IMG/VR virus record: IMGVR_UViG_3300017917_001342
Coordinates: 124,001-188,000 of that record
Direction: 5' to 3' (one strand)
DNA length: 64,000 bases
Shown here: positions 1 through 64,000 of the stretch, in pieces
Layout: each line of letters begins with the position of its first letter
How positions within the stretch are numbered: position 1 is the stretch's first letter
Notes under the pieces: generated by a model
Seen by the model: only the letters and a program-made list of their open reading frames with translations
What the model was told of the DNA's origin: nothing
Databases searched by the model: none
Position numbers and translations under genes: made by a program

Positions 1-76
1 GGCTTAAAGCAGCGGTTTGCTAAACCGTCGAGGGTCGAAAGGCCCTCCACTGGTTCGAATCCAGTACGCTCCGCCA
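1..76 (+). tRNA. tRNA-Ser(GCT), 5' end truncated by window edge
   Basis: anticodon arm CGGTT-TGCTAA-ACCG, long variable arm, GGTTCGAATCC T arm, CCA. Confidence 0.9.
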
Positions 77-314
77 ATAAAGTTGTCATTAACCGGTTGA
101 CACTGTAACCTAAACCATATAGTAATATGGCTGTAGCAAACGGAGAACTGCAATGGATATGGACTTTGAAGACTATCTGAACTATGTTCGTCAACTGCTT
201 GAGCAAGCCGAAGAAGACGGCTTTGAGATTGACGGATAACTGACACTCGGTACTGCTTGGCGGTTAAAGCAGCTAAGTCGCCTTTGTTCCTAGAGGTAGA
301 GCCACACACTTAAT

Positions 315-398
315 GGGTCGTACCCCGCAAGGTGCGGGAGCGGACTGTAACTCCGTCGGGGAAACCCACGCTTGGTTCGATTCCAAGACGACCCACCA
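315..398 (+). tRNA. tRNA-Tyr(GTA)
   Basis: GGGTCGT/ACGACCC acceptor, CTGTAAC loop, long variable arm, ACCA. Confidence 0.9.
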
Positions 399-486
399 AA
401 TACTAGGTAAGGCCCAAGGTTGGATACACGGTTGTGTGAAGGTTTGGGAGAAGCAGCAGAGCGAGAGGATGGGGCTGCGTGCTGTA

Positions 487-777
487 TTACTTTGCTTCTA
501 ATGTATCGAGACGATGCTCTAACACTGCAATGGCTTGTGAATTAGCTGCAATTAGTTCTTTGAGGTCAGCTCTAAGCTTTTCTCGTTCTAATTCGCTGTT
601 AACATTCATTGCCGGTTGATTGTCGTCTGTTACTACTACAGTGACTTTTGCTTTGAGATTGAGTATTTCTTCTTGCATGCTAATCATTGAGGATATAACG
701 TAGATAACACCCGATGTTAGCACTGGCAGAAATGCAAATACTACTTTTTCTAAAATACTACTCATGCTATGCTCCAA
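487..777 (-). CDS. membrane-anchored coiled-coil protein
   Basis: N-terminal hydrophobic helix then heptad-rich C-terminus; TAAATA motif just upstream on - strand. Confidence 0.55.
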   Translation of the reverse strand: MEHSMSSILEKVVFAFLPVLTSGVIYVISSMISMQEEILNLKAKVTVVVTDDNQPAMNVNSELEREKLRADLKELIAANSQAIAVLEHRLDTLEAK

Positions 778-801
778 ATTGCATACATATTTAAAGATTT
801 T

Positions 802-878
802 TGTCCCTTAGCTCAGGTGGTTAGAGCGAAGAGCTGATAACTCTTAGGTCGGTGGTTCGAGTCCACCAGGGACAACCA
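802..878 (+). tRNA. tRNA-Ile(GAT)
   Basis: cloverleaf, AGAG-CTGATAA-CTCT, ACCA. Confidence 0.92.
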
Positions 879-887
879 AACTAGGAG

Positions 888-1097
888 ATGTCAATGCCAC
901 AATTTAACTGTGATAGAGAATGGTGGTCTACTTTAACCAAAGAAGAACAAGATCACTGGCTTGATTTTGCAGAAAGTTGTGGTGCGCCTAGAGAACCGTT
1001 TTTAGTTGATCGCAATCCGGATTATCCAGATTTGGTTTGCATGCCCTGTGTTACTGTTGATATAGACGATGACGAATTAATAGAATTACTCCCGTAG
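888..1097 (+). CDS. small acidic hypothetical protein
   Basis: AGGAG RBS; 3' end overlaps the 5' end of tRNA-Glu. Confidence 0.5.
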   Translation: MSMPQFNCDREWWSTLTKEEQDHWLDFAESCGAPREPFLVDRNPDYPDLVCMPCVTVDIDDDELIELLP

Positions 1098-1165
1098 GAC
1101 TACTCGGTGATGGTCGCTGGCCTTTCAAGTCGGAGAAATGGGTTCGAAACCCATACGGGGGACCA
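1089..1165 (+). tRNA. tRNA-Glu(TTC)
   Basis: CTGGC-CTTTCAA-GTCGG, T arm TGGGTTCGAAACCCA, ACCA. Confidence 0.85.
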
Positions 1166-1177
1166 AAATTACTATGT

Positions 1178-1335
1178 GCCTGCGATGGCGAAATTGGAGA
1201 GACGCACCGGCAGGTGAGGCCGGCGGGCTCTAAGGAGTAGCAGTGAGCGAATGGGAGTAGGTCCGGAACGAAACCGCTAGCAATAGAATGCGAAAGTTAC
1301 CCCACATGTAGGTTCAAATCCTACTCGCAGCACCA
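1178..1335 (+). ncRNA. CCA-ended tRNA-like RNA with 84-nt variable region
   Basis: CTGCGA/TCGCAG acceptor, D-like arm, CCGGC/GCCGG stem, GTAGG-TTCAAAT-CCTAC, ACCA. Confidence 0.65.
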
Positions 1336-1361
1336 TTATTATTGTCGTGTAACCTCTGTAC

Positions 1362-1441
1362 GCTGTCGACATACGGGGGTATAGATAGGCTAGCGCAAGC
1401 CTGAAAGTGTATGTGGGTGCAACTCCTACCACGACAGCCAA
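1362..1441 (+). ncRNA. D-armless tRNA-like RNA (copy 1)
   Basis: GCTGTCG/CGACAGC stem, CATAC/GTATG arm, GTGGG-TGCAACT-CCTAC T-like arm. Confidence 0.5.
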
Positions 1442-1631
1442 ACAAAAGGTTCGAGAATGAATGAAGAATTATTAAAACAAGCAGAAATTGCATTGGGATC
1501 GTCATTCCGTCTTATGGAACAATATTACTTCTTAAAAAAACGCGGCTGGCATTGTTATTGGAATCTAGATACTGCTATTGCGCATGCAGCAAAAAATGTT
1601 AAATCATTGATTTGGTGTTAATACCAATCAT

Positions 1632-1707
1632 CCCTAGGTAGCTCAGTTGGTAGAGCACGTGCCTGAAGAGCATGGTGTCGGCGGTTCGATCCCGTCCCTA
1701 GGGGCCA
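1632..1707 (+). tRNA. tRNA-Phe(GAA)
   Basis: cloverleaf, CTGAAGA loop, CCA. Confidence 0.92.
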
Positions 1708-1746
1708 TTAGATCAAGTCTAGCTGATCTCGAAATAAGCTAGACCC

Positions 1747-1814
1747 GCTCCTGCAAGAGGATATACAGTTGTTCGAGCGACTGTATGTGGGATCGTTCCC
1801 CACCAGGAGTATCA
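1747..1814 (+). ncRNA. D-armless tRNA-like RNA (copy 2)
   Basis: GCTCCTG/CAGGAGT stem, 9-bp ATACAGTTG/CGACTGTAT arm, GTGGG-ATCGTTC-CCCAC. Confidence 0.5.
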
Positions 1815-1820
1815 AATATC

Positions 1821-1903
1821 GCGGGCGTGGTGGAATGGTAGACACAGGAGACTTAAAATCTCCCGCTTGATGCATGTCGGTTCGAGTCCGACCGCCCGCA
1901 CCA
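1821..1903 (+). tRNA. tRNA-Leu(TAA)
   Basis: GGAGA-CTTAAAA-TCTCC, long variable arm, ACCA. Confidence 0.93.
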
Positions 1904-1948
1904 AAATATAAGGTACGATAAATACTCACATAATTGGGAGTATTGGTT

Positions 1949-2452
1949 ATGCCTAGTAGAGAATTGCCGTGGATAGCAGAAGGTAAAACTGTTTTTGGTT
2001 TACACGAAACCAATAATAATCGACAACTTAGAGAGTGGCTTGTAAGTGATCGTAAAACACTAGGCGACCCCAAAGCGTTACCGTGGTGCGGCGATTACGT
2101 TGAAACTGCTATTAAGAAAAGTTTACCAAAAGAACCATTTACTGGTCCGCTTGCAGACAACCCATATTGGGCAAGAAACTGGATGAGTTTTGGTGTAGCT
2201 ACTAAACCTGTATATGGTGCAGTTGCAGTTTTCCAAAGAGAAGGCGGCGGCGGCCATGTTGGGTTTCTAGTAGGTGAAGATGCTACAGACTATTATGTAC
2301 TAGGTGGTAACCAGTCAAATGCTGTTAACATTAGCAGAATAGATAAAAAGCGTTGTTTAGGTACAAGATGGCCGAGCAGTTACAACAATCTTGGATTGAC
2401 ATTGCCTAGACTTTCTGCTACTAATATACCGAAAACAACAAACGAATTTTAA
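1949..2452 (+). CDS. TIGR02594-family NlpC/P60-like cell-wall hydrolase
   Basis: motifs LPWIAE, PWCGDYV, GGGHVGF, VLGGNQS. Confidence 0.8.
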   Translation: MPSRELPWIAEGKTVFGLHETNNNRQLREWLVSDRKTLGDPKALPWCGDYVETAIKKSLPKEPFTGPLADNPYWARNWMSFGVATKPVYGAVAVFQREGGGGHVGFLVGEDATDYYVLGGNQSNAVNISRIDKKRCLGTRWPSSYNNLGLTLPRLSATNIPKTTNEF

Positions 2453-2458
2453 GACTAT

Positions 2459-2533
2459 TGGGAGATAGTTCAGTGGTAGAACACGGGTTTTTGGTACCCG
2501 GTGTCGGGGGTTCGAGCCCTCCTCTCCCAGCCA
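2459..2533 (+). tRNA. tRNA-Gln(TTG)
   Basis: TGGGAGA/TCTCCCA, CGGGT-TTTTGGT-ACCCG, GCCA. Confidence 0.88.
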
Positions 2534-2540
2534 ATTATGT

Positions 2541-2617
2541 CAGGGTGTAGCTTAGCCTGGTAAAGTGCCGGACCTGGACTCCGGAGACCGTTGGTTCAAC
2601 TCCAACTACCCTGACCA
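2541..2617 (+). tRNA. tRNA-Pro(TGG), C at position 33
   Basis: CAGGGTG/TACCCTG, CCGGA-CCTGGAC-TCCGG, ACCA. Confidence 0.8.
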
Positions 2618-2625
2618 AACTATAT

Positions 2626-2702
2626 CTGGGTATAGCTCAGTCTGATAGAGTGCTGCACTCGGAATGCAGAGGCCGCTGGTTTGAATCCAGTTACCCAGAC
2701 CA
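2626..2702 (+). tRNA. tRNA-Pro(CGG)
   Basis: CTGCA-CTCGGAA-TGCAG, ACCA. Confidence 0.88.
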
Positions 2703-2707
2703 AACAC

Positions 2708-2715
2708 TATAAATA
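2708..2715 (+). promoter_or_regulatory. T4-like late promoter TATAAATA
   Basis: exact TATAAATA 5 nt before ATG at 2720; TAAATA recurs ahead of ORFs at 1917, 8664, 24561, 27118, 29966, 56802 and on - strand at 793 and 15743. Confidence 0.55.
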
Positions 2716-2719
2716 CTGT

Positions 2720-3022
2720 ATGCTTATAAGAGAAATACTTTCAGAACTAACATTCATGGGCAGTCCTTGCACAAAGGATTGCAGCGGACACAAAGCTGGC
2801 TATGAATGGGGCATACGTCACAAAGGCAGAACTGCTAAAAGTTGGAGCAACAGTTTCAACAACGGCACGGATATTGCTAAACAAAAAATTGCAATGCGTC
2901 CACAAGGTGGGGGTAAGCTGCCGGGTTATGTAAGCCAAACACCTAGTGCAGTCCGTAAACGTGCTCAACGAGCAGCTAGACCTGCTGTAGCACAGCCGCC
3001 GCAAGCACCTGTTGCAGAATAA
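2720..3022 (+). CDS. hypothetical phage protein (CTKDCSGHKAGYEW motif)
   Basis: ORF directly downstream of TATAAATA. Confidence 0.65.
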   Translation: MLIREILSELTFMGSPCTKDCSGHKAGYEWGIRHKGRTAKSWSNSFNNGTDIAKQKIAMRPQGGGKLPGYVSQTPSAVRKRAQRAARPAVAQPPQAPVAE

Positions 3023-3027
3023 ATTAT

Positions 3028-3116
3028 AGGCATCCGGCGACGATGGAGTGTCGTGCTGGTCTCCAAAACCAGTGTCTGTAAAGACTTAGCGAGTTCGAAT
3101 CTCGCGATGCCTGCCA
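3028..3116 (+). tRNA. tRNA-Trp(CCA) with long variable arm
   Basis: AGGCATC/GATGCCT, CTGGT-CTCCAAA-ACCAG, GCCA. Confidence 0.8.
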
Positions 3117-3161
3117 AAAAAGAACTTGTATTAAACGAGTTAAATAGTATACTTAAAAAGT

Positions 3162-3238
3162 CGGAGTGTAGCTCAGTTTGGTAGAGCGCCTGGTTTGGGA
3201 CCAGGATGTCGTGGGTTCAAATCCTGCCACTCCGACCA
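3162..3238 (+). tRNA. tRNA-Pro(TGG)
   Basis: CGGAGTG/CACTCCG, CCTGG-TTTGGGA-CCAGG. Confidence 0.93.
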
Positions 3239-3263
3239 TTTTATTTTGTACTGTGGGGCAATA

Positions 3264-3410
3264 ATGTGTAAGTCTAGTATAGAATACGCAGAATTAGCAG
3301 GTATCAACATATCTGCGTCAAATCTTTCAGCAAAAAAAGACTTGACAAAAGACGAAGAAACTGTTTTAACTTGGCTTACAAAACGTGCAGAATATTTGAA
3401 AAAACTATAG
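3264..3410 (+). CDS. small hypothetical protein
   Basis: fills spacer between tRNAs; ATG at 3264. Confidence 0.45.
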   Translation: MCKSSIEYAELAGINISASNLSAKKDLTKDEETVLTWLTKRAEYLKKL

Positions 3411-3414
3411 TTAC

Positions 3415-3491
3415 GCCTTCGTAGCTCAGTGGACTAGAGCGGTGCGCTTCGAACGCATTGGCCGGGGGTTCGAATCCCTCCGAGGGCTCCA
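3415..3491 (+). tRNA. tRNA-Arg(TCG)
   Basis: GTGCG-CTTCGAA-CGCAT, TCCA. Confidence 0.9.
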
Positions 3492-3556
3492 TTTTAACCT
3501 GTGAACACTGTGTTCACCCTGTATCAGTAAGCAGGCGCGGTATGTGAGAGGACAAT

Positions 3557-3817
3557 ATGAAAACACCCGATGAAAAACAAAAATTCTACGAAACATGCAG
3601 TGCAATATTGAACATTGCACATGAATATAATACTCCTGTAAGACGTAGAACAAGATGGAATACAAGACGACTTGGTAACGGTAGATATCCGGGCTTTGGA
3701 CTAATTCAATGCTTTGGCAGTACTGTGCGAGTTGTTAGTAAACAAGGTACGCGAATGTTCAAAACCTACGAAGAAGTTTATGAATATTTGCATAAAACTA
3801 TTAACATTATAGAATAA
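3557..3817 (+). CDS. hypothetical protein
   Basis: GAGG RBS, 86 aa. Confidence 0.6.
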   Translation: MKTPDEKQKFYETCSAILNIAHEYNTPVRRRTRWNTRRLGNGRYPGFGLIQCFGSTVRVVSKQGTRMFKTYEEVYEYLHKTINIIE

Positions 3818-3819
3818 AT

Positions 3820-3893
3820 GGCTGCGTGATGAAATGGTATCATACCGGATTGTCTATCCGAGGTCGTGGGTTCGATTCCCATCGCGGTCGCCA
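3820..3893 (+). tRNA. tRNA-Asp(GTC)
   Basis: CGGA-TTGTCTA-TCCG, GCCA. Confidence 0.88.
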
Positions 3894-3900
3894 ATTTTTA

Positions 3901-3990
3901 GGATAGATGGCCGAGAGGCTTAAGGCGTTGCTCTCGAAAAGCAAAGGCGGGTAACACCGTCCGTGAGTTCGAATCTCACTCTATCCGCCA
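3901..3990 (+). tRNA. tRNA-Ser(CGA)
   Basis: TTGCT-CTCGAAA-AGCAA, long variable arm, GCCA. Confidence 0.92.
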
Positions 3991-4001
3991 TAGTGAATTT
4001 T

Positions 4002-4077
4002 GGGGTCTTAGCTCAGTTGGGAGAGCGGTAGCTTTGCAAGCTTCAGGTCATCGGTTCGATCCCGATAGGCTCCACCA
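4002..4077 (+). tRNA. tRNA-Ala(TGC)
   Basis: GGGGTCT acceptor with G3.U70, TTTGCAA loop. Confidence 0.93.
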
Positions 4078-4080
4078 AAA

Positions 4081-4213
4081 TTAAAGTACTGCGAAAGTGG
4101 TCCTACGGGAGATACGGGTATCTTCCAGTTAAAACAAAAACCCTCCGACGAGTGGACGTAATGCGTCAGAAAACATGCTATTTGATACGACATGCAATGT
4201 CGCAGTACTTTAA
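4081..4213 (+). ncRNA. structured spacer RNA closed by a perfect 14-bp stem
   Basis: TTAAAGTACTGCGA / TCGCAGTACTTTAA with internal hairpins. Confidence 0.5.
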
Positions 4214-4221
4214 ACTATAAC

Positions 4222-4296
4222 GCCCTAATAGCTCAGTGGTAGAGCAACCGCCTTGTAAGCGGTAGGCCGGGAGTTCAAATCTCTCTTGGGGCACCA
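4222..4296 (+). tRNA. tRNA-Thr(TGT)
   Basis: ACCGC-CTTGTAA-GCGGT. Confidence 0.92.
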
Positions 4297-4302
4297 TAAT
4301 AT

Positions 4303-4377
4303 GCGGGATTAGCGCAGTGGTAGCGCACCTCCTTTACACGGAGAGGGTCGGGAGTTCGAATCTCTCATCCCGCACCA
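4303..4377 (+). tRNA. tRNA-Val(TAC)
   Basis: CTCC-TTTACAC-GGAG. Confidence 0.92.
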
Positions 4378-4400
4378 TATTATCTGTATAACTAAGTTGT

Positions 4401-5177
4401 ATGCAGGATACCAAGATGTCGTCTAACCTTTATATAGATAAATTCAAAAAAACCGTTTTAAATCCAAATATAGTTTGGGACACTGATGAAAATACTGACA
4501 TGTGGGTGTTAGATGTGTTTGGATTTGATCGAACTGGTACTTTTATCGATGCAGGTGCAGCCGGAAGAAGCAACAGTTACAACTTAGAAACACACTTTAA
4601 CTGGTCCGGTATTTGTTTAGAACCACACGAAAAATCCTATAAAGAACTAGTCGAATCTGGTAGAAAATTAGTATTAAACAAATGTCTATACGGATACAGC
4701 GGTGAAGTTGAATTCTATGAGTGCAATGGTATTGTACCCGGTAAAACTAACAAAAATGGTGGCGATTGGGTGTCTGATCAATTAAGCTGCATACCGCAAC
4801 ATATTATGCCATGGCATGAAAACGATGTAAAATCAACTGGTAAACTGGTTAGAAAAACTGCTGTTACAATTAGCGAATTACTAGCTACCTATAACATTCA
4901 AACACCTATAGAACTGTTATTGATGGACATCGAAGGGTCTGAAGAATCTGTAATAGAAACGTTACCGTTCGATAGTTGTGTATTTTTGTCAATGGTAATA
5001 GAAAACGGTTTACGATTTGCTGAGTTGCTGTATAATAACAATTACTATATGGTAGAAAATCCCTATAGAGAAAAACCCTACTACGATTATTACTTTTTAC
5101 ACGAGTCGATGATACAACAGTATCCACATAAAATTTACTCGTTAAGTGACATAATAAACATGCGAAATACAAATTAA
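4401..5177 (+). CDS. FkbM-family SAM-dependent methyltransferase
   Basis: FIDAGA motif I, NWSGICLEP, LLMDIEGSE. Confidence 0.75.
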   Translation: MQDTKMSSNLYIDKFKKTVLNPNIVWDTDENTDMWVLDVFGFDRTGTFIDAGAAGRSNSYNLETHFNWSGICLEPHEKSYKELVESGRKLVLNKCLYGYSGEVEFYECNGIVPGKTNKNGGDWVSDQLSCIPQHIMPWHENDVKSTGKLVRKTAVTISELLATYNIQTPIELLLMDIEGSEESVIETLPFDSCVFLSMVIENGLRFAELLYNNNYYMVENPYREKPYYDYYFLHESMIQQYPHKIYSLSDIINMRNTN

Positions 5178-5178
5178 T

Positions 5179-5254
5179 GGCCTGTTAGTCGAGTGGTTAA
5201 GACGCCTGCCTGTCACGCAGGAGAACACCGGTTCAATCCCGGTACAGGTCGCCA
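5179..5254 (+). tRNA. tRNA-Asp(GTC)
   Basis: CCTGC-CTGTCAC-GCAGG. Confidence 0.93.
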
Positions 5255-5348
5255 TTGGTGTTGAGACTGTCCCAACTTAGCGGTGGTTCTCCCTGGGATG
5301 AGATTACGTTCAATAGGGGCCCAGATCGACCACAGGCAGACTAACAAT

Positions 5349-5422
5349 GCGGGTATCGTATAAAGGTATTACATCTGCTTGCCAAGCAGAAGAAATGGGA
5401 TCGTTCCCCATTACCCGCTCCA
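5349..5422 (+). tRNA. tRNA-Gly(GCC)
   Basis: TCTGC-TTGCCAA-GCAGA, TCCA. Confidence 0.88.
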
Positions 5423-5436
5423 ATAAATAGAATCAT

Positions 5437-5511
5437 GCTGCCATAGCTCAGTGGTAGAGCTACTGATTAGTAATCAGTGGGTCGGGAGTTCGAATCTCTC
5501 TGGCAGCACCA
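5437..5511 (+). tRNA. tRNA-Thr(AGT)
   Basis: ACTGA-TTAGTAA-TCAGT, canonical D and T arms, ACCA. Confidence 0.88.
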
Positions 5512-5518
5512 TAATCAC

Positions 5519-5593
5519 GGGTTTGTAGCTCAACGGTAGAGCAGGTGTCTCTAAAACATCGAGGTGTGGGTTCGAATCCCATCTTACCCGCCA
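5519..5593 (+). tRNA. amber suppressor tRNA (CTA)
   Basis: GGTGT-CTCTAAA-ACATC; acceptor has two U.U mismatches; GCCA. Confidence 0.8.
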
Positions 5594-5732
5594 ATTTTGT
5601 ATAAGTAACAATGAGATAGCATCAGAAGAGGAAAAGATGCCAAACGACGGTCATAGACTATAGCCATCAGGAACATGGTAGCTTGATCGACGCTCCCGTG
5701 CTCTTGATGGCGTTAACATTAAGGAGCACGGA

Positions 5733-6062
5733 ATGAACCAGGCCATTCACACTGGATTTGATTTTCTTAGCAATTGGATTGCAAGAATAACAGGTAAACC
5801 GCAGAGTTTTTTAATTGCATGTGCAATAGTATTGTGTTGGGCAATAACAGGTCCGCTATTTCATTTTAGCGACACTTGGCAATTGGTCATCAACACAGGT
5901 ACTACTATCACAACATTCCTTATGGTATTTTTGCTGCAAAACACAGGCAACAGAACTATCGAAGAAATGCATGATAGACTGCGTATGTTGGAATCACAAA
6001 ACGCAGAAATTATTGCTGCGTTGAGAAAAATACCGGTTGACCACGCTGCTATAGAAGTGTAA
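5733..6062 (+). CDS. low-affinity iron permease family protein
   Basis: WAITGPLFHFSDTWQLVINTGTTITTFLMVFLLQNT signature. Confidence 0.85.
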   Translation: MNQAIHTGFDFLSNWIARITGKPQSFLIACAIVLCWAITGPLFHFSDTWQLVINTGTTITTFLMVFLLQNTGNRTIEEMHDRLRMLESQNAEIIAALRKIPVDHAAIEV

Positions 6063-6092
6063 GATACACACATAACAAAAGGGTACTACGCA

Positions 6093-6272
6093 ATGAAACG
6101 CAAAAACAAACCAGCGCCTAAAGAGCGCAATCCGTTTGTTCAGCATGCTATGTTCCGCAGCGGAGCAGGCGTGCATGACAAACCTCACAAAGTTAAACGT
6201 GCATCCGAAAAGGTTGCCATGAAGAAACGGGTCAGGGACGGATTCGACCCTGACTATCAAATTGCTGCATAA
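6093..6272 (+). CDS. small highly basic protein (59 aa, not in ORF track)
   Basis: MKRKNKPAPKERNPFVQHAMFRSGAGVHDK...YQIAA. Confidence 0.55.
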   Translation: MKRKNKPAPKERNPFVQHAMFRSGAGVHDKPHKVKRASEKVAMKKRVRDGFDPDYQIAA

Positions 6273-6275
6273 CAT

Positions 6276-6353
6276 GGACCAGTAGCTGAGTTGGTTTAGC
6301 GGGAGACTTTTAATCTCTGTCATACGTGAGTTCGATCCTCACCTGGTTCACCA
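6276..6353 (+). tRNA. tRNA-Lys(TTT)
   Basis: GGAGA-CTTTTAA-TCTCT. Confidence 0.9.
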
Positions 6354-6453
6354 TTACTTTGACGATAACAGTATAGCAGATCTTGGGTGATTAAGTTCGC
6401 TTTAAAGTGGGATCAGGGATATGTTGCGAGCCCTGCTGTTATCTTCTAAGTAA

Positions 6454-6574
6454 TGATTGTTTTGATGATATACTAAGTTGGGTTCCTAGCTTCGCTAGGC
6501 TACAGTGGGTGCCGGCTATCCTGTGAAAATCCGCCGGCACGTTGGATTTTCTTAGTATATCTTCAAAACAATTG
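6454..6574 (+). ncRNA. multibranch RNA on a ~22-bp closing stem
   Basis: TGATTGTTTTGATGATATACTAAG / CTTAGTATATCTTCAAAACAATTG, internal CCTAGC-TTC-GCTAGG and GTGCCGGC stems. Confidence 0.5.
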
Positions 6575-6581
6575 TTTTTAT

Positions 6582-6664
6582 GATACACTTGTGGGCACCC
6601 AAGCGTCTTAGTGCGGTATCTGCGGATTGAAAGGGGAGACGGTTCAAATCCGTCGAAGTGTATC
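6582..6664 (+). ncRNA. tRNA-like core on an extended stem, no CCA
   Basis: GATACACTT/AAGTGTATC closing stem; GACGG-TTCAAAT-CCGTC T arm. Confidence 0.45.
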
Positions 6665-6694
6665 TTAACAACAATTTGCAACAACAGGTGCAAC

Positions 6695-6997
6695 ATGGCA
6701 GAGTTTTGTTTTATTGGTAAAAAATGCGAAGACGCAGACAAAACTATGCTGTTTGCTGCAACTGATGACCTGCAACCAATTCTAGAAACAGACACATCTA
6801 TGGCACACTTGCTTGCACGTATTGGCAAGTTTAGCAGTGTTAAAGATGCTAAACGCAATGGCTGGGATAAACCAATCCCTAAAGGTTGGGCAGAGTTTAC
6901 TGTTGGTAAAGGTGTTAACAGAGTTGACATTTACATTTGGAACCCAACTACAACACTAGCGGAATTTGTCGAACAGGACGCTGCGACTGAGCAATAG
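6695..6997 (+). CDS. hypothetical protein, possibly S4-like RNA-binding
   Basis: LLARIGKFSSVKDAKRNGW resembles the S4-domain helix pattern; AGG RBS. Confidence 0.45.
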   Translation: MAEFCFIGKKCEDADKTMLFAATDDLQPILETDTSMAHLLARIGKFSSVKDAKRNGWDKPIPKGWAEFTVGKGVNRVDIYIWNPTTTLAEFVEQDAATEQ

Positions 6998-7117
6998 GTA
7001 ATCCTAGTAGTAGGTACAACGCTCATGCAAATAGAAGCATTGTATTTGGGTGTTGATCTATTGCTTGACAAGTTTTTTAAACTGTGCTACAACACAATTC
7101 CAATTTAAGAGGACAGT

Positions 7118-7522
7118 GTGATGCTAGAATGTTTGATCATGGGCGATAGTATTGCTGTTGGCATTGCTCAGCAACGCCCCGAATGTGTAGTTGAAGCCAA
7201 AATTGGTATCAACAGCATGGATTATGTTAATGGGTTGTACTTTTTCTATGCAGTACCAGATGCAAAGACTACCGTGATTAGTCTTGGTAGTAACGACTTT
7301 GACAATAGCGAAACTTATCCTGTGCTGTTGACACTGCGTGAAGAAATCAAGGGTAACGTGTTGTGGATTTTGCCTGCACGAAATGACGAGGCACGTAATG
7401 TTATGCTAACCATTGCTCGAGAGCGTGGTGACGCAGTTGCAGATACTCGTGCTTGGCCATTGTCACCAGACGGTGTTCATCCTACCGTAAAAGGATACAA
7501 AGGACTGGCACAGTCTTGGTAA
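7118..7522 (+). CDS. SGNH/GDSL hydrolase
   Basis: GDSIAVG, SLGSND, DGVHPTVKGY blocks. Confidence 0.85.
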   Translation: MMLECLIMGDSIAVGIAQQRPECVVEAKIGINSMDYVNGLYFFYAVPDAKTTVISLGSNDFDNSETYPVLLTLREEIKGNVLWILPARNDEARNVMLTIARERGDAVADTRAWPLSPDGVHPTVKGYKGLAQSW

Positions 7523-7530
7523 AGAATAAT

Positions 7531-7612
7531 GCTCACGTATCCCCCTCCGCTACGAACGGAGAGTCAGGTAATTGGATGGAAGATGGGGGTTCGAGTCCCT
7601 CCGTGAGTACCA
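7531..7612 (+). tRNA. atypical D-armless tRNA-Arg(ACG)
   Basis: GCTCACG/CGTGAGT, CTCCG-CTACGAA-CGGAG directly after a 7-nt linker, 23-nt variable region, T arm, ACCA. Confidence 0.7.
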
Positions 7613-7812
7613 TATAAAGGAGAATGCACTATGCATGGTTATCAATATCTATTGCCAGCATGTTTGATAGCATGGGCTGTTGCTGTTGTCACACTGTTTC
7701 AATGGCCGCCCTGTGCTAAAATGTATTGGGCAACAGATCAACGATTGAATTGTGTATTGACATCCTGGCACGGTCCTGTACTAAACAATGGTACGTGGAC
7801 CTGGTAAATTTT

Positions 7813-7902
7813 GGACGGTTGTTAGAGTGGTTGATTATACGCCCCTGGAAAGGGCGTCTGGATGAAAGTCCAGCGGGGGTTCGAATCCCTCACCGTCCGC
7901 CA
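7813..7902 (+). tRNA. tRNA-Ser(GGA)
   Basis: CGCCC-CTGGAAA-GGGCG, long variable arm. Confidence 0.92.
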
Positions 7903-7924
7903 TTGATTAGTGAAAGGGCATATT

Positions 7925-8116
7925 ATGAAAATCATTGGATTTAAGAAAGGTGCTAACTCAATTAATGCTATAAAATCAGTAAGAAACCATACAGGTATGA
8001 GTCTTGCAGAAAGCAAACGTCTTATTGAAAGTGTACTCGAAGGTAAAATGGTAACACTTGATGAAGACATTGTGCTACGTGAAGAATTAACAGATCAGCT
8101 TTTTATTGTACATTGA
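7925..8116 (+). CDS. ribosomal protein L7/L12 C-terminal-domain-like protein
   Basis: GANSINAIKSVRNHTGMSLAESKRLIES aligns with [28 protein letters not shown] of bL12. Confidence 0.7.
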   Translation: MKIIGFKKGANSINAIKSVRNHTGMSLAESKRLIESVLEGKMVTLDEDIVLREELTDQLFIVH

Positions 8117-8168
8117 TTTTGTTCTTTGAAACGGTTAGCGAAAACAGATAAAACAATTCTGTTTTCAT

Positions 8169-8252
8169 CTATACACAAGGCGTAGGCCGCGCCGATGTTA
8201 TGGAAACAGGTTGGCATCAGCCGACTAGGTGGTTCGATTCCACAGTGTATAG
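8169..8252 (+). ncRNA. tRNA-like core on an extended stem, no CCA
   Basis: CTATACAC/GTGTATAG, D-like GGCG/CGCC, GATGTT/GGCATC arm, GTGG-TTCGATT-CCAC. Confidence 0.5.
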
Positions 8253-8267
8253 TTGAAAACGGAATAT

Positions 8268-8342
8268 TGGGGATTAGCCAAGTGGTAAGGCACCGGACTT
8301 TGATTCCGGCATACGGAGGTTCGACCCCTCCATCCCCAGCCA
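8268..8342 (+). tRNA. tRNA-Gln(TTG)
   Basis: CCGGA-CTTTGAT-TCCGG. Confidence 0.93.
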
Positions 8343-8348
8343 AATACT

Positions 8349-8423
8349 GCGCCGGTAGCTCAGAGGCAGAGCAGGGAGCTCTTAACTCCAAGGTCGGGAT
8401 TTCGAAATTCCCCCGGCACACCA
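8349..8423 (+). tRNA. tRNA-Lys(CTT)
   Basis: GGAG-CTCTTAA-CTCC. Confidence 0.88.
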
Positions 8424-8428
8424 ATCTA

Positions 8429-8539
8429 GGGCTGTTACGTCAAACGGACAACACTGGGGCCTGTGTAATACCAAGACAGTAATGTCCTCTGGAGTCAGAT
8501 AACCTTGGGATATCGGTTCGATCCCGATACAGTCCACCA
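8429..8539 (+). ncRNA. 111-nt CCA-ended tRNA/tmRNA-TLD-like RNA with G3.U70
   Basis: GGGCTGT/ACAGTCC-ACCA, ATCGG-TTCGATC-CCGAT, two internal hairpins. Confidence 0.65.
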
Positions 8540-8696
8540 TTGATAAGCTGTATCTCTAGGGTTAGAGAGAACAGGGCAGAGTGGGTGAAGCGGGGTTCGA
8601 GTCCCCAAACGATGAGGTTCGACTCCAAATCGTGCAGGTGCAATAGACCGCTGTTTTGATCACTAAATATTCCTGTTAACAACAGGAGTGTTTAAC

Positions 8697-8894
8697 ATGG
8701 AGTTTCTAAAAGGTTATAAAACTGTAATTTTTAACGTATTAGTATTAATTGCAGGGCTAGCACAAATAACAGATCTTGTTCAATTAGTTGCACCAGAATA
8801 TCTGCCAGCAGTAACGTTAGCAGTTGCAGTTGCAAATCTAATACTGCGTTGGGCAACTGATACTGGAATTTTTAAAACTACACCAACTGTGTGA
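8697..8894 (+). CDS. small two-TM holin-like protein
   Basis: KGYKTVIFN...ANLILRWATDT, AGGAG RBS, TAAATA upstream. Confidence 0.55.
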   Translation: MEFLKGYKTVIFNVLVLIAGLAQITDLVQLVAPEYLPAVTLAVAVANLILRWATDTGIFKTTPTV

Positions 8895-9082
8895 TTTAGA
8901 AGGTAAGAACAAAAGGGTAGCGGGCCGTGTGCCTACAGAGATGATGCTCTGCCGAGTAGGGACTACTGAAAGCTGTTTTAAGGTGTCAGCGACAAACCTT
9001 ATTTTTTTACAAAATCATCATTGACAAGTTAGATCAACTAGTATAGTTACAGTGTTGTAGAAACACACTAGGAGATACTACA

Positions 9083-9430
9083 ATGCCTTGCAGAGTTGAC
9101 GAAGACTGGGACACTACGCCGCGCCGCGTTGAACGTCACGGGATGGAACTTGCAGACTTTGAAGCTGCACTGTGCGGCGTTTTTACTGCCATTGAGCGGT
9201 GGGGTAATGATACTACCATTGAAGGTCGACTTAAACAGATGCTCGACAAAGTTGATTGGGATGAAGCTGGCGTCCGGCGCAAGACTGTTGAGACCTGGTG
9301 GAAAAAGCATAAAAAAGAAGACGAAGAACGCCGCGTTCGCGAAGCTGCTGCTCGTCGCAAAGAAGAACTCAAAGCTGCTGCAATCAGCAAGCTTTCTATG
9401 GAAGAACGTGCGGCGCTTGGTCTGCTGTAA
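9083..9430 (+). CDS. hypothetical protein with charged C-terminal helix
   Basis: TTGACA promoter and AGGAG RBS upstream. Confidence 0.7.
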   Translation: MPCRVDEDWDTTPRRVERHGMELADFEAALCGVFTAIERWGNDTTIEGRLKQMLDKVDWDEAGVRRKTVETWWKKHKKEDEERRVREAAARRKEELKAAAISKLSMEERAALGLL

Positions 9431-9457
9431 TAAAAACAATATAAGAAAGGTAGACGC

Positions 9458-9973
9458 ATGAAATACTTGGCATTTTTAGACATAGATGGCGTGTTTACGT
9501 CCAACCGTGTGCAATATGCGTCTGCCAATCCCAACGATATGTGGAATAAGTTTGATCCTATTGCAGTAGACTTTATGAACAAGCTTCACGATCGCGTAGA
9601 CGATTTGCATTTTGTTCTGATCTCTACATGGAAAGAATATCTGCGCGAAGCCGATGAGCAAACGTCACATTGGATAATTGCTGCATTTCGTAACGCAGGC
9701 TTCCGCGGCGAGTTTGCTTCGCCGTGGAAAACTAACCCAGAAAACTTCCCACGTTTTTATGAGCGTGGTATGACTCGTGCAAATGAAATCAAAGAATATC
9801 TTGAAGTCTATGCACCTAGTAACAAAGACTACATTATCTTTGATGATAATGATTACGGGTTTGAAAAGGTACTCGGTAAAAAACGTTGGGTGCATACAGA
9901 CCATGAAAACGGCATCCTTTGGAAACATCAACAACATGCAATGAGCATTGTTGGCCAGTGGGATCCAAAATAA
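9458..9973 (+). CDS. HAD-superfamily phosphatase (Swiss-army-knife RNA-repair type, HAD_SAK_2-like)
   Basis: FLDIDGV, LISTWK, YIIFDD motifs. Confidence 0.75.
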   Translation: MKYLAFLDIDGVFTSNRVQYASANPNDMWNKFDPIAVDFMNKLHDRVDDLHFVLISTWKEYLREADEQTSHWIIAAFRNAGFRGEFASPWKTNPENFPRFYERGMTRANEIKEYLEVYAPSNKDYIIFDDNDYGFEKVLGKKRWVHTDHENGILWKHQQHAMSIVGQWDPK

Positions 9974-9976
9974 TCT

Positions 9977-10050
9977 GCTCTAATGGTGTAGTGATAACGC
10001 AGGTCCTTGGTACGGACCAATCTCAGGTTTGATTCCTGGTTAGAGCACCA
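9977..10050 (+). tRNA. tRNA-Thr(GGT)
   Basis: GGTCC-TTGGTAC-GGACC, ACCA. Confidence 0.85.
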
Positions 10051-10055
10051 AAATA

Positions 10056-10270
10056 AAGTATCAGAAGGTTGGCTTAGAAGCAGCACATCCTTTAAAGAGT
10101 GGAACGAAGTACCACAGGAGCGAAAGATGCTATGTCGTACTGCATTGCAAGTGGCATAGTAAGATAGCTAAGTGGGAAAATACGGATAGCAACAGAGTCC
10201 CCAGAGAATACAATGGTATTACAACTGTAAGGCAACTGTTTTCCTTTGGCGTAACAGCACACTGATACTT
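10056..10270 (+). ncRNA. 23S rRNA H42-H44 (L11/GTPase-associated centre) mimic with ~150-nt insert
   Basis: AAGTATCAG/CTGATACTT stem enclosing AAGGTTGGCTTAGAAGCAGCACATCCTTTAAAGAGT ... GCGTAACAGCACA. Confidence 0.75.
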
Positions 10271-10566
10271 AGAATTCGAACGTCGTAAAGGGCATTGATG
10301 TGAAGCTGTAAACTCAGTTTAACAAGCGAAGAACCTATGGACGGTGGCATTGGTCTATGACTTGGCCATGAATGAGATCTTGAAAAATTAGATACTGGGA
10401 ACCTTTTAAGCTAACCGGGAGCCGCTATCATTCACGTTCGATTATAAGAATGCTCCTTGCTGTGTTCTGCACATTTCACGGCGAGGGAAGGGGGACAGTG
10501 CAGGTCCCCCGAGAGATTTGACAAACCGTACTGTTTACAGTAATCTATAAAAAAGATAGGCACAAT

Positions 10567-11016
10567 ATGAAGATCGAATATCGCAAAGGCAACCTGTTTG
10601 ATACCGACATACTGCACATTGTACACGGTTGCAATGCACAGGGTGTAATGGGATCCGGTGTTGCTAAAATTGTCAAAGAACAGTACTTCGATGCATTTAA
10701 GTTCTATGCAGAACAGTATGATGAATCAGGTCTTAAACTAGGCGATGTTCAGTTTGTACCATCTAACGGTAAAGTAATTGTCAACGCTATTACTCAAGAA
10801 AATTTCGGTCGCGATGGTAAACGCTATGTCGACTATAATGCGATTACCGCTGCAATGACTACAATCAATCGCGTATTAAAACTCGGTGGATACACAGAAG
10901 TTGCTATGCCACAAATTGGTGCCGGTTTAGGCGGCGGCGATTGGGATAATGTTATTTCAGGATTAATTGAATACGCAATGACTGATGTTAAACCTGTGGT
11001 TTATGTTTTAGAATAA
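10567..11016 (+). CDS. macro domain protein (ADP-ribose processing)
   Basis: KGNLF, HGCNAQGVMGSGVA, MPQIGAGLGGGDW. Confidence 0.9.
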   Translation: MKIEYRKGNLFDTDILHIVHGCNAQGVMGSGVAKIVKEQYFDAFKFYAEQYDESGLKLGDVQFVPSNGKVIVNAITQENFGRDGKRYVDYNAITAAMTTINRVLKLGGYTEVAMPQIGAGLGGGDWDNVISGLIEYAMTDVKPVVYVLE

Positions 11017-11072
11017 ACTATACAAACAATCATATAGATCATAAAATGTGTTAGACTTATGGAGTTTAACAC

Positions 11073-12017
11073 ATGGCTAGTTTACTAGACCCTGCAATAT
11101 TGTTTTTTATATTTGGTATTTTTGCGGGTTTGATTAAATCAAATCTAGCCATACCAGAACAGATTTCTAAATTTCTATCACTGTATTTGCTAATGGCATT
11201 AGGCCTTAAAGGTGGTTTTGCATTAGCTGCAAATGGCTTTACAGGCGAAATTGCATCGGTAATAGCAATAGGTTTACTATTAGCATTTGCTGTACCTATA
11301 TTAGGATATGCTGTGCTACGAACCAAATTAAATGGTTTTGACGCCGCAGCAGTTGCAGCAACTTACGGTTCAGTAAGTGCCGTCACATTTGTTACTGCAA
11401 CTCAATACTTGTCTATGGTTAACGTAGAATATGGCAGTTACATGGCAGCAGTAATGGCACTGATGGAATCACCTGCTATCATCATGGCTGTGGCATTAGC
11501 AGCGTATATCAGAGCAAGTAAGAGCGTTAGCATTAAACATGTATTGCACGAAAGCTTTACAGATGGTGCTCACATATTGCTGTTAGCAGCATTGGCTATT
11601 GGTTTTGTAACAGGTGCTAGTGGCGAAACAGTAATGAAACCATTTGTTGGTGACCTATTCAAAGGGCTGTTGGCATTCTTCCTGTTAGACATGGGACTAC
11701 AAGTTGCCAAGCGCATACCAGAACTTAGAGATAAAAGCATTGCATTGATAGTATATGCTGTTGCGTCTCCTATAGTTCATAGTATACTTGCATTAACACT
11801 GGCAGTGCTGTTTGGTGTATCTGTAGGCAACGCAATACTGTTAATGGTACTTGCTGCTAGTGCAAGTTACATTGCAGTACCAGCCGTATTAAAATTTGCC
11901 ATACCAGAAGCTAACCCTAGTGTTTACTTTGGATTGAGTTTAGGTATTACGTTCCCCTTTAACGTGCTAATAGGTATACCGTTGTATCATTGGCTAGCAT
12001 CATTAGTGATTGGATAA
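11073..12017 (+). CDS. sbtA: sodium-dependent bicarbonate transport family permease
   Basis: LLDPAILFF...SLYLLMALGLKGG, AATYGSVSAVTF, ASASYIAVPA. Confidence 0.85.
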   Translation: MASLLDPAILFFIFGIFAGLIKSNLAIPEQISKFLSLYLLMALGLKGGFALAANGFTGEIASVIAIGLLLAFAVPILGYAVLRTKLNGFDAAAVAATYGSVSAVTFVTATQYLSMVNVEYGSYMAAVMALMESPAIIMAVALAAYIRASKSVSIKHVLHESFTDGAHILLLAALAIGFVTGASGETVMKPFVGDLFKGLLAFFLLDMGLQVAKRIPELRDKSIALIVYAVASPIVHSILALTLAVLFGVSVGNAILLMVLAASASYIAVPAVLKFAIPEANPSVYFGLSLGITFPFNVLIGIPLYHWLASLVIG

Positions 12018-12020
12018 CAA

Positions 12021-12116
12021 ATGAAATACATTCTAAAATTCTTCGCTACATCGACATCGGGTGATAAGAGTTCACACAGACTCTATACTACTAGGTATGA
12101 GGATCTCTGCCAATGA
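12021..12116 (+). CDS. 31-aa ORF translationally coupled (ATGA overlap) to AOX
   Basis: MKYILKFF...YTTRYEDLCQ; stop overlaps the AOX start. Confidence 0.45.
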   Translation: MKYILKFFATSTSGDKSSHRLYTTRYEDLCQ

Positions 12117-12715
12117 CAGAGCCACAACCAAAAGACTTTAGCGATAGATTTGCTTATAGTTTAACTATGTTCTTTCGTTGGTTTGCTGATACATTTTTTG
12201 CAAAACGCTACGGACACCGTGCAGTGGTTTTAGAAACTGTTGCCGGTGTACCCGGTATGGTTGCAGGCATGTGGCAGCATCTGCGCAGTCTACGTAAAAT
12301 GGAACCAGACAAGCGTGGATGGATTCACACACTGTTAGCAGAAGCTGAAAATGAACGTATGCATTTGATGATCTTTATTGAAATTGCAAAACCAAATTGG
12401 TTTGAACGATTGATTGTAATGTTTGCACAGTTTGTGTTTTGGCATTTCTATTTTGTGCTGTATGTGTTTTTTCCAAAAACTGCACATCGCATGGTTGGAT
12501 ACTTTGAAAATCAAGCAGTTGTAAGTTATACACATTACCTGGAAGAAATTGATGCAGGTCGAGCAGAAAACATACCTGCTCCTAAAATTGCAATTGATTA
12601 CTATCACTTGCATCCCGACGCAAGGTTACGTGATGTTGTTATCGCAGTGCGATTAGATGAACAAGGTCATGCAGATGTTAATCACAGCATGGCAAATGAA
12701 TTAAGCAACGTTTGA
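12113..12715 (+). CDS. aox: alternative oxidase
   Basis: LETVAGVPGMV, EAENERMHL, ENQAVVSY, DEQGH di-iron motifs. Confidence 0.93.
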   Translation: MTEPQPKDFSDRFAYSLTMFFRWFADTFFAKRYGHRAVVLETVAGVPGMVAGMWQHLRSLRKMEPDKRGWIHTLLAEAENERMHLMIFIEIAKPNWFERLIVMFAQFVFWHFYFVLYVFFPKTAHRMVGYFENQAVVSYTHYLEEIDAGRAENIPAPKIAIDYYHLHPDARLRDVVIAVRLDEQGHADVNHSMANELSNV

Positions 12716-12721
12716 TACAAT

Positions 12722-12799
12722 GCTTCCGTAGCTCAATGGAATTAGAGTAGCGAGCTTCTACCTCGTTGGTTGTGGGTTCGAGTCCTACCGGGAGCACCA
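12722..12799 (+). tRNA. tRNA-Arg(TCT)
   Basis: GCGAG-CTTCTAC-CTCGT. Confidence 0.9.
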
Positions 12800-13027
12800 A
12801 TATACTAAAGGATTACCCATCGTCCTCCCGCAAGGGTTTATATATGAGGTTGACTAGAGTGGCGTTTAGTTAGTAGCAGACTTCTAAAACTAGAGAGGTC
12901 ACTGGTGTTGTTCGAAATGACAACTAGGTAGCTGGCGCCGAATAAAGCCAGCACACTAAATTTTTACTGTTGACAACCTAGACATTGTGTTGCAGTATAG
13001 TGTACAGATTTTCGAAAAGGAAAACTT

Positions 13028-13240
13028 ATGGAACTGATCTTTTTTCTCATTGGCATTGCACTGGTTGCATGGCTAAATCACTATCTTGCTACACAGCGCG
13101 GTCGTAACGCAGTGGGTTGGGCTATTGCGGGTGCAATTTTTGGCATTCTGTCAACAGTGCTATTGCTTATCCTAGGCAAGACTGAAGCACGTGAAGTTGA
13201 AATTACAAGCAAAGCAATCAACACTGCTAACAAAAACTAA
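13028..13240 (+). CDS. small membrane protein
   Basis: two hydrophobic segments, RGRNAVGW loop. Confidence 0.7.
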   Translation: MELIFFLIGIALVAWLNHYLATQRGRNAVGWAIAGAIFGILSTVLLLILGKTEAREVEITSKAINTANKN

Positions 13241-13371
13241 TAGAAAAACGGCAACGGCTTCTGGTACACCGGTTAACATTCCGAGAAGAAGTGCGGGCTA
13301 GCGTGATTGAATGTGGTAGGAGTAATTACCCTGCCTACATGAGCGCCAAGTGCATAGTTGCCACCAATTTT

Positions 13372-13477
13372 GCTGGGTATGGCATGGTGCTGCTGAAGAG
13401 GTTGATCACTCCAAGGCGAAGTAGAGAAATGAAACGCTCAAGTGCTTCATCCCGTTCGAATCGGACGCCCGGCGCCA
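13372..13477 (+). ncRNA. CCA-ended tRNA-like RNA with ~46-nt structured insert in the anticodon loop
   Basis: GCTGGGT/GCCCGGC-GCCA, TGAAG/CTTCA stem, TTCGAAT loop. Confidence 0.55.
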
Positions 13478-13492
13478 TTTAAGGAAATTACA

Positions 13493-13777
13493 ATGGAAGA
13501 ATTGCTTAATGCACATAGGTTTATGATGCGTAGATACAAGTCTATCATCTTAAACCGCAAACTAGAAGATCAAGAGTTTTTAGTAAACTTCTGTGATACT
13601 GCGCAGACTTTAACCAATCCAGACAAACTTAGCCGCTGGGTTGGTTACATACAAGGCATACTGATTGAACGCAAGATAATAGATACAGATTTTGAACGCG
13701 ATGTTAGTAGAGAAATCTACAAACCAATCTATGAACGGTTAGGTTACGATAGTTCAACAGTTGAGGTAACAAAATAA
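13493..13777 (+). CDS. hypothetical protein
   Basis: AAGGA RBS; KLSRWVGYIQG motif. Confidence 0.65.
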   Translation: MEELLNAHRFMMRRYKSIILNRKLEDQEFLVNFCDTAQTLTNPDKLSRWVGYIQGILIERKIIDTDFERDVSREIYKPIYERLGYDSSTVEVTK

Positions 13778-13783
13778 TTTAAC

Positions 13784-14059
13784 ATGCTGCAAACATATTT
13801 TGATCCTGTAACAGTTAATGGCACTGTATATCATCTTAGTACACACGGTGTTGTATTGGAAAGTGCAATAAAACAGAATGAAATACAGCTTGTGCCTGTT
13901 ATGCGTGTTTATGTAACTATCAATGGTGTTACACACAAACTGCATAATAAAGTTTGTTTTTATGACACGGAAGAAATATCATCAATGGATCTTTTTAAAG
14001 TTCAAAATGACTTTTATGCCAATGTTCAACAAGAAATAAAACACATTTTGTTAAACTAA
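13784..14059 (+). CDS. hypothetical protein
   Basis: operon spacing. Confidence 0.55.
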   Translation: MLQTYFDPVTVNGTVYHLSTHGVVLESAIKQNEIQLVPVMRVYVTINGVTHKLHNKVCFYDTEEISSMDLFKVQNDFYANVQQEIKHILLN

Positions 14060-14114
14060 CTATTGACACCAATCACAGTCCTATGCTATGTAAACTCAAG
14101 CAAAGGAGAACGTC

Positions 14115-14429
14115 ATGGGTTATGCATTTGAAAACTACTATCGCGGTGAGTTTGAGAATCACCGAGTTGAGATTTTCATTGGACGCGATTTGGACCTTGA
14201 TGTACTCAATGCTACCGGTGATGTTGTACCAGGTCGTATCAGAGACACACAGCTTTATGTTGATCTTGTGATTAACGGCGAAGTGTTGAAAGAAGATACT
14301 GTGTACGGTGATATTGTTGCTGGCGAGTTTCTGCGTGATGCAATTGGCTATGGGCCTGCAAAGGACATGCTTACAAAAATGAATCTACCTAAAAACAGCC
14401 TTATGTGGCGGCTAGGACAAAAGAGTTAA
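14115..14429 (+). CDS. hypothetical protein
   Basis: TTGACA promoter, AAGGAG RBS. Confidence 0.7.
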   Translation: MGYAFENYYRGEFENHRVEIFIGRDLDLDVLNATGDVVPGRIRDTQLYVDLVINGEVLKEDTVYGDIVAGEFLRDAIGYGPAKDMLTKMNLPKNSLMWRLGQKS

Positions 14430-14432
14430 ATT

Positions 14433-14777
14433 ATGCGATTGGTTAATCGTCCGTTGGCAGAAATACAAAATAAAACGCCCGAACTTGCACGTGATATAAT
14501 CGAATGCATTTTTTCCAATTGGTTTGTTTACCATAAAAACAGCAAGACATTTACACGAATTCCCGTTATCAGATATGCAAATAATGATGCAAATATCAGC
14601 ATGGGATATTGCGCTGCTGAAAAAGCAGTATGGATAGCAGCAAGTAGTCCTAATGTAACTGCTCGCGATTTGCTACTAGTATGGCAGCTAACATTAGTTA
14701 AACACCAGATGTCATTACGTATTGACAATGTGCTTAAAAGCTGCTATAAACAGCTAGATAATTTGACAACGCCGTAA
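14433..14777 (+). CDS. hypothetical protein
   Basis: operon spacing. Confidence 0.55.
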   Translation: MRLVNRPLAEIQNKTPELARDIIECIFSNWFVYHKNSKTFTRIPVIRYANNDANISMGYCAAEKAVWIAASSPNVTARDLLLVWQLTLVKHQMSLRIDNVLKSCYKQLDNLTTP

Positions 14778-14787
14778 GGCTTAAAAT

Positions 14788-14863
14788 CCTGACTTAGTGA
14801 TAGCGGTTAGCACGTCGGTCTGTGGAACCGATAGGGGTGGTTCGAATCCACCAGTCAGGACCA
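14788..14863 (+). tRNA. tRNA-His(GTG), A73 and no genomic G-1
   Basis: TCGGT-CTGTGGA-ACCGA; CCTGACT/AGTCAGG-ACCA. Confidence 0.88.
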
Positions 14864-14879
14864 ATAAACGGAGCATGAA

Positions 14880-15212
14880 ATGACTGCTGAAATGACAGAT
14901 GCACAAGTCGAATCAACTCTAATCAACATTGCCCTTGAAAAAGGCAATGATGATAAAGCTATAGTTGATTGGTTTTTGGCATTGCCTAATGAAACTAGGA
15001 CGCGAATTGGAAAATTTATCAGCGATGCAAATAACCGCGAAGGTTTCTATCCAGCATGGCAAGTTGAATACATGCGCATCAAACGTGATGTTCATGGTAA
15101 AAACATTTTTGTTCCTAAGAATCCAGAACTGTGGAAAGACTATTGGAACAAGCCCGGGTCAGCACCACAAGGCCATGTCGAATCTTTGCCGCGCACTGCG
15201 GTAAATAGTTGA
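14880..15212 (+). CDS. hypothetical protein
   Basis: GGAG RBS. Confidence 0.65.
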   Translation: MTAEMTDAQVESTLINIALEKGNDDKAIVDWFLALPNETRTRIGKFISDANNREGFYPAWQVEYMRIKRDVHGKNIFVPKNPELWKDYWNKPGSAPQGHVESLPRTAVNS

Positions 15213-15222
15213 TAGAATACGT

Positions 15223-15296
15223 AGGGGTGTGGTGAAATGGTATCACAGAAGTCTCCAAAACTTTTAGCGGGGGTTCGATTCCCTCCACCCCTGCCA
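15223..15296 (+). tRNA. tRNA-Trp(CCA)
   Basis: GAAGT-CTCCAAA-ACTTT, GCCA. Confidence 0.9.
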
Positions 15297-15300
15297 TAAC

Positions 15301-15732
15301 TTACTTAGATTGAAAAGCGTTACAGCAGCCTTTTGCGTCAACTTTTTCGTTTAGATCAAATGCATCTGGCATTTTTTCATTTAGTAGTTTGAATAAGTCG
15401 CAAGCTGAATCTTTGAACCATACACAGTTTTCGCAGCGTACTTGACCTAACACATAGCCAGCTTGTTCCGGAGTCACTGCGCCCGATATAGGTTGATCAT
15501 CATGTGGTTTACCGTGCAGATACAATCCGCAACTTGCATTGGCAACTACTTTGTCATTTTTGCCAAAAATGCCGCAACGTTCTTTAGTTGGTAAAAACAA
15601 TTGGCAGGTACTGCACTGTGCAAATTCGTCTTTATCACCTTTAGGTGGCAAATAGATGAATGCATTCACTGTTAGCTTGTTTGAACCGCTATCAGTAGCT
15701 TCTAACAGATTTATAATACGTCGCATATCCAT
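15301..15732 (-). CDS. Cys-rich protein with two HiPIP-like 4-Cys repeats
   Basis: CSTC..F..RCGIF..VVANASCGLY and CENC..F..ACDLF..VDAKGCCNAF. Confidence 0.6.
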   Translation of the reverse strand: MDMRRIINLLEATDSGSNKLTVNAFIYLPPKGDKDEFAQCSTCQLFLPTKERCGIFGKNDKVVANASCGLYLHGKPHDDQPISGAVTPEQAGYVLGQVRCENCVWFKDSACDLFKLLNEKMPDAFDLNEKVDAKGCCNAFQSK

Positions 15733-15876
15733 AAAGTTATTTATTACCTATAAACCATAGCGTTTGGACGCACAACCATTGGGTATAGTGTAGTCACTAA
15801 GTGGGGCACTTGTGCCGAACAGGGTTCGCGCCTGTTCTTTTTTTCAAAAAAACTGCATTTATTTTAAAAAATGCTG

Positions 15877-15943
15877 TTGACCATGCTGGCAAGAACAGCT
15901 ATGTTATGTGAGTAAGCAAAACAGCTTACACGCTCTTTGACAA
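15877..15943 (+). promoter_or_regulatory. sigma70 promoter + hairpin + rrn-type boxA leader (unit A)
   Basis: TTGACC-17-TATGTT; GTAAGC/GCTTAC; CGCTCTTTGACAA. Confidence 0.6.
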
Positions 15944-15949
15944 GATAGA

Positions 15950-16386
15950 AAACACAATAGACTTGGTAGTGTGAGGAACACGTAAACCCAAGTTGCGTAA
16001 CGTGTGCTGTTACTACCGCGCGGTTCGGGATACTGTAAAGTATTACTCGTATTGCTAATTGTAGCAGCACACACTAAACAGAAACTGGTAGCTATAGCAT
16101 ATTGTTAATGCGCTATGATATCAGAGGAAGACAGTGTGGCGGCTGTCCAGAGCACTAGCTCTGCAAGCACAAATCAGCTAACATGTGTACTGATACTGGA
16201 GAAACCTGTCGATTCAGGTCAATGGCTGTTTCTGTTTTTACTTGCAACCTGCCTATGTGGAATTGCGTGATAATCTGCTGCGTCAGGCCTGAAGGGACAA
16301 TTCCCGCGGCGCAATGGAAGAGCCACATTAGTCAAAACGTTGAGATTGTATCAAGATGCGAGTGGGTTGCAACTAAAAACAGAAAA
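15950..16386 (+). ncRNA. large structured ncRNA, unit A
   Basis: no credible ORF; long stems 16076-16085/16228-16237 and 16229-16249/16365-16385. Confidence 0.5.
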
Positions 16387-16390
16387 GGCA

Positions 16391-16459
16391 TTGACGTAGT
16401 AAATACGCGATGCTACATTAACTACGTAGACGGTAAACAGTTTACAGGTTCTTTGACAA
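16391..16459 (+). promoter_or_regulatory. sigma70 promoter + hairpin + boxA leader (unit B)
   Basis: TTGACG-17-TACATT; GTAAA/TTTAC; GGTTCTTTGACAA. Confidence 0.6.
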
Positions 16460-16469
16460 TTAGGGAATA

Positions 16470-16575
16470 CTAACAGTTGCGGTTGGGGCACAAGTGGTTG
16501 GCCTGAATCCATAAAACTCCTTGGGTGATGCCTGTCGGGAGCAAGCTGAGTTCGAATCTCAGACGCAACTGTTAG
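16470..16575 (+). ncRNA. tRNA-like core on a 12-bp stem, no CCA
   Basis: CTAACAGTTGCG/CGCAACTGTTAG; CTGAG-TTCGAAT-CTCAG. Confidence 0.55.
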
Positions 16576-16584
16576 TTAATAAAC

Positions 16585-16704
16585 AGCAACGCAAGTCTGT
16601 GTAATGCTAAGAGATCGGGGTTCAAATCCCCGGATTGCGGGGAAACCAGGCGAACTAGCTTAACTGGTAAAAGCGATTAGCGTAACAGGTATGCTTGCGT
16701 TGCT
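16585..16704 (+). ncRNA. circularly permuted tRNA-like module 1 (YrlA-type topology)
   Basis: long stem, then GAGAT, T arm, GAAA-capped acceptor-like stem, TAGCTT-AACTGGTA-AAAGC D arm, back into stem. Confidence 0.7.
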
Positions 16705-16712
16705 TTGATAAT

Positions 16713-16829
16713 ACAGGGTGTTGTTTGAATAACACTTGCCGGTGTCACGGGTTCGAGTCCCGTTCGGTCCATTGCGGGTCGATAGCTCAGTTGGTAGAGC
16801 ATGGTGAGAGTATCAAACATTCATCCTGT
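16713..16829 (+). ncRNA. circularly permuted tRNA-like module 2 (YrlA-type topology)
   Basis: GTGTC, ACGGG-TTCGAGT-CCCGT, TCGGTCC-ATTGC-GGGTCGA, TAGCTCAGTTGGTAGAGC. Confidence 0.75.
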
Positions 16830-17376
16830 TGTAAACGACATGGGCCCGAACTAAGTATCGGATAATAAAATAAAAAGGCCATAAGCGCAGCAGCGCAACG
16901 TCTTAAGTGACCATTTGTAGCAGCCTAGGCTACACCGAGGCACATGTTAACTAGCGCAGGGTGACGAACCCGTAAGACGCAAGAATATTGGTACTGCTAC
17001 TTGAAATGCAGCTAAGTCGCTCGAATACGAGAGTAGAGCCACACGCAGGAGGGTCCAACTGAAAGAGAAGGCGCTACCAAGTACACCATCAACTAAGTTG
17101 AATGTTTGTGCGACTTTAGGTAGAGATGCTACCCAGCAGAGTTTGCAAATCTAATGAGCTCGCACTGAAATTGGAATACGGTGTTAAAAGTTGCAATACT
17201 GATTCAAACGTATTAGTATACCCATCTTAATACGTTGGTGTTAATGGCTTGTGGGTAACGGTAACTTAACTTAGCAATAGGTTAGACGCGGAGGGACTAT
17301 CAGCGAAAGCTTGCATACCCATAGATGTGATGCCGGGCTGGCAGGGAGGAATGAGACTCCCACTTTGATAGATTTT

Positions 17377-17453
17377 GGGGGATTAGCTCAATTGGTTAGA
17401 GCGCCGGACTCATAATCCGTAGGTTGCTGGTTCGAGTCCTGCATTCCCTACCA
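17377..17453 (+). tRNA. tRNA-Met(CAT)
   Basis: CGGA-CTCATAA-TCCG. Confidence 0.9.
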
Positions 17454-17476
17454 TGTTTTATTAGTTGGAGAACAAT

Positions 17477-17647
17477 ATGAAAGTTGAAGCAAAAACACTT
17501 GTTGAATTGAAACAAAAAATTCGCAACAAAATGAAATGGCCAGACCGACGTACATGGACTCAACAAGAAACTGAAGAATTTAACTCTAAGTTTACAATTG
17601 AAATGGATCGCGATAGATCCGTATTTTTTGTTAAACCAAAAGAATAA
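17477..17647 (+). CDS. small hypothetical protein
   Basis: GGAG RBS. Confidence 0.55.
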   Translation: MKVEAKTLVELKQKIRNKMKWPDRRTWTQQETEEFNSKFTIEMDRDRSVFFVKPKE

Positions 17648-17650
17648 CAC

Positions 17651-18153
17651 GCCTGCTAGTCAAGAGTAGAAAAGCAATGAGACTAGTAGGTCCTTAGCGG
17701 GATAAACAAAGTAACCTGTGGCGCAGTGCTTGCGAGCATGGATGAAACGTAAGTGTTTAGACTATAACTGATATGCATCTCCTCCTTCCCCGCTAGCTAG
17801 GACGGGTTGGTTGTAGATCTGATGCTGATCGAATGGTTCGAATCCTGGGAGAGCACTGCATATCAGTTTAAATTCTGTTTTCACATGTACTATGTTCTGG
17901 GAACACTTTAACCAGGGTTAGAGTGCTGGGTTCGATTCCCGGGCGGGTTAAATGGGGGTTCGAGTCCCTCAGTAGTACAGTTGAAAGCAGAATTTGCAAT
18001 TCGGTTTCTACCTGCATTAGACAGTGTAAAGGTGCATATACTTTGGGCGAACGTAGTAAGATAGGATGAAGTACAAGTCCCGTATCTGCTAGTAGTTTTT
18101 GGACAAGGTGGGGCCAGTTCGAATCTGGCACTGATGCAGTTAGAAACAGAATT
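17651..18153 (+). ncRNA. ~500-nt structured RNA with several T-loop hairpins
   Basis: long stems at 17766/17857, 17871/17988, 17998/18141; GGTTCGA hairpins at 17926, 17954, 18113. Confidence 0.5.
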
Positions 18154-18155
18154 TT

Positions 18156-18234
18156 TGCGGGGTAGAGAAGTCTGGTCGTTCTCGCCGGGCTCATAACTCG
18201 GAGATCAGTGGTTCAAATCCACTCCCCGCAACCA
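18156..18234 (+). tRNA. tRNA-Met(CAT), initiator-like
   Basis: TGCGGGGTAGAG..., CCGGG-CTCATAA-CTCGG, AACCA. Confidence 0.85.
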
Positions 18235-18573
18235 ATATTATGAGTGTGTAACCCGCGGAGGGTTGAAGATACAAGAAGCTGTTGTATCGAGCGAGGTCAT
18301 TCTTCAGCGCAGACTCACCAATTATAACTAAATGCGGATAGCACCGCTTGCATACTGAGTAAGTATTAGCACGCCGCATATATCCCACCAGAGTGTCGGT
18401 AAACCACGGTAAGGGGAAGGTGCTTGAAGACATTGTATTACGTGTGGCAAATACTAGAGTATTACCTACTCCCACTTATCAGGGAATTACCTGCGCTGTA
18501 CATCTTAGATGATAACGGTTGCAAACACGATAAGACGTAATATAATTAAAACACTTATATAGGATATAATCCA

Positions 18574-18882
18574 ATGATTAAATCAATTATCGTTGTAGCA
18601 TTGCTTGCTGTTGCACCATTGTCTGCAAATGCAAACGAGTTAACAGCAGAACAAGAAAATTTTTGCATTAATATCGGTAAATTATCTGCTATGACTGCAA
18701 CACTTCGTGATACAGGACTCAGTGCATCTGATGTTTTTGGACTGTTATCCGATAAAGGTTTAAACGATAAACTTGCATTTATGGTAGTTAATATTGCATA
18801 TGAAAAAATGCCATATGCTTCACCTGATGCAGTTGCTGGTGTTACTCGCATTGCATGTGTGCAAGCTGTTAAAGAACAATAA
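18574..18882 (+). CDS. secreted hypothetical protein
   Basis: signal peptide ending ANA. Confidence 0.7.
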   Translation: MIKSIIVVALLAVAPLSANANELTAEQENFCINIGKLSAMTATLRDTGLSASDVFGLLSDKGLNDKLAFMVVNIAYEKMPYASPDAVAGVTRIACVQAVKEQ

Positions 18883-18889
18883 CAATTTC

Positions 18890-18966
18890 GGTGCCGTAGT
18901 TCAGATGGTTAGAACGCCTGGCTCATAACTAGGAGGTCGTTGGTTCGATTCCAACCGGCACTACCA
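18890..18966 (+). tRNA. tRNA(CAT), Met or Ile2
   Basis: CCTGG-CTCATAA-CTAGG. Confidence 0.88.
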
Positions 18967-19003
18967 AATAAATATCAAACACTAACACTGCATCGGAGAA
19001 ATT

Positions 19004-19222
19004 GTGTATACTGCAATAATAATGATGTGTTCTATGGATTTGCAGTGTTATACCATTGCAACTGACACTGGATATTTTGAAACCTATGCACAGTGTAAAC
19101 AAGCGATAAAAGAATTGATAACCGGCGAAGATTTTCAAACTACATACATGATTGAAAACGGTGAATACGTTTACTACGTGTACGGCGAACGATGTATAAA
19201 TTGGAATGACGTTGACGTTTAA
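19004..19222 (+). CDS. small Cys-containing hypothetical protein
   Basis: GGAG RBS. Confidence 0.5.
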   Translation: MYTAIIMMCSMDLQCYTIATDTGYFETYAQCKQAIKELITGEDFQTTYMIENGEYVYYVYGERCINWNDVDV

Positions 19223-19281
19223 AATATTTTTTGATATTGCATATATCAGAGATAAGTACTAACATAGTAAAGAGATAGCGT

Positions 19282-19356
19282 TCCCTAGTAGCTCAGGGGC
19301 AGAGCAGCTGACTGTTAATCAGCGGGTCGGTGGTTCGAAACCATCCTGGGGAGCCA
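19282..19356 (+). tRNA. tRNA-Asn(GTT)
   Basis: GCTGA-CTGTTAA-TCAGC. Confidence 0.93.
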
Positions 19357-19729
19357 AAATTTTCAAAAGGCAGTATAGTTTGCACGGATGAGTGTACCAA
19401 TGCAAATCAAACGCTTTGCGTTTTGAATGTTGTAAGTCGCCACATCGAGGTCGGGAAAATAGATGCTTTATATAGGGCCTTGCGGGGCGCTTATGTAGAC
19501 AACCTCTATTTGTAACCTTGGGAACCCGGATACTGAAAAGTGGATGCATACACGTTCCTTTTGATTTTGAATGGTCCGGAATCGCCTCTTAACAATGCGC
19601 ACCATTTATAGCAGGGATTTACCTGTGAACCCCGAGGACGCTCGGGACTACGGACATCCCGGGGTAATAAGCCCCATTTTATTATAAAATTTACACATAT
19701 ATCAAGTATAATTACTTGTAAAATATAGT

Positions 19730-20971
19730 GTGATAATGGATCAATTTTTTCAAAAAACTGTAGGTAGCAATTTTGCATGCGGCTATAAATGGGCATGGAG
19801 TACCATACGGTTACAGACTAGAACAACAAATAGTTGTCATAGAACCGATCAAGACATTATCACACCAGAAACATTTGATTCATTTCATAACACACCAATT
19901 AAATTGCAAACTCGCAAAGCCATGTTAAATGGACAATGGCCGGGTCACGGTTGCGAGTACTGTAAACACATAGAAGATTCTGGTGGCATCAGTGATCGCA
20001 TGTATGCTAATGAACATATACACAACGCTTACATACCTCATGAACTAATAACTAATCCAAAATCGTTAAAAACTACACCCACTATGGTTGAGGTGTATTT
20101 TAGTAATCTTTGCAATATGAGTTGCATTTACTGTAATGAATCATTTAGCACAGTTTGGGAACAAGAAAAACTCAAACACAACGAGCCGATTGCATCTAAT
20201 TTACTGTCGATTAGTTCTGTCGATTACAAAAAAATGACAGACGCATTTTTTACTTGGTTAGATAAAAATATCTATTCGATATTTGAGCTAAACATTTTGG
20301 GCGGCGAACCATTCTTTCAACCAGAACTTGATAGAATGTTAGCATTTATAGAAACGCACCCAAATCCAGATCTAACACTTAAAATATTTTCTAACTTAAA
20401 AGTTCCTACACAAAAGTTTTCTACTATTCTACGTAAATTAGATAGTTTTATCGAATGTAATATAGTCAAACAAGTTGAAATAATAACCAGTATAGACTGT
20501 TGGGGGCCGGAACAAGAATACATACGTACAGGAATTTCTCTTCGTCAATGGGAAGAGAATTTTTCGTACATGGTAAAAAATCATCAAAATATTAACATAC
20601 GAACCCACGGTACCATCACCTGTCTTACCATTAAGACTATATATGGCTTAATTGAAAAAATTAACTTTTACAATAGTTTCAGATCTAACTCTGAGATAAT
20701 TTATTCGTCCGATTTGCTAGTAGAACCAGAGTTCTTACAGTCGGGTATATTCCCATCGGGTTTTTTCGACGATGATTTTGCTGCTATTTTACAAATAGTA
20801 CAAGAAGATTATACAAAAGAGAAAATAACCAATCATTGGTTATCTGTAAACAATCATCAGTATAAACCAGAACTTATTTCAAAACTAAAAGCATTTTTAA
20901 CAACACTTGATATCAGACGCAACACCAACTGGAAATCTACATTTAAATGGCTAGATGAGTTTCAAGTGTAA
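19730..20971 (+). CDS. radical SAM protein (twitch/SPASM-type N-terminus), paralog 1
   Basis: NLCNMSCIYC, GGEPFF, N-terminal C..KW / SCH / CEYC. Confidence 0.88.
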   Translation: MIMDQFFQKTVGSNFACGYKWAWSTIRLQTRTTNSCHRTDQDIITPETFDSFHNTPIKLQTRKAMLNGQWPGHGCEYCKHIEDSGGISDRMYANEHIHNAYIPHELITNPKSLKTTPTMVEVYFSNLCNMSCIYCNESFSTVWEQEKLKHNEPIASNLLSISSVDYKKMTDAFFTWLDKNIYSIFELNILGGEPFFQPELDRMLAFIETHPNPDLTLKIFSNLKVPTQKFSTILRKLDSFIECNIVKQVEIITSIDCWGPEQEYIRTGISLRQWEENFSYMVKNHQNINIRTHGTITCLTIKTIYGLIEKINFYNSFRSNSEIIYSSDLLVEPEFLQSGIFPSGFFDDDFAAILQIVQEDYTKEKITNHWLSVNNHQYKPELISKLKAFLTTLDIRRNTNWKSTFKWLDEFQV

Positions 20972-20973
20972 AC

Positions 20974-22209
20974 ATGGAAAATATGTTTGAAAAATTAACA
21001 GGTTATCGTGCCGGATGTGCAGCTAAATGGAATTGGAGCACAGTTTTTTTAAACCAAGGCACAACTGCTAGCTGCCACAGAACCGATACTGATACTGTAG
21101 ATCATATATCTATACACAATTTTCATAATACCCCGCTAAAGTTGAAAACACGTCAACTGATGCAGCAAGGACAATGGCCAGGGCATGGGTGTGAGTATTG
21201 TAAACATATAGAAAACTCCGGTGGTATCAGCGACAGAATGAATTCAAATTCTCTGTTTAATGGCAAAAAGATTCCGCACGAATTGCTTGTTAATACAGAT
21301 GCAATACACACAACGCCCACGGTACTAGAAATAAATTTTACCAATTTATGTAACATGAGTTGTATATATTGCAGCGAAGGATGGAGTTCTGTATGGGAAC
21401 AGGAAAATATCAAATTCAATGATCGCATTGAACAAGCCCCTAGACTATTAAAAGGCGCAGAGTACGAAAGAATCCTGTTTGAATTCTTTCAATGGTTAGA
21501 CACAAACGTCGAACATTTGTCAGACCTACACATATTAGGTGGGGAACCATTTATTATGCCAGAATTTGACAAAACCGTCGAGTTTCTAAAAACACGCAAG
21601 TTGCCAGATTTGAATTTGGTAGTAATTACCAATTTGAAAATAACCAGAGACAAGCTAACTCAACACCTGTCGGTATTGAATTCGCTATTAGACAACAATG
21701 CCATTGGATCTGTAAGAATAGTTGCTAGTTTAGATTGTTGGGGACCGGAACAAGAGTATATACGTACTGGATTGTCCTTGCAGCAATGGGAAGACAACTT
21801 TGCATTTATAGTAAAAAACTATCGTAACATAGACATCAATGTACACAGTACAATCACAGGTCTTTCTATAAAGACCACCGACAGTTTAATAGACAAAATC
21901 AACTATTACAGGACATTGCTAGATAACAATAAAAACATTATTCATTCTAAGAATTTTGTTACAGGCTTTAGTTACTTGAGTCCAAAAATTTACCCTTATG
22001 GTTTTTTTGATAGCGATTTTGAAAAAATATTGACCAAAATAACTGATAGTTATGAGCTAGAAGAAATGAAAGGCTATAAATTATCAATTGATAACGAGCC
22101 ATATAACCCAGCTCTAATAGAAGATTTAAAACGATATCTAGATAAATTGGATTTTAGAAGAAACACAAATTGGCGTAACTATTTTTCATGGTTAGACGAG
22201 TTTAATTAA
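20974..22209 (+). CDS. radical SAM protein, paralog 2
   Basis: NLCNMSCIYC, GGEPF. Confidence 0.88.
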   Translation: MENMFEKLTGYRAGCAAKWNWSTVFLNQGTTASCHRTDTDTVDHISIHNFHNTPLKLKTRQLMQQGQWPGHGCEYCKHIENSGGISDRMNSNSLFNGKKIPHELLVNTDAIHTTPTVLEINFTNLCNMSCIYCSEGWSSVWEQENIKFNDRIEQAPRLLKGAEYERILFEFFQWLDTNVEHLSDLHILGGEPFIMPEFDKTVEFLKTRKLPDLNLVVITNLKITRDKLTQHLSVLNSLLDNNAIGSVRIVASLDCWGPEQEYIRTGLSLQQWEDNFAFIVKNYRNIDINVHSTITGLSIKTTDSLIDKINYYRTLLDNNKNIIHSKNFVTGFSYLSPKIYPYGFFDSDFEKILTKITDSYELEEMKGYKLSIDNEPYNPALIEDLKRYLDKLDFRRNTNWRNYFSWLDEFN

Positions 22210-22210
22210 A

Positions 22211-23461
22211 ATGGAAGATCAGTTTTCAAAACTCACCAATGGAAAATTTGGATGTGGTTACAAATGGGCATGGAGCACAATTTTTTTACAGCAAGGGTCT
22301 AGCTCTAGTTGTCATCGTACTATGCAGGACTTTTTTGATGAACAAACTGTGCAACAGTTTCATAACTCTCCATTGAAGCTGCAAAGTCGTAAAGCCATGT
22401 TAGATGGTCAATGGCCGGGGCATGGTTGTGAATACTGCAAAAATATAGAGGCTGCTGGCGGTATTAGTGATAGACAACAAATAAACAAAAAATTTCAAGG
22501 TCTTATTGTACCTAAAGAACTGTTAACTGATTCTACTGCAATCAATGTATCGCCTACTATGATTGAATTGCATTTTAGTAATTTGTGTAATATGAGTTGC
22601 ATATATTGTAACCAACGATTCAGTTCGGTATGGGAACAAGAAAATTTAAAGCACGGCAACATATTTGCAGATACCGAATTTCTATTAAATCACAGTGCAA
22701 CCGGTCGTATGATAGATTCATTTTTTGATTGGCTGCACTACAATATAGGCAATTTAGTTAAAATTAACATACTTGGTGGTGAACCATTTTATCAATCTGA
22801 GTTTTATAGATTTATAGATTTCTTAGCCGAGCATCCAAATCCAAATTTAGACATTACTGTGTTTTCTAATTTAAAAGTTAATGAAAATAAATTTTCATCG
22901 GCATTGAAACGATTAGAAACTTTTGTAAAATCCAACATTGTCAAAAGTGTAGAAATAGTTGCTAGTTTAGATTGTTGGGGACCTGAACAAGAATACGTTA
23001 GAACTGGGCTGTCTTTACAACAATGGGAAGATAATTTTGCACTGTTGGTAAACAATTTTCAAGATATTGAAGTACAAATTCATGGCACAATATCAAGTTT
23101 GACTATTAAAACTATCCCAGATCTACTCAACAAGATTAATTTTTACAATAGTATGCGTAGTAAACACCCAATAAGTTACTCTAATAACATACTAGTGCAT
23201 CCAAATTGCTTACAACCTGGTATATTTCCTTTGGGGTTTTTTGATGATGATTTCAACAAAATACTGCCTCTTATACAAAATCAAGCAGAACACGATGAAA
23301 TGCAAGGCTATTTCAAAACCATTAACAATACAGACTACAATCCTCAATTGATAATTGAATTGAAACAATACCTAGACACGTTGGATATCAGACGACACAC
23401 AAATTGGAAAACAGTGTTTCCATGGTTAGATCAGTTCGATGTTGACAAACATCACAGTTAG
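22211..23461 (+). CDS. radical SAM protein, paralog 3
   Basis: NLCNMSCIYC, GGEPFY. Confidence 0.88.
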   Translation: MEDQFSKLTNGKFGCGYKWAWSTIFLQQGSSSSCHRTMQDFFDEQTVQQFHNSPLKLQSRKAMLDGQWPGHGCEYCKNIEAAGGISDRQQINKKFQGLIVPKELLTDSTAINVSPTMIELHFSNLCNMSCIYCNQRFSSVWEQENLKHGNIFADTEFLLNHSATGRMIDSFFDWLHYNIGNLVKINILGGEPFYQSEFYRFIDFLAEHPNPNLDITVFSNLKVNENKFSSALKRLETFVKSNIVKSVEIVASLDCWGPEQEYVRTGLSLQQWEDNFALLVNNFQDIEVQIHGTISSLTIKTIPDLLNKINFYNSMRSKHPISYSNNILVHPNCLQPGIFPLGFFDDDFNKILPLIQNQAEHDEMQGYFKTINNTDYNPQLIIELKQYLDTLDIRRHTNWKTVFPWLDQFDVDKHHS

Positions 23462-23491
23462 TGATAGTATCACTGTAGAAAGGGCTGTGTT

Positions 23492-23971
23492 ATGAATGAC
23501 GATTATTACAAGTTGCGAGCAGAAGCTGTAACACGAGAACATATTCAACGTGTAGCAGAGCTACTTGGCAAATGTGCAACAGAATTAATTGCTCGTGGAG
23601 TAAACCACGACAAATCTAAACTAGAAGATCCGGAATTGCCAATTCTAGCAACTGTACAAGAAATTGTTGATAAAAATGGCTATTCTGAATATGGATCACC
23701 AGAATACTACGAAGTAATGCGTATTCTAAAACCTATGCATGAACATCATTATGCAAACAATAGGCATCATCCCGAATATTACCCAGATGGTGTAAACGGA
23801 ATGACACTGTTCGACCTTATTGAAATGTTTATAGATTGGAAAGCTGCTAGTGATCGCGCAAATGATCCACTAATGCACATTAGTCATTCTACAAAACGCT
23901 ACGGTATCGACACACAACTAGCTACGATACTGCGTAACACTGCTGATTATTTAGATTTTAAACACAACTGA
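23492..23971 (+). CDS. DUF5662-like HD-type protein
   Basis: HDKSK, HHYANNRHHPEYY, DLIEMFIDW. Confidence 0.7.
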   Translation: MNDDYYKLRAEAVTREHIQRVAELLGKCATELIARGVNHDKSKLEDPELPILATVQEIVDKNGYSEYGSPEYYEVMRILKPMHEHHYANNRHHPEYYPDGVNGMTLFDLIEMFIDWKAASDRANDPLMHISHSTKRYGIDTQLATILRNTADYLDFKHN

Positions 23972-24056
23972 AACAACTTGATTTTTTCCTAAGTGTGTGT
24001 TAAATATATAAAGTGCGGTATAGATCCGTACTACACACACAGAGAAAGTTATTAAA

Positions 24057-24380
24057 ATGAATACACCAGATTATCAAAAAATGGCCAATGATGTTGCAGA
24101 AACTGTAAAAGCTGCATTGGTTCCTGAAATTAAATTCAGCAAAAACGGCTATGAAATCCGTAGCGACATTCTCAAAGAAGCCAAGGACTTGGTTGCTCAA
24201 GACTTCCACATGAAATGGCAAGGTTGGGAACTTACTGCGAAACGTGACGAAAAAACTGGTCAAATTGTTACAGCAGTTGGCATGCCTGAGTTTCCAGGAC
24301 TTGATAAGGTTCTAGAAACTGCTGAAAAAATGTACGAGTTTGTTAACTACGGCAAGCGCCGCGAAGATAACAAAAAGTAA
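24057..24380 (+). CDS. hypothetical phage protein
   Basis: SKNGYEIRSDIL motif; terminator hairpin follows. Confidence 0.7.
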   Translation: MNTPDYQKMANDVAETVKAALVPEIKFSKNGYEIRSDILKEAKDLVAQDFHMKWQGWELTAKRDEKTGQIVTAVGMPEFPGLDKVLETAEKMYEFVNYGKRREDNKK

Positions 24381-24426
24381 TATCAACTGTAGTGGGCGTA
24401 ACTGCCCACTACACTTTAACAAATTT

Positions 24427-24446
24427 GGTTCCTTAGCTCAGCTGGA
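24427..24446 (+). pseudogene. 5' fragment of a disrupted tRNA-Arg
   Basis: GGTTCCTTAGCTCAGCTGGA; its acceptor strand pairs with AGGGACC of the fragment at 24915-24957. Confidence 0.7.
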
Positions 24447-24463
24447 ACAGGAAAACATATGCT

Positions 24464-24540
24464 GGTTCCGTAGCTCAGTTGGATAGAGCAGGGAACTTCT
24501 AATTCCAAGGTCGAGGGTTCGAATCCTTCCGGGACCGCCA
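24464..24540 (+). tRNA. tRNA-Arg(TCT)
   Basis: GGAA-CTTCTAA-TTCC, GCCA. Confidence 0.92.
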
Positions 24541-24586
24541 TATGTTTTCCATTGGTTAGAGATAAATACTCTAACCAGGAGCAATA

Positions 24587-24919
24587 ATGACATCATTCAC
24601 TTGTAGAACATGCGGCATAGAAGGTGAAGAAAACTTCTATAAAACTGCAAAGTATCAATGCAAGAAGTGCTGGAATCAGCGCACTTACAAAACAGGCATT
24701 GACAAGATCAATAAACTTAAATCTGAACTAGGCGGATGCTGTGCGCGATGCGGTTACGATAAGTATCTAGGCGCACTTGAGTTCCACCATTTGGATCCCA
24801 CAGTAAAAGAATTTGCACTAGGACACAAGAGGGGGCTGTCTGAAGAAGCACTTCGAAAAGAGATTAACAAGTGCATCCTACTGTGTGCGAACTGTCATAG
24901 AGAAGAACATCAAGTCTAA
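24587..24919 (+). mobile_element. HNH endonuclease inserted in a tRNA-Arg gene
   Basis: CARCGY..ALEFHH..LLCANCHREEH; stop codon lies in the TCTAA anticodon loop of the orphan 3' tRNA half. Confidence 0.8.
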
Positions 24920-24957
24920 GCAGTGGGTCGCAGGTTCGAGTCCTGCAGGGACCGCCA
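24915..24957 (+). pseudogene. 3' half of the disrupted tRNA-Arg(TCT)
   Basis: TCTAA-GCAGT-GGGTC-GCAGGTTCGAGTCCTGC-AGGGACC-GCCA. Confidence 0.75.
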
Positions 24958-25001
24958 TTTTAATTGACACAGTACAAGTTCTGTGCTATAAATAAGTTAA
25001 T

Positions 25002-25076
25002 GCGGGTGTAACTCAGAGGTAGAGTGTCAGCCTTCCAAGCTGTTCGTCGTGGGTTCGATTCCCATCGCCCGCTCCA
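25002..25076 (+). tRNA. tRNA-Gly(TCC)
   Basis: CAGC-CTTCCAA-GCTG. Confidence 0.92.
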
Positions 25077-25082
25077 AATTAC

Positions 25083-25157
25083 AGACTGTTAGTTCATTAG
25101 TAGAACGCTTGCGTGACATGCAAGAGGTAGTGGGAGCGTAACCCACACAGTCTACCA
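25083..25157 (+). tRNA. tRNA-Val(GAC), non-canonical T loop
   Basis: CTTGC-GTGACAT-GCAAG; T loop AGCGTAA. Confidence 0.75.
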
Positions 25158-25167
25158 GATAGAAAAC

Positions 25168-25839
25168 ATGTTCACATATCAACACATACGTAACGAAGTT
25201 AAACGACGCTGTAAAGCACAGCCGGCAACAATGATAGTGCCATGGGTATTAGATTATATCAATGCACACTTAGCAACACTGCCACCTAACAGTGTTATAG
25301 CAGAACTAGGTACATTTGTTGGTGGTACAGCAGTTTTATTTGCACAATCGCATCCATCGTTTGTGATACACACATATGATATAAACAAGTTTGACAATTT
25401 TGCCAACAGTTCAATGCTACAGTCATTAGATAAACGATACGACCTGCCATTGCTTAACAAAGATGATATTGTTGAAATTCAACGGTTGCATTTAGAAGAC
25501 TACCCTAATATAGTAATGCATGTTGAAGATTCGGCTAAGATCACAGTTGATAATTTATCAGCAGTACTAATAGACGATAATCGAGACGAGCACTCACTAT
25601 TTGAGTTGTTACACACTATTTGGCCGTTGTTGAATGATAACGGTATGATTTTTGCAGATGACGCAGATAATCCACATATACACAATGCGTTTTATAAATT
25701 TGCTAAAATCAAAGATTTAGAGTTGACAATATACAGTAAATGCATTAAATTAGTAAAAACAGCAGCAATGTCGGACAAAAGACAGTTTGATTTTAAAGAC
25801 ACCCTGTTGCACAGAATAACAATAGGAGACCACGTATGA
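25168..25839 (+). CDS. class I SAM-dependent methyltransferase
   Basis: IAELGTFVGGT, YDI, VLIDD. Confidence 0.65.
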   Translation: MFTYQHIRNEVKRRCKAQPATMIVPWVLDYINAHLATLPPNSVIAELGTFVGGTAVLFAQSHPSFVIHTYDINKFDNFANSSMLQSLDKRYDLPLLNKDDIVEIQRLHLEDYPNIVMHVEDSAKITVDNLSAVLIDDNRDEHSLFELLHTIWPLLNDNGMIFADDADNPHIHNAFYKFAKIKDLELTIYSKCIKLVKTAAMSDKRQFDFKDTLLHRITIGDHV

Positions 25840-25949
25840 GAAAAGCAGTTCACAAAGCAAACGTTAAGCGTCAGGCGCTTATGCTCAAGCGTGGTTGGGT
25901 AGGTCGAAAGAATCGCAAGCAAAAGCGCATGGCTGTTGCTGCAAGTTAA
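25836..25949 (+). CDS. 37-aa basic peptide
   Basis: AGGAG RBS; MRKAVHKANVKRQALMLKRGWVGRKNRKQKRMAVAAS. Confidence 0.45.
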   Translation: MRKAVHKANVKRQALMLKRGWVGRKNRKQKRMAVAAS

Positions 25950-25956
25950 ATTATTT

Positions 25957-26032
25957 GGGGTGTTAGCTCAGCTGGGAGAGCGGTAGCTTTGCAAGCTTCA
26001 GGTCAGGAGTTCGATCCTCCTACACTCCACCA
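25957..26032 (+). tRNA. tRNA-Ala(TGC)
   Basis: cloverleaf, TTTGCAA loop. Confidence 0.93.
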
Positions 26033-26050
26033 AAATATAAGGATGATATC

Positions 26051-26233
26051 ATGTTTGGTTTTTTGAATTCGACTCTTAAAGCAGCAGCAGCCGTAGTTGA
26101 TATTCCTGTTTCTATTGCAGCCGATGTGGTTACACTTGGCGGAGCATTGACAGATAAAGATACACTGTATACTACAGATGCAGCAAGTCGACTGGTTCAA
26201 AATGTCAAGAACATGACCGATCCAAAGGAATAA
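26051..26233 (+). CDS. small hypothetical protein
   Basis: AAGGA RBS. Confidence 0.65.
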   Translation: MFGFLNSTLKAAAAVVDIPVSIAADVVTLGGALTDKDTLYTTDAASRLVQNVKNMTDPKE

Positions 26234-26234
26234 T

Positions 26235-26309
26235 GCGGAATTAGCTCAGTGGTAGAGCGTCTCGTTTACACCGAGAATGTCGGGAGTTCGAAACTCTCAT
26301 TCCGCACCA
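26235..26309 (+). tRNA. tRNA-Val(TAC)
   Basis: TCTCG-TTTACAC-CGAGA. Confidence 0.92.
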
Positions 26310-26317
26310 TAAACTAG

Positions 26318-26763
26318 TTATAGAACAACTGTTGCGCGGCGCCAATCGGCGAAAGGTTGGGCAGTTGTCATAGCAAAATAGATTTGAGCGATAGAATGTT
26401 ATGCGCGGTGCACTCTGAATGCAACAGGCGATAACAACATGGCAATAATCAAATACCGTTCGTAACGATAGAATGTTATGCGCGATGCCCTTAGAAGGTA
26501 GCAGGCGATAACAACATGGTGAGAACAACAATAGAACATGCGATTTTACTGAATAGACTGCATGTCATTGTAAATTAGAAAGCAGAATACAACATAGTTG
26601 TTGCTATAGAATGTATTCTTTTTATATTAAAATAGACTGCTAAACACTATAGAGCCTGTGTATCACTAACAAAACATTATCTAGTAAGCACAGGCCATAG
26701 ACAAGAAAACTGTTGCTAAACCTATAGAGTAGCTTTTCTTTTAGATAGAAAGGATGCCATAGG
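26318..26763 (+). repeat. array of six hairpins sharing an AGAR/(Y or A)C internal loop
   Basis: NNAT-AGAR-[stem-loop]-HC-ATNN at 26318, 26389, 26466, 26529, 26647, 26722. Confidence 0.65.
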
Positions 26764-26836
26764 AGGCAAAAATAAATTGCAAAATTATCGAATATTCTGC
26801 GTATGAATATCATAATTAGGCATAAATTAACTTAGT

Positions 26837-26912
26837 GCTGTCATAGCTCAGCTGGTAGAGCATCTGATTTGTAATCAGAGGGTCGGGAGTTCAAGTCTCT
26901 CTGGCAGCACCA
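26837..26912 (+). tRNA. tRNA-Thr(TGT)
   Basis: TCTGA-TTTGTAA-TCAGA. Confidence 0.93.
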
Positions 26913-26923
26913 TTCAATACAAT

Positions 26924-26998
26924 GTCGCGTTAGCAAAACGTTAATGCGCTGCCCCGCAAAGGTAGAGGACTGTGGTTAAATTCCCAGACGCGACTCCA
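26924..26998 (+). tRNA. tRNA-Cys(GCA), divergent
   Basis: GTCGCGT/ACGCGAC-TCCA, CTGCC-CCGCAAA-GGTAG; D loop lacks GG. Confidence 0.7.
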
Positions 26999-27005
26999 AT
27001 TCAAT

Positions 27006-27089
27006 GCGACTGTGGTGGAATGGTAGACACGCTAGCTTGAGGTGCTAGTGGCGCAAGCCGTGGAAGTTCGAATCTTCTCAGTCGCACCA
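27006..27089 (+). tRNA. tRNA-Leu(GAG)
   Basis: CTAGC-TTGAGGT-GCTAG. Confidence 0.93.
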
Positions 27090-27129
27090 AATATTTCTCA
27101 ATAGTAGTTTTTTCACAGTAAATATCTTT

Positions 27130-28251
27130 ATGGAAAACACTGATAAAGATTTTTATTGTGCAGCACCGTTTGTGAATAGATCGTACGATCCAAACGGTAA
27201 AGTTAAACCTTGTTGCGAATGGCACAACTTAGATACAACTGTCGACGATGAACAACAGTTGATTTCTCTACGATCTCAATTTTTACAAAACAAACCAAAT
27301 CCCTGTTGTAAAGTCTGTCATAAAACAGAAGCTGCTGGGGTACAATCTACTAGAAATGATTTTAACAACAGGTACGGTAGACCAACTGTACCTGTGCTGC
27401 GTCATTTGGATCTAAGTCTAGGCAATCTATGTAATTTCAAATGTAGAATGTGCAGCAGTTTTTTTAGCACAAAATGGGCCAGTGACGAACAAGCATTGGG
27501 ATTGATTCCACACAAGTTGTACAGACGTACCTGGGATGAATTGAAACATTTAGACATATCAAATGTAGATATGATCAAGTTCAAAGGTGGCGAGCCTTTT
27601 CTAGAACAAGAAACAATGATCAATACCCTAACTGCAATCTTATCTCAAAAAGGCTCGTTAGAAAATATTACAGTTGTTGTAAACACAAATGGATCTATAG
27701 AAATAGAACCAAGATTGATAGAGTTGTTGTCTCTTTGCAAAACTGTTAACTTAACAGTTAGTATAGATGGATACGGTAAAGTAAACGAATATCAACGCAC
27801 AGGCGCAGTATGGAATGTAATAGAAAAAAATCTATTAGATTTTCAAAAAAATCTCAACAATAACTTTGACTTATCTATATGGTCTGTGTGGACTATACTC
27901 AACATTACTAACTTAAAAACACTGTTAGGCTGGGTTACAACCAACTTGCCTAGATACAAAATCTATGGTACTACGCTGCATTTTCCAGAAGAGTTTGCTA
28001 TACGCAATATACCAGACCAACTAAAAACGCAATTTTTTAATGACATTAGCAATTGGTGTGAACTCGATCACAACGACGGTGTGCTAGAAAACAAATTACA
28101 GATTTTAAATGAGTTACAACAACAGCCTATAAAAACGATCAACGAAGTTAAATCTTACATAGATAGCCTTGACAAAGTTAGAAATGAGTCGTTTTCTTTA
28201 ATAGATCCTGTGATGTATGCGGCATTTTTTGAATCAACTGTTGACATATGA
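27130..28251 (+). CDS. radical SAM protein with twitch/SPASM domain
   Basis: CAAPF..PCC, NLCNFKCRMC, GGEPF. Confidence 0.88.
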   Translation: MENTDKDFYCAAPFVNRSYDPNGKVKPCCEWHNLDTTVDDEQQLISLRSQFLQNKPNPCCKVCHKTEAAGVQSTRNDFNNRYGRPTVPVLRHLDLSLGNLCNFKCRMCSSFFSTKWASDEQALGLIPHKLYRRTWDELKHLDISNVDMIKFKGGEPFLEQETMINTLTAILSQKGSLENITVVVNTNGSIEIEPRLIELLSLCKTVNLTVSIDGYGKVNEYQRTGAVWNVIEKNLLDFQKNLNNNFDLSIWSVWTILNITNLKTLLGWVTTNLPRYKIYGTTLHFPEEFAIRNIPDQLKTQFFNDISNWCELDHNDGVLENKLQILNELQQQPIKTINEVKSYIDSLDKVRNESFSLIDPVMYAAFFESTVDI

Positions 28252-28306
28252 TATAAGACCTATTATCTTCTACGCTAATCATTGACAACCCTTGTGAGGT
28301 GACATT

Positions 28307-28693
28307 ATGGCTAGCAAAACTGATATGCTTATTGCTAAAGCACTTAGCACCGATAGCGAAGATGAAGCTATTGCATGCCTTAAAATGGCACGTAAACAAG
28401 GTGCATCTCATACCGCAGTTTCTACTAACAAGTCAACTCAAGACTGGGAAGCACTTGCACGCAAGTATCATAAAATTGCCTATGAAAATCAAGAAGACCT
28501 TAAACGTACCAAAGCTGCATTGAAATCACTGATGGTTTCAAAAACCATACATGCTGCGTACAGCAGTCTACAAGAAAACGATGCTGCTAAACTGCGTAAA
28601 CAGTTGTCGGCAGCAAAGAATGAAACTTACAAATGGAAAATGGTAAGTTTTGGTATACTGTGTTTTTGTACTTTTTTAATGTTTTTGATTTAA
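28307..28693 (+). CDS. coiled-coil protein with C-terminal TM helix
   Basis: GAGG RBS; EAIACLKMARK N-terminus. Confidence 0.65.
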   Translation: MASKTDMLIAKALSTDSEDEAIACLKMARKQGASHTAVSTNKSTQDWEALARKYHKIAYENQEDLKRTKAALKSLMVSKTIHAAYSSLQENDAAKLRKQLSAAKNETYKWKMVSFGILCFCTFLMFLI

Positions 28694-28798
28694 TTTACTG
28701 TTGACAACGTTCAAGTAACACACTATATTAACAACATGAAGCAGCACAAATTGAGTTGAAAAACAAAAAAGTGCTGCTTCAAAAAAAATAAAAAACAG

Positions 28799-28868
28799 TT
28801 GACACGCTGTACGTAAGGTGTTAAAGTAACTGAGTAAACAACAAAACGGTTTACATGCTCTTTAAAAA
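28799..28868 (+). promoter_or_regulatory. sigma70 promoter + hairpin + boxA leader (unit C)
   Basis: TTGACA-17-TAAAGT; GTAAAC/GTTTAC; TGCTCTTTAAAAA. Confidence 0.65.
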
Positions 28869-28914
28869 TTTACATGTGGTCCTAGCGCAAGCGATAATGG
28901 ACAAGAAGCGAAAG

Positions 28915-29036
28915 TTTCTGTTTACACATATTGTAACTGCTTTAGGTAATAGCATTTCGGTAATGCGCACTTGCTTAATCGAGTGAGATACGGTTCGAGT
29001 CCGCACCAAGCAAATTACAATAGCTGTAAACAGAAA
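28915..29036 (+). ncRNA. tRNA-like cloverleaf at the tip of a long helix
   Basis: TTTCTGTTTACA/TGTAAACAGAAA; GCATT-TCGGT-AATGC; CACTTG/CGAGTG; CGG-TTCGAGT-CCG. Confidence 0.6.
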
Positions 29037-29039
29037 TTG

Positions 29040-29920
29040 CACGATATTAACGTTGTGAAACGTGGATGTTGTGTTTACGCATTGGGGGTTTAGCCTCAAC
29101 AGGATAAGTGCAGTGATGCACCCAAAGCTAGAAAGCCTACATACTAGCGCCAGCAGTGGTCCATCTAAACAAGCCTGAACTAGACTTGACTCGGGTTAAA
29201 CCGAAAGCAAGTCCCGTCCGTAGAAAGGCGGTAGGCAGTAAGTTAGGAATAGTGTCCGAAAGGATAGTTGCAGAGCCAGTCGGTGAGCGATAAGAGGGTT
29301 GGCGCCCAAACACTGTTCAGCCAAACTAACGAATGCTGAAAGTTAACAGGTAGGTACAGAGTCTGAGCCCGCAAGCAAAGGCATGGTACCATTTCGAGAG
29401 TGGAAGGGTTAGGCCCCGGATACTTGAAGAAACACTGATTAGTCCGCAAGACGAAAGGTATGAGGTGTGCTGTATTGGGTATGTCAAAAGCATATTCAGC
29501 AGCCGAGGTAGCACATCTCGGATAGGTTGCAAAATCAGCTAATGGTAAGCTAATTCCCTTCTAAGGAATCGATTGCAGGTTCAACTCCTGTTTTTGAAAA
29601 ATGCAAAGTCTACCTCGGTATGTAGTGTAAGGTGTCAAATACTTGAGGCGCAAGCCAATCAAGTTCAACAAAGCTCGCAAGGCAGCGTTGATTTGTGCTA
29701 GAAGTTTCGTAGCCCGCAAGGCTTAATGGTCCGCAAGATCAACGGAAAACAAGGTGCAGAATAGCTACATACGACGAGTCTACTGCCTGACTCTAAAAAC
29801 GGCGACACTGTTAATGGACTAGGTTACCGCAAGGGACTTAGTGGATGTCGGAAGAAAGCGGCTCGCAAGGCTGGCAATAATGTCCGAAGCGTTAACATCG
29901 AACGTGTAATCTCAGCGTTT
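29040..29920 (+). ncRNA. GOLLD-like large ncRNA (5' boundary uncertain)
   Basis: ~0.9 kb without credible ORF, at least 9 GCAA/GAAA-capped hairpins, GGTAGGTAC..GAGTCTGAG, GAGGTAGCACATCTC and terminal GTAATCTCAG blocks recalled from GOLLD; tRNA-cluster context. Confidence 0.6.
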
Positions 29921-29924
29921 GTTT

Positions 29925-29950
29925 TAAAAAGGTCCTTCGGGACCTTTTCT
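29925..29950 (+). terminator. intrinsic terminator
   Basis: AAAAGGTCC-TTCG-GGACCTTTT. Confidence 0.85.
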
Positions 29951-29999
29951 CATGACTGATGCATTGATAAATATTCTGCATTTTAAATGGTATATTACA

Positions 30000-30665
30000 A
30001 TGAGATACAACGAGATCATAGCAGAAGCAGAAGTACCACAAGTCGACATCGAACATCTGGGAAACTGGACGGTATCTCTGAGTAAAGAACCTATTATACT
30101 CAAGTCAGTAACTGGCGACAAACCACAATTTGTAGCCAGAATCACTAACAAACGAAAAACAGGCGTAGTATTCACAGGCGCGGGACCTACACAAGGTGCT
30201 GCTCGCGATGCAGCAATGGCAAATGCTGCAAAAATGGATAGACCCGAAACTGTGAAAAAATATTCACATATCGAATGCCTAATGAACGTAGATTTCATTA
30301 ATACGTACATAGATGACCTATCTAATACGTATTTTAAATTTGTTCGAGACGATAACGACCAAACTGAATTAGTACTTGCTAGCAAGCATTTTGCAAAAGT
30401 ATATGCTAAAGAATTGATTCAACAGGGTTTTATGAAAGCATATCCCCATGCAAATCGTACTGCATGTAGATTCCTAATTAACCAACAAATCATGGAAAAA
30501 TACGGTCTTGTACCAAATATGCGTTACATTCTCAGAGAAGGAGACACTGACGACTATGGTAACCAAATGTTCGAATTGGTACCAACATTTAGGTCACAAG
30601 GACCGTGGGACAGTTTATTGCTAAACACCCCCGGTATGACTATAGCTGCAATTCCAGAGAAATAA
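30000..30665 (+). CDS. hypothetical protein
   Basis: GATAAATA upstream; MRYNEII-type start. Confidence 0.7.
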   Translation: MRYNEIIAEAEVPQVDIEHLGNWTVSLSKEPIILKSVTGDKPQFVARITNKRKTGVVFTGAGPTQGAARDAAMANAAKMDRPETVKKYSHIECLMNVDFINTYIDDLSNTYFKFVRDDNDQTELVLASKHFAKVYAKELIQQGFMKAYPHANRTACRFLINQQIMEKYGLVPNMRYILREGDTDDYGNQMFELVPTFRSQGPWDSLLLNTPGMTIAAIPEK

Positions 30666-30796
30666 TCAAAATACTTAATCTTACACGATTGACAGACTGT
30701 GGTTCTTAGGACACACTATGTACATGATGTTGCTAATCGGACACAGACCGGTAGCAAATCATTACATAGCACACCAGAACAAAATGGAGAACCAAA

Positions 30797-32032
30797 ATGT
30801 CAAGTGCAACGACAACTCTTGTCGCTAATCCCACACGGACAAATGTAGCGGCAACTCAACCTGTTGCAGCAAACTCTACTCAGAGTTATGCTGCTGTTCG
30901 CAATAAGCGATTTTCTAACAAAAAAGGTCTTAGCGTTACTATTGCTAAACGTTGGAACGATCTTGTTGCAGCGATGACCCCAACTGAACAAGCATCAGTA
31001 CAACAGCAATTAAACAATGCAATTGCTGAATTTCAACGGCGCATGCCGCATGTTAAATCCTGGGACGATTTAGATCTAGTTGAATCTAAAACTGTAACAA
31101 TGACTGCAATCTATATCGATGTAACTATTCAGCGTCTATTAGATGTTAATTGGGTATTGAAGATACTGAACAAATTCAAAGAAACCATGGTAATGCCAAT
31201 ATCACTATACAAGGATGATAATGGGGTTTACCATGCTCGAGACGGGCAACACACACTTATCATGCTATGGTTAGTTGCTACTAAGATACTAGGACTAAAC
31301 CCTGACACTGTTCAAGTACCAGTTAACATCTACAAAGATAAAACTCGTGCAGAAGTTCGTGAAAACTTTATCACTAGCAACAGCGACGGTAAACTACCTC
31401 TTGATGCATTTGACATCTACGAGCAAAAAGTAACAGGTGTACGGGTAGATAACAGCAAGAACCCAGAGTGGATCGAAGCAGAACGTAAACAACAACATAT
31501 TGAAAACAACGGATTGTTTGTTACTTCTAAAAAGTTCGGCGATGAAAATCAACCAGGCGCAATTAGTCGTTTGCACGAAATTAACAAAATGACTGTAGAC
31601 GCTGTAAAGAATTGCTGTGAATATCTCAAACTAGTAGGTTGTGACAAGCGACCTGTTAAAGAAAAAGAAATGGTAATGATGGGTCAATTCTTTGATCGTT
31701 GTTATCATGCAGAACAAAAATACAAGTACAATAGAGAAGACGGTGATCCAAAAGTTGTTGTTAATACAGCATTTATTGCTGATCTTGCAACAACCACAAC
31801 AAAGCTTTGGGATGCAGATTTTGCACCAGAAAGCAAATTTTGGAAGAAGGGTGCTGTTGCATATGTGAACTGGCATAAGACTACTGGTATTAATACCAAG
31901 CCAAAGTTTCTAAGCGAACCTGTTCATGGCTTACCTTTTATGCTTGCTTGTTTGAATAAACATTTTGCACATGCGATACCGCAGAATCGCAGCACATCAG
32001 AATTTACTCCAGCAGAAAAGGATCTATTCTAA
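30797..32032 (+). CDS. ParB/sulfiredoxin-like domain protein
   Basis: YIDVTIQR, RDGQHTL motifs. Confidence 0.55.
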   Translation: MSSATTTLVANPTRTNVAATQPVAANSTQSYAAVRNKRFSNKKGLSVTIAKRWNDLVAAMTPTEQASVQQQLNNAIAEFQRRMPHVKSWDDLDLVESKTVTMTAIYIDVTIQRLLDVNWVLKILNKFKETMVMPISLYKDDNGVYHARDGQHTLIMLWLVATKILGLNPDTVQVPVNIYKDKTRAEVRENFITSNSDGKLPLDAFDIYEQKVTGVRVDNSKNPEWIEAERKQQHIENNGLFVTSKKFGDENQPGAISRLHEINKMTVDAVKNCCEYLKLVGCDKRPVKEKEMVMMGQFFDRCYHAEQKYKYNREDGDPKVVVNTAFIADLATTTTKLWDADFAPESKFWKKGAVAYVNWHKTTGINTKPKFLSEPVHGLPFMLACLNKHFAHAIPQNRSTSEFTPAEKDLF

Positions 32033-32517
32033 TGTTGTATGCAGAATATGATGTTGTAAAATCCGCTGCTGTGTTGCGTGCAGAAGTTGGTAAAATCTGT
32101 ATTGTACCAGGTTGTAATGGGCACTTAACTCAGATGCAAGGACCGGGTAGCGGAGTGCTATGTAGAACTCATCAGCTCAAGCAACGTGAATACGGCGGCA
32201 TGGGTAGGATTGACAGACCTTGGACATTCCATCGCAAAAAGCACTGTCAACAATGTGGGTTTAATCCGTTTGAAGATAGTAAAAACCAATACTTTCATCT
32301 CAGTGTTTCAGACCCAGATCTGTGGAATAGATTGTGTAGAAACAAGCTGATAGGTGATCACATTATTAGAAAAGCAGATGGCGGTGAGGACACAGAAGAA
32401 AACATACAAACACTGTGTCTTAACTGTAACAGCGACAAAACTATCTTTAACGAAGACTGGCGCAGACCTGATAAGAAAGTGTTGTTAGACGAAGACAACA
32501 ACGTTATCGAAGACTAA
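32032..32517 (+). CDS. Zn-binding HNH endonuclease
   Basis: DHIIRKADGGEDTEENIQTLCLNCNSDK. Confidence 0.8.
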   Translation: MLYAEYDVVKSAAVLRAEVGKICIVPGCNGHLTQMQGPGSGVLCRTHQLKQREYGGMGRIDRPWTFHRKKHCQQCGFNPFEDSKNQYFHLSVSDPDLWNRLCRNKLIGDHIIRKADGGEDTEENIQTLCLNCNSDKTIFNEDWRRPDKKVLLDEDNNVIED

Positions 32518-32594
32518 CTGAAAGGCGCTAAGCGCCTTTCATATTGACAATAAGTTTTAAATTTGTTAACATAGACTGATTAAAGGATAACATC

Positions 32595-32804
32595 ATGGCT
32601 AAAAAATCTATTACTAAAATCAGCGATAAATTGGCTAAAGTAAACGAAAACTTCACTGTTAACATGTACGACAACGGATTTATGATCGAAGTCGGTGGTC
32701 GCGATCACGACGAAGAATGGGCAACAGTAAAGCTAATGGTAAGCACAGTAGACGAGCTAGTTGCACTAGTTCGTGAAACTGTTGATATGGATCGAGATAA
32801 TTAA
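32595..32804 (+). CDS. hypothetical protein
   Basis: TTGACA promoter, AAGGA RBS. Confidence 0.7.
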   Translation: MAKKSITKISDKLAKVNENFTVNMYDNGFMIEVGGRDHDEEWATVKLMVSTVDELVALVRETVDMDRDN

Positions 32805-32811
32805 TACACAA

Positions 32812-32899
32812 GGACGGGTGCGAGAGTGGTTTAATCGAGCGGTCTTGAAAACCGTCGTACCGCAAGGTACCGTGGGTTCGAATCCCACCCCGTCCGCCA
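32812..32899 (+). tRNA. tRNA-Ser(TGA)
   Basis: GCGGT-CTTGAAA-ACCGT. Confidence 0.94.
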
Positions 32900-33143
32900 T
32901 AATCCCCGTACAATAGTATTGAGGGTCTTATCAAAAACTGTGTTTGTGTAACAACGAGCGTGTTGACCACTAGTGTACATTAACACACGATAAGCGTATG
33001 CTGAAGTACGATAGCGTTCAGTAGGCTACATGATGTGAAGGTGGCAGTTGTGCAGCACAGCTAAAGGAGGATGATACCCCATGCTGCAATATTTGTTGAT
33101 TTTTTGTTTTTTAGACAGTAATATATGTATAAATAAATTTGAT

Positions 33144-33218
33144 GCGGGTGTAGCTCAGGGGTAGAGCGGCGGCTTGCCAAGCCTCAGGTCGTGGGTTCGA
33201 ATCCCATCGCCCGCTCCA
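33144..33218 (+). tRNA. tRNA-Gly(GCC)
   Basis: TTGCCAA loop, TCCA. Confidence 0.9.
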
Positions 33219-33237
33219 TGAATCCAAAAGGTCTTAA

Positions 33238-33789
33238 ATGGAAATTAAACTTCCCACAATTGATCAACTTAGATCAATGGGAACACCTGCATACTTTGGT
33301 TTAGGATTTATCCAACTCAAAGTGGATCAGACCTATCGCTTTCATTTTTATCACAACAGTTTAGAACCTATTGTACCAGACGATGAAATACATGATCATC
33401 GTTACAATTTCAAAAGTCATGTACTGCAAGGTACTTTTACACAATATCTATTTGAACTTGTACCAAATCCCAATGGTGCATTTGAAATACAAAACGTAAA
33501 CTGTCAAGGTCCAACTGATCAAGTTTTTGAAAAAACCTACGGTAATCTAAAATTGCTTAATCAAAGTACTTATACTGCTGGTTCAAGTTACTGGATAAAC
33601 GGCGATGTGTTACATACTGTGTTTGCAAAAAATAATGCAATAACTCTGTTAGAACGCGAAGATATTAAAAAAGACTACGCAAGAGTTGCAAGACCTGTTG
33701 GTGTAGAAACAGTATGCCCGTTTTCACAACCCCTAGAAGAATCGCGTTGTTGGGAATTAATTGAAGACATGTTACCTAAACAGTCTTGA
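33238..33789 (+). CDS. cupin-like hypothetical protein
   Basis: IHDHRYNFKSHVLQG ... DVLHTV. Confidence 0.55.
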   Translation: MEIKLPTIDQLRSMGTPAYFGLGFIQLKVDQTYRFHFYHNSLEPIVPDDEIHDHRYNFKSHVLQGTFTQYLFELVPNPNGAFEIQNVNCQGPTDQVFEKTYGNLKLLNQSTYTAGSSYWINGDVLHTVFAKNNAITLLEREDIKKDYARVARPVGVETVCPFSQPLEESRCWELIEDMLPKQS

Positions 33790-33827
33790 CAATTTTGAAA
33801 TAAGTAGTAATATAACTGTTAACAAAC

Positions 33828-33911
33828 GCCCCAGTGGTGGAATGGTAGACGCGGTTGACTCAAAATCAATTGCCGAAAGGCGTGGGGGTTCAAGTCCCTC
33901 CTGGGGCACCA
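33828..33911 (+). tRNA. tRNA-Leu(CAA)
   Basis: GTTGA-CTCAAAA-TCAAT. Confidence 0.93.
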
Positions 33912-33932
33912 TACACTGAATCGAGAACCTAA

Positions 33933-34145
33933 TTGGAAGCTGTAGTAGGGCTATTTTTTATAGTAGCAATCATAGTAGGTCTTATCGTCGGCGGTATACA
34001 GACATTCCAACGACATTGGGTTGTAGCACTGCTGCTTTTGATATTTTTCACACCGTTGTGGATTTGTTGGGCAATAGTAGAACTATTTCTACCAAAACCA
34101 GTCAAGAAACCATTGCACATAACTGTAACCCATCACTACAAATAA
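33933..34145 (+). CDS. small membrane protein
   Basis: two TM helices. Confidence 0.55.
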   Translation: MEAVVGLFFIVAIIVGLIVGGIQTFQRHWVVALLLLIFFTPLWICWAIVELFLPKPVKKPLHITVTHHYK

Positions 34146-34160
34146 TTACCTAGGTGATAC

Positions 34161-34646
34161 ATGAAACTTGTTCGTCAAAGCCGTGCTGTACGCAAAAATC
34201 AAGTCGTAGCTTCTTTCCTTGAACGTCAAGCTGAATATGCAGAAGCAAAAACTGCGTATGACAGTGCTTATGCAAAACTCAAAGCTGAAGCTACTAGAGT
34301 GCTAAAACTCTATGTACCGCTAAAAAATGCAGTCAGTGATCGCAACTGGTCTAACAAAACCATTGATAAAATCAAAATTAAAAAAAGTGGTCGAGTTATT
34401 GAACTAGAACTATATCTAAGCAGTAGGTATGGTGACGAGCATCTATCATATTGGGAATTTCCGTCCTGGATGATCGGTGCTACCGACGAGCGCATTGTTG
34501 AAGGTCTTAACCAGATCATTGAAGAAGACGGCCGAAGATTTGCTCGCAAAGAACAGGAACGTCAAGCACAGATTCGCGCAGCAGAACTTGCCAAACTTGA
34601 AGAACTAAAACAAAAATACAGTGAGAGTGAAAATGTCGTATCGTAA
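34161..34646 (+). CDS. hypothetical protein
   Basis: AGGTG RBS. Confidence 0.7.
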   Translation: MKLVRQSRAVRKNQVVASFLERQAEYAEAKTAYDSAYAKLKAEATRVLKLYVPLKNAVSDRNWSNKTIDKIKIKKSGRVIELELYLSSRYGDEHLSYWEFPSWMIGATDERIVEGLNQIIEEDGRRFARKEQERQAQIRAAELAKLEELKQKYSESENVVS

Positions 34647-34821
34647 GATAGAAGTAGACGGTAAAGAATACCAATATGTAGTTGGCAAAAGCAATGTCAA
34701 AGTCAAAGGCGTAGGCGTCTGGGGCAAGCATGAGATTGGCTATGTTATTGATGATCGCGAAGTTCGTGTGCAGCCTTCGCATGTTGTTGATGCAATTCGT
34801 AAAACAGTAAATAGTCATTGA
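34633..34821 (+). CDS. small hypothetical protein
   Basis: overlapping operon. Confidence 0.55.
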   Translation: MSYRKIEVDGKEYQYVVGKSNVKVKGVGVWGKHEIGYVIDDREVRVQPSHVVDAIRKTVNSH

Positions 34822-34860
34822 CAACTGTGTAATAGGCTGTAATATATAGATAAGAAATAT

Positions 34861-34945
34861 GCGGGTATGGCGGAATTGGCAGACGCACTGGATTTAGGTT
34901 CCAGCGCCGCAAGGCGTGAAGGTTCGACCCCTTTTACCCGCACCA
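34861..34945 (+). tRNA. tRNA-Leu(TAG)
   Basis: CTGGA-TTTAGGT-TCCAG. Confidence 0.94.
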
Positions 34946-35186
34946 AGTTTAAAGGAAACAGTTTGAAGTGGCGTTGTTTAATTACCGATCCGCCAACTGG
35001 TGATGAATATGCTGTTTTGCTGTTTCCTTTAAAGACAGATTGTGGTGTGCTTTACACTGTGAGTAATCCTCATTATGCTCGTGGAAAGTATGCATTAGAT
35101 CAGGGATACACACATTGGTGTGAATTTGAATTAGCGCCAGACCACGATAAATGGGAAGAATGGCAAAATAATTTAATTTCGGAGCA

Positions 35187-35393
35187 TTGACTATGGCAAA
35201 ACCCCAATTCGGTAAAGGTAGCGTAGTACAACTTGCAAGTGGTGGTCCTACAATGACTGTTATGGAACATTACACCGATTATAGCAAACCCGGTCTCTAT
35301 GGTACCGACACTGTGAGATGTGGTTGGTTTGATAACGAAAATAATTACCGTGAAGGTAAATTTACAACCGAATCTGTACTTTGGATAAAATGA
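35187..35393 (+). CDS. YodC/DUF2158-family protein
   Basis: GSVVQLASGGPTMTV ... CGWF. Confidence 0.8.
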   Translation: MTMAKPQFGKGSVVQLASGGPTMTVMEHYTDYSKPGLYGTDTVRCGWFDNENNYREGKFTTESVLWIK

Positions 35394-35411
35394 ATTTATA
35401 ATGACTATAAT

Positions 35412-35496
35412 GCCCGCTTGGTGAAACAGGTAGACACAAGAGACTTAAAATCTCTCGCTTTATTGCGTGCCGGTTCGACCCCGGCAGCGGGCACCA
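35412..35496 (+). tRNA. tRNA-Leu(TAA)
   Basis: AGAGA-CTTAAAA-TCTCT. Confidence 0.93.
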
Positions 35497-35517
35497 ATTA
35501 ATAAAAATGAAAATGAA

Positions 35518-35754
35518 ATGACACCTCAAGAAATTGCAGACTACAAACAACAATGGCTTAGCAAAGGCGGTTATGTTGTAGATACACACAGTGATCTAGA
35601 TGTTGCAGGTAAAGATTGGTGTAGACGCAATATCGGTAGGCACGAGTGGACATTTAAACCGCACACTGCTGTATATCAACACACATTTTGTTTTGAATCC
35701 AAAACACATGCTGAGCAGTTTGCAACGCATTTTAACGCAAAGGTTTCAACATGA
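35518..35754 (+). CDS. hypothetical protein
   Basis: GKDWCRRN..HTFCFE. Confidence 0.65.
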   Translation: MTPQEIADYKQQWLSKGGYVVDTHSDLDVAGKDWCRRNIGRHEWTFKPHTAVYQHTFCFESKTHAEQFATHFNAKVST

Positions 35755-36005
35755 AATTAGATCTTGATAAACTCACAGTGACATTCAACTACGCACCATA
35801 TCATCACGTGTTAGTTGAGCCAGGACCAAAAGACTATGATTGGGTGTTTACACAGCAATTTAAAAGTTGGTTAAGCACTAATATGATCAAAGTGTTTACT
35901 GATTTTGATTGTGGTGACAGCGGTGATCATAGTCCAATTACCACACTGCGATTTCAAACGCCACAAGATGCACAAGAGTTTTATAACACTTGGAACAGAG
36001 AATGA
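35751..36005 (+). CDS. hypothetical protein
   Basis: ATGA overlap. Confidence 0.6.
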   Translation: MKLDLDKLTVTFNYAPYHHVLVEPGPKDYDWVFTQQFKSWLSTNMIKVFTDFDCGDSGDHSPITTLRFQTPQDAQEFYNTWNRE

Positions 36006-36032
36006 AAAAGACGGGCAATGCCCGTCTTTTTA
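36005..36032. terminator. bidirectional terminator
   Basis: AAAAAGACGGGC-AAT-GCCCGTCTTTTT between convergent ORFs. Confidence 0.8.
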
Positions 36033-36049
36033 TTTGACCTGTGTTACAG

Positions 36050-36301
36050 TTAGTTGATAACTGCGGTTTCGCGTTCTGCCATAGCTTCTGCAATTTCAGC
36101 TTGCGCAATTTCCTGCATCAGCAAGGACATTTCCGCTTGAATTTCTGCTTGGAATCGGTCTTTGTGCTTGTGAACAATGTACTTGATAGGTTCAAAGTCG
36201 CCCAGCATACCCATGATGCCAATTGCTTGAATAGCAACATCTGGCTCTGTAACCAGTTCGTCAAGCAACAGCTTTTGCGTTTCAGTAAGATCAAAAAACA
36301 T
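36050..36301 (-). CDS. hypothetical protein
   Basis: AGGAG RBS on - strand. Confidence 0.65.
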   Translation of the reverse strand: MFFDLTETQKLLLDELVTEPDVAIQAIGIMGMLGDFEPIKYIVHKHKDRFQAEIQAEMSLLMQEIAQAEIAEAMAERETAVIN

Positions 36302-36458
36302 CTTAGTCTCCTGCGTTGTGCTACATGTTCATATACATAGCAGGCTCTGTTATAGTGTCAACCATAAAATAAGAAATTTTGTTCTTGCAAGTTGTTTATA
36401 ACGAGTATATGTTGATCATATCGAAATTGACTATCTATACCTGAGAAAGGGTTGAACT

Positions 36459-37028
36459 ATGATTGATGTTGCATTTGCCGCTTTTGGTGGTGCTTGGCTT
36501 GCAATTTTTATGCTGGCCTTTGTTGTTGTTGGTGTGATTGCTAACGAACTTGACAGCTTCTTTATGGGTGCTGCTACACTGTTGGTTGGCTTTGTGGGTC
36601 TGCAATGGATGTTTGGCTTGCCAATTTGGCAAACAGTTGCAGCCAATCCGTTCGTGCTGATCCTCTACGTTGCAGTGTATGTTGCAATTGGTGCACTTAT
36701 TACTGGTCTTTGGAGTTGGCCTAACTATATCCGAGAGAATGCCGACAATATCAAATATGCGTTTGAAGAGCATGTGCGAGCACAGAAGCGCGGCGGCCAC
36801 GAAGTTACGTTTGATCAGTTTCTTGTGTCGATTAGCTATCCATACAAAGCTAGCAAAAACAAAGACCGTCTTGCTGCCTGGGTACTGATGTGGCCGTTCG
36901 GTTTGCTGTGGGATCTGATTCATCGCCCTGCACGTTGGATTTGGAACGTTGCTTACTTTGGGCTTGGTGATGTGTTCGAAACTATCAGCAAGAACACTGC
37001 TCGCAAGGTTTACGAACGCAGCAAATGA
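36459..37028 (+). CDS. membrane protein
   Basis: several TM helices. Confidence 0.75.
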   Translation: MIDVAFAAFGGAWLAIFMLAFVVVGVIANELDSFFMGAATLLVGFVGLQWMFGLPIWQTVAANPFVLILYVAVYVAIGALITGLWSWPNYIRENADNIKYAFEEHVRAQKRGGHEVTFDQFLVSISYPYKASKNKDRLAAWVLMWPFGLLWDLIHRPARWIWNVAYFGLGDVFETISKNTARKVYERSK

Positions 37029-37213
37029 GCTATACCTGTAGACTTAATGAAGATCTTACAGTTACGTATGCAGGCAGCGATGTCTGCATACGTTATAATG
37101 ACCATTACTGGAGTCATACACCAGAGCAGACAGTGACTATACCCATTGACAAACTCAATATGTTGATTGCTGCACTTAACGACATTAAAACAATACGAAG
37201 CAAAGAGTGGTAA
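37025..37213 (+). CDS. small hypothetical protein
   Basis: ATGA overlap. Confidence 0.5.
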   Translation: MSYTCRLNEDLTVTYAGSDVCIRYNDHYWSHTPEQTVTIPIDKLNMLIAALNDIKTIRSKEW

Positions 37214-37214
37214 T

Positions 37215-37568
37215 ATGAGCGAATTAAAACAAATGATTGTAATGCGCAAAGATTTGAATATGCGCAAAGGTAAACTTGTTGCCCAAGGTGCTCACGCAGC
37301 TATGAAAGCCACGCTGAAAAACTTTGGTCATCCAAATGTAGCCAAATGGCTAGAAGGCAAGTTTACTAAAATCGCTGTCAGTGTAGACAGTGAAGAAGAA
37401 CTGTTTGCTGTGATGAACAAAGCCAAAGACGCAGGTCTTATTGTAGAGTTGATCACTGATGCAGGTCTTACTGAATTCAATGGTGTACCTACCAATACCT
37501 GCATTGCCGTAGGCCCAGCTACTCACGAAGATCTGCTACCAATCACCGGCCATCTAAAATTATTATAA
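37215..37568 (+). CDS. pth2: peptidyl-tRNA hydrolase, Pth2 family
   Basis: KQMIVMRKDLNMRKGKLVAQGAHA, DAGLTE, TCIAVGP. Confidence 0.92.
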   Translation: MSELKQMIVMRKDLNMRKGKLVAQGAHAAMKATLKNFGHPNVAKWLEGKFTKIAVSVDSEEELFAVMNKAKDAGLIVELITDAGLTEFNGVPTNTCIAVGPATHEDLLPITGHLKLL

Positions 37569-37579
37569 AGGTTTAATCA

Positions 37580-38545
37580 ATGGAAATTTTAACGACACTG
37601 GTTTTAGGAACACCTGCTTGGATGTGGTTGGTGTTTTTATCAACTGTAATTGTACTACTGGTATTTGATCTAGGTGTTCTGCACAAGGATTCACATGAGA
37701 TTGGAGTTGCAGAAAGTCTTAAACTGTCTGCGGTATACATTGCTATCGGACTAGCATTTGCTGGCTTTGTTTGGTATCAGATCGGTGAAGCACAGGCATT
37801 TGAATATCTCACAGCGTTTGTTGTAGAAAAGACTCTGGCACTTGACAACATCTTTGTTATTGCGCTGATTTTTGGATTCTTTGCTATACCGCGTGAATAT
37901 CAGCATCGTGTGTTGTTTTGGGGTATTCTAGGTGTTATTGTTCTACGCGGTATTATGATTGGGCTTGGTGCTACACTAGTAGCAGAGTTTGGTTGGATAC
38001 TTTATATATTTGCCGCATTCTTAATTGTCACCGGTATTAAGATGCTGTTTGTTAAAGAAAAGGAAAACAATCTAGAAAACAACATTGCTCTAAAGTTTAT
38101 GCGTAAACGTTTTAACGTTACTGATAAACTACACGGTCAGAAGTTTCTAGTAAAGATTGCAGACAAATGGTTTGTGACACCACTGTTTTTGGCATTGGTA
38201 TTAGTTGAATTTGCAGATGTCATTTTTGCTGTAGACAGTGTACCAGCGGTTTTTGCAATTACTACTGATCCATTTATTGTGTATACCAGCAACATCTTTG
38301 CAATTCTTGGACTGCGAGCATTGTACTTTGCACTGGATGCAGTACTGCATCGTTTCCACTATCTAAAATCTGCACTGTCTATACTGTTGGTGTTTATTGG
38401 TAGCAAGATCTTTATAGCAGACTTCCTTGGATTAGAAAAGTTTCCAGCTGAATGGTCTCTAGGTATCACTTTTGCTATACTCGGTGCAGGTGTGATCTAT
38501 TCGTTGATTAAGACACGAACCAAGACGGAGATTACAAATGGGTAA
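37580..38545 (+). CDS. terC: TerC/Alx-family membrane protein
   Basis: EKTLALDNIFV, QHRVLFWGILG, DVIFAVDSVPA. Confidence 0.92.
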   Translation: MEILTTLVLGTPAWMWLVFLSTVIVLLVFDLGVLHKDSHEIGVAESLKLSAVYIAIGLAFAGFVWYQIGEAQAFEYLTAFVVEKTLALDNIFVIALIFGFFAIPREYQHRVLFWGILGVIVLRGIMIGLGATLVAEFGWILYIFAAFLIVTGIKMLFVKEKENNLENNIALKFMRKRFNVTDKLHGQKFLVKIADKWFVTPLFLALVLVEFADVIFAVDSVPAVFAITTDPFIVYTSNIFAILGLRALYFALDAVLHRFHYLKSALSILLVFIGSKIFIADFLGLEKFPAEWSLGITFAILGAGVIYSLIKTRTKTEITNG

Positions 38546-38729
38546 AAAAGTCAAAGATCCATTTAAAGTTTGGACTAAAACACTATGTCATCATAACTTC
38601 ACAGCAGTAGATCCCAGACAGCCTTGCGATAGGGCTGTCTGTGTCTGCAACCAGTCATATAATCATAGACTCGAAGTTAGTAGACAACGACGTAGAGAAC
38701 ACAAAGTAAAAACTTCGGAAAATGCATAA
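38538..38729 (+). CDS. small Cys-rich basic protein
   Basis: overlap with terC. Confidence 0.45.
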   Translation: MGKKVKDPFKVWTKTLCHHNFTAVDPRQPCDRAVCVCNQSYNHRLEVSRQRRREHKVKTSENA

Positions 38730-38737
38730 TTAATTAT

Positions 38738-38965
38738 ATGTACAAAGTAATAGTCATAGGCAATGACGGATACACTATAAAATTAGCAGACTGGGATAAT
38801 AAGCCAGATTGCGAAGATGTGGTCTGTTTTAGTGGCGACGATACAGATCTTGTACCTCATGTTTATGAAAATCCCAATTCCGAATCTGCTATAGAAAAAC
38901 GCAATTGGGCAATTAAAAATGAATGTCAACAACGAATGTTTAAAGCCTACTACGACAAAAAATAA
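38738..38965 (+). CDS. hypothetical protein
   Basis: operon spacing. Confidence 0.5.
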   Translation: MYKVIVIGNDGYTIKLADWDNKPDCEDVVCFSGDDTDLVPHVYENPNSESAIEKRNWAIKNECQQRMFKAYYDKK

Positions 38966-39225
38966 CTGTTGCATTTTTAACTGCACTGTGCTATAGTGAG
39001 TTATTGATTATGCGAAAAAAGGTTCGTAGTAGCGGCTAGTAATCCAGGAACCTTGCGGCAAATAAGGTGAGAACGCCCGCCTCACACACCAGCAATGGTA
39101 AAGTAGCGAAAGCGAAGAGATGTAGGAATCTTGTCTATATGGCAAGTTGAAAACAGGGACCCTACTATTTGCCAATACCCATTAAGATCGTCTGTAGGCT
39201 AGCCAAATTTTTAAAAAGGTGTGTT

Positions 39226-39663
39226 ATGCAGCTAGAGCTATTGTTGGTATTACAAATATTATTTGCACATTGGGTCAGCGACTTTGTGTTGCAAAGCCAT
39301 TGGATGGCAACAAATAAAAGCCGTGATTGGCTGGCACTAACTGCCCATGCTGTGACTTACACTGTGAGTATGTTGTTGATAATGTTTGTTTTTATCACTG
39401 CAACTATGTATTTTAATACAGAACCGGGAACACTAGGTTCAATATTGTTTGTGTTTTTTCCAGTCACAGTTGCATATTTTGTTGCAGTATGGGCAGTTAT
39501 CAACGGTGTGTTACATTTTATAACTGACGCTGTGACAAGTAGAATTACATCTAAGCTGTGGCAAAAAGGCGACATGCATAACTTTTTTGTAGTAGTTGGA
39601 TTTGATCAACTCTTGCATTATGTGTGTTTATTTGCTACGTTGACCGCATTGTGGAATTATTAA
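39226..39663 (+). CDS. DUF3307-family membrane protein
   Basis: AHWVSDFVLQS, LTAHAVTY, HFITD, DQLLH. Confidence 0.8.
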   Translation: MQLELLLVLQILFAHWVSDFVLQSHWMATNKSRDWLALTAHAVTYTVSMLLIMFVFITATMYFNTEPGTLGSILFVFFPVTVAYFVAVWAVINGVLHFITDAVTSRITSKLWQKGDMHNFFVVVGFDQLLHYVCLFATLTALWNY

Positions 39664-39675
39664 GAGGATATAGGA

Positions 39676-40230
39676 ATGAGTAGATATAAAGATGAACAAA
39701 GGTTTTCGGCGGGCGACACTGTTATTGCAATCAACGGCAAGCGTCCTTTTAGAGTAACATCTACATGGGGTAATCGTGTGTCTGGTCGTTATTTGCACAG
39801 TGACAACCCTGCAAACTTTTACACAGACCAAGTAAAGCTTTACGAAGAAAACGATACAGATGAAGGAAAGAAAATGAGTCAATCCATTTACAAAGTTACA
39901 CTAGATAACGGCGAAGTTACTTTTGGTACCAAAGCTGGTGCAACTGCACAAGGCATGGTACTGATTGAAGAAAAAGGTACAGGCAAGATTCTGATTGTCA
40001 ATGACGGTCAACTTGAAGAACAACTGCCGTACACTTTTGCAGTACGTACACAAGGCAACACTCAACACTACATTGGCAAGCCGGGTATTGTTGAAAAGGG
40101 CGACATTGTGATCGTCATGGATCAAGGTGTTGACAAGTTTGTTGTTGGTATGGTTTCGGCCGTTGATACCAAGAACAAGAGCGCAACTAAGACTTTCAAG
40201 GGCCGCAAGGTACTAACAGAAGATCTTTAA
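39676..40230 (+). CDS. hypothetical protein
   Basis: GAGG RBS; terminator follows. Confidence 0.75.
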   Translation: MSRYKDEQRFSAGDTVIAINGKRPFRVTSTWGNRVSGRYLHSDNPANFYTDQVKLYEENDTDEGKKMSQSIYKVTLDNGEVTFGTKAGATAQGMVLIEEKGTGKILIVNDGQLEEQLPYTFAVRTQGNTQHYIGKPGIVEKGDIVIVMDQGVDKFVVGMVSAVDTKNKSATKTFKGRKVLTEDL

Positions 40231-40275
40231 GATAAGGCGGGCAACCGCCTTATCTACAACATAAAGGAACACACT

Positions 40276-40527
40276 ATGTCTAAACCACAGATGGAAATTA
40301 TCTTTGCACCCGGATGCTTTGATGAGTTTGAAGGTACGCAAGAAGAACTAGAAGCCTTTATAGCTGAGATCACTGAAACATTGTTGTCCGGTAATATTCA
40401 AGAAGACTGTGTAGTCAGTGATGAATTCGTTGCTACACGACATGTAGTTGAAGACGACGAAGATGAGTTTGATATTGCTGCATCAATTGAGCAGATGACG
40501 CAAGCACGAAAGCGTATGCTGAACTAA
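40276..40527 (+). CDS. acidic hypothetical protein
   Basis: IIFAPGCFDEFEGTQEELE. Confidence 0.7.
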   Translation: MSKPQMEIIFAPGCFDEFEGTQEELEAFIAEITETLLSGNIQEDCVVSDEFVATRHVVEDDEDEFDIAASIEQMTQARKRMLN

Positions 40528-40688
40528 ATAACTGCATGAGACTGCATGAGATCAAATCAAAGCCTCAGACTATTGCGTCTGCAACTGGCAAAAACGGTAT
40601 GATAAACCGTAAAAAATCTGCTGCGGCAGTGGACCCACGTGGCTATTTCAAAAATACCAAAAGTGCTTTTAAAAACGTTAAAGAGTAA

Positions 40689-40763
40689 GCCTTGTTAGTT
40701 CAAGTGGTATAACAGCGGATTCGTAACCCGCGGTCAACAGTTCGATTCTGTTACAAGGCACCA
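40689..40763 (+). tRNA. tRNA-Thr(CGT)
   Basis: GCGG-ATTCGTAAC-CCGC, ACCA. Confidence 0.85.
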
Positions 40764-41048
40764 TTACAGCAATGGATCATCTAACCACCGCATAATTGCA
40801 AATTTAAGCATAGACACAGCACGGTCTGGTGTAAGATTAAACCATTCACCTTTCAATCGCAAATACCCAAGTTCTGTGTGTAGTTTGCGTTCTAGTATAC
40901 GTACACGATGTTCTGGTACTGGTTCAGTATGATGAATTTTTAGTGGTGTAGGGTTGCCAGTTTGCAAAGTTTTCAAACGCTTTGCAACGTCTTTGCTAAA
41001 TCCAATTTTCTGGCGATCAGTGTCAGTGCCTATAATATACAAGTACAT
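40764..41048 (-). CDS. GIY-YIG (T5orf172/MUG113-like) nuclease
   Basis: YLYIIG..KIGFS..RLKTLQTGNP..E..LH..GEWF; abuts tRNA-Thr. Confidence 0.8.
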   Translation of the reverse strand: MYLYIIGTDTDRQKIGFSKDVAKRLKTLQTGNPTPLKIHHTEPVPEHRVRILERKLHTELGYLRLKGEWFNLTPDRAVSMLKFAIMRWLDDPLL

Positions 41049-41150
41049 GAAGATACTTATACAGTGTCGAGACCAAGTTAATGGTTGACACTGTGAAAAT
41101 CTTTGTGCTATACGTCTGTTTGTCATAACGTATTCAATAAAGGACATCAC

Positions 41151-42131
41151 ATGCAAGATGTAACTATCCTCAACGGTAGCTATCGCAACCAACCTCTCAC
41201 TGATGTTCGTTGCACACTGGTCCGTCCTATCAAAATTGGTAGCCGCGGTTGGTATGGCAACTTTCAAATCACTGGCATGGGTAACATTCGTGTTCAACTG
41301 CCCGACGAAAACAGCCTGATCTATCACGGCACTATCAAGTCAAAGAATTCAGATGCAGTTGCAGCAGAAGAAGCTACAGATGAGCAGATTGCAAATCGCA
41401 TTGAGGATCGTTTTAAGATCCTTGAAGAAATCACCGCAGGTGTTGCAAGCGACAATGTTCGCAGTCTGATTGTCAGCGGTGCGCCTGGTATGGGTAAAAG
41501 CGTTGGCATTCAAAACGTTCTCGATAACAACGACGACCTTGAATACAACAAGGTCAGTGGTTCTATCGCCAGTGCGTTCCAACTGTATCAACTGCTGTTT
41601 GACAATGCAGAGCATCACAATGTGTTGATCCTCGATGACTGCGACAGCCTGTTGTTTGACGGCGACTGTGTTAACCTGCTCAAAGCTGCACTTGAAAGCG
41701 GTGATCGTCCTCGCATTGTGAACTATAACAGCGAAAGTGTTGTCAAGCTGGGTATGCCCAAAAGCTTTGAGTTCAATGGGCGTGTGATTTTCATCACTAA
41801 CCTGGACTTCCAACAGATCATTGACAAAGACCGCGGTGCTGCAAAACACATTGCTGCACTGGTTGACCGTAGCCTGTATCTTGACTTGAGCATGCATACA
41901 CGCCGCGAAATTTGGTGCAGGATCGAAACCATGGTGCGTAAGCACAAGATGTTGAAGACCTTTGGTCTCGACGATGATATGATTGAACTGCTGCTGGAAT
42001 ATGTCAAAGAGCGTCGCGATGATTTCCGTCGCCTTAGCCTGCGCACAGTGGTTCAACTTGCACAGTTTGCTAAGACTAGCCCGGATGGTTGGCGCCGTAT
42101 GAGCGAAGCGTTCCAAATGAGGCCGCGGTAA
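41151..42131 (+). CDS. AAA+ ATPase
   Basis: SGAPGMGKS Walker A, LILDDCD Walker B, RVIFITN. Confidence 0.85.
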   Translation: MQDVTILNGSYRNQPLTDVRCTLVRPIKIGSRGWYGNFQITGMGNIRVQLPDENSLIYHGTIKSKNSDAVAAEEATDEQIANRIEDRFKILEEITAGVASDNVRSLIVSGAPGMGKSVGIQNVLDNNDDLEYNKVSGSIASAFQLYQLLFDNAEHHNVLILDDCDSLLFDGDCVNLLKAALESGDRPRIVNYNSESVVKLGMPKSFEFNGRVIFITNLDFQQIIDKDRGAAKHIAALVDRSLYLDLSMHTRREIWCRIETMVRKHKMLKTFGLDDDMIELLLEYVKERRDDFRRLSLRTVVQLAQFAKTSPDGWRRMSEAFQMRPR

Positions 42132-42406
42132 TGCCCGCTAGACAGGACCCGCGATTCCTAACTGCACAAGAGCATCGTAGAACCTTTGAGGAAACTGCTA
42201 AACAGTTTCCTCACTGTGTCACGGTCAAGGCTCTCAAAATTGCAAACGGTAAACGTCTTCGTGTAAGAGAATGGTTCCATGATCATAACCTCAGAGTATA
42301 TCAACTCTACGGTGACCGCGCTGATGTGTTGTGGAATACTAAATGGAACCAATTCTATTTCAAGAACAAAGAACACGCTTTACAATTTGCACTAACATGG
42401 TCATAG
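42131..42406 (+). CDS. hypothetical protein
   Basis: TAATG coupling. Confidence 0.55.
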   Translation: MPARQDPRFLTAQEHRRTFEETAKQFPHCVTVKALKIANGKRLRVREWFHDHNLRVYQLYGDRADVLWNTKWNQFYFKNKEHALQFALTWS

Positions 42407-42415
42407 GAGGACTGT

Positions 42416-43069
42416 ATGTCAGACACTGTTAAGCGCCATTGGCGCATTGCTATTCACGGTTGGGGTGGAGAGATTGTATTCGATCCCAGCACTGAAGAAG
42501 AATATGAATATTGGAACAGTGATCAACCATATATTGATATGGATATTGATCCAGCTGAAGAAGAAAGCGCACTTGCGTATTATGTTTGGGAAAATAGCTG
42601 TGAGCCAGGTATGTTTCCCAATGTCCCAGATCAGTTTCAAAACGACAACAACTGGTTTGATAGAGACACACTGCTTCATATCAACGGAGCAGATTTTGAA
42701 TCTGCATATATAACCATTGAAGAAGTCAACGGCGATGATTGGGATGCTGATCCAATTGCAGAACTTGTTGAAAACATGGGGCTTGGCGACTATGCTGAAC
42801 AAAACAGTGTGGCATTTGAACAAGTAGACTTTGAACCAGACGAAGAGTATCTTTTCCATGGTTTTAGCGAAGAAAAAGGTACGTTTTTCAATGGCATAGT
42901 TTCCACAGATGGCGAGTTTAACCCGTACAAGCTGAGTTTTGTTATTACCAACACCCCTGTTGGTTACAGTATTGTATCCGAAGTAAAATATGACGGAGAA
43001 TTTGTGGAGAATTCTCTAGGGTCTGATACCGATGGTAAAGGCATGACCATCGAGATTATCAGCAACTAA
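42416..43069 (+). CDS. acidic hypothetical protein
   Basis: GGAGG RBS. Confidence 0.7.
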   Translation: MSDTVKRHWRIAIHGWGGEIVFDPSTEEEYEYWNSDQPYIDMDIDPAEEESALAYYVWENSCEPGMFPNVPDQFQNDNNWFDRDTLLHINGADFESAYITIEEVNGDDWDADPIAELVENMGLGDYAEQNSVAFEQVDFEPDEEYLFHGFSEEKGTFFNGIVSTDGEFNPYKLSFVITNTPVGYSIVSEVKYDGEFVENSLGSDTDGKGMTIEIISN

Positions 43070-43211
43070 CTGTCATAAATCTGTTACAAAAACGCATAGC
43101 TGGTATCAATAAAATATAGAGAACATGCATATCAGCTATGCATTTGCAGCAATTGTTTTTTGCACCGCAGCATGATATATAGTATGTACACAGAGACAGA
43201 AGGATATCATT

Positions 43212-43424
43212 ATGATTAGAAAAATCATTGCAATTGTGGCTGCAAATCTTGCAGAACGTAGTACTATCAGAGAACTTAATAGACTAAGTGATCGCGAACT
43301 CAATGACATTGGCATCAGCCGTTGGGACATTCCAAACCTTGCTAAGCAAGAAGCCAATGCAAAGTTTAGCGAATTTTTTTCGTATAAAACACCTGTTAGA
43401 GCAAACGGTGTTACACATGCATAA
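43212..43424 (+). CDS. DUF1127-domain small protein
   Basis: RELNRLSDRELNDIGISRWDI. Confidence 0.85.
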   Translation: MIRKIIAIVAANLAERSTIRELNRLSDRELNDIGISRWDIPNLAKQEANAKFSEFFSYKTPVRANGVTHA

Positions 43425-43590
43425 TTTTGTGCTAGCGTTTTTTAACGCATTTACAAATATGTTTGGTCGTAGCGACTACCGATCCGAACAACAAAAGTTA
43501 GAACGCTTTTTAGGTCAAGCTGAAAATCGTTATCATCTAGAACAACTGGAACGTGAATATTTCAGTAAAGCAGGAAACACATGGCGCTGA
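43417..43590 (+). CDS. small protein (DUF3563-like)
   Basis: ERFLGQAENRYHLEQLEREY; terminator follows. Confidence 0.55.
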   Translation: MHNFVLAFFNAFTNMFGRSDYRSEQQKLERFLGQAENRYHLEQLEREYFSKAGNTWR

Positions 43591-43855
43591 ACAGCGCCAT
43601 GTTTTTTATTAGGGAATTGTATCATGTGGCCATATAATGACGACGAATGGGATTTTATAAGCAAGCCAAGAAACAAAGGCAAGCAACCCAAGTAATCTAA
43701 CACTGTAACATACTGTAACAGAACGTGTAGATTAAATGTTTACTTTATTATGAGTTGAGTTGACTTTTAGTCATAAATTAAACATACTAACGCATACAAA
43801 AAGGGTGCTAAGTCGACTCACACCCTTATGTGTAAATTTTACAAAGGAAAAATCA

Positions 43856-44413
43856 ATGAAAAAGACTATGATTGCTGTTGCTGCATTTGCAGCGTTTGCC
43901 GCTACTGCTGCTGTTGCTGAAACTACAGTTGCACTAACTTACGGTCAAGATTTCACTGCTGCTGGTTTCGGTGAAAAGACTTCTGACACTGTGGGTATCG
44001 CTGTTGCACATGATCTTGGTGCTTACACACTCGGCGCTTCTTACAGCGGTGATGCAGATGCACAAAACCTCGAAGCAACTGTTGGCCGTCACTTTGCAGT
44101 TAACGATCAACTCAGCATCGGTGCTGCACTTGGTGTTGGCCAGCGTTTTGACACCAACGACTTTGCATACTACACTGTTTCTGCAGATGCAGATGTTAAG
44201 GTCACTGACAAGCTGAGCTGGACTGCTGTTGAGTACCGTTATCGTAACGCATTTGACACTGCTAACGATTACGAATCGCATCGTCTTGGCACAGGTGTTA
44301 GCTATGCACTTACAGACGCTGTTGCTGTAAACGCAAGTGTTTACCGTAACTTTGACGGTGATCTTGATGCAACCGGCAATGCTGCATCAGTTGGTCTTGC
44401 TTACAAGTTCTAA
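43856..44413 (+). CDS. outer-membrane beta-barrel (porin/OmpA-TM-like) protein
   Basis: signal peptide, alternating beta strands, C-terminal VGLAYKF; terminator follows. Confidence 0.8.
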   Translation: MKKTMIAVAAFAAFAATAAVAETTVALTYGQDFTAAGFGEKTSDTVGIAVAHDLGAYTLGASYSGDADAQNLEATVGRHFAVNDQLSIGAALGVGQRFDTNDFAYYTVSADADVKVTDKLSWTAVEYRYRNAFDTANDYESHRLGTGVSYALTDAVAVNASVYRNFDGDLDATGNAASVGLAYKF

Positions 44414-44528
44414 TAGCAGACACAGCTAAAACTAAAGAGCCCTGGGGTAACACCCAGGGTTTCTTTTTGACCATTGACAAGTTGTCTATCACTGTATATT
44501 ATGTGATAATGAACAATGGTAAGAGAAA

Positions 44529-44738
44529 ATGAAAACTCTAATTGAAGTTGTAGATAGACTAGCACCCATTGGCATTGCAACTTGGTTGATTATGGATATG
44601 GTTTCTTATCCAGAACATGCGTTGATTGCAGTAGCTGGTATTGGTGGTTGGCTGTGTTATGTGCATGAGCGTAGACGCAGTTTTTTACTTGCAATTCAAT
44701 TAGCACATCTATTGAAAGAAATAAGAAAAAATGCTTGA
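44529..44738 (+). CDS. small membrane protein
   Basis: two hydrophobic segments. Confidence 0.55.
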   Translation: MKTLIEVVDRLAPIGIATWLIMDMVSYPEHALIAVAGIGGWLCYVHERRRSFLLAIQLAHLLKEIRKNA

Positions 44739-45294
44739 TGTAATTACAAACTCCGTTAAGGACATTTGGTTTATCAGTGACACACATTTTGGTCACTCAA
44801 ACTTCCTTAACTTCAAAGACTCAAACGGTAATCAAATCCGTAAGTTTGCTAACGTGAACGAAATGGATGATTTTATGATCACCAATTGGAACGAAAATAT
44901 CAAACCTGGTGACAAGGTTTATCACCTTGGTGATGTTGCTATGGGCAATCCTGCCGCAGCAAATACACTAGGTAAACTGCACGGTCATAAGCGACTGATT
45001 CTTGGTAACCACGACATTGTTAATCAAGATCTTACTAAACATTTCCGTAAGATCAGCATGTGGCGTGTGTTCCGCGAATATGACTTTATCTGTAGTCATG
45101 TACCGCTGCGTGAAGATTCAATGATGACTACGTTTAACCTGCACGGTCATATTCACCAAAATCCCAGCCCGAGCAATCGGCATATGAATCTCTGCGTAGA
45201 GCATACTGGTTACAAGCCCGTGCATCTAGAAGACATTCTCACTGAACTGGAACGTCGTCGTCCTGAAATTGGCGAGATTGCCCGTGCATATTAA
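44731..45294 (+). CDS. calcineurin-like metallophosphoesterase
   Basis: SDTHFGH, HLGD, GNHD, HGHIH. Confidence 0.9.
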   Translation: MLDVITNSVKDIWFISDTHFGHSNFLNFKDSNGNQIRKFANVNEMDDFMITNWNENIKPGDKVYHLGDVAMGNPAAANTLGKLHGHKRLILGNHDIVNQDLTKHFRKISMWRVFREYDFICSHVPLREDSMMTTFNLHGHIHQNPSPSNRHMNLCVEHTGYKPVHLEDILTELERRRPEIGEIARAY

Positions 45295-45520
45295 TCTGTT
45301 TACCGCCAATGGCTATTTGGTAGTACAACTGTTAGAAGGTAATCTAGTTGTAAGTGAAAGCAGTATTTCAGTAAGGGATCTACTTGCTGCTGTACCTAAC
45401 AATGCAATGCCTACAGATGATCTCTATATTCATGGTGCACCAAGACACAATCAGCAGATACTGACTAGAGAACAAAACGAAGCACTGCTTTTAGCAGAAC
45501 TTAAAAACAAAACCACTTGA
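45269..45520 (+). CDS. hypothetical protein
   Basis: overlapping operon. Confidence 0.45.
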   Translation: MARLPVHINLFTANGYLVVQLLEGNLVVSESSISVRDLLAAVPNNAMPTDDLYIHGAPRHNQQILTREQNEALLLAELKNKTT

Positions 45521-45574
45521 CACTGCTTTTATCTATGCTATTGTCTGCATAGAACAGCACAATAGGAAACTGAG

Positions 45575-46015
45575 ATGAGCAAAGTAATTGTATTTGATGT
45601 TGATGGCACGCTGGCCGACATGGAGCACCGCCGTCATTGGGTTGCAGAAAAACCCAAGAACTGGCCTGCATTTAATGCTGGTATGATTCGTGACACTACG
45701 CATGAAGACATTGTATGGCTCGCTCAACTGTTTGCTGCACAGGGTCACACTATCATCATCTGTTCTGGGCGTGGCGACGAAACTCGCAATGTAACTGAGC
45801 AATGGCTGCGTGATAACAGCGTACCGTTCACTCAGGTCTACATGCGTAGCTTCAAAGACTATCGCCAAGACAGCATTGTCAAAGTTGAACTGCTGGCACA
45901 GATTCGCGAACAACATGGCGAGCCTTGGCTGTGGTTTGATGATCGTCAACAGGTTGTTGATGCTATTCGTGCAGAAGGCGTTCGTGTTCTGCAAGTTGCA
46001 CCGGGGAATTTCTAA
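45575..46015 (+). CDS. PNKP-type 3'-phosphatase (HAD) domain protein
   Basis: FDVDGTLA, CSGR, FDDRQQVV as in the T4 Pnk C-terminal domain. Confidence 0.85.
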   Translation: MSKVIVFDVDGTLADMEHRRHWVAEKPKNWPAFNAGMIRDTTHEDIVWLAQLFAAQGHTIIICSGRGDETRNVTEQWLRDNSVPFTQVYMRSFKDYRQDSIVKVELLAQIREQHGEPWLWFDDRQQVVDAIRAEGVRVLQVAPGNF

Positions 46016-46016
46016 A

Positions 46017-46391
46017 ATGACTTACAAACTGTTTCTCGATGATTACCGTCATCCTCCGTTTCTTGATATCAAAGGGTTTAGCTATCCACATCAGGGCGAA
46101 TGGATAATTGCTCGTAGCATGGATCAGGCAATCCAAATTGTTAAAAATCGTGGGTTGCCCGACTTCATTGCTTTTGATCATGATCTCGAAGATCAACACT
46201 ATGATGGCGAACTTGGCCAGGAACGCACTGGTTATGAATTTGCCAAATGGTTTGCTGATTATGTGCTTGACAATAACCTCGAACTGCCTGCACACTTTGA
46301 TTACGTAGTTCACAGCATGAATCCTGCTGGTGCCGAAAACATTCGCGCATACATGCGTAACTTCATGCGATTTTATCAAAGTGGTAGGTAA
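46017..46391 (+). CDS. cyclic-phosphate-processing receiver-domain protein
   Basis: LFLDDYRHP, W..ARS, FDHDL, VHSMNPAGA. Confidence 0.75.
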   Translation: MTYKLFLDDYRHPPFLDIKGFSYPHQGEWIIARSMDQAIQIVKNRGLPDFIAFDHDLEDQHYDGELGQERTGYEFAKWFADYVLDNNLELPAHFDYVVHSMNPAGAENIRAYMRNFMRFYQSGR

Positions 46392-46588
46392 TGAAGTTTT
46401 CAGAAAAGCAGCGTGATTGGTTTCATGTTATGAAACTGTGGGTCCGTGTTAATACATTCTTTCCGCCTAGTGCGATGGTTTTTACTCTCATGGACCCACA
46501 TGTACAACAATGCTTTCGAGATGCGTTAAAAGAATACGATGCTGCGTTAGCTGCATATAATCTAAAATATCCTAAGAAATGGTATTGA
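46391..46588 (+). CDS. small hypothetical protein
   Basis: TAATG coupling. Confidence 0.5.
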   Translation: MKFSEKQRDWFHVMKLWVRVNTFFPPSAMVFTLMDPHVQQCFRDALKEYDAALAAYNLKYPKKWY

Positions 46589-46647
46589 CTGTATCTACAT
46601 TGATGCTATTGTCTATGTATAGGATTTAGCACACTGGAGCGTTTGCT

Positions 46648-47046
46648 ATGAAACTCGGCGAAAAACTGGCTAAAACTGTTGACGAACTTGAGGCTGCAAA
46701 GATCAAAAAGCTTGAAGAACAAGCTGCGGCTGACCTTGCAAAGGTTCGCAAAGAACGTCAAGAGCTTCACAATTTTGTCGATGATTTCCGTCAGTATCTG
46801 ATTGATACTATCACGGCTGACAAAGTACCTGCACAGAAGGTTAAAAACTACGAACGGCAGCAGTGGATTCGCGATGCCGTTAAAGGCACTGCTAAGCATC
46901 AGGACATTTGGAATGGCCTGCGCAATTGGGCTCGTGAACAAGCGTTGACAATCATTGCTCGCGAAGATCACGACGGCATGGGTATGGAAAGCTGGATCAC
47001 GCTCACTGCTGATGCAGTTCGTCCAGGTACTAGGGGTCTGTATTGA
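46648..47046 (+). CDS. hypothetical protein
   Basis: GGAG RBS, promoter upstream. Confidence 0.7.
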   Translation: MKLGEKLAKTVDELEAAKIKKLEEQAAADLAKVRKERQELHNFVDDFRQYLIDTITADKVPAQKVKNYERQQWIRDAVKGTAKHQDIWNGLRNWAREQALTIIAREDHDGMGMESWITLTADAVRPGTRGLY

Positions 47047-47291
47047 GTGATGTAATTAAATCTGCAAGACTAAGTGTTTCAAATCTTGGCGGCAGCGAGT
47101 TAAAAGCCGTTGCTGCCAATGAAGGTCTTCAAGAACTTTTTAAACAAAAACAAGCGTTGATGGCAGAAATGAATGTTGCTAAAAGAGCAGCAGCAGATGC
47201 CGCCGCAGTCCCATATTTAGAAGCAATTGCAGAAGTAGATCAAATGTATGCAATGCTGCTAGCAATGCTAGGGGACAACAAAGATGGCTAA
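47043..47291 (+). CDS. hypothetical helical protein
   Basis: GTGA overlap. Confidence 0.55.
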   Translation: MSDVIKSARLSVSNLGGSELKAVAANEGLQELFKQKQALMAEMNVAKRAAADAAAVPYLEAIAEVDQMYAMLLAMLGDNKDG

Positions 47292-47523
47292 GACCATTAT
47301 ACATGTCAATCAACATGTAATTAGAAGTAATCACAAAACTGGCGAACGCAATCCCACGCTAACTGTAAAGCGTGGCAAGACCAATACCTATGCTAGTGAA
47401 GTTGTAATCAACGGTCCTAGCAGAGTTGTATACAGTCCAGATAAGCCGCTTAGCTGTGGCGCAAAAGTATGGATTGAAACTGAAAGCGAAGTATCATTTA
47501 TAGGCGATCATAAGGAACTCTAA
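47284..47523 (+). CDS. conserved phage hypothetical protein
   Basis: IHVNQHVIR..PDKPLSCGAKVWIET. Confidence 0.7.
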   Translation: MAKTIIHVNQHVIRSNHKTGERNPTLTVKRGKTNTYASEVVINGPSRVVYSPDKPLSCGAKVWIETESEVSFIGDHKEL

Positions 47524-47526
47524 TCA

Positions 47527-48747
47527 ATGGCAATCAACAGCATTAAAATTCCAGCTAAGCACTATGTTGGCATGGTTAAACGACAGACTGAAAAAATCCC
47601 TCTTGGTTTTATTACACCTTGGGGAGAAGATGCTGCTGCAAAGAAACGTATGGACACTGTCGATAGTTGGTCCAAACAGAGTTACTATGGTAATAAAGCG
47701 TTGCCAGCAATGGTAATTGACAACGTGCCAATGGCTGGATTTAAGATGACTACTGACATTCGCAGTAGCAGCTATGGCGGCGTTGACAAATGGCGCATTG
47801 AAGATCCACGTGGTTTTGAGTTGGAAATCACCAGTCACAACCTTGCACAACTGCTCAGTGTTGGTATGATCGATCGTGGCGAAATTATGGATACCTGTGT
47901 TTGGGCTCGCAATGGTCAACAGAATGTACTGCTCAGTACTAACACTGATGAATATAAGGAGGCTGTAGAAAACACTGCTGTTGCTAATATGAAGGCAGAA
48001 TGGAAAGACGTCAAAGTCGGAAATAAGATTCTGTTGCAAAATAACATCACTGGTGTTTGGCTTGGACGTATGCATCAGCTGGGCTGGAATAGCAGTCATT
48101 ATGACGAAGCGGCCTGGACTAAGAACGAAGTTGTATCAGCTGATAAAAGTCAACACATCATCTATGTAGAAACCGCAGATAGCGAAGAACTACATGTTAT
48201 TGCAAGTCCAAAACTCGCAGCTATTGTAGAATCTACTACAATGACTGATGCAGATGCAGAACTGTTTGCAAATCGCAAACTCGTAAATCCAAAATGCAAA
48301 ACTGTTACTAATGGATACAGCACAATTCTTGCACTCACAGTTGGTAGTGTTAAAGCTGGAAAAACTATGACGTTTGAACTAACGCCAACTGATATCGGTA
48401 CCGAAGCAGAATTGCAGGCACATGTAAAAAATCGTCGCAGCAGCACAGCTATTTTTATTGATGCAGGTGACAAGGGCATTGTTAAACTGTTTGATCAAAG
48501 CTATTACGGCCGCACTAACACTACTCCAATTGGTGCAGTTGTGTATCTAAAGGATCGATTTGCAGCACATGAACTAGTGCCGCATACAACACAAGAACTA
48601 AATGACAACTATTACAACCGTCGCTATTATACTAAACAGCTAAGCTACAATTTTCAGTGGACTGATAATTGCGTTGGTAAACTCTGCACACTGACTATCA
48701 AATTGCAGACTAAAACTGGCAACATTATCCGTTGCACACTGCAATAA
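47527..48747 (+). CDS. hypothetical protein
   Basis: 406-aa ORF; IEDPRGFELEI. Confidence 0.75.
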   Translation: MAINSIKIPAKHYVGMVKRQTEKIPLGFITPWGEDAAAKKRMDTVDSWSKQSYYGNKALPAMVIDNVPMAGFKMTTDIRSSSYGGVDKWRIEDPRGFELEITSHNLAQLLSVGMIDRGEIMDTCVWARNGQQNVLLSTNTDEYKEAVENTAVANMKAEWKDVKVGNKILLQNNITGVWLGRMHQLGWNSSHYDEAAWTKNEVVSADKSQHIIYVETADSEELHVIASPKLAAIVESTTMTDADAELFANRKLVNPKCKTVTNGYSTILALTVGSVKAGKTMTFELTPTDIGTEAELQAHVKNRRSSTAIFIDAGDKGIVKLFDQSYYGRTNTTPIGAVVYLKDRFAAHELVPHTTQELNDNYYNRRYYTKQLSYNFQWTDNCVGKLCTLTIKLQTKTGNIIRCTLQ

Positions 48748-48811
48748 CAGTTGACACACTCAAACTATCCTGCTATAACTCACACATCGAAAACAACACA
48801 CAGAGGCTAAA

Positions 48812-49885
48812 ATGACTCATTACCTTAAGAACGGCAACGCCTACAAAGTAGCTGACGAAAACAGCATGGAAATGTATAGCAAGTTGCCAGTAGGTAACTA
48901 TATTATCGGACAGGATATGTTTGGTAATTTCTATCTTGAACAAGTTGATTCGTTCACTGCACCGTCGCGTATCTACGGTGATACCACTAAGATGGTTGAT
49001 CGTATTCTGCGCACTTACCAAAGCCGTCCGGCTAGCACTGGTGTTATGCTTACTGGCGAAAAGGGTTCCGGTAAGACTCTGCTCAGCAAGATGCTTAGCA
49101 TTGTTGGAGCCGAACAGGGCATTCCCACAATTATCATCAACAGCGCCTGGAAAGGTGATGCATTCAACAAGCTGATGCAAGACATTGATCAGCCGTGCAT
49201 TGTTGTTTTCGATGAATTTGAGAAAGTCTACGACAGCAATGAGCAGGAAGCTATCCTTACGCTGCTCGACGGTGTGTTTCCCAGCAAGAAACTGTTTGTG
49301 CTGACTTGCAACGACAAATGGCGTGTTGACCAACATATGCGTAACCGTCCGGGACGTATTTTTTACATGCTGGACTACACTGGTCTTGATCAGGGATTTG
49401 TTCGCGAGTACTGCGAAGAAAACCTCGACGACAAAACTCAAATCGACGCTGTGTGCAATGCTGCTAGCCTGTTTACCAGCTTCAACTTTGACATGCTCAA
49501 GGCAGTTGTTGAGGAAATGAACCGCTACAACGAAACTCCGCAGCAAGTGCTTAAGTACCTCAATGCTAAGCCAGAGTTCATCAATGCTGACAGCTTTACT
49601 GTTGAAGCTGTTGTTGACGGCGAGCCGATCAAGCGTGCTGACATTTCGCCGGAAACTTGGCGCGGTAACCCACTGCGTGACGAGCTTAACATCAGCGTTA
49701 AGCGTGTGCTCGAAAATGTCGATGAAGACGAAGACGAGTACGAATGGGTTGACATTGAGATGAACAATGGCAACCTTAAGAAAGTCGACGGCAACAACGG
49801 TCGCTTTGTGTTTACCAACGAGGATGGCACTATCATCCTTACTCGTGTGCAAGCACCGAAAGTTGATTACTGGGGTGTGCTCTAA
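48812..49885 (+). CDS. AAA ATPase
   Basis: GEKGSGKT, VFDEFEK, RPGR. Confidence 0.88.
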   Translation: MTHYLKNGNAYKVADENSMEMYSKLPVGNYIIGQDMFGNFYLEQVDSFTAPSRIYGDTTKMVDRILRTYQSRPASTGVMLTGEKGSGKTLLSKMLSIVGAEQGIPTIIINSAWKGDAFNKLMQDIDQPCIVVFDEFEKVYDSNEQEAILTLLDGVFPSKKLFVLTCNDKWRVDQHMRNRPGRIFYMLDYTGLDQGFVREYCEENLDDKTQIDAVCNAASLFTSFNFDMLKAVVEEMNRYNETPQQVLKYLNAKPEFINADSFTVEAVVDGEPIKRADISPETWRGNPLRDELNISVKRVLENVDEDEDEYEWVDIEMNNGNLKKVDGNNGRFVFTNEDGTIILTRVQAPKVDYWGVL

Positions 49886-49902
49886 GTTATCACTAACACC
49901 AA

Positions 49903-49928
49903 TCAGGGCGCTTCGGCGCCCTGATTCT
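49903..49928 (+). terminator. intrinsic terminator
   Basis: AATCAGGGCGC-TTCG-GCGCCCTGATT. Confidence 0.8.
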
Positions 49929-49948
49929 ATTTCGTATAGGAGTTCGAT

Positions 49949-50620
49949 TTGATACAACCATTTATACACAAGGACGACGTACTGATTGTAGAAAGACTAT
50001 GCAGTGTTAGATCTAATTTTTGGATTGCTGGCGGTGCACCTTTAAATTGGTATCAAAATATACCAGCAGACAGCGACATAGATTTATATTTCAAAAGCCA
50101 AAAAGATTACAACACATTAAACGATGCGTTATCCGCTGCATATGAGTCCGACGAGCATGTAGCAACAGACGGATACTTTACACTGTTTAGCAGTGCAACA
50201 AAGAAAAAAGCAAGACTGTTTAAAAACGATATTGTAGTCCAACACCGACACAATACAGAAAACGCAGTTACCTACACACTAGGTGTTGCTACTAAAACCG
50301 GTGACATAGACGAAGACTTTCCTATTTGGAAAGTTCAGTTGATCAAACGTAAATTCTACGATACCGTACAAGAAGTCATTGATGATTTTGATATTACTGT
50401 GTGTCAAATTGCACTAGACGTGCTTGTTAGACCCGTCACTGGTAAACTGTTTGCAGAAGATGTTGCTGCTAAACGTTTGAGATTTAATCGTCTATCACCT
50501 GGCAGCGCAAAAAGATTGATAAAATATTGGACCTATGGCTATACTCCCAGCGATGAGGTATTACAATCAGTTATTGATCATCCAGACCTAGATCTGCGTG
50601 TATCGGGAGATGACTACTAA
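49949..50620 (+). CDS. nucleotidyltransferase (polyA polymerase/CCA head-like)
   Basis: WIAGGAP..DSDIDLYF..DDFDITVCQIA. Confidence 0.7.
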   Translation: MIQPFIHKDDVLIVERLCSVRSNFWIAGGAPLNWYQNIPADSDIDLYFKSQKDYNTLNDALSAAYESDEHVATDGYFTLFSSATKKKARLFKNDIVVQHRHNTENAVTYTLGVATKTGDIDEDFPIWKVQLIKRKFYDTVQEVIDDFDITVCQIALDVLVRPVTGKLFAEDVAAKRLRFNRLSPGSAKRLIKYWTYGYTPSDEVLQSVIDHPDLDLRVSGDDY

Positions 50621-51024
50621 TGAGTACGCAAAGACATCAAGCTGCTTGGAGCAAACTCAGTCCAGTTCCAACTATGCATTATCATCCGCCTAGTGCTAGT
50701 CACATTGTCTATTGGAATGGTGTTGGTATGGTACGCAGCACTGCATTAATACTGTTAGGCACATGGTGGAACGTAATGTGGCCAACACCTAAGATGCGAG
50801 ACAAATCCTATGAAGAGTTTATCAAAGCATATAGACTGGGCGCATTTGGTGATGTAGACTGGGACAATATCATCCCACGTGATCCCAAACAATATTATGC
50901 GTTAATTACCAAATGGATAAACAAACACCAAGACCAACCTCCGCATCAACTAAAAGAACAATATACATTCCAAGAAGCATTGGCTTGGTTTAAAACAGAT
51001 AACGAAACTGTAATTGACGACTAA
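50620..51024 (+). CDS. hypothetical protein
   Basis: TAATG coupling. Confidence 0.6.
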   Translation: MSTQRHQAAWSKLSPVPTMHYHPPSASHIVYWNGVGMVRSTALILLGTWWNVMWPTPKMRDKSYEEFIKAYRLGAFGDVDWDNIIPRDPKQYYALITKWINKHQDQPPHQLKEQYTFQEALAWFKTDNETVIDD

Positions 51025-51069
51025 CATGGTCGTAAGGTATAGTTATAGATTAACTCAATAGGAGAATAT

Positions 51070-52167
51070 ATGTCGTACCTTTTCACTAGTGAAAGTGTCA
51101 GCGAAGGGCATCCGGACAAAGTAGCAGATGCTATTAGTGATGCTGTTTTAGACATGGTAATGAGTCATAAAGATTCAGCAATGCGTTGTGCATGTGAAAC
51201 CCTGGTTACTACTAATCGTGTTGTGATTGCAGGCGAATACAAAGGCGTACTAGGTTCTAGCGCAGTTGATGACACTGTACGCAGTGTTATTAGACAAATA
51301 GGTTATGAACAACCAGGGTTTGATTGGCGTACCGTAGAAATTACAAACCTCATGCACGGCCAAAGTGCTGATATTGCACTTGGCACTGATAATTTTGGTG
51401 CAGGTGATCAAGGTCTTATGTTTGGCTATGCTTGCAACGAAAACAGCAACTACATGCCAAGTGCAATCTACTACAGTCACCGTATCGTAGAAGAACTAAC
51501 TAGACTGCGCAAGCTAGGCGGCGAAGAAAGCTGGCTTGGCCCAGACGCAAAAAGTCAAGTTACATTTGAATACGACGACAACAATAAACCTGTGCGTATT
51601 GCCAAAGTTGTTTGTAGTACACAGCATAGCGAGTCAGTTGACATTGTTCGTGTACGCGAAGTAGTAGAAACTATCATACGCGGTGTATTGCCTGCTAATC
51701 TAGTTGATACTAATACAGAATTCTACATTAACCCAACTGGACGTTTTGTTATCGGCGGACCAGATGGTGACACAGGCTTAACCGGTCGTAAGATCATTGT
51801 TGATACCTATGGTGGTTATGCACCGCACGGTGGTGGTGCGTTTAGTGGTAAAGATCCTACCAAAGTTGATCGCAGTGCTGCATATATGATGCGTTATCTT
51901 GCAAAGAACATTGTGGCAAGTGGTCGTGCTGATTGGGCAACTGTACAGGTCAGCTATGCTATTGGTGTTAAAGATCCAATGAGTTTCTACGTAGAAAGCA
52001 ACGGCGATAGCAGAGCTCTTACTGCATGGATTAAAGACAATGTTGATCTAACTCCCGCAGGAATTATTAAACATTTCGACTTGTTCAGACCTATCTATAG
52101 TGCTACAACTAACTACGGACACTTCGGCAAGAATGGCTTGCCATGGGAAAAGGTAGATCTATTCTAA
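51070..52167 (+). CDS. metK: S-adenosylmethionine synthetase
   Basis: FTSESVSEGHPDK, GAGDQGLMFG, GGGAFSGKDPTKVDRS. Confidence 0.97.
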   Translation: MSYLFTSESVSEGHPDKVADAISDAVLDMVMSHKDSAMRCACETLVTTNRVVIAGEYKGVLGSSAVDDTVRSVIRQIGYEQPGFDWRTVEITNLMHGQSADIALGTDNFGAGDQGLMFGYACNENSNYMPSAIYYSHRIVEELTRLRKLGGEESWLGPDAKSQVTFEYDDNNKPVRIAKVVCSTQHSESVDIVRVREVVETIIRGVLPANLVDTNTEFYINPTGRFVIGGPDGDTGLTGRKIIVDTYGGYAPHGGGAFSGKDPTKVDRSAAYMMRYLAKNIVASGRADWATVQVSYAIGVKDPMSFYVESNGDSRALTAWIKDNVDLTPAGIIKHFDLFRPIYSATTNYGHFGKNGLPWEKVDLF

Positions 52168-53192
52168 TGACAAACTCTTCAATCAAGCGCATTGGTTTTG
52201 CTTGCAAATGGCTCGACAGCGACATTGCTGCACGAAATGATGATCTTAACACAAGTACTACCACTGTGGCTTGGTTGAACAGGCAAACTCGAGACGTCGC
52301 AGAACAGCGTCTTTGGGATCTTATGATTCACAACATTCGATCTGCTAGACTGCTAGTGGAAGCAGTTGCTAAACTAGCGCCGCAATTGCGTATGGTACGA
52401 CTGGGCAGCGATATTTTGCCAGTATATACTGAATCAACTTGGAGTTATTTTTGGTCTAAGCCAGATGTCATTGCCTACGCTGAACGTGAGTTTGCTCGTG
52501 TAGGTGAAGCAGCTCGTGTCAATGATGTTCGATTGAGCATGCACCCTGGCCAGTTCACTGTGCTTGCTAGCGACAATCCTGATATTGTCAATCGCAGTAT
52601 TGCAGAATTTGAATATCATGTTGACATGGCTCGTTGGATGGGCTATGGTCAACGTTTCCAAGATTTTAAAATCAATGTGCATATCAGTGGCAAACAAGGT
52701 CCGGCGGGTATTCGTGCAGTACTGCCGCGCCTTTCAATTGAAGCACGTAACTGTATTACCATTGAGAACGACGAGAACGGTTGGGGGCTCGATGCTAGTC
52801 TTGAACTAGAACGAGACGTCCCGCTTGTGCTTGATATCCACCATCATTGGGTTCGCTCAGGTGAATATATTCAAGCCAACGACGATCGTGTTAAGCGTGT
52901 GATTGATAGTTGGCGCGGTGTACGTCCTGCAATGCATTACAGTGTTAGCAGAGAAGACTATGTGGTTAACCACGATGTTAACAATCTTCCTGATATGGAA
53001 TCTTTGTTGTCAACTGGTTACAAGAAACAGAAACTGCGGGCGCATAGCGACTACTATTGGAATGTTGCTGCCAACAATTGGGCGCTGAGTTTCAACGAAA
53101 ATTTTGATATTATGTGCGAAAGCAAGGCAAAGAATCTTGCTAGCAAAAAACTATTTGAATACGCAAATCAGACCGGCATACTGCTAGTCTAA
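52167..53192 (+). CDS. uvsE: UV-damage endonuclease
   Basis: RIGFACK, RLSMHPGQF, IENDE, LDIHHH, HSDY. Confidence 0.92.
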   Translation: MTNSSIKRIGFACKWLDSDIAARNDDLNTSTTTVAWLNRQTRDVAEQRLWDLMIHNIRSARLLVEAVAKLAPQLRMVRLGSDILPVYTESTWSYFWSKPDVIAYAEREFARVGEAARVNDVRLSMHPGQFTVLASDNPDIVNRSIAEFEYHVDMARWMGYGQRFQDFKINVHISGKQGPAGIRAVLPRLSIEARNCITIENDENGWGLDASLELERDVPLVLDIHHHWVRSGEYIQANDDRVKRVIDSWRGVRPAMHYSVSREDYVVNHDVNNLPDMESLLSTGYKKQKLRAHSDYYWNVAANNWALSFNENFDIMCESKAKNLASKKLFEYANQTGILLV

Positions 53193-53194
53193 CT

Positions 53195-53750
53195 TTGTAG
53201 AACACTGCTGATAACCTGACCCGGGTGGTTGAATTGGGTGGCTCACCTTCAGGATAGGAGGGACGCCAGTGTGCAGCAGCACGGCTGATTTTCACTACCC
53301 ACTGATGGTGGATGAGTGAAGTCCACCAAAGTGGTTCCGTATTACAAATCAAACTTCCTGAACTTCAGCGCAAAAAGCAAGCAAACGGTAAAAGCTTCGA
53401 AAGAAGCACTTGAGATATTAGGCGGTAATCTCACGTCTATGATTATCAGTGGTGGTGTGTCCGAGGGTCACTGGTATAGACGAGCAGGCATTAAGCGTAA
53501 TTAGGGAGGCAATCGTAACAGCCCCTATCCTGTAACAAGGTGGTGAACAGATGGACAGGTGAAATGACTCAGCGAATAGCATTTTATTTTTTACACGGTG
53601 GCAAAGTTGTCGCCGTGTGGCTAGAGATCTAGCGAATAACAATAGAATATTAATTCATTATCAATAAGATAAAAGCGATTGAGTTTATGAGTGCAGCTTG
53701 CGAAACGACATAAACGAAAGGCGCATTGAGTCTTTAGACTCAATATCAAA
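53195..53750 (+). ncRNA. ~550-nt hairpin-rich non-coding region
   Basis: GC-richer than flanks, many hairpins, no convincing ORF. Confidence 0.4.
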
Positions 53751-53825
53751 CTGATTTACACTTTAATGAATAATTCTGATTTAACTTTTTTGGTTTAGCA
53801 GCTACAATAGAAAAAAGGAAAGCAT

Positions 53826-54539
53826 ATGAAATACGGCAATGTTGTTAAGTTTAATCTAGATGTATCGGGTACTATTTTGTCTGTAAAAGACATGTACGAA
53901 CCTAACACAGTAAAAGACATAAAAGAAAAAATCGCCAATCGAGAAGTTGGTAAACAAGTTGATCGTTGGGCTAGTTATACATTTAAAAATTATAATCATG
54001 GTAAAGGTGCAGATACTTCATTTAACGGTATCCCTCTTGAGATTAAAAGTAGGTGGGATCAAGCCAAACTTAATAGCACTGTATCTATAGGTAACATTAC
54101 AGAAAATGCAATTAAAACGAATAGATATAGTAACTTAGTTGATATTAAAAACAAGCTACAATATATGGTAATGGTTCATTACAAACTAGTATTAGTTAAT
54201 AACGTCATTGATCATGATCATATAGAAATAACAGGACATGATTTCTATAATCTAACCAGTAACGAAATACAAGCTGAACTAGAACACTTGCTTAACTGTG
54301 CTATTGATGCCTATAACAATAAAAATATAAAGCCGGTAACTAATGAGTGTTTAACACCTGTTAGCGATGATAATACAACACATTGGTATAAGTTTGGGGA
54401 TACGTCTAAGCTGTATATTGAAACTGAAATTAATTCAGGTAGACTTGCTGTTAAAATGTCATATTCATATCTACTTAGCTTAGGCAGACAAGTGCAAAAT
54501 ATTCGAGTTTTAAACAAAAACCCTTGTTTTGAATATTAA
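53826..54539 (+). CDS. PD-(D/E)xK nuclease-like protein
   Basis: GADTSFNGIPLEIKSR; AT-rich. Confidence 0.45.
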   Translation: MKYGNVVKFNLDVSGTILSVKDMYEPNTVKDIKEKIANREVGKQVDRWASYTFKNYNHGKGADTSFNGIPLEIKSRWDQAKLNSTVSIGNITENAIKTNRYSNLVDIKNKLQYMVMVHYKLVLVNNVIDHDHIEITGHDFYNLTSNEIQAELEHLLNCAIDAYNNKNIKPVTNECLTPVSDDNTTHWYKFGDTSKLYIETEINSGRLAVKMSYSYLLSLGRQVQNIRVLNKNPCFEY

Positions 54540-54550
54540 AAGATAAAACT

Positions 54551-54790
54551 ATGTTCTGGGATCAAGAACCAAGCGATTTTGTTGTAGACTCTGTGCATAC
54601 CAGTCATGTGATGCACTACACTAATGAAACTTGGTATGATAAATTCTGCATCAATTGTGGAGAAACCAATCAAGTACCGAAAGGATTGAGCAAGCTTGTA
54701 TTGCTCTGTCCTAACGAACCAGAACAGCATCGTATCGCCCGACTGCTGGGAGCAAGTGATGAATTTATTAAATCTACGGAGCAAACATGA
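54551..54790 (+). CDS. small CxxC protein
   Basis: CINCG. Confidence 0.5.
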   Translation: MFWDQEPSDFVVDSVHTSHVMHYTNETWYDKFCINCGETNQVPKGLSKLVLLCPNEPEQHRIARLLGASDEFIKSTEQT

Positions 54791-55395
54791 TAGATTACAA
54801 CCAGATTGCCGCAGCTATAGATTTTTATGCTAACAAGGGGTTTCAGCGTATCGAAACCCCTTGGCTAGTGTCTAAAGATATTGCAGATCTAACAAAACCG
54901 TTAGATGCTAGCACTTACATTGTTCAAAAAGACAGTGAACGTAAACAAAAAGCGTTTGTTGCCAGCGGTGAACAGAGTTTTCTCTATTTGATCAACAAAG
55001 GGCATTTGCCTTCGAGTGGTCGGTATCAAACTGTGACACCTTGCTTAAGAGATGATGCGTGGGATACAACTCACATGAAAAACTTTATCAAACTTGAATT
55101 GATAGAGTATATCACCTACAGCGATTATTCAAACATCAAACTAAACACTATTACTGCTGTGCATCGCATGGTTGATCAAGCACTGAGTTTCTTTTCAACC
55201 AAAGTAGATGCATCACTGCTGTCAGTGATAAACACTTCTACAAAAGATTCTGTATCATTTGATATCAACCTTGACGGCGTTGAAATTGGCAGTTATGGTT
55301 ACAGAAACAGTATGTTCTGTGAATGGATCTACGGCACAGGCATAGCAGAACCCAGATTTTCAAGATTAGTTAACAGTGTAAAAAGGAAACGATAA
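54787..55395 (+). CDS. class II aaRS catalytic-core-like protein (no anticodon-binding domain)
   Basis: GFQRIETPWLV (motif 1), ASGEQSF, PCLR (motif 2), YGTGIAEPR (motif 3). Confidence 0.7.
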   Translation: MIDYNQIAAAIDFYANKGFQRIETPWLVSKDIADLTKPLDASTYIVQKDSERKQKAFVASGEQSFLYLINKGHLPSSGRYQTVTPCLRDDAWDTTHMKNFIKLELIEYITYSDYSNIKLNTITAVHRMVDQALSFFSTKVDASLLSVINTSTKDSVSFDINLDGVEIGSYGYRNSMFCEWIYGTGIAEPRFSRLVNSVKRKR

Positions 55396-55655
55396 TGGCT
55401 GGATATCATCTACGAGAGATTCCACGCGGTGAATACGGCGAAGTATCTAAAATCAAAGAAGAATATGAAGAATTCTTAGAAAGTCTCGAACAGAACAATC
55501 CCATAATGGCCCTGGTAGAACTCAGTGATCTCATTGGCGCAATCGAAGGCTACGCTAAGAAACACTATAACATATCACTAGATGAAATTATGGCATTGAA
55601 AAATGCTACAGAACGTGCATTTAAATCAGGATGCCGTACACCCAAACGCTATTGA
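55395..55655 (+). CDS. MazG-like NTP pyrophosphohydrolase
   Basis: KIKEEYEEF..ELSDLIG. Confidence 0.7.
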   Translation: MAGYHLREIPRGEYGEVSKIKEEYEEFLESLEQNNPIMALVELSDLIGAIEGYAKKHYNISLDEIMALKNATERAFKSGCRTPKRY

Positions 55656-55714
55656 CACTGTGCAACGACTGTGTTATATACCAAGCATCGTAACCGAATA
55701 TAGAGGATATTCGA

Positions 55715-56287
55715 ATGTCTAAGATTAAGTTTGTTCTTGCAATTGTGTTTACACTGTTTGCTACCAACATCGCAGTAGCAGGTTCGTGTGATCAACTAGA
55801 AGTGCCAGGCATGACTGACAGTCAACTGATTGATCTCAAGAAAAAGTGTGTTGACATGTCTGGGACTGGATCTGCTACTGTATCTGCTAACAACATGGCA
55901 GAATATGCAGAACTTGGCAAAAAGTATGGCATTGCACTTAGCGAAGTTGCAAAGAGCATTGGCACTACTGTAAACGAACTTGCACAAACCCCGGTTGGTA
56001 AGTTTATGCTGGTTATGGTTGCGTATCAGGTTCTTGGCAACGATCTGCTTGGTATTGTGGGTAGCTTCCTGTGGTTTGGTATTATGATCCCGCTGTGGGT
56101 TTACATGTTCCACCGCATGGTATTAAGCACTCGCAAAACATATGAAAACTTTGATGCCAACGGCAAACTGACCAAGCGTGAGATTCAGCCAGTTAACTGG
56201 AGTGATGCGCCGGGTGTCATTGCTATTGTGATGATGTTTGTAATGCTGTTCATCTGCGTTAGCGGCTTCTTTATGGCGTTTGGTTAA
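55715..56287 (+). CDS. exported/membrane hypothetical protein
   Basis: signal peptide + TM helices. Confidence 0.75.
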   Translation: MSKIKFVLAIVFTLFATNIAVAGSCDQLEVPGMTDSQLIDLKKKCVDMSGTGSATVSANNMAEYAELGKKYGIALSEVAKSIGTTVNELAQTPVGKFMLVMVAYQVLGNDLLGIVGSFLWFGIMIPLWVYMFHRMVLSTRKTYENFDANGKLTKREIQPVNWSDAPGVIAIVMMFVMLFICVSGFFMAFG

Positions 56288-56297
56288 TAGGTGTAAA

Positions 56298-56792
56298 GTG
56301 AAAGAAGAACTGCAAACTCAACTAGAAACACGGTATCCGCTGATTTTTTCACAACGTTGTGAAATCTCATGTGGTGACGGCTGGTTTAATCTAGTTAATA
56401 CTCTGTGTCATACTATCCAAGGTCACATTGACAGTCGTGCTAGACAACGCGATTGGGCGATCAAACAGAATGAACGTCGTGAGCAGCGTATCGCTGCTGG
56501 TGAAACTGCGGTACAAGCAGAATACGACATACCAGAAGTTGTTGAGCAAGCAATTGCTCAACAGATCAAAGAAAAGTTCGGTACACTGCGTTTTTATATC
56601 ACAGGCGGTGACGATTACATCCATGGTGCAATTAATCTAGCTGATCATCTTAGCGAAACTATTTGCGAAGAATGTGGCAACGTTGGTCAACGACGTAATG
56701 GCAGTTGGATTAGAACACTGTGTGATGACCATCATGTGGCAAAGAGTCTTGGTGCGCATAGTGGCTTTTTGAATAAGATTGACAACCAATAA
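56298..56792 (+). CDS. conserved hypothetical protein
   Basis: CGDGW, QIKEKFGTLRFY, CEECG. Confidence 0.7.
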   Translation: MKEELQTQLETRYPLIFSQRCEISCGDGWFNLVNTLCHTIQGHIDSRARQRDWAIKQNERREQRIAAGETAVQAEYDIPEVVEQAIAQQIKEKFGTLRFYITGGDDYIHGAINLADHLSETICEECGNVGQRRNGSWIRTLCDDHHVAKSLGAHSGFLNKIDNQ

Positions 56793-56856
56793 ACTAGACA
56801 ATATAAATAACTGCGCAACGGGATAGACCCAACGCATAACAATAGTAGGATTTACT

Positions 56857-57954
56857 ATGGACAAAAAATATGATATGGCTGTATTCATCGGCCGCCTTGA
56901 GCCCTTTACTGAAGCACACCGTCGAAATGTGCAAACTGCGCTCAACAATGCAAAAAAAGTCACTGTGATTATTGGCTCTGCAAATGCGCCACGCAGTCAT
57001 CGTTTGCCTTTTACTTTTGAAGAACGTGCAGCAATGGTCAAAGCTGCGTTTCCGGCAGATGCAGATCGTATCTACTGCGAACCTGTTGAAGATACTATCT
57101 ACAACGACGAACAGTGGGTTAAAAACGTACAAGCTGCTGTGAAGCATGCGTTTACTGCTGCATTTGGTGCTTGGCATCCACTGGCAAAAGTTGCACTGGT
57201 TGGGCACGGCAAAGACAGCACTAGCTTTTACCTAAAACTGTTTCCACAGTGGGAAAGCATCAACGTACCTAATCACAAAAATATCAATGCAACTGATGTT
57301 CGTAAAAAGTTTTTCAGCGTTGATTCGATGTATGAACCAATTATGAATGTGCTGTCGCTAGACGAACTTCCGCAGTCGACTATTGATTTTCTACACAAAT
57401 TTTCTATGTCGCCTGACTACAGCAACATTGTAGATGAATACGAATTTGTTAAAAAGTATCGCAGTGCATGGGATGCTGCACCGTTTCCTCCGACATTTGT
57501 CACTGTTGACAGTGTGATTGTGCAGAGTGGTCACATCTTGCTTGTAGAACGTGGTGCTCGTCCTGGTAAAGGACTTTGGGCATTGCCGGGTGGGTTCCTT
57601 CGTGCATACGACGAACTTGACAGCAAATCTGGTAAGATGAAGCCAGCAGACAAGACTATGCTCGACGGTGCTATCCGCGAACTGCGTGAAGAAACTAAGA
57701 TCAAAGTGCCAGAACCAGTTCTGCGTGGCAATGTAAAAGCATCACAGGTGTTTGCTGATCCGAACCGCAGCAGCCGCGGGCGTACTATTACACATGCGTT
57801 TCTTATTCATCTTCCGCCAAACGAAGAACTGCCTAAAGTCAAAGGCAGCGACGATGCAAAGAAAGCCAAATGGGTACCGCTTGCAGACGTTAAACGCAAT
57901 ATGATGTTTGAAGATCACTATGACATCATTTTGTCTATGACTGCACTGATCTAA
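56857..57954 (+). CDS. nadM: bifunctional NMN adenylyltransferase / Nudix ADP-ribose hydrolase
   Basis: FIGRLEPFTEAH, IGSAN, LPGGF, AIRELREET Nudix box. Confidence 0.92.
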   Translation: MDKKYDMAVFIGRLEPFTEAHRRNVQTALNNAKKVTVIIGSANAPRSHRLPFTFEERAAMVKAAFPADADRIYCEPVEDTIYNDEQWVKNVQAAVKHAFTAAFGAWHPLAKVALVGHGKDSTSFYLKLFPQWESINVPNHKNINATDVRKKFFSVDSMYEPIMNVLSLDELPQSTIDFLHKFSMSPDYSNIVDEYEFVKKYRSAWDAAPFPPTFVTVDSVIVQSGHILLVERGARPGKGLWALPGGFLRAYDELDSKSGKMKPADKTMLDGAIRELREETKIKVPEPVLRGNVKASQVFADPNRSSRGRTITHAFLIHLPPNEELPKVKGSDDAKKAKWVPLADVKRNMMFEDHYDIILSMTALI

Positions 57955-57965
57955 GGACAAAGAAA

Positions 57966-58196
57966 ATGGCACATTACACTCAGGGTGACAAAAGTCGAGC
58001 AATATGCGAAGACTGTAATCGCATTGTTACTACTACATTTGAAATTCGTGATGTGCCATTTTTTGACGGATCTGGCCTAGCAGAAAATGTTCTTGTTGCT
58101 GTATGCGATGATTGTAACAGTGTAGTAGCAATACCTGCACAATCTGCATTGGAAATACGAGCAGCTTGGGATAAAACAAGATTGGAATCAAAATGA
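57966..58196 (+). CDS. small Zn-ribbon protein
   Basis: CEDC ... CDDC. Confidence 0.65.
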   Translation: MAHYTQGDKSRAICEDCNRIVTTTFEIRDVPFFDGSGLAENVLVAVCDDCNSVVAIPAQSALEIRAAWDKTRLESK

Positions 58197-58594
58197 AAAT
58201 TGGTGTTACAGGTACTCGCAGCGGAATGAATGAAACACAATTTGCCGAAGTGCAAAACTATCTAAGTCAGTTTGATCCTGCTACTACAGAACTACATCAC
58301 GGTGACTGTGTTGGCGTAGATGCCGAAGTAGCTGTTCTTGCAAAATCGTTGGGTATGCGTGTTGTATGTCATCCACCTGAGAAGGATGATCTTCGTGCAT
58401 TCGTTGAAAGTGACGAATCTAAAACGCCGCTAAGCTACTTTGCTCGTAACCGTAACATTGTAGATGAAACTGATCAATTGCTAGTTGTGCCATATCAAGA
58501 TAAACATCAGCCCAATGGTGGTACTTGGTACACACATGACTATGCAAAGAAAAAACATAAAAACACCATTGTGTTTTTTCCTAAAAGAGACTAA
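58193..58594 (+). CDS. SLOG-family nucleotide-binding protein
   Basis: IGVTGTR, LHHGDCVGVD, RNRNIVD, GGTW. Confidence 0.7.
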   Translation: MKIGVTGTRSGMNETQFAEVQNYLSQFDPATTELHHGDCVGVDAEVAVLAKSLGMRVVCHPPEKDDLRAFVESDESKTPLSYFARNRNIVDETDQLLVVPYQDKHQPNGGTWYTHDYAKKKHKNTIVFFPKRD

Positions 58595-58650
58595 ATTATA
58601 GTATAAGTCCTCGAAATAGATTGAGGCAGCAACGTCAAGGGATACTTGAA

Positions 58651-58995
58651 ATGACCGTTAAACCTATTAAGCCGAGCGAACTGCCGGCTGTGCGACTAAA
58701 ACAAATTCCAGACACTGTGATTGACTGCTGGAATAACATTATCGCAAAAAACTGGAACCCCACAAACAAGCGCAGTTGTGTACTGCAAAAGGATATTGTC
58801 GCGCTTATCCTCGAACAGCATCCAGATATTGAACGTCATACTGTATTTGACGAGCATTGGCTGGATATCGAAGATCTCTATCGCGAACAGGGTTGGCTTG
58901 TAAAATATGACAAGCCACACTACACTGAAAGCTACGAAGCTAATTTTGAATTCCGTGAAAATCCTGTGCCTGATCTAAGTGACAGGCAACGCTAA
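58651..58995 (+). CDS. hypothetical protein
   Basis: WLDIEDLYREQGWLVKYDKP. Confidence 0.65.
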   Translation: MTVKPIKPSELPAVRLKQIPDTVIDCWNNIIAKNWNPTNKRSCVLQKDIVALILEQHPDIERHTVFDEHWLDIEDLYREQGWLVKYDKPHYTESYEANFEFRENPVPDLSDRQR

Positions 58996-59056
58996 CAGTT
59001 ACTAACCAAGTCCAACTGATAGACAGTTGGCATCTAACTCAAGGGAGACTTGAAAA

Positions 59057-60436
59057 ATGACTAACCTAATCCTAAACACAGACAGCTACAAAGCCAGCCA
59101 TTGGGGACAATACCCTAAAGGCACTGAAAACGTTTTCAGCTACATCGAAAGCCGCGGTGGCATCTTTGATCGCACAGTGGTATTTGGACCGCAGATGTTT
59201 GTCAAAAACACGCTGATGAAAGGTGTCACAGTAGACAACGTTAAAGAAGCCAAAGAAATGTGGACTGCACATGGCGAGCCTTTTAACGAAGACGGCTGGA
59301 TGGACATTGCAACACGACTCGGTGGTAAACTACCTCTGCTAATCAAAGCTGTACCCGAAGGCACTGTGCTACCAACTCACAACGCTATGGTTACAGTTGA
59401 AGCTACTGATCCCAAGCACTACTGGTTGACCAGCTACGTTGAAACACCACTGCTTCGTGCAGTTTGGTACCCAACTACAGTTGCTACTCTCAGCTGGCAT
59501 ATCAAGCAGTTGATCAAAGCTGCAATTGAAAAGACTAGTGATGTTCCTGAACAGATTGCATTCAAACTGCATGACTTTGGTGCTCGCGGTGTCAGCAGCG
59601 AAGAAACTGCTATGATCGGTGGCGCTGCACACCTTGTCAACTTCATGGGTACTGACACTATGAGCGGCATTGTTGCTGCTAAGCGTTTCTATCATGAACC
59701 CATGGCAGGTTTCAGTATTCCTGCTGCTGAACACAGCACTATGACTAGCTGGGAACGCGATCACGAAGTAGATGCGTATGCAAACATGATTGATCTCTAT
59801 GCTAAGCCTGGTGCACTGTTTGCAGTTGTTAGCGACAGCTATGACTTTTGGAATGCTGTTAGCAACATCTGGGGCGAGCAACTGCGAGAACGTGTGATCA
59901 ACAGTGGTGCAACACTGGTAGTGCGTCCTGATAGCGGTGATCCTACTACTGTGCCTGTTAAAGCTATTCAGTTGCTTGCTGAAAAGTTTGGTTACACTGT
60001 AAACAGCAAAGGTTACAAAGTTCTGCCTAGCTGTGTGCGAGTGATCCAAGGTGACGGTATCACACTGGACAGCATCAAAGTTATCATCAAGAATCTCACT
60101 GATGCTGGCTTTGCTATTGACAACCTTGCATTTGGTATGGGCGGCGGACTTGGTCAGATGGTCAACCGTGACACACTGAAGTTTGCACAGAAAGCCAGTG
60201 CTGCTAAAGTCAACGGTGTATGGCGCGATGTCTACAAAGACCCCGTAACTGACCACGGTAAGCGTAGCAAGCGCGGTCGTCTTGCACTGGTACGTGACCG
60301 TGGACACTGGGAAACTGTACGCGAAGAAGATCGCATGGGTGTTGATTACCTGGAACCAATCTTCTGCAACGGCGAACTGCTGCGTGACCAAACCTTTGCA
60401 GATATTCGCGCTCGTAGCGAAATTGCACAAGACTAA
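59057..60436 (+). CDS. nadV: nicotinamide phosphoribosyltransferase
   Basis: TDSYKASH, LHDFGARG, PAAEHST, VSDSYD, RPDSGDP, QGDGI. Confidence 0.95.
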   Translation: MTNLILNTDSYKASHWGQYPKGTENVFSYIESRGGIFDRTVVFGPQMFVKNTLMKGVTVDNVKEAKEMWTAHGEPFNEDGWMDIATRLGGKLPLLIKAVPEGTVLPTHNAMVTVEATDPKHYWLTSYVETPLLRAVWYPTTVATLSWHIKQLIKAAIEKTSDVPEQIAFKLHDFGARGVSSEETAMIGGAAHLVNFMGTDTMSGIVAAKRFYHEPMAGFSIPAAEHSTMTSWERDHEVDAYANMIDLYAKPGALFAVVSDSYDFWNAVSNIWGEQLRERVINSGATLVVRPDSGDPTTVPVKAIQLLAEKFGYTVNSKGYKVLPSCVRVIQGDGITLDSIKVIIKNLTDAGFAIDNLAFGMGGGLGQMVNRDTLKFAQKASAAKVNGVWRDVYKDPVTDHGKRSKRGRLALVRDRGHWETVREEDRMGVDYLEPIFCNGELLRDQTFADIRARSEIAQD

Positions 60437-60556
60437 AACTTTAGTAGAGAGTGTAATAACTCTCTACTATCTTTTTCTAAAGTAACTATTGACACCATTC
60501 AAAATAACTGCTATAAATCAACTCTTAGATTAACAACTCATACGAGGTCGAATACC

Positions 60557-62221
60557 ATGAGTGCTAGCGCATCACTATCGCGTAAACAACAACTTGAAGA
60601 AATTCTTGCCGTTCGCGGCAAGGCTGCACCAACTGCTAAGCAAAAAGAAGAAGTTGCTGCAAAAGATTCTCGATTTGCAAAGATTGAAACTAATCCTTTC
60701 TTTCAAGCAATTTTCGACGAATCACTAAGCCCTGAACAAAAGCAAGCTGCTGTTACCAAGCTGCTTACATTCACAGGTACACGAGAAGAAAATCGTGAAC
60801 GTGTTAAGGCGTTTGACCTGTTCAAAGAATATCTGCAAAGTGAACGCGAAGTTATGGCTACGCAGATCATCAAGATGAGCGATACCAAAAACTTTGCCAC
60901 GCTGAAAACTACGTTTGAAGATATCAACTCGTCGCTGATTCAGTTTGAAAACGACATGAAGCCGTTGACAGACATTATCGACGCACTGCATGAACTGCGG
61001 GCTGATAACCAAACACTTGATGCGTTCCGTGAAATCAAAGATGAAGAAGCTCGTGCTGCTGCTATTGCAAAGCGTGATGCCGAAATCACTGACCAGATTA
61101 ATGCTGTGCAGGCACGTATCAATGAACTCAAAACTCAAAACAAAGTTGAAGAACAAAAGAAAGGTTTCTTTGGCTTTGGTGGGTTGAAGCCCGATGCGAT
61201 CCAAAACATCGCACGTAACAATGTAGCTATTGAAAACGCTGCTGCTGAACTGCAAAAAATGGCAGACGAGGCCAAAGCCAATGCTGCAAAAAATACCAAC
61301 ACTGAAAGCAAAGTTACTAATCTTGCAGCTAAAGAAAAGCTGAAAGAAATGCTTAACCTTGCCACTGATGAACATCAGCAACGTTCGCAGAACTTGATCA
61401 ATAGTGCTGTTAACTTTGTTCAAACTTCTAAGAGCAAGATTGAAACTATTCGTGAACACCTGTCTAACATGGGTGGGCAGATTCAAAATCTCGATGATGC
61501 TAACAGCCAAATGAGTTTCATCTATGCTATCCTTGGTGAAGGTGTCAAGGGTGCAGAAAATGAAAACAAAAAGCTGCGCGAATCTGTACTGCAAGCACCT
61601 GAAACTGAAAACATGGTTGAGAAACTGACACGCGAATCCAAACAGCGTGATCTCAATGAGCATATTCAAATGCTTGAAGTCAGTGCTGCTGATACCACTG
61701 CAACGGTTGCGGACTTGACCAGTGCTAGCATTCGTATTAAGAATATGAATGACGCTAACCAAAGTCAGATCCAAATGGCTCGTGACATGCATGCTCGCGG
61801 TGTTGCTGGTGTTGCAGACCGACTGAGTACTGTTATCCAAGCTGTTGGTGCTGCTGCAATTGCCGAGTCTAATGCTATGACTGCTGAAACACTGCACACT
61901 ATGTCTACTAACACTGACATTATTGCGCAGAAAGAGTCGATGCGTATCGCAATGGGTCTGCAGGATCGCAACAACGACATGGTTCGTGCTATCGAAAGCC
62001 TTGCACAGTATGGCGAAGTCAACAAGGTTGCTACCGAGTTTACACGTCAAGGTATCGAAACGCTGCGTGAAAATCTTAACTTGATGGAACAGACTGCCCG
62101 AGAGGTTGCAGAAACTGTGCTTGAAAGCAAGAGCGTAGTTGCTGATGTTGTCATGGGTAAGAATGCCGATGACAACAAAGCAGTTGAAACCAAAAAAGCC
62201 AAAAGCCCGTTTAACCTCTAA
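60557..62221 (+). CDS. large coiled-coil protein
   Basis: 554-aa helical, Ala/Glu/Lys-rich ORF; promoter and GAGG RBS upstream. Confidence 0.8.
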   Translation: MSASASLSRKQQLEEILAVRGKAAPTAKQKEEVAAKDSRFAKIETNPFFQAIFDESLSPEQKQAAVTKLLTFTGTREENRERVKAFDLFKEYLQSEREVMATQIIKMSDTKNFATLKTTFEDINSSLIQFENDMKPLTDIIDALHELRADNQTLDAFREIKDEEARAAAIAKRDAEITDQINAVQARINELKTQNKVEEQKKGFFGFGGLKPDAIQNIARNNVAIENAAAELQKMADEAKANAAKNTNTESKVTNLAAKEKLKEMLNLATDEHQQRSQNLINSAVNFVQTSKSKIETIREHLSNMGGQIQNLDDANSQMSFIYAILGEGVKGAENENKKLRESVLQAPETENMVEKLTRESKQRDLNEHIQMLEVSAADTTATVADLTSASIRIKNMNDANQSQIQMARDMHARGVAGVADRLSTVIQAVGAAAIAESNAMTAETLHTMSTNTDIIAQKESMRIAMGLQDRNNDMVRAIESLAQYGEVNKVATEFTRQGIETLRENLNLMEQTAREVAETVLESKSVVADVVMGKNADDNKAVETKKAKSPFNL

Positions 62222-62237
62222 TTAAGGGACTATAACA

Positions 62238-64000
62238 ATGCAATTTCTGATTTCGGGTCGCGAAGTTCTTGAACGTAACAAAGACTTTAAACTAGTAGGA
62301 CGCGACAACGATCTCAAGCGTTTGTCCTCGGTACTGATGCGGACCAAAGCCGCATCAGTAATCCTAGTTGGTCCTGGCGGTGTAGGTGTTACTGCACTGT
62401 GCATGGGGCTACAAGCTGCTAAAGAAGATCCTAACGTTGCCTTTGACATTGTTAGCAAGCGTATCTTCTGGCTTAAAACAGATGAACTGTTTGGCCAAGG
62501 CAATATGGAAGCTATCAACAAAGGCTTTACCAGTGTTCTAAATATTCTCAAACGTACACCTGATAGTATCCTTGTAATTGAAGACACTCGTGATTTTATC
62601 GAAGCTGCTCGCAACAACGGTTGCAGCCACTTTATCAACGGTCTTAACTCTGTAGTAAAGAATGGTGAAAGTCAGGTTATTCTTGAAGCAAAAGATCAAG
62701 ACTTGGATATGATCTTTGCTGCACACAGCGACATGCGTCAATGCTACACTATGATTGACATCAGCGAACCGTTTGGTAATGATCTCAAAGAGATTGTAAA
62801 AACAAATGCTGCATCACTTGAACAGCATCACGGTATTCGTATTGAGCCGGATGCTATTGATACTGCAATTGATCTTACAAACAAGTATCGTACTCGTGAT
62901 GCTAGCCTTAGTCGTGCTCAACCAGAACGCAGCTATAACCTGCTAGACCGTGCTCTTGCAACATATCGTCTTGAAGCACATAAGCGTCATCCAAAGATTG
63001 ATCTGCTGCTCAGCAAAGGTGTGCCAGCTGATTCTGCTGAAATTCTTCAACTAGAAACTGAGTTTGCAAAAACTCAAGCTAGGATTAAAGAACTCTACAA
63101 TCTACAGCGTGAAGGCGAGATTGCAGTGATCAACCTAGAAGAGCAAATTGCTAAGCAAAAGCAACTAGATGACGAAGCTGCTGCTCGTGGTGAAACAGTA
63201 GAAGAAGAGCAGCCACAGCGTCGTATTCAAATGTTCAGCAGTGTTGCTAAAGCTGCGGGCTTTGAAAGCGCAAAAGTTCGTGCGCTGCGTGAAGAAGTTC
63301 GTCGCTTCCAAGCAGTGATCAACGAAAATCGTGCAGAGTTTGATGTGCTTACAGAAGCTATCAACGAACAACTGTGTCTTACCAAAGACATTGTGCTTGC
63401 AGAGTTTAGTCGTTTGAGCGGTATCCCTGCTAACAAGCTAAACGAAGATGAACGCGAAAAACTGCGTAATCTTGAAGCTACACTAAATGGTCGTGTGTTT
63501 GGTCAAAGCACAGTTATTGCTAAGATTGCCAATGCTATCAAAGTTGCACGTATTGGTCGTCGCAATGGTAACAAGCCGCAGGCTAGCTTCTTGATCATGG
63601 GCCCAAGTGGTACTGGTAAGACTGAAGTCTGTAAAGCACTGGCACATGCACTGAAAGATGATGAAGCTGCACTTACTCGCTTTGACATGAGTGAATACAT
63701 GGAAAAGCACAGTGTTGCTAAACTGATTGGTGCACCTGCAGGTTACGAAGGCAGCGAGCGCGGTGGTATTCTTACCAACGCAATGCGTCAGAATCCAAAC
63801 CGTATCATTCTGTTTGATGAAATTGAAAAAGCTGACCCCGCAGTGTTTGACCTGTTCCTACAGATTCTCAGTGATGGTCGACTGACTGATAACCATGGGC
63901 GTACTGTTAACTTCAGTGAGTCTATGATTATCATGACTACTAACATAGGGCAAACATTCTTCCTCAATGACAGCCTTAGCGATGAAGAAAGCGAACGTCT
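62238..64000 (+). CDS. clpB: ClpA/ClpB-family AAA+ chaperone, runs off window (absent from ORF track)
   Basis: LVGRD, degenerate GPGGVGVT, second domain GPSGTGKT, RFDMSEYMEKHSVAKLIGAPAGY, LFDEIEKA, DGRLTD. Confidence 0.88.
   Translation, partial: MQFLISGREVLERNKDFKLVGRDNDLKRLSSVLMRTKAASVILVGPGGVGVTALCMGLQAAKEDPNVAFDIVSKRIFWLKTDELFGQGNMEAINKGFTSVLNILKRTPDSILVIEDTRDFIEAARNNGCSHFINGLNSVVKNGESQVILEAKDQDLDMIFAAHSDMRQCYTMIDISEPFGNDLKEIVKTNAASLEQHHGIRIEPDAIDTAIDLTNKYRTRDASLSRAQPERSYNLLDRALATYRLEAHKRHPKIDLLLSKGVPADSAEILQLETEFAKTQARIKELYNLQREGEIAVINLEEQIAKQKQLDDEAAARGETVEEEQPQRRIQMFSSVAKAAGFESAKVRALREEVRRFQAVINENRAEFDVLTEAINEQLCLTKDIVLAEFSRLSGIPANKLNEDEREKLRNLEATLNGRVFGQSTVIAKIANAIKVARIGRRNGNKPQASFLIMGPSGTGKTEVCKALAHALKDDEAALTRFDMSEYMEKHSVAKLIGAPAGYEGSERGGILTNAMRQNPNRIILFDEIEKADPAVFDLFLQILSDGRLTDNHGRTVNFSESMIIMTTNIGQTFFLNDSLSDEESER

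Follow-up and report, generated by a model that had tools for sequence, protein, structure and literature searches.

The stretch of DNA analyzed here (hereafter the window) comprises 64,000 nucleotides, corresponding to bases 124001–188000 of a virus record of 518,643 bp that carries direct terminal repeats. The phage, which is repeatedly found in pond and freshwater metagenomes, has a genome with a GC content of 40.7% and 55 tRNA genes, 50 of which are concentrated within approximately 40 kb. Inside this tRNA array lies a short gene for a 63-residue protein, flanked by tRNA genes on both sides (Table 1). The island around it consists of translation and RNA-repair functions interleaved with tRNAs, and in close relatives of the phage it contains YqeY, PTH2, HAD_SAK_2, Macro, ADP-ribosylglycohydrolase, and an AAA_33/Zeta-like kinase. 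A tRNA with the anticodon CUA at 5519–5593 is classified as tRNA-Pyl by ARAGORN and is of the amber-suppressor type; the gene for the 63-residue protein terminates with TGA and has no in-frame TAG. The same tRNA-rich region also harbors a GOLLD RNA (29462–29918, 234 bits) with an embedded tRNA (29528–29599) and a skipping-rope RNA (39057–39173, 46.9 bits). A suspected tRNA-like sequence at 8180–8260 was dropped, as it had no Rfam match at E ≤ 1.

Table 1. Features at and around the gene for the 63-residue protein, in window coordinates.
Feature	Position	Strand	Remarks
Weak GDSL-like hydrolase	7118–7522		
tRNA-Ser(GGA)	7813–7902	+	Upstream flank; ends 22 nt before the start codon
Shine-Dalgarno-like GAAAGGG	7912–7918	+	Purine-rich; 6 nt 5' of the ATG; read from the sequence
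CDS, 63-aa single-domain bL12 C-terminal-domain homologue	7925–8116	+	ATG at 7925; TGA stop at 8114–8116
tRNA-Gln(UUG)	8268–8342	+	Downstream flank; 151 nt past the stop codon
HAD_SAK_2 (RNA-repair "Swiss army knife" HAD domain)	9458–9973		
tRNA-Thr	9977–10050		
23S helix-43/GTPase-centre look-alike RNA, core	10057–10109	+	21 nt past tRNA-Thr
Macro domain gene	10567–11016		

The ORF finder also listed a longer version of the gene with a GTG at 7910. This codon was rejected as the start, because each of the eight close homologues has a length of exactly 63 aa and begins with M-x-I-I-G. The orthologues carry AAGGAG or AGAGGAG at the position equivalent to the GAAAGGG motif of the window. These orthologues are located on a 277,846-bp contig and on two near-identical contigs of 381,620 and 381,886 bp, and their protein is 79% identical to that of the window. 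Between orthologues the synonymous sites are saturated (pS 0.76–0.80), pN is low (0.16–0.21), and the length is invariant, which together indicate purifying selection on the protein. A scan of 7000–9200 revealed neither a sigma-70-like promoter nor an intrinsic terminator above shuffle expectation. Two RNA-library runs contain exact contigs for neighboring phage segments, with RNA-seq of a freshwater metagenome as their source: the contig for 8665–8922 spans a 68-aa membrane-like ORF (8688–8894), and the contig for 9874–10112 spans tRNA-Thr and the first ~60 nt of the rRNA-like RNA listed in Table 1. Both fit with transcription of these segments without proving it. None of the contigs covers 7925–8116, and contigs of this kind cannot show an absence of expression. 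A megablast search with positions 6500–11500 against 50,697 GenBank phage records gave no match, and neither did tblastn of the 63-aa protein against 50,697 such records.

The 63-residue, soluble protein is a divergent homologue of the C-terminal domain (CTD) of ribosomal protein bL12 and comprises nothing else. At the sequence level, PF00542 matches residues 8–37 only (E = 9.7e-6, 26.3 bits; profile positions 8–37 of 67), so that the gathering cut-off (25.9 bits) is only marginally exceeded; when the genome was scanned in six frames with this profile, the score was 25.0 bits. A phmmer search against the PDB retrieved the E. coli L7/L12 CTD with an E-value of about 1e-3, the phage side of the alignment being GANSINAIKSVRNHTGMSLAESKRLIES. 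The structure predicted by AF2 from a nine-sequence alignment has a pLDDT of 95.9 and a b-a-a-b-a-b topology, composed of a strand (2–6), two helices (12–23 and 27–38), a short strand (43–44), a third helix (49–57), and a final strand (60–62). In Foldseek all top matches are bL12 CTDs (probability 0.97–0.99, 32–33% identity over the full length), with ClpS next in the list. VIA-align superimposed the model on the E. coli bL12 CTD 8phj_W over 57 residues with a Z-score of 8.5, an rmsd of 1.7 Å, and 32% identity, and on the bL12 CTD 1ctf with a Z-score of 8.1. An ESM Atlas feature search with the protein reached 0.83 at best, which is under the useful level. ClpS, the N-degron adaptor of ClpAP, resembles the phage protein in its overall fold (Z 6.4–7.9), but a reading as a ClpS-like adaptor was rejected on the basis of sequence: the identity in the structural alignment is 5–10%, Pfam ClpS does not match at E ≤ 1, and the sequence motifs of the phage protein are those of bL12.

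The initial annotation, made from the sequence alone, had described this product as a stand-alone bL12 CTD without the N-terminal, L10-binding dimerization domain, and it was right on the fold as well as on the missing part. Scored with TIGR00855, the model of full-length bL12, the protein reaches 20.3 bits where 84.4 would be required, with only positions 66–95 of the model aligned, and according to the AF2 model all 63 residues belong to the CTD, so that both the N-terminal dimerization/uL10-binding domain and the flexible hinge are absent. As it is the N-terminal domain of bL12 that binds the uL10 helix (PMC6753160), canonical mounting on the ribosomal stalk is excluded. Compared with bacterial bL12 CTDs (PF00542, 1ctf), the phage protein shares the fold (Z 8.1–8.5, rmsd 1.7–1.8 Å), 32–33% identity over 57 residues, the GAN..I.AIK.VR..TG..L.E.K.L.E motif of helices 4–5, and the domain end L-x-E-x-G-x-x-V. 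It differs in the missing N-terminal parts, in a third helix shorter by about five residues, and in the replacements of K65 and G79 by serine; moreover, the gene resides in a tRNA array and not in an rplJL operon. We are thus highly confident that 7925–8116 is a real gene and that its assignment to the bL12 CTD, fold included, is correct.

An exhaustive profile search of 1.84 billion representatives yielded 533 proteins at E ≤ 1e-3. Among the top 150 of these, at least 25 clusters (50% identity) of 63–65 aa match end to end; they are 32–62% identical to the window protein and all of them stem from metagenomes. PF00542 at E ≤ 0.01 recognizes only 8 of 32 members of this family, but when a profile of the 63-aa family is searched against the PDB, bL12 is still ranked first (E = 3.6e-3). 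The family signature consists of G5, K21-H22-T23, G40, D48-[FW]-V-L-R-E-D-L-E, and F60. In 24 representatives G5, K21, H22, G40, D48, L51, E53, D/E54, L55, and F60 are invariant or nearly so, with K21 kept in 22, K/R7 and E53 in 23, and H22 in all 24. The alignment of the diverse family does not contain any conserved stretch of 7–10 columns; with a different alignment, a search for related loci yielded one locus only. Many other hits of the search (among them P0010, P0012, P0016, P0024, and P0123) carry 3–20 tandem repeats of the bL12 CTD in proteins of up to 1,633 aa, or fusions of this domain to LRV or to Imm35, an immunity domain of polymorphic toxins. Reuse of the domain outside ribosomes is therefore widespread, and these tandem and fused proteins represent a large, uncharacterised non-ribosomal use of it.

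The genomic surroundings of the 63-aa family are constant in one respect. In all 11 contexts (the window, L002/L003, L004, L144–L147, and L158–L161), which include proteins down to 32% identity, the nearest tRNA gene is 3–417 nt away. Frequently the gene begins 16–22 nt downstream of a tRNA, and the flanking tRNAs vary among the contexts. By comparison, only 5.6% of the bases in the genome of the window are no more than 420 nt away from a tRNA, and 1.3% are no more than 25 nt away. No neighboring protein gene was found to be conserved across the contexts. A second 63-aa ORF in L146 (2363–2554) is not a homologue. Thus, phages maintain the family gene within arrays of tRNA genes. This constant context was previously undescribed, and the definition of the family is also new.

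On bL12, the GTPase-binding site is formed by helices 4–5 (PMC5887453, PMC6753160), which expose a conserved, positively charged face (PMC6753160), and EF-G is contacted by V66–V68, K70, L80, and E82 (PMC5887453). The positions of the phage protein that match the factor-contacting residues are 13–17, 20, 27, and 29. In the window copy they are occupied by I13, N14, A15, I16, K17, R20, L27, and E29, so that most of the contacts are kept, and according to the phmmer alignment the equivalents of E. coli I69, K70, R73, L80, E82, and K84 are retained. A generally basic face formed by helices 1 and 2 is common to the family, but the individual contacts are not conserved: in the 24 representatives the contact columns have entropies of 1.35–3.3 bits, and positions 13, 14, 16, 17, 20, and 27 (2.5–3.3 bits) are among the most variable columns of the entire alignment. 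Therefore, the canonical interface is plausible for the window copy, but it is not what selection on the family preserves. The family-specific invariants, among them K21-H22 and D48, set the phage proteins apart from bL12. H22, D48, L51, and L55 as well as the almost invariant E53 are all located away from the bL12 contact positions; they may have a structural role or point to a different partner.

Taking these observations together, we consider it somewhat probable that the gene encodes a stalk head of the tRNA array that acts in trans and independently of the nearby rRNA-like RNA, and this is the best overall explanation we can offer. The mRNA would be cut from the tRNA polycistron by RNase P/Z processing, and the protein would then act as an unanchored "stalk head." Its basic helix-1/helix-2 face could engage the site on host EF-Tu, EF-G, IF2, and RF3 that otherwise meets bL12, and in this way the protein might tune or shield the use of these factors while the phage tRNAs flood the cell. 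The specific part of this proposal, that translational GTPases are bound by the protein as a modulator or shield in trans, is put forward tentatively. In a co-fold with residues 1–295 of E. coli EF-G the interface reached an ipSAE of 0.38, compared with 0.01 for the best control, with at least 94% of contacts agreeing between runs and a partner pLDDT of at least 90. The tool rates the result of this structure prediction, which the initial annotation had suggested, as "weak support." Since bL12–EF-G complexes have already been solved, the score may stem from structures of the family that the predictor had learned, and we do not count it as a demonstration of binding. Contacts between the CTD and the factors are weak, and a free domain competes with the 4–6 anchored copies on each ribosome. 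The phage genome encodes no translational GTPase, uL10, or uL11. Moreover, an interface with the highly conserved GTPases should itself be conserved, and for this reason the variability of the contact columns counts against GTPase binding, as do the position of the invariant residues away from these columns and the low fraction of family members that reach PF00542.

An even more specific version appears unlikely, in which the family would be a dedicated accessory of tRNA arrays, namely a ribosome-free stalk head that is expressed together with the phage tRNAs and captures, away from the ribosome, EF-Tu or another client of the stalk. If it were true, the captured clients could be channeled to phage-favored decoding or hidden from abortive-infection enzymes of the host, and this would constitute a new viral way to manipulate the GTPase cycle of translation.

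Alternatively, only the fold might have been retained. According to this explanation, which we regard as somewhat unlikely, the bL12-CTD scaffold was exapted for a partner other than translational GTPases, for instance a protein from the phage or its host that takes part in tRNA maturation or repair, or a ribosomal site such as uL11. Binding would be mediated by the pole formed by K21-H22-T23, G40, and D48 together with the acidic helix 3 (R52-E53-D54-x-E56-D57). The conservation pattern is in line with such a shift, as the contact positions vary whereas H22, D48, E53, and D/E54 show little or no variation, unlike in bL12, and most members are no longer recognized by PF00542. So are the reuse of the domain outside ribosomes in 3–20 tandem copies and in LRV or Imm35 fusions, the occurrence of bL12 CTDs inside large phage proteins (PMC6375957), and the tRNA-array context in 11 of 11 cases. 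The residues in question may, however, be conserved for purely structural reasons such as the capping of the shortened helix 3; furthermore, no conserved neighboring protein gene indicates a partner, and the window copy is still bL12-like on its factor face.

A role in counter-defense seems improbable. Here the free stalk head would serve as a decoy that soaks up host effectors docking on the bL12 CTD, such as Cami1, a CARF-RelE nuclease that belongs to type III CRISPR systems, or it would shield EF-Tu from abortive-infection enzymes. The best structural match is indeed the bL12 CTD bound in the Cami1–ribosome complex 8phj, but this match shows only that the fold is that of bL12. The variability of the helix-1 face would fit an arms race with variable partners, and the island includes genes of an RNA-repair/counter-defense type (HAD_SAK_2, Macro, ADP-ribosylglycohydrolase, AAA_33/Zeta-like kinase, PTH2). 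A decoy would, however, face a stoichiometric problem against the abundant ribosomal bL12.

The initial annotation had gone further and connected the protein to an RNA copy of the GTPase-centre site about 2 kb away, proposing that both halves of the factor-binding centre are imitated. The RNA itself exists. Its core begins 1.94 kb downstream of the protein gene on the same strand, in the gap between tRNA-Thr and the Macro domain gene (10051–10566), and resembles helix 43 of 23S rRNA, the uL11/thiostrepton site. Positions 10062–10100 are 87–92% identical to E. coli 23S rRNA (7 places per genome), the matching segment being annotated as "23S ribosomal RNA" at about position 1049–1083 of a partial record. 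The read sets also contain contigs of genuine 23S rRNA, which match 10066–10101 and then continue as rRNA. Based on this identity and on these contigs, the likeness to rRNA is real. The rRNA-like RNA is not represented by a family in Rfam 15, which (E ≤ 10) detected only tRNAs in 9900–10600 and at 12 other loci of the motif. IMG/VR was scanned with a 14-mer, and after filtering 23 distinct further copies remained (at loci that include L025, L027, L034, L036, L064, L067, L093, and L115), which share GG.GU.GGCUUAGAAGCAGCCAUC.UUUAAAGAGU. Among the copies the pair 1058:1080 covaries as U-A, G-C, or A-U. In the window copy the 3' strand contains an additional A (GCAGC-A-CAUCC), and the segments 3' of AAAGAGU differ among phages. 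Like the protein gene, this RNA is associated with tRNAs: 15 of the 23 copies have a tRNA no more than 500 nt away, compared with 18 of 90 control loci, and in 8 of the 23 the motif begins 18–23 nt past a tRNA 3' end (21 nt in the window). Folding of 10051–10280 gave a minimum free energy of −53.8 kcal/mol that cannot be distinguished from shuffles (z = −1.16), and hence the boundaries initially given for the RNA, 10056–10270, find no support in folding energy alone. Altogether, this phage RNA seems to be both widespread and uncatalogued; it is more remarkable than the 63-aa protein and deserves study in its own right.

The proposed pairing of the two elements, in contrast, did not stand. The profile of the 63-aa family matched none of the 27 RNA-bearing viral records, 7 of which are complete. 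PF00542 was found in two of the 27, one of them a provirus with a host-like full bL12, and in none of the seven complete records. Conversely, a complete 382-kb relative (G028) carries an orthologue of the protein (105 bits), but its best match to the RNA motif reached only 13.9 bits (E about 1), compared with 62.9 bits in the genome of the window; likewise, no helix-43-like RNA was detected within 10 kb on either side of the gene in the relatives L002–L004. The initial annotation had itself named a lack of co-occurrence across phages as an argument against its idea, and co-occurrence is missing in both directions. Protein gene and RNA both are residents of tRNA arrays, which explains their proximity, and with the tRNA genes concentrated as described above a distance of 2 kb needs no functional link. 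We therefore conclude with high confidence that the protein is independent of the helix-43-like RNA and not its functional partner. A two-part imitation of the GTPase-associated centre could still invoke the presence of both elements 1.94 kb apart on one strand and the RNA-library contig that covers tRNA-Thr and the start of the RNA. On the ribosome, however, helix 43 is bound by uL11 and not by the bL12 CTD, and the phage lacks uL11 as well as uL10, so that together with the failing co-occurrence this reading becomes very improbable. The negative result matters, as the idea that both halves are imitated is attractive but unsupported by co-occurrence.

The least probable reading is that the 63-aa protein replaces host bL12 on the ribosome, as has been proposed generally for phage ribosomal proteins: one peptide of a phage bL12-domain protein was detected in 70S fractions (Mizuno et al., PMC6375957), but a tagged phage bL12 was unusable for the purification of ribosomes (PMC6375957), and the N-terminal domain and hinge that bind the uL10 helix (PMC6753160) are absent. 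Weighing the evidence as a whole, we would rank modulation of translational GTPases before the exapted fold, the decoy, the two-part imitation, and the replacement of bL12, in this order.

As the initial annotation had noted, bL12-like genes of phages were known before (PMC6375957, PMC7162821). Phage proteins with bL12 domains, some of which consist entirely of the domain, were described by Mizuno et al. (2019; PMC6375957), and Al-Shayeb et al. (2020; PMC7162821) list L7/L12 genes for huge phages. In addition, further phage proteins are named "bL12 C-terminal domain-containing" in BFVD, and one of them, from Vibrio phage Vp_R1, has 64 aa. The gene of the window joins these already known stand-alone phage bL12 domains: as in the examples of Mizuno et al., a PF00542-type domain spans the whole small protein, here residues 1–63, and the canonical N-terminal domain is lacking. 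The published stand-alone examples are, however, 92–107 aa long and belong to phages of less than 80 kb, whereas the window protein has 63 aa and is encoded by a 518-kb phage, and it further differs by its metagenome-only family and the constant tRNA-array context. Copies of ribosomal proteins are known from phages, but none of the bL12 type has a demonstrated function. The minimal, well-folded case of 63 residues, combined with the family alignment and the tRNA-array signature, makes this question testable by simple assays.

Outside the window, the same phage encodes another protein with a bL12 CTD, 129 aa in length, on the minus strand at approximately 9777–10166 of G000:C1 (L011:1498–1887). 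It scores 36.8 bits with PF00542 and is 44% identical to the 63-aa protein over 36 residues that correspond to helices 1–2. In this protein, a three-helix N-terminal domain is fused to the CTD without a hinge (pLDDT 85.6). Unlike the 63-aa gene, it adjoins clamp-loader-like genes outside the tRNA array. The protein forms a family of its own, with members of ~130 aa, and is also conserved in the relative G028.

What the first reader, a model, noticed from the sequence alone, without database searches (positions are those of the whole stretch)
8429..8539. Mini RNA with alanine identity resembling a tmRNA tRNA-like domain without a message
It has G1-C72, G2-C71, G3.U70, A73 and CCA. An 11-nt segment is followed by GAC, as at the 5' end of tmRNA, and GGAT precedes the T arm where tmRNA has GGAC. 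The middle is only ~65 nt in two hairpins; one 8-nt loop contains GGC. It could be an SmpB/AlaRS/EF-Tu sponge that disables or hijacks trans-translation, or a highly diverged tRNA-Ala(GGC).
Basis: partly seen in the sequence, partly recalled or inferred. Interest (0 to 1): 0.7.

Follow-up and report, generated by a model that had tools for sequence, protein, structure and literature searches.

The report
Anticodon-less alanine tRNA mimic in megaphage
A 518-kb freshwater phage carries, inside its tRNA gene array, a conserved 111-nt RNA gene that keeps the top half of an alanine tRNA (so it should be cut out and probably loaded with alanine like a tRNA) but has a different, anticodon-less body, so it is a tRNA look-alike of unknown job, not a tmRNA and not a decoding tRNA.

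Summary
Window 8429-8539 (+) has a perfect 7-bp acceptor stem with G3.U70, A73, an encoded CCA and a canonical T arm. It lies 5 nt after tRNA-Lys(CUU) in the tRNA array of a 518,643-bp phage.

I found seven homologous copies (six distinct sequences) in other metagenome contigs, plus three strain variants. These show:
- **Boundaries:** the unit runs exactly from G1 to CCA.
- **Selection:** it is 84-97% identical where neighbouring third-codon positions are only 51-62% identical.
- **Structure:** compensatory changes occur in the T stem and in a GNRA-capped hairpin.
- **Invariant parts:** the acceptor stem, G18G19, a 4-bp hairpin with loop UGGGGCCU, and positions 67-86.

It derives from a phage tRNA-Ala(UGC). 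ARAGORN and Rfam call neither a tRNA nor a tmRNA. The loop containing GGC lacks U33 and a purine at 37. No D stem is supported. The tmRNA-like "GAC" is GCU or GCC in most relatives, there is no P2 helix and no tag frame. The phage has a genuine two-piece tmRNA elsewhere and no SmpB or AlaRS gene.

Best reading: a selected, non-decoding tRNA-like RNA that is probably alanylated. Its partner and role are unknown, and expression could not be shown. The SmpB-sponge idea is neither supported nor excluded.

The parts
8429..8435 (+). Acceptor stem, 5' strand GGGCUGU (positions 1-7). G3 forms the G3.U70 wobble.
   Evidence: Invariant in all 8 copies, 7/7 pairs standard. Same 5' strand as the tRNA-Ala(UGC) of relative L003.
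8436..8450 (+). Remnant of the D region (positions 8-22). U8, GUCAAA (11-16), G18G19 and A22 are invariant. Positions 9, 10, 17, 20 and 21 vary. No stable D stem.
   Evidence: candidate stem 10-13/18-21 is only 79% paired, with no covariation. GAC at 19-21 is GCU or GCC in the more distant relatives. The invariant GG amid variable neighbours suggests a kept D-loop/T-loop elbow (inference).
8451..8466 (+). Hairpin 1: ACAC / loop UGGGGCCU / GUGU (positions 23-38).
   Evidence: Invariant in all 8 assembled copies, so the pairing is untested by covariation. One low-depth strain contig has G37->A.
8467..8470 (+). Variable linker (positions 39-42).
   Evidence: Positions 41-42 vary: UA, AA, CC, UG, CG.
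8471..8474 (+). Stem S1, 5' strand CCAA (43-46), pairing with 8505-8508.
   Evidence: 93% of cells paired. A46->U is unpaired in two distinct sequences. No covariation. The 3' strand aligns with the anticodon-stem 3' strand of tRNA-Ala.
8475..8486 (+). Hairpin a: GACA / GNRA tetraloop GUAA / UGUC (positions 47-58).
   Evidence: 100% paired. Two pairs change on both sides: A-U to C-G and C-G to U-A. A third type, G48-C57, occurs in strain X14. The loop varies only at the N of GNRA (GUAA/GCAA).
8488..8499 (+). Hairpin b: (U)CUG / loop GAGU / CAG(A) (positions 60-71).
   Evidence: The CUG/CAG stem is invariant. The loop varies: GAGU, GGAU, GUGU, GUAU. A 1-nt insertion lies before it in five copies.
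8500..8511 (+).
   Evidence: Positions 67-86 are invariant in all copies. This segment aligns with A37-C48 of tRNA-Ala(UGC).
8512..8528 (+). T arm: AUCGG / UUCGAUC / CCGAU.
   Evidence: Identical to the T arm of tRNA-Ala(UGC) at 4002-4077. G52-C62 changes to A-U on both sides in 4 distinct sequences. T loops UUCGAUC, UUCGAGC and UUCAAAU all fit the T-loop consensus.
8529..8539 (+). Acceptor 3' strand ACAGUCC (U70 at 8533), discriminator A73 (8536), encoded CCA (8537-8539).
   Evidence: Invariant. Four different downstream contexts begin right after CCA.
8268..8423 (+). Context: tRNA-Gln(UUG) and tRNA-Lys(CUU) on the same strand. The element starts 5 nt after the CCA of tRNA-Lys.
   Evidence: There is no promoter-like or terminator-like site between them on the + strand. 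In L038, L050 and L051 a GDSL-like ORF takes their place.

Best explanation
The element is a phage gene for a non-decoding tRNA-like small RNA that descends from a phage tRNA-Ala(UGC).

It keeps the half of a tRNA that processing and charging enzymes read:
- a 7-bp acceptor stem stacked on a canonical T arm;
- the invariant G18G19, probably forming the elbow with the T loop;
- G1-C72, G2-C71, G3.U70 and A73;
- an encoded CCA.

The D stem and anticodon arm are replaced by a conserved body with no anticodon loop. That body holds hairpin 1 (loop UGGGGCCU) and a short stem bearing two small hairpins, one capped by a GNRA tetraloop.

Proposed mechanism:
1. It is transcribed with the tRNA array.
2. 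RNase P and the 3'-end trimming enzymes release it exactly as G1...CCA.
3. The host alanyl-tRNA synthetase charges it.
4. It cannot read a codon, so it acts through its tRNA-like top half together with the conserved body. It would be either a mimic or decoy for a tRNA-binding factor, or a non-ribosomal carrier of alanine.

Shown: the anatomy, the exact unit boundaries, descent from tRNA-Ala, purifying selection, structural covariation, and absence of an anticodon loop or message.

Inferred: processing, alanylation and non-decoding. These follow from established rules: G3.U70 acceptor minihelices are AlaRS substrates, and an acceptor/T-arm stack with CCA is an RNase P substrate.

Unknown: expression, the binding partner and the biological role.
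For: Anatomy.

Lack of a tRNA or tmRNA call.

Descent from tRNA-Ala:
- The T arm is identical to tRNA-Ala(UGC) at 4002-4077.
- The acceptor 5' strand is identical to the tRNA-Ala(UGC) of relative L003, and the 5' 26 nt and 3' ~39 nt align with it.
- G3.U70 occurs otherwise only in the two tRNA-Ala of 55 tRNAs, and 54 of 55 encode CCA.

Homologs: seven other copies at 127-144 bits with the covariance model, against at most 34 bits for ordinary tRNAs.

Selection:
- Element identity is 84-97%, against 51-62% at third-codon positions of the adjacent 65-aa ORF.
- One-nucleotide indels at positions 14-17 and 59/60 exclude a coding frame.

Structure:
- 98.9% of cells are paired. No shuffle of 500 reaches the observed pairing or covariation score.
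- Both-sided changes occur in the T stem and in hairpin a.
- An independent third pair type, G48-C57, occurs in strain X14.
- Variation otherwise falls in loops and linkers.

Exact unit: two upstream contexts and four downstream contexts meet precisely at G1 and CCA.

Co-transcription is plausible because no promoter-like or terminator-like site separates it from the tRNAs upstream.
Against: - No expression data. No RNA run holds the element, and the two metatranscriptome runs that hold this phage have no contig over it. Short structured RNAs are usually lost in such libraries.
- Alanylation and RNase P processing are inferred from rules, not tested.
- The family is narrow. There are 8 copies from one clade. 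It is absent from the closest IMG/VR relative at the syntenic site and from a complete 382-kb relative. The comparative signal therefore rests on few independent events.
- The fold of the body is not settled. Segment 18-22 is also complementary to 55-59 (94% paired, two both-sided changes), although that pairing is broken in L038, L050 and X14.
- The phage encodes no obvious partner. SmpB, AlaRS, FemAB and LPG_synthase_C are all absent.
Confidence: 0.6

Rival explanations
1. tRNA scaffold or punctuation element. The tRNA-like half serves only to get the RNA excised by RNase P, and to define the ends of neighbouring transcripts, and to stabilise it. The conserved body (hairpin 1, the GNRA hairpin, the invariant 67-86) is the functional part, binding a protein or RNA. 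Alanylation would be irrelevant or absent.
For: - In L038, L050 and L051 the element sits 2-7 nt after the stop codon of a GDSL-like ORF and ahead of a conserved leader.
- The body is as conserved as the top half.
- The layout, with an insert carried on the anticodon-stem remnant, matches engineered tRNA scaffolds (own knowledge; a paper on the method surfaced, PMC3753655).
Against: - An ordinary tRNA would punctuate equally well.
- G3.U70 and A73 are invariant in every copy, although a Watson-Crick 3:70 pair would give a more stable scaffold. With so few events this is weak evidence.
- I found no partner or target. Complements of the conserved loops are not enriched in the genome, and duplex energy against the phage tmRNA is no better than for shuffled sequence.
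Confidence: 0.2
2. A tmRNA tRNA-like-domain mimic without a message. Once alanylated it binds SmpB and EF-Tu, enters stalled ribosomes and blocks or diverts trans-translation, or it titrates SmpB.
For: - Alanine identity, no D stem but a retained GG, an invariant GGAU before the T arm, and no anticodon.
- The topology resembles a tRNA-like domain with a short stem in place of P2.
- The host evidently uses trans-translation, since the phage carries its own tmRNA.
Against: - Rfam tmRNA models give 10.3 bits at most, and ARAGORN -m finds nothing.
- GAC is not conserved.
- There is no P2 helix between the D-analogue and GGAU. Hairpin 1 is interposed instead.
- The sequence descends from tRNA-Ala, not from the phage tmRNA.
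- The phage supplies a complete two-piece tmRNA, so poisoning the same pathway seems counterproductive (inference).
- The phage has no SmpB gene.
Confidence: 0.07
3. An unusual decoding tRNA. Either a tRNA-Ala(GGC) or quadruplet reader using the 8-nt loop of hairpin 1, or an intron-bearing tRNA spliced into a normal one.
For: - The genome has no tRNA-Ala(GGC).
- Hairpin 1 is invariant, as anticodon arms are.
- Relatives carry tRNAs with large insertions, at L003:11350-11479 and L008:3204-3308.
- ARAGORN run with introns allowed returns a call.
Against: - Loop UGGGGCCU has no U33 and no purine at 37 for any GGC or GGG reading, and the stem has only 4 bp.
- RF00005 and ARAGORN fail to call it.
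- The ARAGORN intron call is 'tRNA-Tyr(GUA)' with the anticodon split by a 16-nt 'intron'. Systematic deletions gave 303 calls with many different anticodons, so there is no unique solution.
- The body contains no conserved NGC flanked like an anticodon.
- The D stem 3' strand and the anticodon stem 5' strand of the ancestor are gone, so this is not a simple insertion.
Confidence: 0.06
4. A decaying tRNA-Ala pseudogene with no function.
For: - It is restricted to a narrow clade and absent from the nearest other relatives.
- It evolves faster than the neighbouring tRNA-Lys, which is identical in the window, L014 and L015.
Against: - It is 84-97% identical where synonymous-type sites are 51-62% identical.
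- Compensatory changes occurred in three base pairs, one of them twice independently.
- The acceptor stem, the CCA and two long segments are invariant.
- It persists through several rearrangements of both flanks.
Confidence: 0.04

Closest known systems
Bacterial/phage tRNA-Ala(UGC), the likely ancestor
   Same: The acceptor stem has G1-C72, G2-C71, G3.U70, A73 and an encoded CCA. The T arm is identical to the phage's own tRNA-Ala at 4002-4077. G18G19 are kept. The segment before the T arm aligns with the 3' strand of the anticodon stem plus the variable loop.
   Different: It has no D stem and no 7-nt anticodon loop, and about 46 nt of new sequence replace positions ~26-36. The length is 111 nt. 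tRNA models do not call it.
tRNA-like domain of tmRNA (SsrA), including the phage's own two-piece tmRNA at G000:C1:311343-311751
   Same: Alanine identity, no D stem, a G-rich D-loop analogue, GGAU where tmRNA has GGAC before the T arm, and no anticodon. This is what it might work like.
   Different: It has no conserved UUCGAC/GAC, no P2 helix, no pseudoknots, no resume codon and no tag frame. Covariance-model scores are far below threshold. Its sequence ancestry is tRNA-Ala.
Phage T4 species 1 and species 2 RNAs (rnaC, rnaD)
   Same: They are small stable RNAs encoded on the same strand at the end of a phage tRNA cluster, next to tRNA genes. rnaC has a T-arm-like CCGGG/UUCGAAU/CCCGG hairpin near its 3' end, and rnaD ends in CCA. 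By my own knowledge their function is still unknown.
   Different: I found no sequence similarity: a BLAST search of the phage collection hit only tRNA genes. Neither T4 RNA shows the perfect 7-bp G3.U70 acceptor stem seen here.
Engineered acceptor/T-arm minihelices and tRNA scaffolds (Schimmel-type alanine minihelices; Ponchon-Dardel scaffolds)
   Same: An acceptor/T-arm stack with G3.U70 is sufficient for AlaRS in vitro. Foreign RNA carried on the anticodon stem is processed and stabilised like a tRNA (own knowledge).
   Different: Those are laboratory constructs. This is a natural gene under selection, and its D region is also remodelled.

Membership tests
tmRNA (SsrA) tRNA-like domain | Acceptor stem with G3.U70, A73 and CCA, plus a T arm | tested here: met
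   These features are shared with every tRNA-Ala, so they do not discriminate.
tmRNA (SsrA) tRNA-like domain | Conserved D-loop analogue ending in UUCGAC (the 'GAC') | tested here: not met
   GAC occurs only in the window lineage (window, L046, close strain variants). It is GCU or GCC in 6 of 8 copies. No UUCGAC is present.
tmRNA (SsrA) tRNA-like domain | GGAC immediately 5' of the T arm | tested here: inconclusive
   GGAU is invariant, but it aligns equally well with the variable loop AGGUC of tRNA-Ala.
tmRNA (SsrA) tRNA-like domain | P2 helix joining the segment after the D-analogue to the segment before GGAC | tested here: not met
   Positions 22-26 and 75-79 are not complementary. The 3' segment pairs with 43-46 instead, and hairpin 1 is interposed.
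tmRNA (SsrA) tRNA-like domain | Resume codon with a tag reading frame, and pseudoknots | tested here: not met
   ARAGORN -m finds none, even with lowered thresholds. 111 nt leaves no room for them.
tmRNA (SsrA) tRNA-like domain | Score above threshold with curated covariance models | tested here: not met
   The best score is 10.3 bits, against a gathering score of 47. The phage's real tmRNA scores 101 bits.
tmRNA (SsrA) tRNA-like domain | Binds SmpB | not testable with these tools
   No RNA-protein docking tool is available. The phage has no SmpB gene.
Canonical decoding tRNA (tRNA-Ala GGC) | Cloverleaf recognised by RF00005 or ARAGORN | tested here: not met
Canonical decoding tRNA (tRNA-Ala GGC) | A 7-nt anticodon loop with U33 and a purine at 37 on a 5-bp stem | tested here: not met
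   The loop UGGGGCCU has 8 nt on a 4-bp stem. With GGC as the anticodon, position 33 is G and position 37 is C.
Canonical decoding tRNA (tRNA-Ala GGC) | D stem of 3-4 bp | tested here: not met
   Candidate 10-13/18-21 is 79% paired with no covariation. The window-specific GUC/GAC register is lost in relatives.
Canonical decoding tRNA (tRNA-Ala GGC) | Aminoacylated by AlaRS | not testable with these tools
   Predicted from G3.U70, A73 and G2-C71. A bona fide tRNA-Ala(UGC) in relative L003 has the same 5' acceptor strand.
Intron-containing tRNA | One contiguous insert whose removal restores a cloverleaf with a conserved anticodon | tested here: not met
   The ARAGORN -i call is an artefact (Tyr GUA split by 16 nt). 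A deletion scan gives 303 calls with many different anticodons.
Phage tRNA-cluster stable RNAs (T4 rnaC/rnaD type) | Encoded within or next to the tRNA cluster on the same strand, with tRNA-like 3' features | tested here: met
Phage tRNA-cluster stable RNAs (T4 rnaC/rnaD type) | Accumulates as a discrete stable RNA processed with the tRNAs | not testable with these tools
   No RNA run holds the element.
Phage tRNA-cluster stable RNAs (T4 rnaC/rnaD type) | Sequence homology to rnaC or rnaD | tested here: not met
   A BLAST search of 50,697 phage records hit only tRNA genes.

The most novel reading that the evidence does not exclude
This would be a natural, phage-encoded, alanine-accepting tRNA mimic without an anticodon or a message. 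It would act on the translation apparatus in one of three ways:
- as a message-less counterpart of the tmRNA tRNA-like domain that engages SmpB, EF-Tu and stalled ribosomes, possibly in concert with the phage's own two-piece tmRNA;
- as a decoy for a host tRNA-targeting defence;
- as a dedicated non-ribosomal alanine donor.

A possible conformational switch, 18-22 against 47-50 competing for 55-59, could gate its activity.
Probability: 0.12. Interest if true: 0.8.

Novelty: new variant of a known kind. Interest (0 to 1): 0.47.

Why it matters
Huge phages carry dozens of tRNAs, and these are now known to counter host defences that target tRNA. What the non-canonical, tRNA-like genes in those arrays do is largely unexplored. 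The T4 species 1 and 2 RNAs remain unexplained after decades.

This element is a clean case. It has exact boundaries, clear ancestry from tRNA-Ala, evidence of selection, a retained synthetase identity set and a body that cannot decode.

If it is alanylated in vivo, it would be a natural version of the alanine minihelix experiments. It would also be a new kind of aminoacyl-RNA with a non-decoding role. If it is not alanylated, it is a natural tRNA scaffold that presents a small conserved RNA domain.

Either way it is short enough to test directly. It also shows that tRNA finders miss selected tRNA-derived genes in phage arrays.

Tried and rejected
**Searches for more copies**
- Exact or gapped pattern scans of IMG/VR contigs with the 5' end, with the acceptor/T-arm frame and with the invariant core found 0 matches.
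- The same core pattern in 185,579 prokaryote genomes found 0 matches.
- BLAST against 50,697 phage records hit only tRNA-Gln/Lys-type matches.
- BLAST and covariance-model searches of five related virus records, including a complete 382-kb one, found only ordinary tRNAs at 28-34 bits.
- The closest IMG/VR relative, L003, has a small ORF where the element would be.

**Expression**
- No RNA run holds the element.
- In the two metatranscriptome runs, phage-identical contigs lie at 7125-7387, 8665-8922 and 9874-10112, but none lies over the element. This is not evidence of silence.

**Partners encoded by the phage**
- SmpB, AlaRS, FemAB and the MprF-type LPG_synthase_C domain were all absent.

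**Target search by complementarity**
- Complements of the conserved loops are not enriched in the genome.
- Duplex energy with the phage tmRNA (-65 kcal/mol) is no better than for shuffled sequences (mean -67).

**Thermodynamics**
- The MFE z-score of the single sequence is -0.24, so it is uninformative. MFE predictions also melt the T arm in relatives.

**Structures considered**
- The D-like stem GUC/GAC is lost in relatives.
- The long-range helix 18-22/55-59 is 94% paired with two both-sided changes. It is mutually exclusive with the better-supported hairpin a, and it is broken in L038, L050 and X14. I left it as a possible alternative conformer.
- A permuted-tmRNA reading of 8509-8600 was rejected. 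The acceptor 3' strand is already satisfied by 8429-8435, and ORF insertions separate the element from the downstream RNA in L015, L051, L052 and X14.

**Intron reading**
- The ARAGORN -i call and the deletion scan were rejected as artefacts.

**Literature**
- Three searches found no description of this RNA.

Full report
**Setting.** The window is bases 124,001-188,000 of a 518,643-bp IMG/VR virus record with direct terminal repeats. The phage recurs in pond, lake and other freshwater metagenomes from 13 studies. The window holds 46 ARAGORN tRNAs, all on the + strand. It also holds a GOLLD RNA and a skipping-rope RNA. The whole genome has 55 tRNAs, and 54 of them encode CCA. Genes scattered through the array include a HAD domain of the 'Swiss Army Knife' RNA-repair proteins, a Macro domain, an SbtA-type transporter and an alternative oxidase.

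**The observation.** Element positions are window coordinate minus 8428. At 8429-8539 the sequence reads GGGCUGU ... AUCGG-UUCGAUC-CCGAU-ACAGUCC-A-CCA.
- This gives a perfect 7-bp acceptor stem with G3.U70, then A73 and CCA, with a canonical T arm abutting the stem.
- The element begins 5 nt after the CCA of tRNA-Lys(CUU).
- The body between the acceptor strand and the T arm is 76 nt and holds three hairpins plus a closing stem, not two hairpins.
- An acceptor/T-arm/CCA architecture of 95-139 nt turns up 0.05 times per genome in 40 resampled genomes.
- G3.U70 occurs otherwise only in the two tRNA-Ala(UGC) genes.

**What the standard detectors say.** ARAGORN calls neither a tRNA nor a tmRNA, even at lowered thresholds. 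Rfam at gathering thresholds reports nothing there. At E <= 10 the only match is tmRNA_permuted at 10.3 bits (E 4.7, gathering score 47). That match rests on the T arm and ACCA and runs into the downstream spacer. The single-sequence fold is no more stable than shuffled sequence (z = -0.24).

**Relatives.** Pattern scans of the viral and genome collections and a BLAST search of the phage database found no other copy. Searching for the neighbouring HAD protein in metagenome contigs gave two copies, in L014 and L015. Looking up homologs of the adjacent 65-aa ORF gave five more, in L038, L046, L050, L051 and L052. A covariance model scores these at 127-144 bits, while ordinary tRNAs score at most 34. 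Contigs from four further sequencing runs add three strain variants, and two more strains show no change in the element. More distant relatives lack it. These include the closest IMG/VR contig at the syntenic position, a complete 382-kb relative, and contigs whose 65-aa ORF is only 72-74% identical.

**Unit boundaries.** Upstream of G1 there are two unrelated contexts. One is tRNA-Lys plus 5-6 nt. The other is the AT-rich end of a GDSL-like ORF. Downstream of CCA there are four contexts, three of them insertions of other DNA. Homology starts exactly at G1 and stops exactly at CCA. The gene therefore behaves as an independent cassette with the boundaries of a mature tRNA.

**Selection.** Between lineages, third-codon positions of the adjacent ORF are 51-62% identical, while the element is 84-97% identical. 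Single-nucleotide indels at positions 14-17 and 59/60 rule out a coding explanation. The G.U pair and the T-loop motif fix the strand as +.

**Structure from comparison**.

| Part | Positions | Comparative evidence |
|---|---|---|
| Acceptor stem | 1-7 / 101-107 | Invariant |
| T stem | 84-88 / 96-100 | One pair changes G-C to A-U on both sides. All three T-loop variants fit the consensus. |
| Hairpin a (GACA-GUAA-UGUC) | 47-58 | Always paired. Two adjacent pairs change on both sides, and a third pair type (G48-C57) arose independently in strain X14. The tetraloop varies only at the N of GNRA. |
| Hairpin b | 60-71 | Invariant CUG/CAG stem with a freely varying 4-nt loop |
| Hairpin 1 (ACAC-UGGGGCCU-GUGU) | 23-38 | Invariant in all assembled copies, so the pairing is untested |
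| Segment 67-86 | 67-86 | Invariant |
| Stem S1 | 43-46 / 77-80 | Plausible, with one unpaired cell in two distinct sequences and no covariation |

Overall 98.9% of cells are paired, and no shuffle of 500 reaches the observed pairing or covariation score. With seven distinct, related sequences this supports the fold but does not prove it.

The D-like stem suggested by the window sequence (GUC/GAC) is not conserved (79% paired, no covariation). G18G19 are invariant amid variable neighbours, which fits a retained D-loop/T-loop elbow. This last point is an inference.

One puzzle remains. Segment 18-22 is also complementary to 55-59, and it changed in step with it (94% paired). That helix excludes hairpin a. 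It is broken in L038, L050 and X14, so I treat it as a possible alternative conformer.

**Ancestry.**
- The T arm is identical to that of tRNA-Ala(UGC) at 4002-4077.
- The 5' acceptor strand GGGCUGU is identical to that of the tRNA-Ala(UGC) in relative L003.
- The first ~26 nt, through GG and AACAC, align with that gene.
- The last ~39 nt, from AA-CCUUG-GGAU onward, also align with it.
- About 46 nt of unrelated sequence stand where positions ~26-36 of the tRNA would be.
- The element is therefore a remodelled tRNA-Ala, not a relative of the phage tmRNA.

- *tmRNA-like domain.* The alanine identity and the absence of a D stem fit, and GGAU is invariant. Against it, GAC is confined to the window lineage, there is no P2 helix, tag frame or pseudoknot, and the models do not score. 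The phage has its own genuine two-piece tmRNA at genome 311,343-311,751 (-). Its tag is ANDNVAPSYALAA, and it scores 101 bits against Rfam tmRNA_permuted and 97 bits against alpha_tmRNA. The phage has no SmpB gene.
- *Decoding tRNA-Ala(GGC).* The 8-nt loop has G where U33 should be and C where a purine at 37 should be, and it sits on a 4-bp stem. No other conserved loop offers an anticodon.
- *Intron-bearing tRNA.* This also fails. No single excision restores a unique cloverleaf.

**Most likely mechanism.** The RNA is co-transcribed with the array. No promoter-like or terminator-like site separates it from the upstream tRNAs. It would be excised like a tRNA and, by the well-established G3.U70/A73 rule, alanylated by the host synthetase. 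It cannot decode. What the conserved body binds is unknown. The phage encodes none of the obvious partners I could test: SmpB, AlaRS, FemAB-type transferases and MprF-type transferases are all absent. Simple complementarity searches gave nothing. Expression could not be assessed.

I put 0.6 on 'selected, non-decoding, probably alanylated tRNA-Ala-derived RNA'. I put 0.2 on 'tRNA scaffold or punctuation in which charging is irrelevant'. The tmRNA-mimic, decoding-tRNA and pseudogene readings each get below 0.1.

**Comparison and novelty.** The nearest natural analogues are the T4 species 1 and 2 RNAs. These are small stable RNAs at the end of the T4 tRNA cluster, and their function is still unknown. 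There is no sequence similarity to them. The element is a new variant of the known kind 'tRNA-derived, tRNA-like RNA genes in phage tRNA clusters'. It stands out for its intact alanine identity set and its well-defined conserved body. It is of moderate interest as it stands. It would be of high interest if shown to be an aminoacylated non-decoding effector.

Noticed in passing
G000:C1:311343-311751 (- strand; outside the window; locus L055:591-959): The phage encodes its own two-piece (permuted) tmRNA with tag ANDNVAPSYALAA. It scores 101 bits against Rfam tmRNA_permuted and 97 bits against alpha_tmRNA. No SmpB gene is present in the genome. The alpha-type tmRNA sits oddly beside the cyanophage-like SbtA and PTOX genes when one tries to guess the host.
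   Followed up: yes
window 8540-8696: The 157 nt between the element and the 65-aa ORF are 84-92% conserved, against 51-62% at third-codon positions. They contain hairpin CUCUA-GGGU-UAGAG (C-G to U-A in L038) and two T-arm-like hairpins. These are GGGG-UUCGAGU-CCCC and GG-UUCGACU-CC, the latter with an outer CGA/UCG to CAG/CUG swap in L050. A hairpin also overlaps the ribosome-binding site. The region travels with the ORF, not with the element. It is probably a second structured RNA or leader.
   Followed up: partly
window 7531-7612: Another 82-nt unit with a 7-bp acceptor stem (GCUCACG/CGUGAGU), T arm GGGGG-UUCGAGU-CCCUC, A73 and CCA. Its body is non-canonical, and neither ARAGORN nor Rfam calls it. 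I found no homolog in the fetched loci.
   Followed up: partly
window 3028-3116: An 89-nt tRNA with anticodon CCA, which ARAGORN calls 'Trp'. It has a long D stem, a long variable arm capped by a GUAA tetraloop, and G73. This is a Ser/Sec-like architecture on a UGG-reading anticodon. Rfam's tRNA model does not report it.
   Followed up: no
window 5519-5593: A tRNA with anticodon CUA (amber suppressor type, labelled 'Pyl' by ARAGORN). It hints that TAG may be read through or recoded in part of the phage's genes. I did not test this.
   Followed up: no
window 29462-29918 and 39057-39173: A GOLLD RNA (234 bits) has tRNA-Arg(UCU) at 29527-29600 lying inside its coordinates. There is also a skipping-rope RNA (46.9 bits). 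The tRNA array is rich in large and small structured RNAs.
   Followed up: no
L003:11350-11479: In a related phage contig the tRNA-Asn(GUU) is interrupted in the anticodon loop by about 55 nt. The insert itself folds as a 4-bp stem next to a T-arm-like hairpin (GGAG-UUCGAAA-CUCC). It is either a dead gene or an unusual small intron shaped like a tRNA minihelix. The ortholog in the window (19282-19356) is intact.
   Followed up: no
L008:3204-3308 and L022:4578-4682: These are 105-nt tRNA-like genes in more distant relatives, missed by ARAGORN. They carry a ~29-nt insertion in the D loop and an 8-nt loop UUGGCUAA containing GGC. L008 has G3.U70 but L022 has A3-U70. They are not homologous to the element in the body.
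   Followed up: partly
window 9458-9973, 10567-11016, 11073-12017, 12113-12715: Host-like and RNA-repair-like genes are embedded among the tRNAs: HAD_SAK_2, a Macro domain, an SbtA-type bicarbonate transporter and an alternative (plastoquinol-type) oxidase. GIY-YIG/NUMOD3 homing-endonuclease-like ORFs and other small ORFs come and go between the RNA genes in relatives.
   Followed up: partly
window 26924-26995: A tRNA reported only by Rfam (46.6 bits). It has the anticodon loop CCGCAAA (C at position 33), an odd T loop (UUAAAUU) and a 3' end of UCCA.
   Followed up: no

What the first reader, a model, noticed from the sequence alone, without database searches (positions are those of the whole stretch)
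10056..10270. Phage-encoded mimic of the 23S rRNA GTPase-associated centre, split by a ~150-nt structured insert
Seen: TCAG-AAGGTTGGCTTAGAAGCAGCACATCCTTTAAAGAGT (10061-10100) and GCGTAACAGCACACTGA (10249-10265), closed by a perfect 9-bp stem. Established: E. coli 23S ~1052-1107 reads CCAG-GATGTTGGCTTAGAAGCAGCCATCATTTAAAGAAA-GCGTAATAGCTCACTGG. This is the uL11/uL10 and thiostrepton site, and its A1067 and A1095 loops are both retained here. No other 23S sequence flanks it, and the insert sits at about position 1090 with its own hairpins. Inference: a selected free-standing GAC mimic that could sequester L11/L10-L12, translation GTPases or RelA, or decoy an rRNA-targeting toxin. I know of no description of this element.
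Basis: partly seen in the sequence, partly recalled or inferred. Interest (0 to 1): 0.93.

Follow-up and report, generated by a model that had tools for sequence, protein, structure and literature searches.

The report
Phage RNA copy of ribosome's L11 site
This 215-base stretch is the gene for a small phage RNA that copies, down to a three-dimensional contact, the part of the large ribosomal RNA where protein L11 and the translation GTPases dock. It belongs to a large phage-only family that I found described nowhere.

Summary
Window 10056-10270 (+) has a perfect 9-bp closing stem, a helix-43 hairpin and a helix-44 hairpin of the 23S GTPase-associated centre (GAC). They are separated by a 144-nt insert (10101-10244). 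It is the only rRNA-like piece in the window.

It is one of at least 97 distinct homologues in the loci fetched here, from IMG/VR contigs and cultured phages (pf16, UNO-G1W1, XacN1, GAP32, CBB, BF and others). Almost all sit in or near tRNA arrays, on the tRNA strand.

All four helices covary: 90% of cells are paired against 68% when shuffled. The known GAC base triple 1072/(1092-1099) covaries without exception (C/C-G 89; U/U-A 7; U/U-G 1). So the authentic GAC tertiary fold is under selection.

The "insert" is an extra helix of 23-509 nt that always leaves from the same bulge.

Rfam 15 has no matching family, and no paper I searched describes it. No protein partner is conserved nearby.

Best reading: a stable decoy RNA that presents the L11-binding domain in trans, most likely binding host uL11. 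A decoy for a GAC-directed effector is the main rival. Function is inferred, not shown.

The parts
9977..10050 (+). tRNA-Thr(GGU) with encoded CCA. It ends 5 nt before the element. This is context: probable co-transcription and shared end-processing.
   Evidence: ARAGORN and Rfam tRNA, 53 bits. In related loci every tRNA is on the element's strand, often 2-15 nt away.
10056..10270 (+). The whole GAC-mimic RNA gene. The covariance-model hit is 10054-10271.
   Evidence: CM R1, 75.1 bits, E 5e-18, model positions 1-106/106. Identical to L004 in IMG/VR contig 3300017917_001342, 518,643 bp.
10056..10064 (+). 5' strand of the closing stem. It stands in for the top of helix 42; G10064 corresponds to G1055.
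   Evidence: 9/9 pairs with 10262-10270. The family stem covaries with all six pair types, 79-89% paired against about 40% shuffled. Helix 1.
10066..10091 (+). Helix-43 hairpin (1057-1081). The loop UUAGAAGCA is 10074-10082 and the A1067 equivalent is 10076. There is a lineage-specific extra bulged A at 10085. U10069 = U1060 and U10088 = U1078.
   Evidence: Sequence. Across the family, 1058:1080 is paired 79/79 with GC 29, UA 27, AU 19, CG 2. G1059-C1079 and U1060 are invariant.
10092..10100 (+). Junction UUAAAG-AGU (1082-1090), including the G1087 and A1088 equivalents.
   Evidence: Sequence. Family junction variants are UAAAGAGUG 39, UAAGGAGUG 27 and UAAUGAGUG 18.
10101..10244 (+). Extra domain (the 'insert') growing out of the 1089 bulge. 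Its basal helix P-ins is 10101-10104 with 10241-10244. An inner hairpin, 10130-10159, covaries within the sub-family.
   Evidence: P-ins bp1-2 are paired 95/95 and 91/95. bp3 is GC 42, AU 18, CG 15, UA 3 (83/95 paired against 47 shuffled). Inner hairpin from RNAalifold on 5 relatives. No similarity to the rest of the 23S and no Rfam family.
10245..10248 (+). Family-specific linker UUUG between P-ins and the helix-44 hairpin.
   Evidence: CUUUG in 79/95, CUUUA in 9/95.
10249..10258 (+). Helix-44 hairpin GCGUAACAGC (1091-1100). The A1095 equivalent is 10253.
   Evidence: Loop conservation measured without pattern bias: G1093 59/61, U1094 59/61, A1095 56/61, A1098 60/61. The C1092-G1099 pair covaries with position 1072.
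10259..10270 (+). ACA (1101-1103) plus the 3' strand of the closing stem, 10262-10270 (C10262 = C1104).
   Evidence: ACAC in 86/95. Closing-stem covariation.

Best explanation
Window 10056-10270 encodes a small stable RNA of a large, essentially phage-restricted family that lives inside phage tRNA gene arrays.

Shown:
- The RNA reproduces the independently folding 58-nt L11/thiostrepton-binding domain of 23S rRNA. This covers the helix-43 hairpin, the 1082-1088 junction, the helix-44 hairpin and a closing stem in place of helix 42.
- The helices covary, and so does the GAC-specific base triple 1072/(1092-1099). Selection therefore maintains the authentic three-dimensional GAC fold.
- An additional helix of very variable size always grows out of the same bulge (position 1089). 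In some members a second helix grows out at U1078.

Inferred:
- The RNA is transcribed with the neighbouring tRNAs, or from its own promoter as in XacN1. Its ends are set by tRNA-processing nucleases, or by termination at the closing stem.
- It accumulates and acts in trans as a decoy for something that recognises the GAC fold.
- My pick for that ligand is host ribosomal protein uL11. Its complete known RNA site is present. It is universal, like the family's host range, and no phage-encoded partner is conserved.
- Titrating uL11 would produce uL11-poor ribosomes. From established knowledge, these activate RelA poorly and terminate poorly with RF1. That would favour a phage that floods the cell with its own tRNAs.
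- This last physiological step is the weakest part of the argument.
For: - Sequence match to 23S 1052-1087, and no other rRNA in the window.
- At least 97 distinct homologues with both halves. CM hits have E down to 1e-22.
- Covariation: 90.2% of cells paired against 68.1% shuffled; score 0.572 against 0.164; 0/500 shuffles reach it; slid controls at most 0.136; all 23 pairs show double changes.
- GAC idiosyncrasies are kept: U1060 invariant and unpaired, 1061 is U/A/G opposite an invariant A1077, G1059-C1079 invariant.
- Triple covariation C/C-G 89, U/U-A 7, U/U-G 1, with no exception. This matches the C1072/C1092/G1099 contacts described in PMC2952862.
- The 58-nt domain is the independently folded L11 and thiostrepton site (PMC2719339). 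L11 binds helix 43, while L10 needs helix 42 (PMC1635324).
- Every tRNA in the first 61 related loci is on the element's strand, and 25/61 have one within 300 nt.
- XacN1 has its own TTGACT-17-TAATAT promoter and a terminator.
- There is no conserved neighbouring protein, and element-bearing cultured phages encode no L11.
Against: - There is no binding, expression or phenotype data.
- The extra helix at 1089 and the optional one at 1078 lie close to the surface L11 uses and might block it. I could not model this.
- A sponge must be abundant relative to about 10^4 ribosomes per cell, and uL11 exchange within one lytic cycle may be too slow.
- The family-specific, nearly invariant GAGUGG...CCUUUGG junction and A1101 are not explained by L11 binding.
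- Many inserts hold conserved modules of their own, such as CACCCCG-loop-GGUAAGG. This hints that the insert does more than decorate.
- The helix-44 side is the most conserved part, whereas L11's main site is helix 43.
Confidence: 0.45

Rival explanations
1. The RNA is a decoy, or an uncleavable or unmodifiable competitive substrate, for a host conflict enzyme that attacks the GAC. Candidates are an ADP-ribosyltransferase, nuclease or methyltransferase used in abortive infection or interbacterial warfare. This would parallel the way phage tRNAs replace or out-compete host tRNAs hit by defence nucleases.
For: - An antibacterial ADP-ribosyltransferase that modifies helix-44 loop positions 1095-1098 is known (PMC8661411).
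- The helix-44 side (CCUUUGGCGUA-R-N-AGC-ACAC) is the most conserved part of the family.
- The RNA sits in tRNA arrays, which are recognised anti-defence loci (PMC13096335, listed).
- Neighbours in some loci belong to RNA-repair or ADP-ribose chemistry. In the window these are HAD_SAK_2 and Macro. XacN1 has a 2'-5' RNA ligase. Single cases of NADAR, SIR2 and NUDIX also occur.
Against: - These neighbours each occur in only 1-2 of 100 nearest ORFs, so there is no general linkage.
- No antiphage system is known to target the GAC.
- That paper's section heading says the known enzyme acts on actively translating ribosomes, so a free RNA may not be recognised.
- The family spans phages of very different hosts, which fits a universal ligand better than a sporadic defence.
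Confidence: 0.22
2. The GAC fold is only a compact, nuclease-resistant (possibly uL11-coated) scaffold. The variable insert is the working part, in the way a tRNA scaffold displays an aptamer.
For: - Inserts range from 23 to 509 nt and carry modules conserved within sub-families.
- One sub-clade (L036, L070) has a sarcin-ricin-loop-like hairpin with a covarying stem.
- In the GAP32 group the whole 251-nt element, insert included, is 81-90% identical across phages of several host genera.
Against: - A minimal form exists in which the insert is just a 6-bp hairpin, so the core alone is maintained.
- No module is shared by all inserts.
- Core loop nucleotides that are exposed rather than structural (A1095, A1067) are still 85-92% conserved.
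Confidence: 0.15
3. The RNA mimics the factor-binding site for translational GTPases or RelA. It would bind EF-G, EF-Tu-tRNA, IF2, RF3 or RelA directly, and thereby tune or drain them.
For: - Both factor-contacting loops are present.
- Two related members add an SRL-like hairpin, which is the other half of the ribosomal GTPase site.
Against: - A1067, universal in rRNA and central to factor and tRNA-elbow contacts, is replaced in 7 of 46 unbiased members. A1070 is replaced in 9 of 46.
- The helix-42 core and the L10/L12 platform are absent.
- The SRL-like hairpin is limited to one sub-clade. The window's look-alike has 3 mismatches, which is chance level: 3 of 61 observed against 2.75 expected.
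Confidence: 0.08
4. The stretch is an artefact: an assembly chimera with host rRNA, a relic of an intron-interrupted rRNA gene, or a chance resemblance.
For: Some 'phage' database records do carry genuine host 23S, for example Paenibacillus phage Pd_22F.
Against: - Only the 58-nt domain is present, bounded by a covarying non-rRNA stem.
- The same architecture occurs in at least 97 distinct sequences, including complete cultured phage genomes.
- The stems covary instead of copying host rRNA.
- No intron or ribozyme family is hit in Rfam.
Confidence: 0.01

Closest known systems
The natural 58-nt L11/thiostrepton-binding domain of 23S rRNA (helices 43-44, nt 1051-1108; crystal structures 1HC8 and 1MMS, cited from memory)
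   Same: - The same helix-43 hairpin and 9-nt loop.
- U1060 unpaired, 1061 variable opposite A1077.
- The same 1082-1088 junction and the same helix-44 hairpin.
- The same covariation of the 1072/(1092-1099) triple.
   Different: - It is a free-standing gene in phage genomes, not part of a 23S rRNA.
- Helix 42 is replaced by a generic stem.
- An extra helix sprouts at the 1089 bulge, and sometimes another at 1078.
- U1101 becomes A or G.
- The linkers GAGUGG and CCUUUG are family-specific.
- A1067 and A1070 are less constrained.
Ribosomal-protein autoregulatory mRNA leaders that mimic rRNA sites (such as the L10 leader of rplJL and the L1 leader of rplKA)
   Same: A non-ribosomal RNA imitates an r-protein binding site on rRNA.
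   Different: - Those are cis-acting leaders in front of r-protein genes, and they mimic loosely.
- This one is a discrete RNA gene in tRNA arrays with no r-protein gene nearby.
- It is a near-exact copy that includes tertiary contacts.
- Rfam's leader models do not match it.
Phage tRNA arrays used against tRNA-targeting host defences, and phage RNA decoys such as pseudo-ToxI (from memory)
   Same: - Genomic location, strand and probable processing are shared with the phage tRNAs.
- The logic is the same: supply a copy of a host translation RNA.
   Different: A fragment of rRNA cannot replace the damaged part of a ribosome the way a tRNA can. It could only act as a decoy or sponge.
Other mimic ncRNAs: 6S RNA (open promoter), bacterial Y RNAs with a tRNA-like module (PMC4201824), and the large phage-associated RNAs GOLLD and ROOL
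   Same: - They are structured trans-acting RNAs that imitate another nucleic-acid ligand.
- GOLLD and skipping-rope RNAs also sit among tRNAs in this very window.
   Different: The structure is unrelated, there is no Rfam match, and what is imitated is a ribosomal functional centre.

Membership tests
GAC (L11-binding domain) fold of 23S rRNA | Helix-43 hairpin: stem 1057-1064/1074-1081 with a 9-nt loop UUAGAAGCA. | tested here: met
   Window 10066-10091. Stem pairs covary and the loop is 80-98% conserved per position.
GAC (L11-binding domain) fold of 23S rRNA | Non-canonical core: U1060 unpaired opposite U/C1078, and variable 1061 opposite A1077. | tested here: met
   U1060 79/79. 1078 is U 66, C 11. 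1061 is U 42, A 21, G 16 with A1077 79/79.
GAC (L11-binding domain) fold of 23S rRNA | Helix-44 hairpin G1091-C1100 and C1092-G1099 with loop G-U-A-R-N-A. | tested here: met
   Window 10249-10258. Loop statistics measured free of pattern bias. Helix 5 is 99.5% paired.
GAC (L11-binding domain) fold of 23S rRNA | Tertiary base triple of 1072 with the 1092-1099 pair. | tested here: met
   C/C-G 89, U/U-A 7, U/U-G 1, no exception in 97 distinct members. The contact is described in PMC2952862. The U-type members may be one clade, so independent events may be few.
GAC (L11-binding domain) fold of 23S rRNA | Embedded in a 23S rRNA with the conserved helix-42 core (the L10/L12 platform). | tested here: not met
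   No other rRNA sequence in the window. The closing stem has no conserved sequence beyond G1055-C1104. It is a mimic of the domain, not a piece of an rRNA gene.
GAC (L11-binding domain) fold of 23S rRNA | Binds uL11 and thiostrepton. | not testable with these tools
   Needs a gel-shift or filter-binding assay with purified uL11.
Any curated Rfam 15 family (including LSU rRNA, the L10 leader, ribozymes and introns) | A covariance-model match. | tested here: not met
   Only the adjacent tRNA is found in 9900-10600, even at E up to 10. The gathering scan of the whole window lists tRNAs, GOLLD and skipping-rope only.
r-protein autoregulatory leader | Lies in the 5' leader of a ribosomal-protein operon. 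| tested here: not met
   The window neighbours are HAD_SAK_2 and Macro-domain genes. No ribosomal-protein family appears among the families listed for the 100 nearest ORFs of related loci.
Intron-interrupted rRNA gene fragment or assembly chimera | Flanks continue into rRNA and copy the host sequence, and the insert is a recognisable intron. | tested here: not met
   The flanks are a covarying non-rRNA stem. Inserts are unrelated to known introns and to the 23S. The element is present in complete cultured phage genomes.

The most novel reading that the evidence does not exclude
Large phages carry, next to their tRNAs, a trans-acting replica of a ribosomal functional centre. It works as an RNA sponge in one of two ways. 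Either it strips or withholds uL11, so that RelA cannot raise the stringent alarm and RF1 termination weakens (note the amber-suppressor tRNA in this same window). Or it neutralises a widespread but still unrecognised class of host effectors aimed at the GAC. Either way it would be the first rRNA-domain decoy known in any virus.
Probability: 0.3. Interest if true: 0.95.

Novelty: categorically new. Interest (0 to 1): 0.86.

Why it matters
Phages are known to bring tRNAs, a few ribosomal proteins and translation factors. A free-standing, structurally faithful copy of an rRNA functional centre has not been described as far as I could find.

The family is large. It is present in cultivable phages of harmless laboratory hosts, such as Pseudomonas putida phage pf16 and P. 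fluorescens phage UNO-G1W1. It comes with a clear, cheap first test: does it bind uL11?

If it is a sponge or decoy, it reveals a new route by which viruses manipulate the ribosome or evade defence.

It also offers a natural, autonomously folding GAC scaffold with two permissive insertion sites. That is useful for structural work on the L11/thiostrepton site and for RNA engineering.

Finally, it adds a new class to the poorly understood structured RNAs that cluster with phage tRNAs (GOLLD, ROOL, skipping-rope).

Tried and rejected
- **Known RNA family.** Rfam at gathering and at E up to 10 gives only the tRNA next door.
- **Insert copied from elsewhere in the 23S.** Smith-Waterman of 61 inserts against E. 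coli 23S with shuffles gives a best z of 2.5 and no recurrent target.
- **Sarcin-ricin-loop mimic in the window's insert.** AGUAC-CACA-GGA differs at 3 positions. That is chance level (3 of 61 members hit against 2.75 in shuffles) and it is not conserved in the sub-family. A real SRL-like hairpin exists only in L036 and L070.
- **A dedicated partner protein.** All-against-all blastp of neighbouring ORFs (at least 70 aa within 4 kb, then at least 30 aa within 3 kb) finds no cluster shared beyond close relatives. The Pfam census of the 100 nearest ORFs shows no family in more than 2.
- **The Macro-domain link to ADP-ribosylation.** It is real in this window but not general.
- **Presence in bacterial chromosomes.** Of 62 stretches (64 matches) in genome contigs, only 13 also had a recognisable 5' half. 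The ten without one that I read are protein-coding DNA; most read AGCUCAC, and two (L206, L196) read AGCGCAC. The 13 real ones lie mostly on tRNA-rich MAG contigs.
- **Phage-encoded L11.** tblastn finds only host-contaminated records and Microcystis phage MaAM05. None of the hits is one of the cultured phages in which I found the element.
- **Paenibacillus phage Pd_22F.** The hit is genuine 23S at the end of the record, not an element.
- **Downstream spacer 10271-10520.** The fold is not exceptional, z = -1.1.
- **A second copy in the window.** None.

Full report
**1. The observation**

The element is bounded by a perfect 9-bp stem, 10056-10064 with 10262-10270.

Between the stem strands lie, in order:
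- a helix-43-type hairpin, 10066-10091 (loop 10074-10082; the A1067 equivalent is 10076);
- the junction UUAAAGAGU, 10092-10100;
- a 144-nt insert, 10101-10244;
- the linker UUUG;
- a helix-44-type hairpin, 10249-10258 (the A1095 equivalent is 10253).

blastn of an E. coli rrn operon against the whole window finds one significant match. It joins window 10062-10098 to 23S 1052-1087, at 91.9% identity and E 2e-7, and there is no other rRNA-like piece. All 5426 complete E. coli genomes give the same match. Rfam sees no rRNA in the window.

The element begins 5 nt after a tRNA-Thr (9977-10050). It lies in a 594-nt gap between a HAD_SAK_2 gene and a Macro-domain gene.

**2. It is a family, not a one-off**

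A distant blastn against GenBank phages hit the unannotated spacers between tRNA genes of Pseudomonas phages pf16 and UNO-G1W1. Both show the same split architecture, with a different closing stem that still pairs.

Pattern scans of IMG/VR were run with the 5' half, the 3' half and two loop-free versions. Further BLAST searches followed.

The window itself is IMG/VR contig 3300017917_001342, 518,643 bp.

Cultured carriers:
- pf16, UNO-G1W1, Astolliot and Milchi (Pseudomonas);
- Aeromonas phage 4_4572;
- Xanthomonas phages XacN1, XbC2 and XaC1;
- Cronobacter phage GAP32, Pectobacterium phage CBB and Serratia phage BF;
- several Erwinia phages (the pEa_SNUABM series and Kaldavass);
- Yersinia phages fHe-Yen9-03 and -04;
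- Acinetobacter phage ME3.

In 596 Gb of bacterial and archaeal genomes the 3' motif hit 62 stretches (64 matches). Only 13 of these also had a recognisable 5' half. The ten without one that I read are chance matches in protein-coding DNA. The 13 real ones lie mostly on tRNA-rich MAG contigs. The family is therefore essentially phage-restricted.

**3. Structure and selection**

RNAalifold on 11 compact members predicts four helices: the closing stem, helix 43, an extra helix that I call P-ins, and helix 44.

A covariance model built from those 11, without the window, finds the window once, at 10054-10271 with 75.1 bits and E 5e-18. It also gives 98 hits across 99 related loci.

On the resulting alignment:
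- 90.2% of cells are standard pairs, against 68.1% after shuffling (0 of 500 shuffles reach it);
- the covariation score is 0.572, against 0.164 shuffled and at most 0.136 with slid partners;
- all 23 pairs show changes on both sides.

That alignment is fitted to the model, so I also counted on fixed registers:
- Closing-stem pairs 3-7 use all six standard pair types. They are 79-89% paired, against about 40% shuffled.
- Pair 1058:1080 is paired 79/79, as GC 29, UA 27, AU 19, CG 2 and GU 2.
- P-ins bp3 is GC 42, AU 18, CG 15 and UA 3.

The peculiar non-canonical features of the real GAC are kept. U1060 is invariant and unpaired. Position 1061 is U, A or G opposite an invariant A1077. G1059-C1079 is invariant.

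Most telling is position 1072 in the helix-43 loop. It covaries with the 1092-1099 pair in helix 44: C with C-G 89 times, U with U-A 7 times, U with U-G once, and no exceptions.

In the ribosome these three nucleotides form a tertiary triple. C1072 pairs cis Watson-Crick/Hoogsteen with C1092, and there is an H-bond from C1072 N4 to G1099 O6 (PMC2952862). From memory, the same C-C-G to U-U-A covariation is known in natural rRNAs (Conn, Gutell and Draper, 1998).

So what selection preserves is the authentic three-dimensional GAC fold, not merely two hairpins.

**4. The "insert"**

It is an extra helix, present in every member and always leaving between the A1088 equivalent and the helix-44 hairpin. 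That is the place of the natural A1089 bulge, an alignment inference.

Its length runs from 23 to 509 nt. In the minimal form it is a bare 6-bp hairpin, and the whole RNA is about 100 nt.

At least nine members among the first 61 add a second hairpin after A1077, at the U1078 position. Both sites are nucleotides that do not pair inside the natural domain. I infer that they are structurally permissive.

Inserts show no significant similarity to the rest of the 23S or to any Rfam family. Sub-families do share modules. One example is CACCCCG-loop-GGUAAGG. Another is a covarying inner hairpin at window 10130-10159.

**5. Genomic setting and biogenesis**

In the first 61 related loci every tRNA found is on the element's strand. 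Twenty-five of 61 have a tRNA within 300 nt, often 2-15 nt away.

XacN1 instead has a consensus-like promoter (TTGACT, 17 nt, TAATAT) just upstream and a hairpin-plus-U terminator just downstream. A U-tract follows the closing stem in 15 of 91 members, against 4 and 7 in controls.

I infer a discrete stable RNA made by tRNA-type end processing or by its own transcription unit.

No protein gene is conserved next to it. None of the cultured phages in which I found the element appears among the L11 hits. This points to a host ligand.

**6. Which ligand?**

The 58-nt domain is the independently folding site of uL11 and thiostrepton (PMC2719339). L11 binds helix 43, whereas L10/L12 needs helix 42 almost completely (PMC1635324).

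The phage RNAs keep the whole L11 domain but replace helix 42 with a stem of arbitrary sequence.

Loop statistics free of pattern bias show:
- A1067, universal in rRNA and central to contacts with EF-G, the tRNA elbow and thiostrepton, is only 39/46 conserved;
- A1070 is 37/46;
- the structural positions are 95-98% conserved;
- A1095 is 56/61.

This argues that fold and protein binding, rather than factor contact at A1067, are what is selected.

I therefore favour a uL11-binding decoy, at about 0.45. The physiological pay-off is inference from established L11 biology: uL11-poor ribosomes, a blunted RelA response, and weaker RF1 termination.

The main rival, at about 0.22, is a decoy for a GAC-directed conflict enzyme. 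One antibacterial ADP-ribosyltransferase modifies exactly 1095-1098 (PMC8661411). The helix-44 side is the best-conserved part of the family. The window's neighbours are RNA-repair or ADP-ribose genes. But that linkage is not general.

A scaffold role for the GAC fold, with the insert as the working part, scores about 0.15. Direct GTPase or RelA mimicry scores about 0.08. An artefact is excluded.

**7. Comparison and novelty**

Structurally this is a member of the GAC fold. It is not a piece of an rRNA gene. It is not an r-protein leader and not any Rfam family.

Full-text searches found no description. Checks of the 224-motif paper and the listing of the phage structured-RNA survey also found none. 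Subscription-only literature was not searchable, so a prior description cannot be fully excluded.

I rate it categorically new as a kind: a virus-encoded, trans-acting replica of a ribosomal functional centre. Its function is still to be shown.

Noticed in passing
window 29462-29918 (+), with tRNA-Arg at 29527-29600 inside it: A full-length GOLLD RNA (234 bits, E 4e-65) with a tRNA gene nested in its variable region. It is a second large structured RNA among the tRNAs of this phage.
   Followed up: no
window 39057-39173 (+): A skipping-rope RNA motif, 46.9 bits against a gathering score of 36.7.
   Followed up: no
window 5519-5593 (+): A tRNA with anticodon CUA, which ARAGORN labels 'Pyl'. It is an amber suppressor, hinting at TAG recoding in part of this 518-kb phage. 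Related loci L021 and L224 also have one near their elements. This could connect to uL11's known influence on RF1 termination.
   Followed up: no
window 9458-9973 (+) and 10567-11016 (+): The genes flanking the element encode a HAD domain of 'Swiss Army Knife' RNA-repair proteins (E 8e-15) and a Macro domain (E 1.6e-8). In XacN1 the upstream gene is annotated as a 2'-5' RNA ligase. This RNA-repair and ADP-ribose theme is seen in few loci.
   Followed up: partly
window 11073-12017 (+) and 12113-12715 (+): An SbtA-type Na+-dependent bicarbonate transporter (E 2e-109) and an alternative/plastoquinol-terminal-type oxidase (E 2e-80). These auxiliary metabolic genes suggest a cyanobacterial or other photosynthetic host.
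   Followed up: no
L036 about 7830-7860 (-) and L070 about 6715-6745 (+): The inserts of two related family members contain a hairpin with the sarcin-ricin-loop core (GUACGAGAGGA in L036, GUACGAGAGGG in L070), flanked by a covarying stem. That puts a GAC mimic and an SRL mimic in one RNA. I counted 2 hits in 23 kb of elements, against about 0.07 expected from the background rate.
   Followed up: partly
L058 1117-1234 and 2172-2363 (+): One phage contig carries two copies of the element about 1 kb apart. One has the C/C-G triple and the other the U/U-A triple.
   Followed up: no
L027, L042, L048, L053, L056, L059, L063, L068, L076: A sub-set has a second inserted hairpin in the 3' strand of helix 43, right after the A1077 equivalent at the U1078 position.
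   Followed up: partly
window 10177-10184 and 10239-10247: In the window's sub-family a conserved GGGAAAAU could pair with the UUUUCCUUU that also forms the 3' strand of P-ins. RNAalifold chose this alternative pairing. It could be an alternative conformation or a triple strand.
   Followed up: no
L088 (Paenibacillus phage Pd_22F, MZ092003.1, about 83-85 kb): The end of this GenBank 'phage' record is genuine bacterial 23S rRNA, probably host contamination or a mis-assembly. Several short 'phage' records in the collection are likewise rRNA or ribosomal-protein DNA of the host.
   Followed up: partly
window 3028-3116 (+): An unusually long tRNA-Trp (89 nt, anticodon at position 36), called by ARAGORN but not listed among the Rfam tRNA hits. 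It may carry an intron or an extended arm.
   Followed up: no
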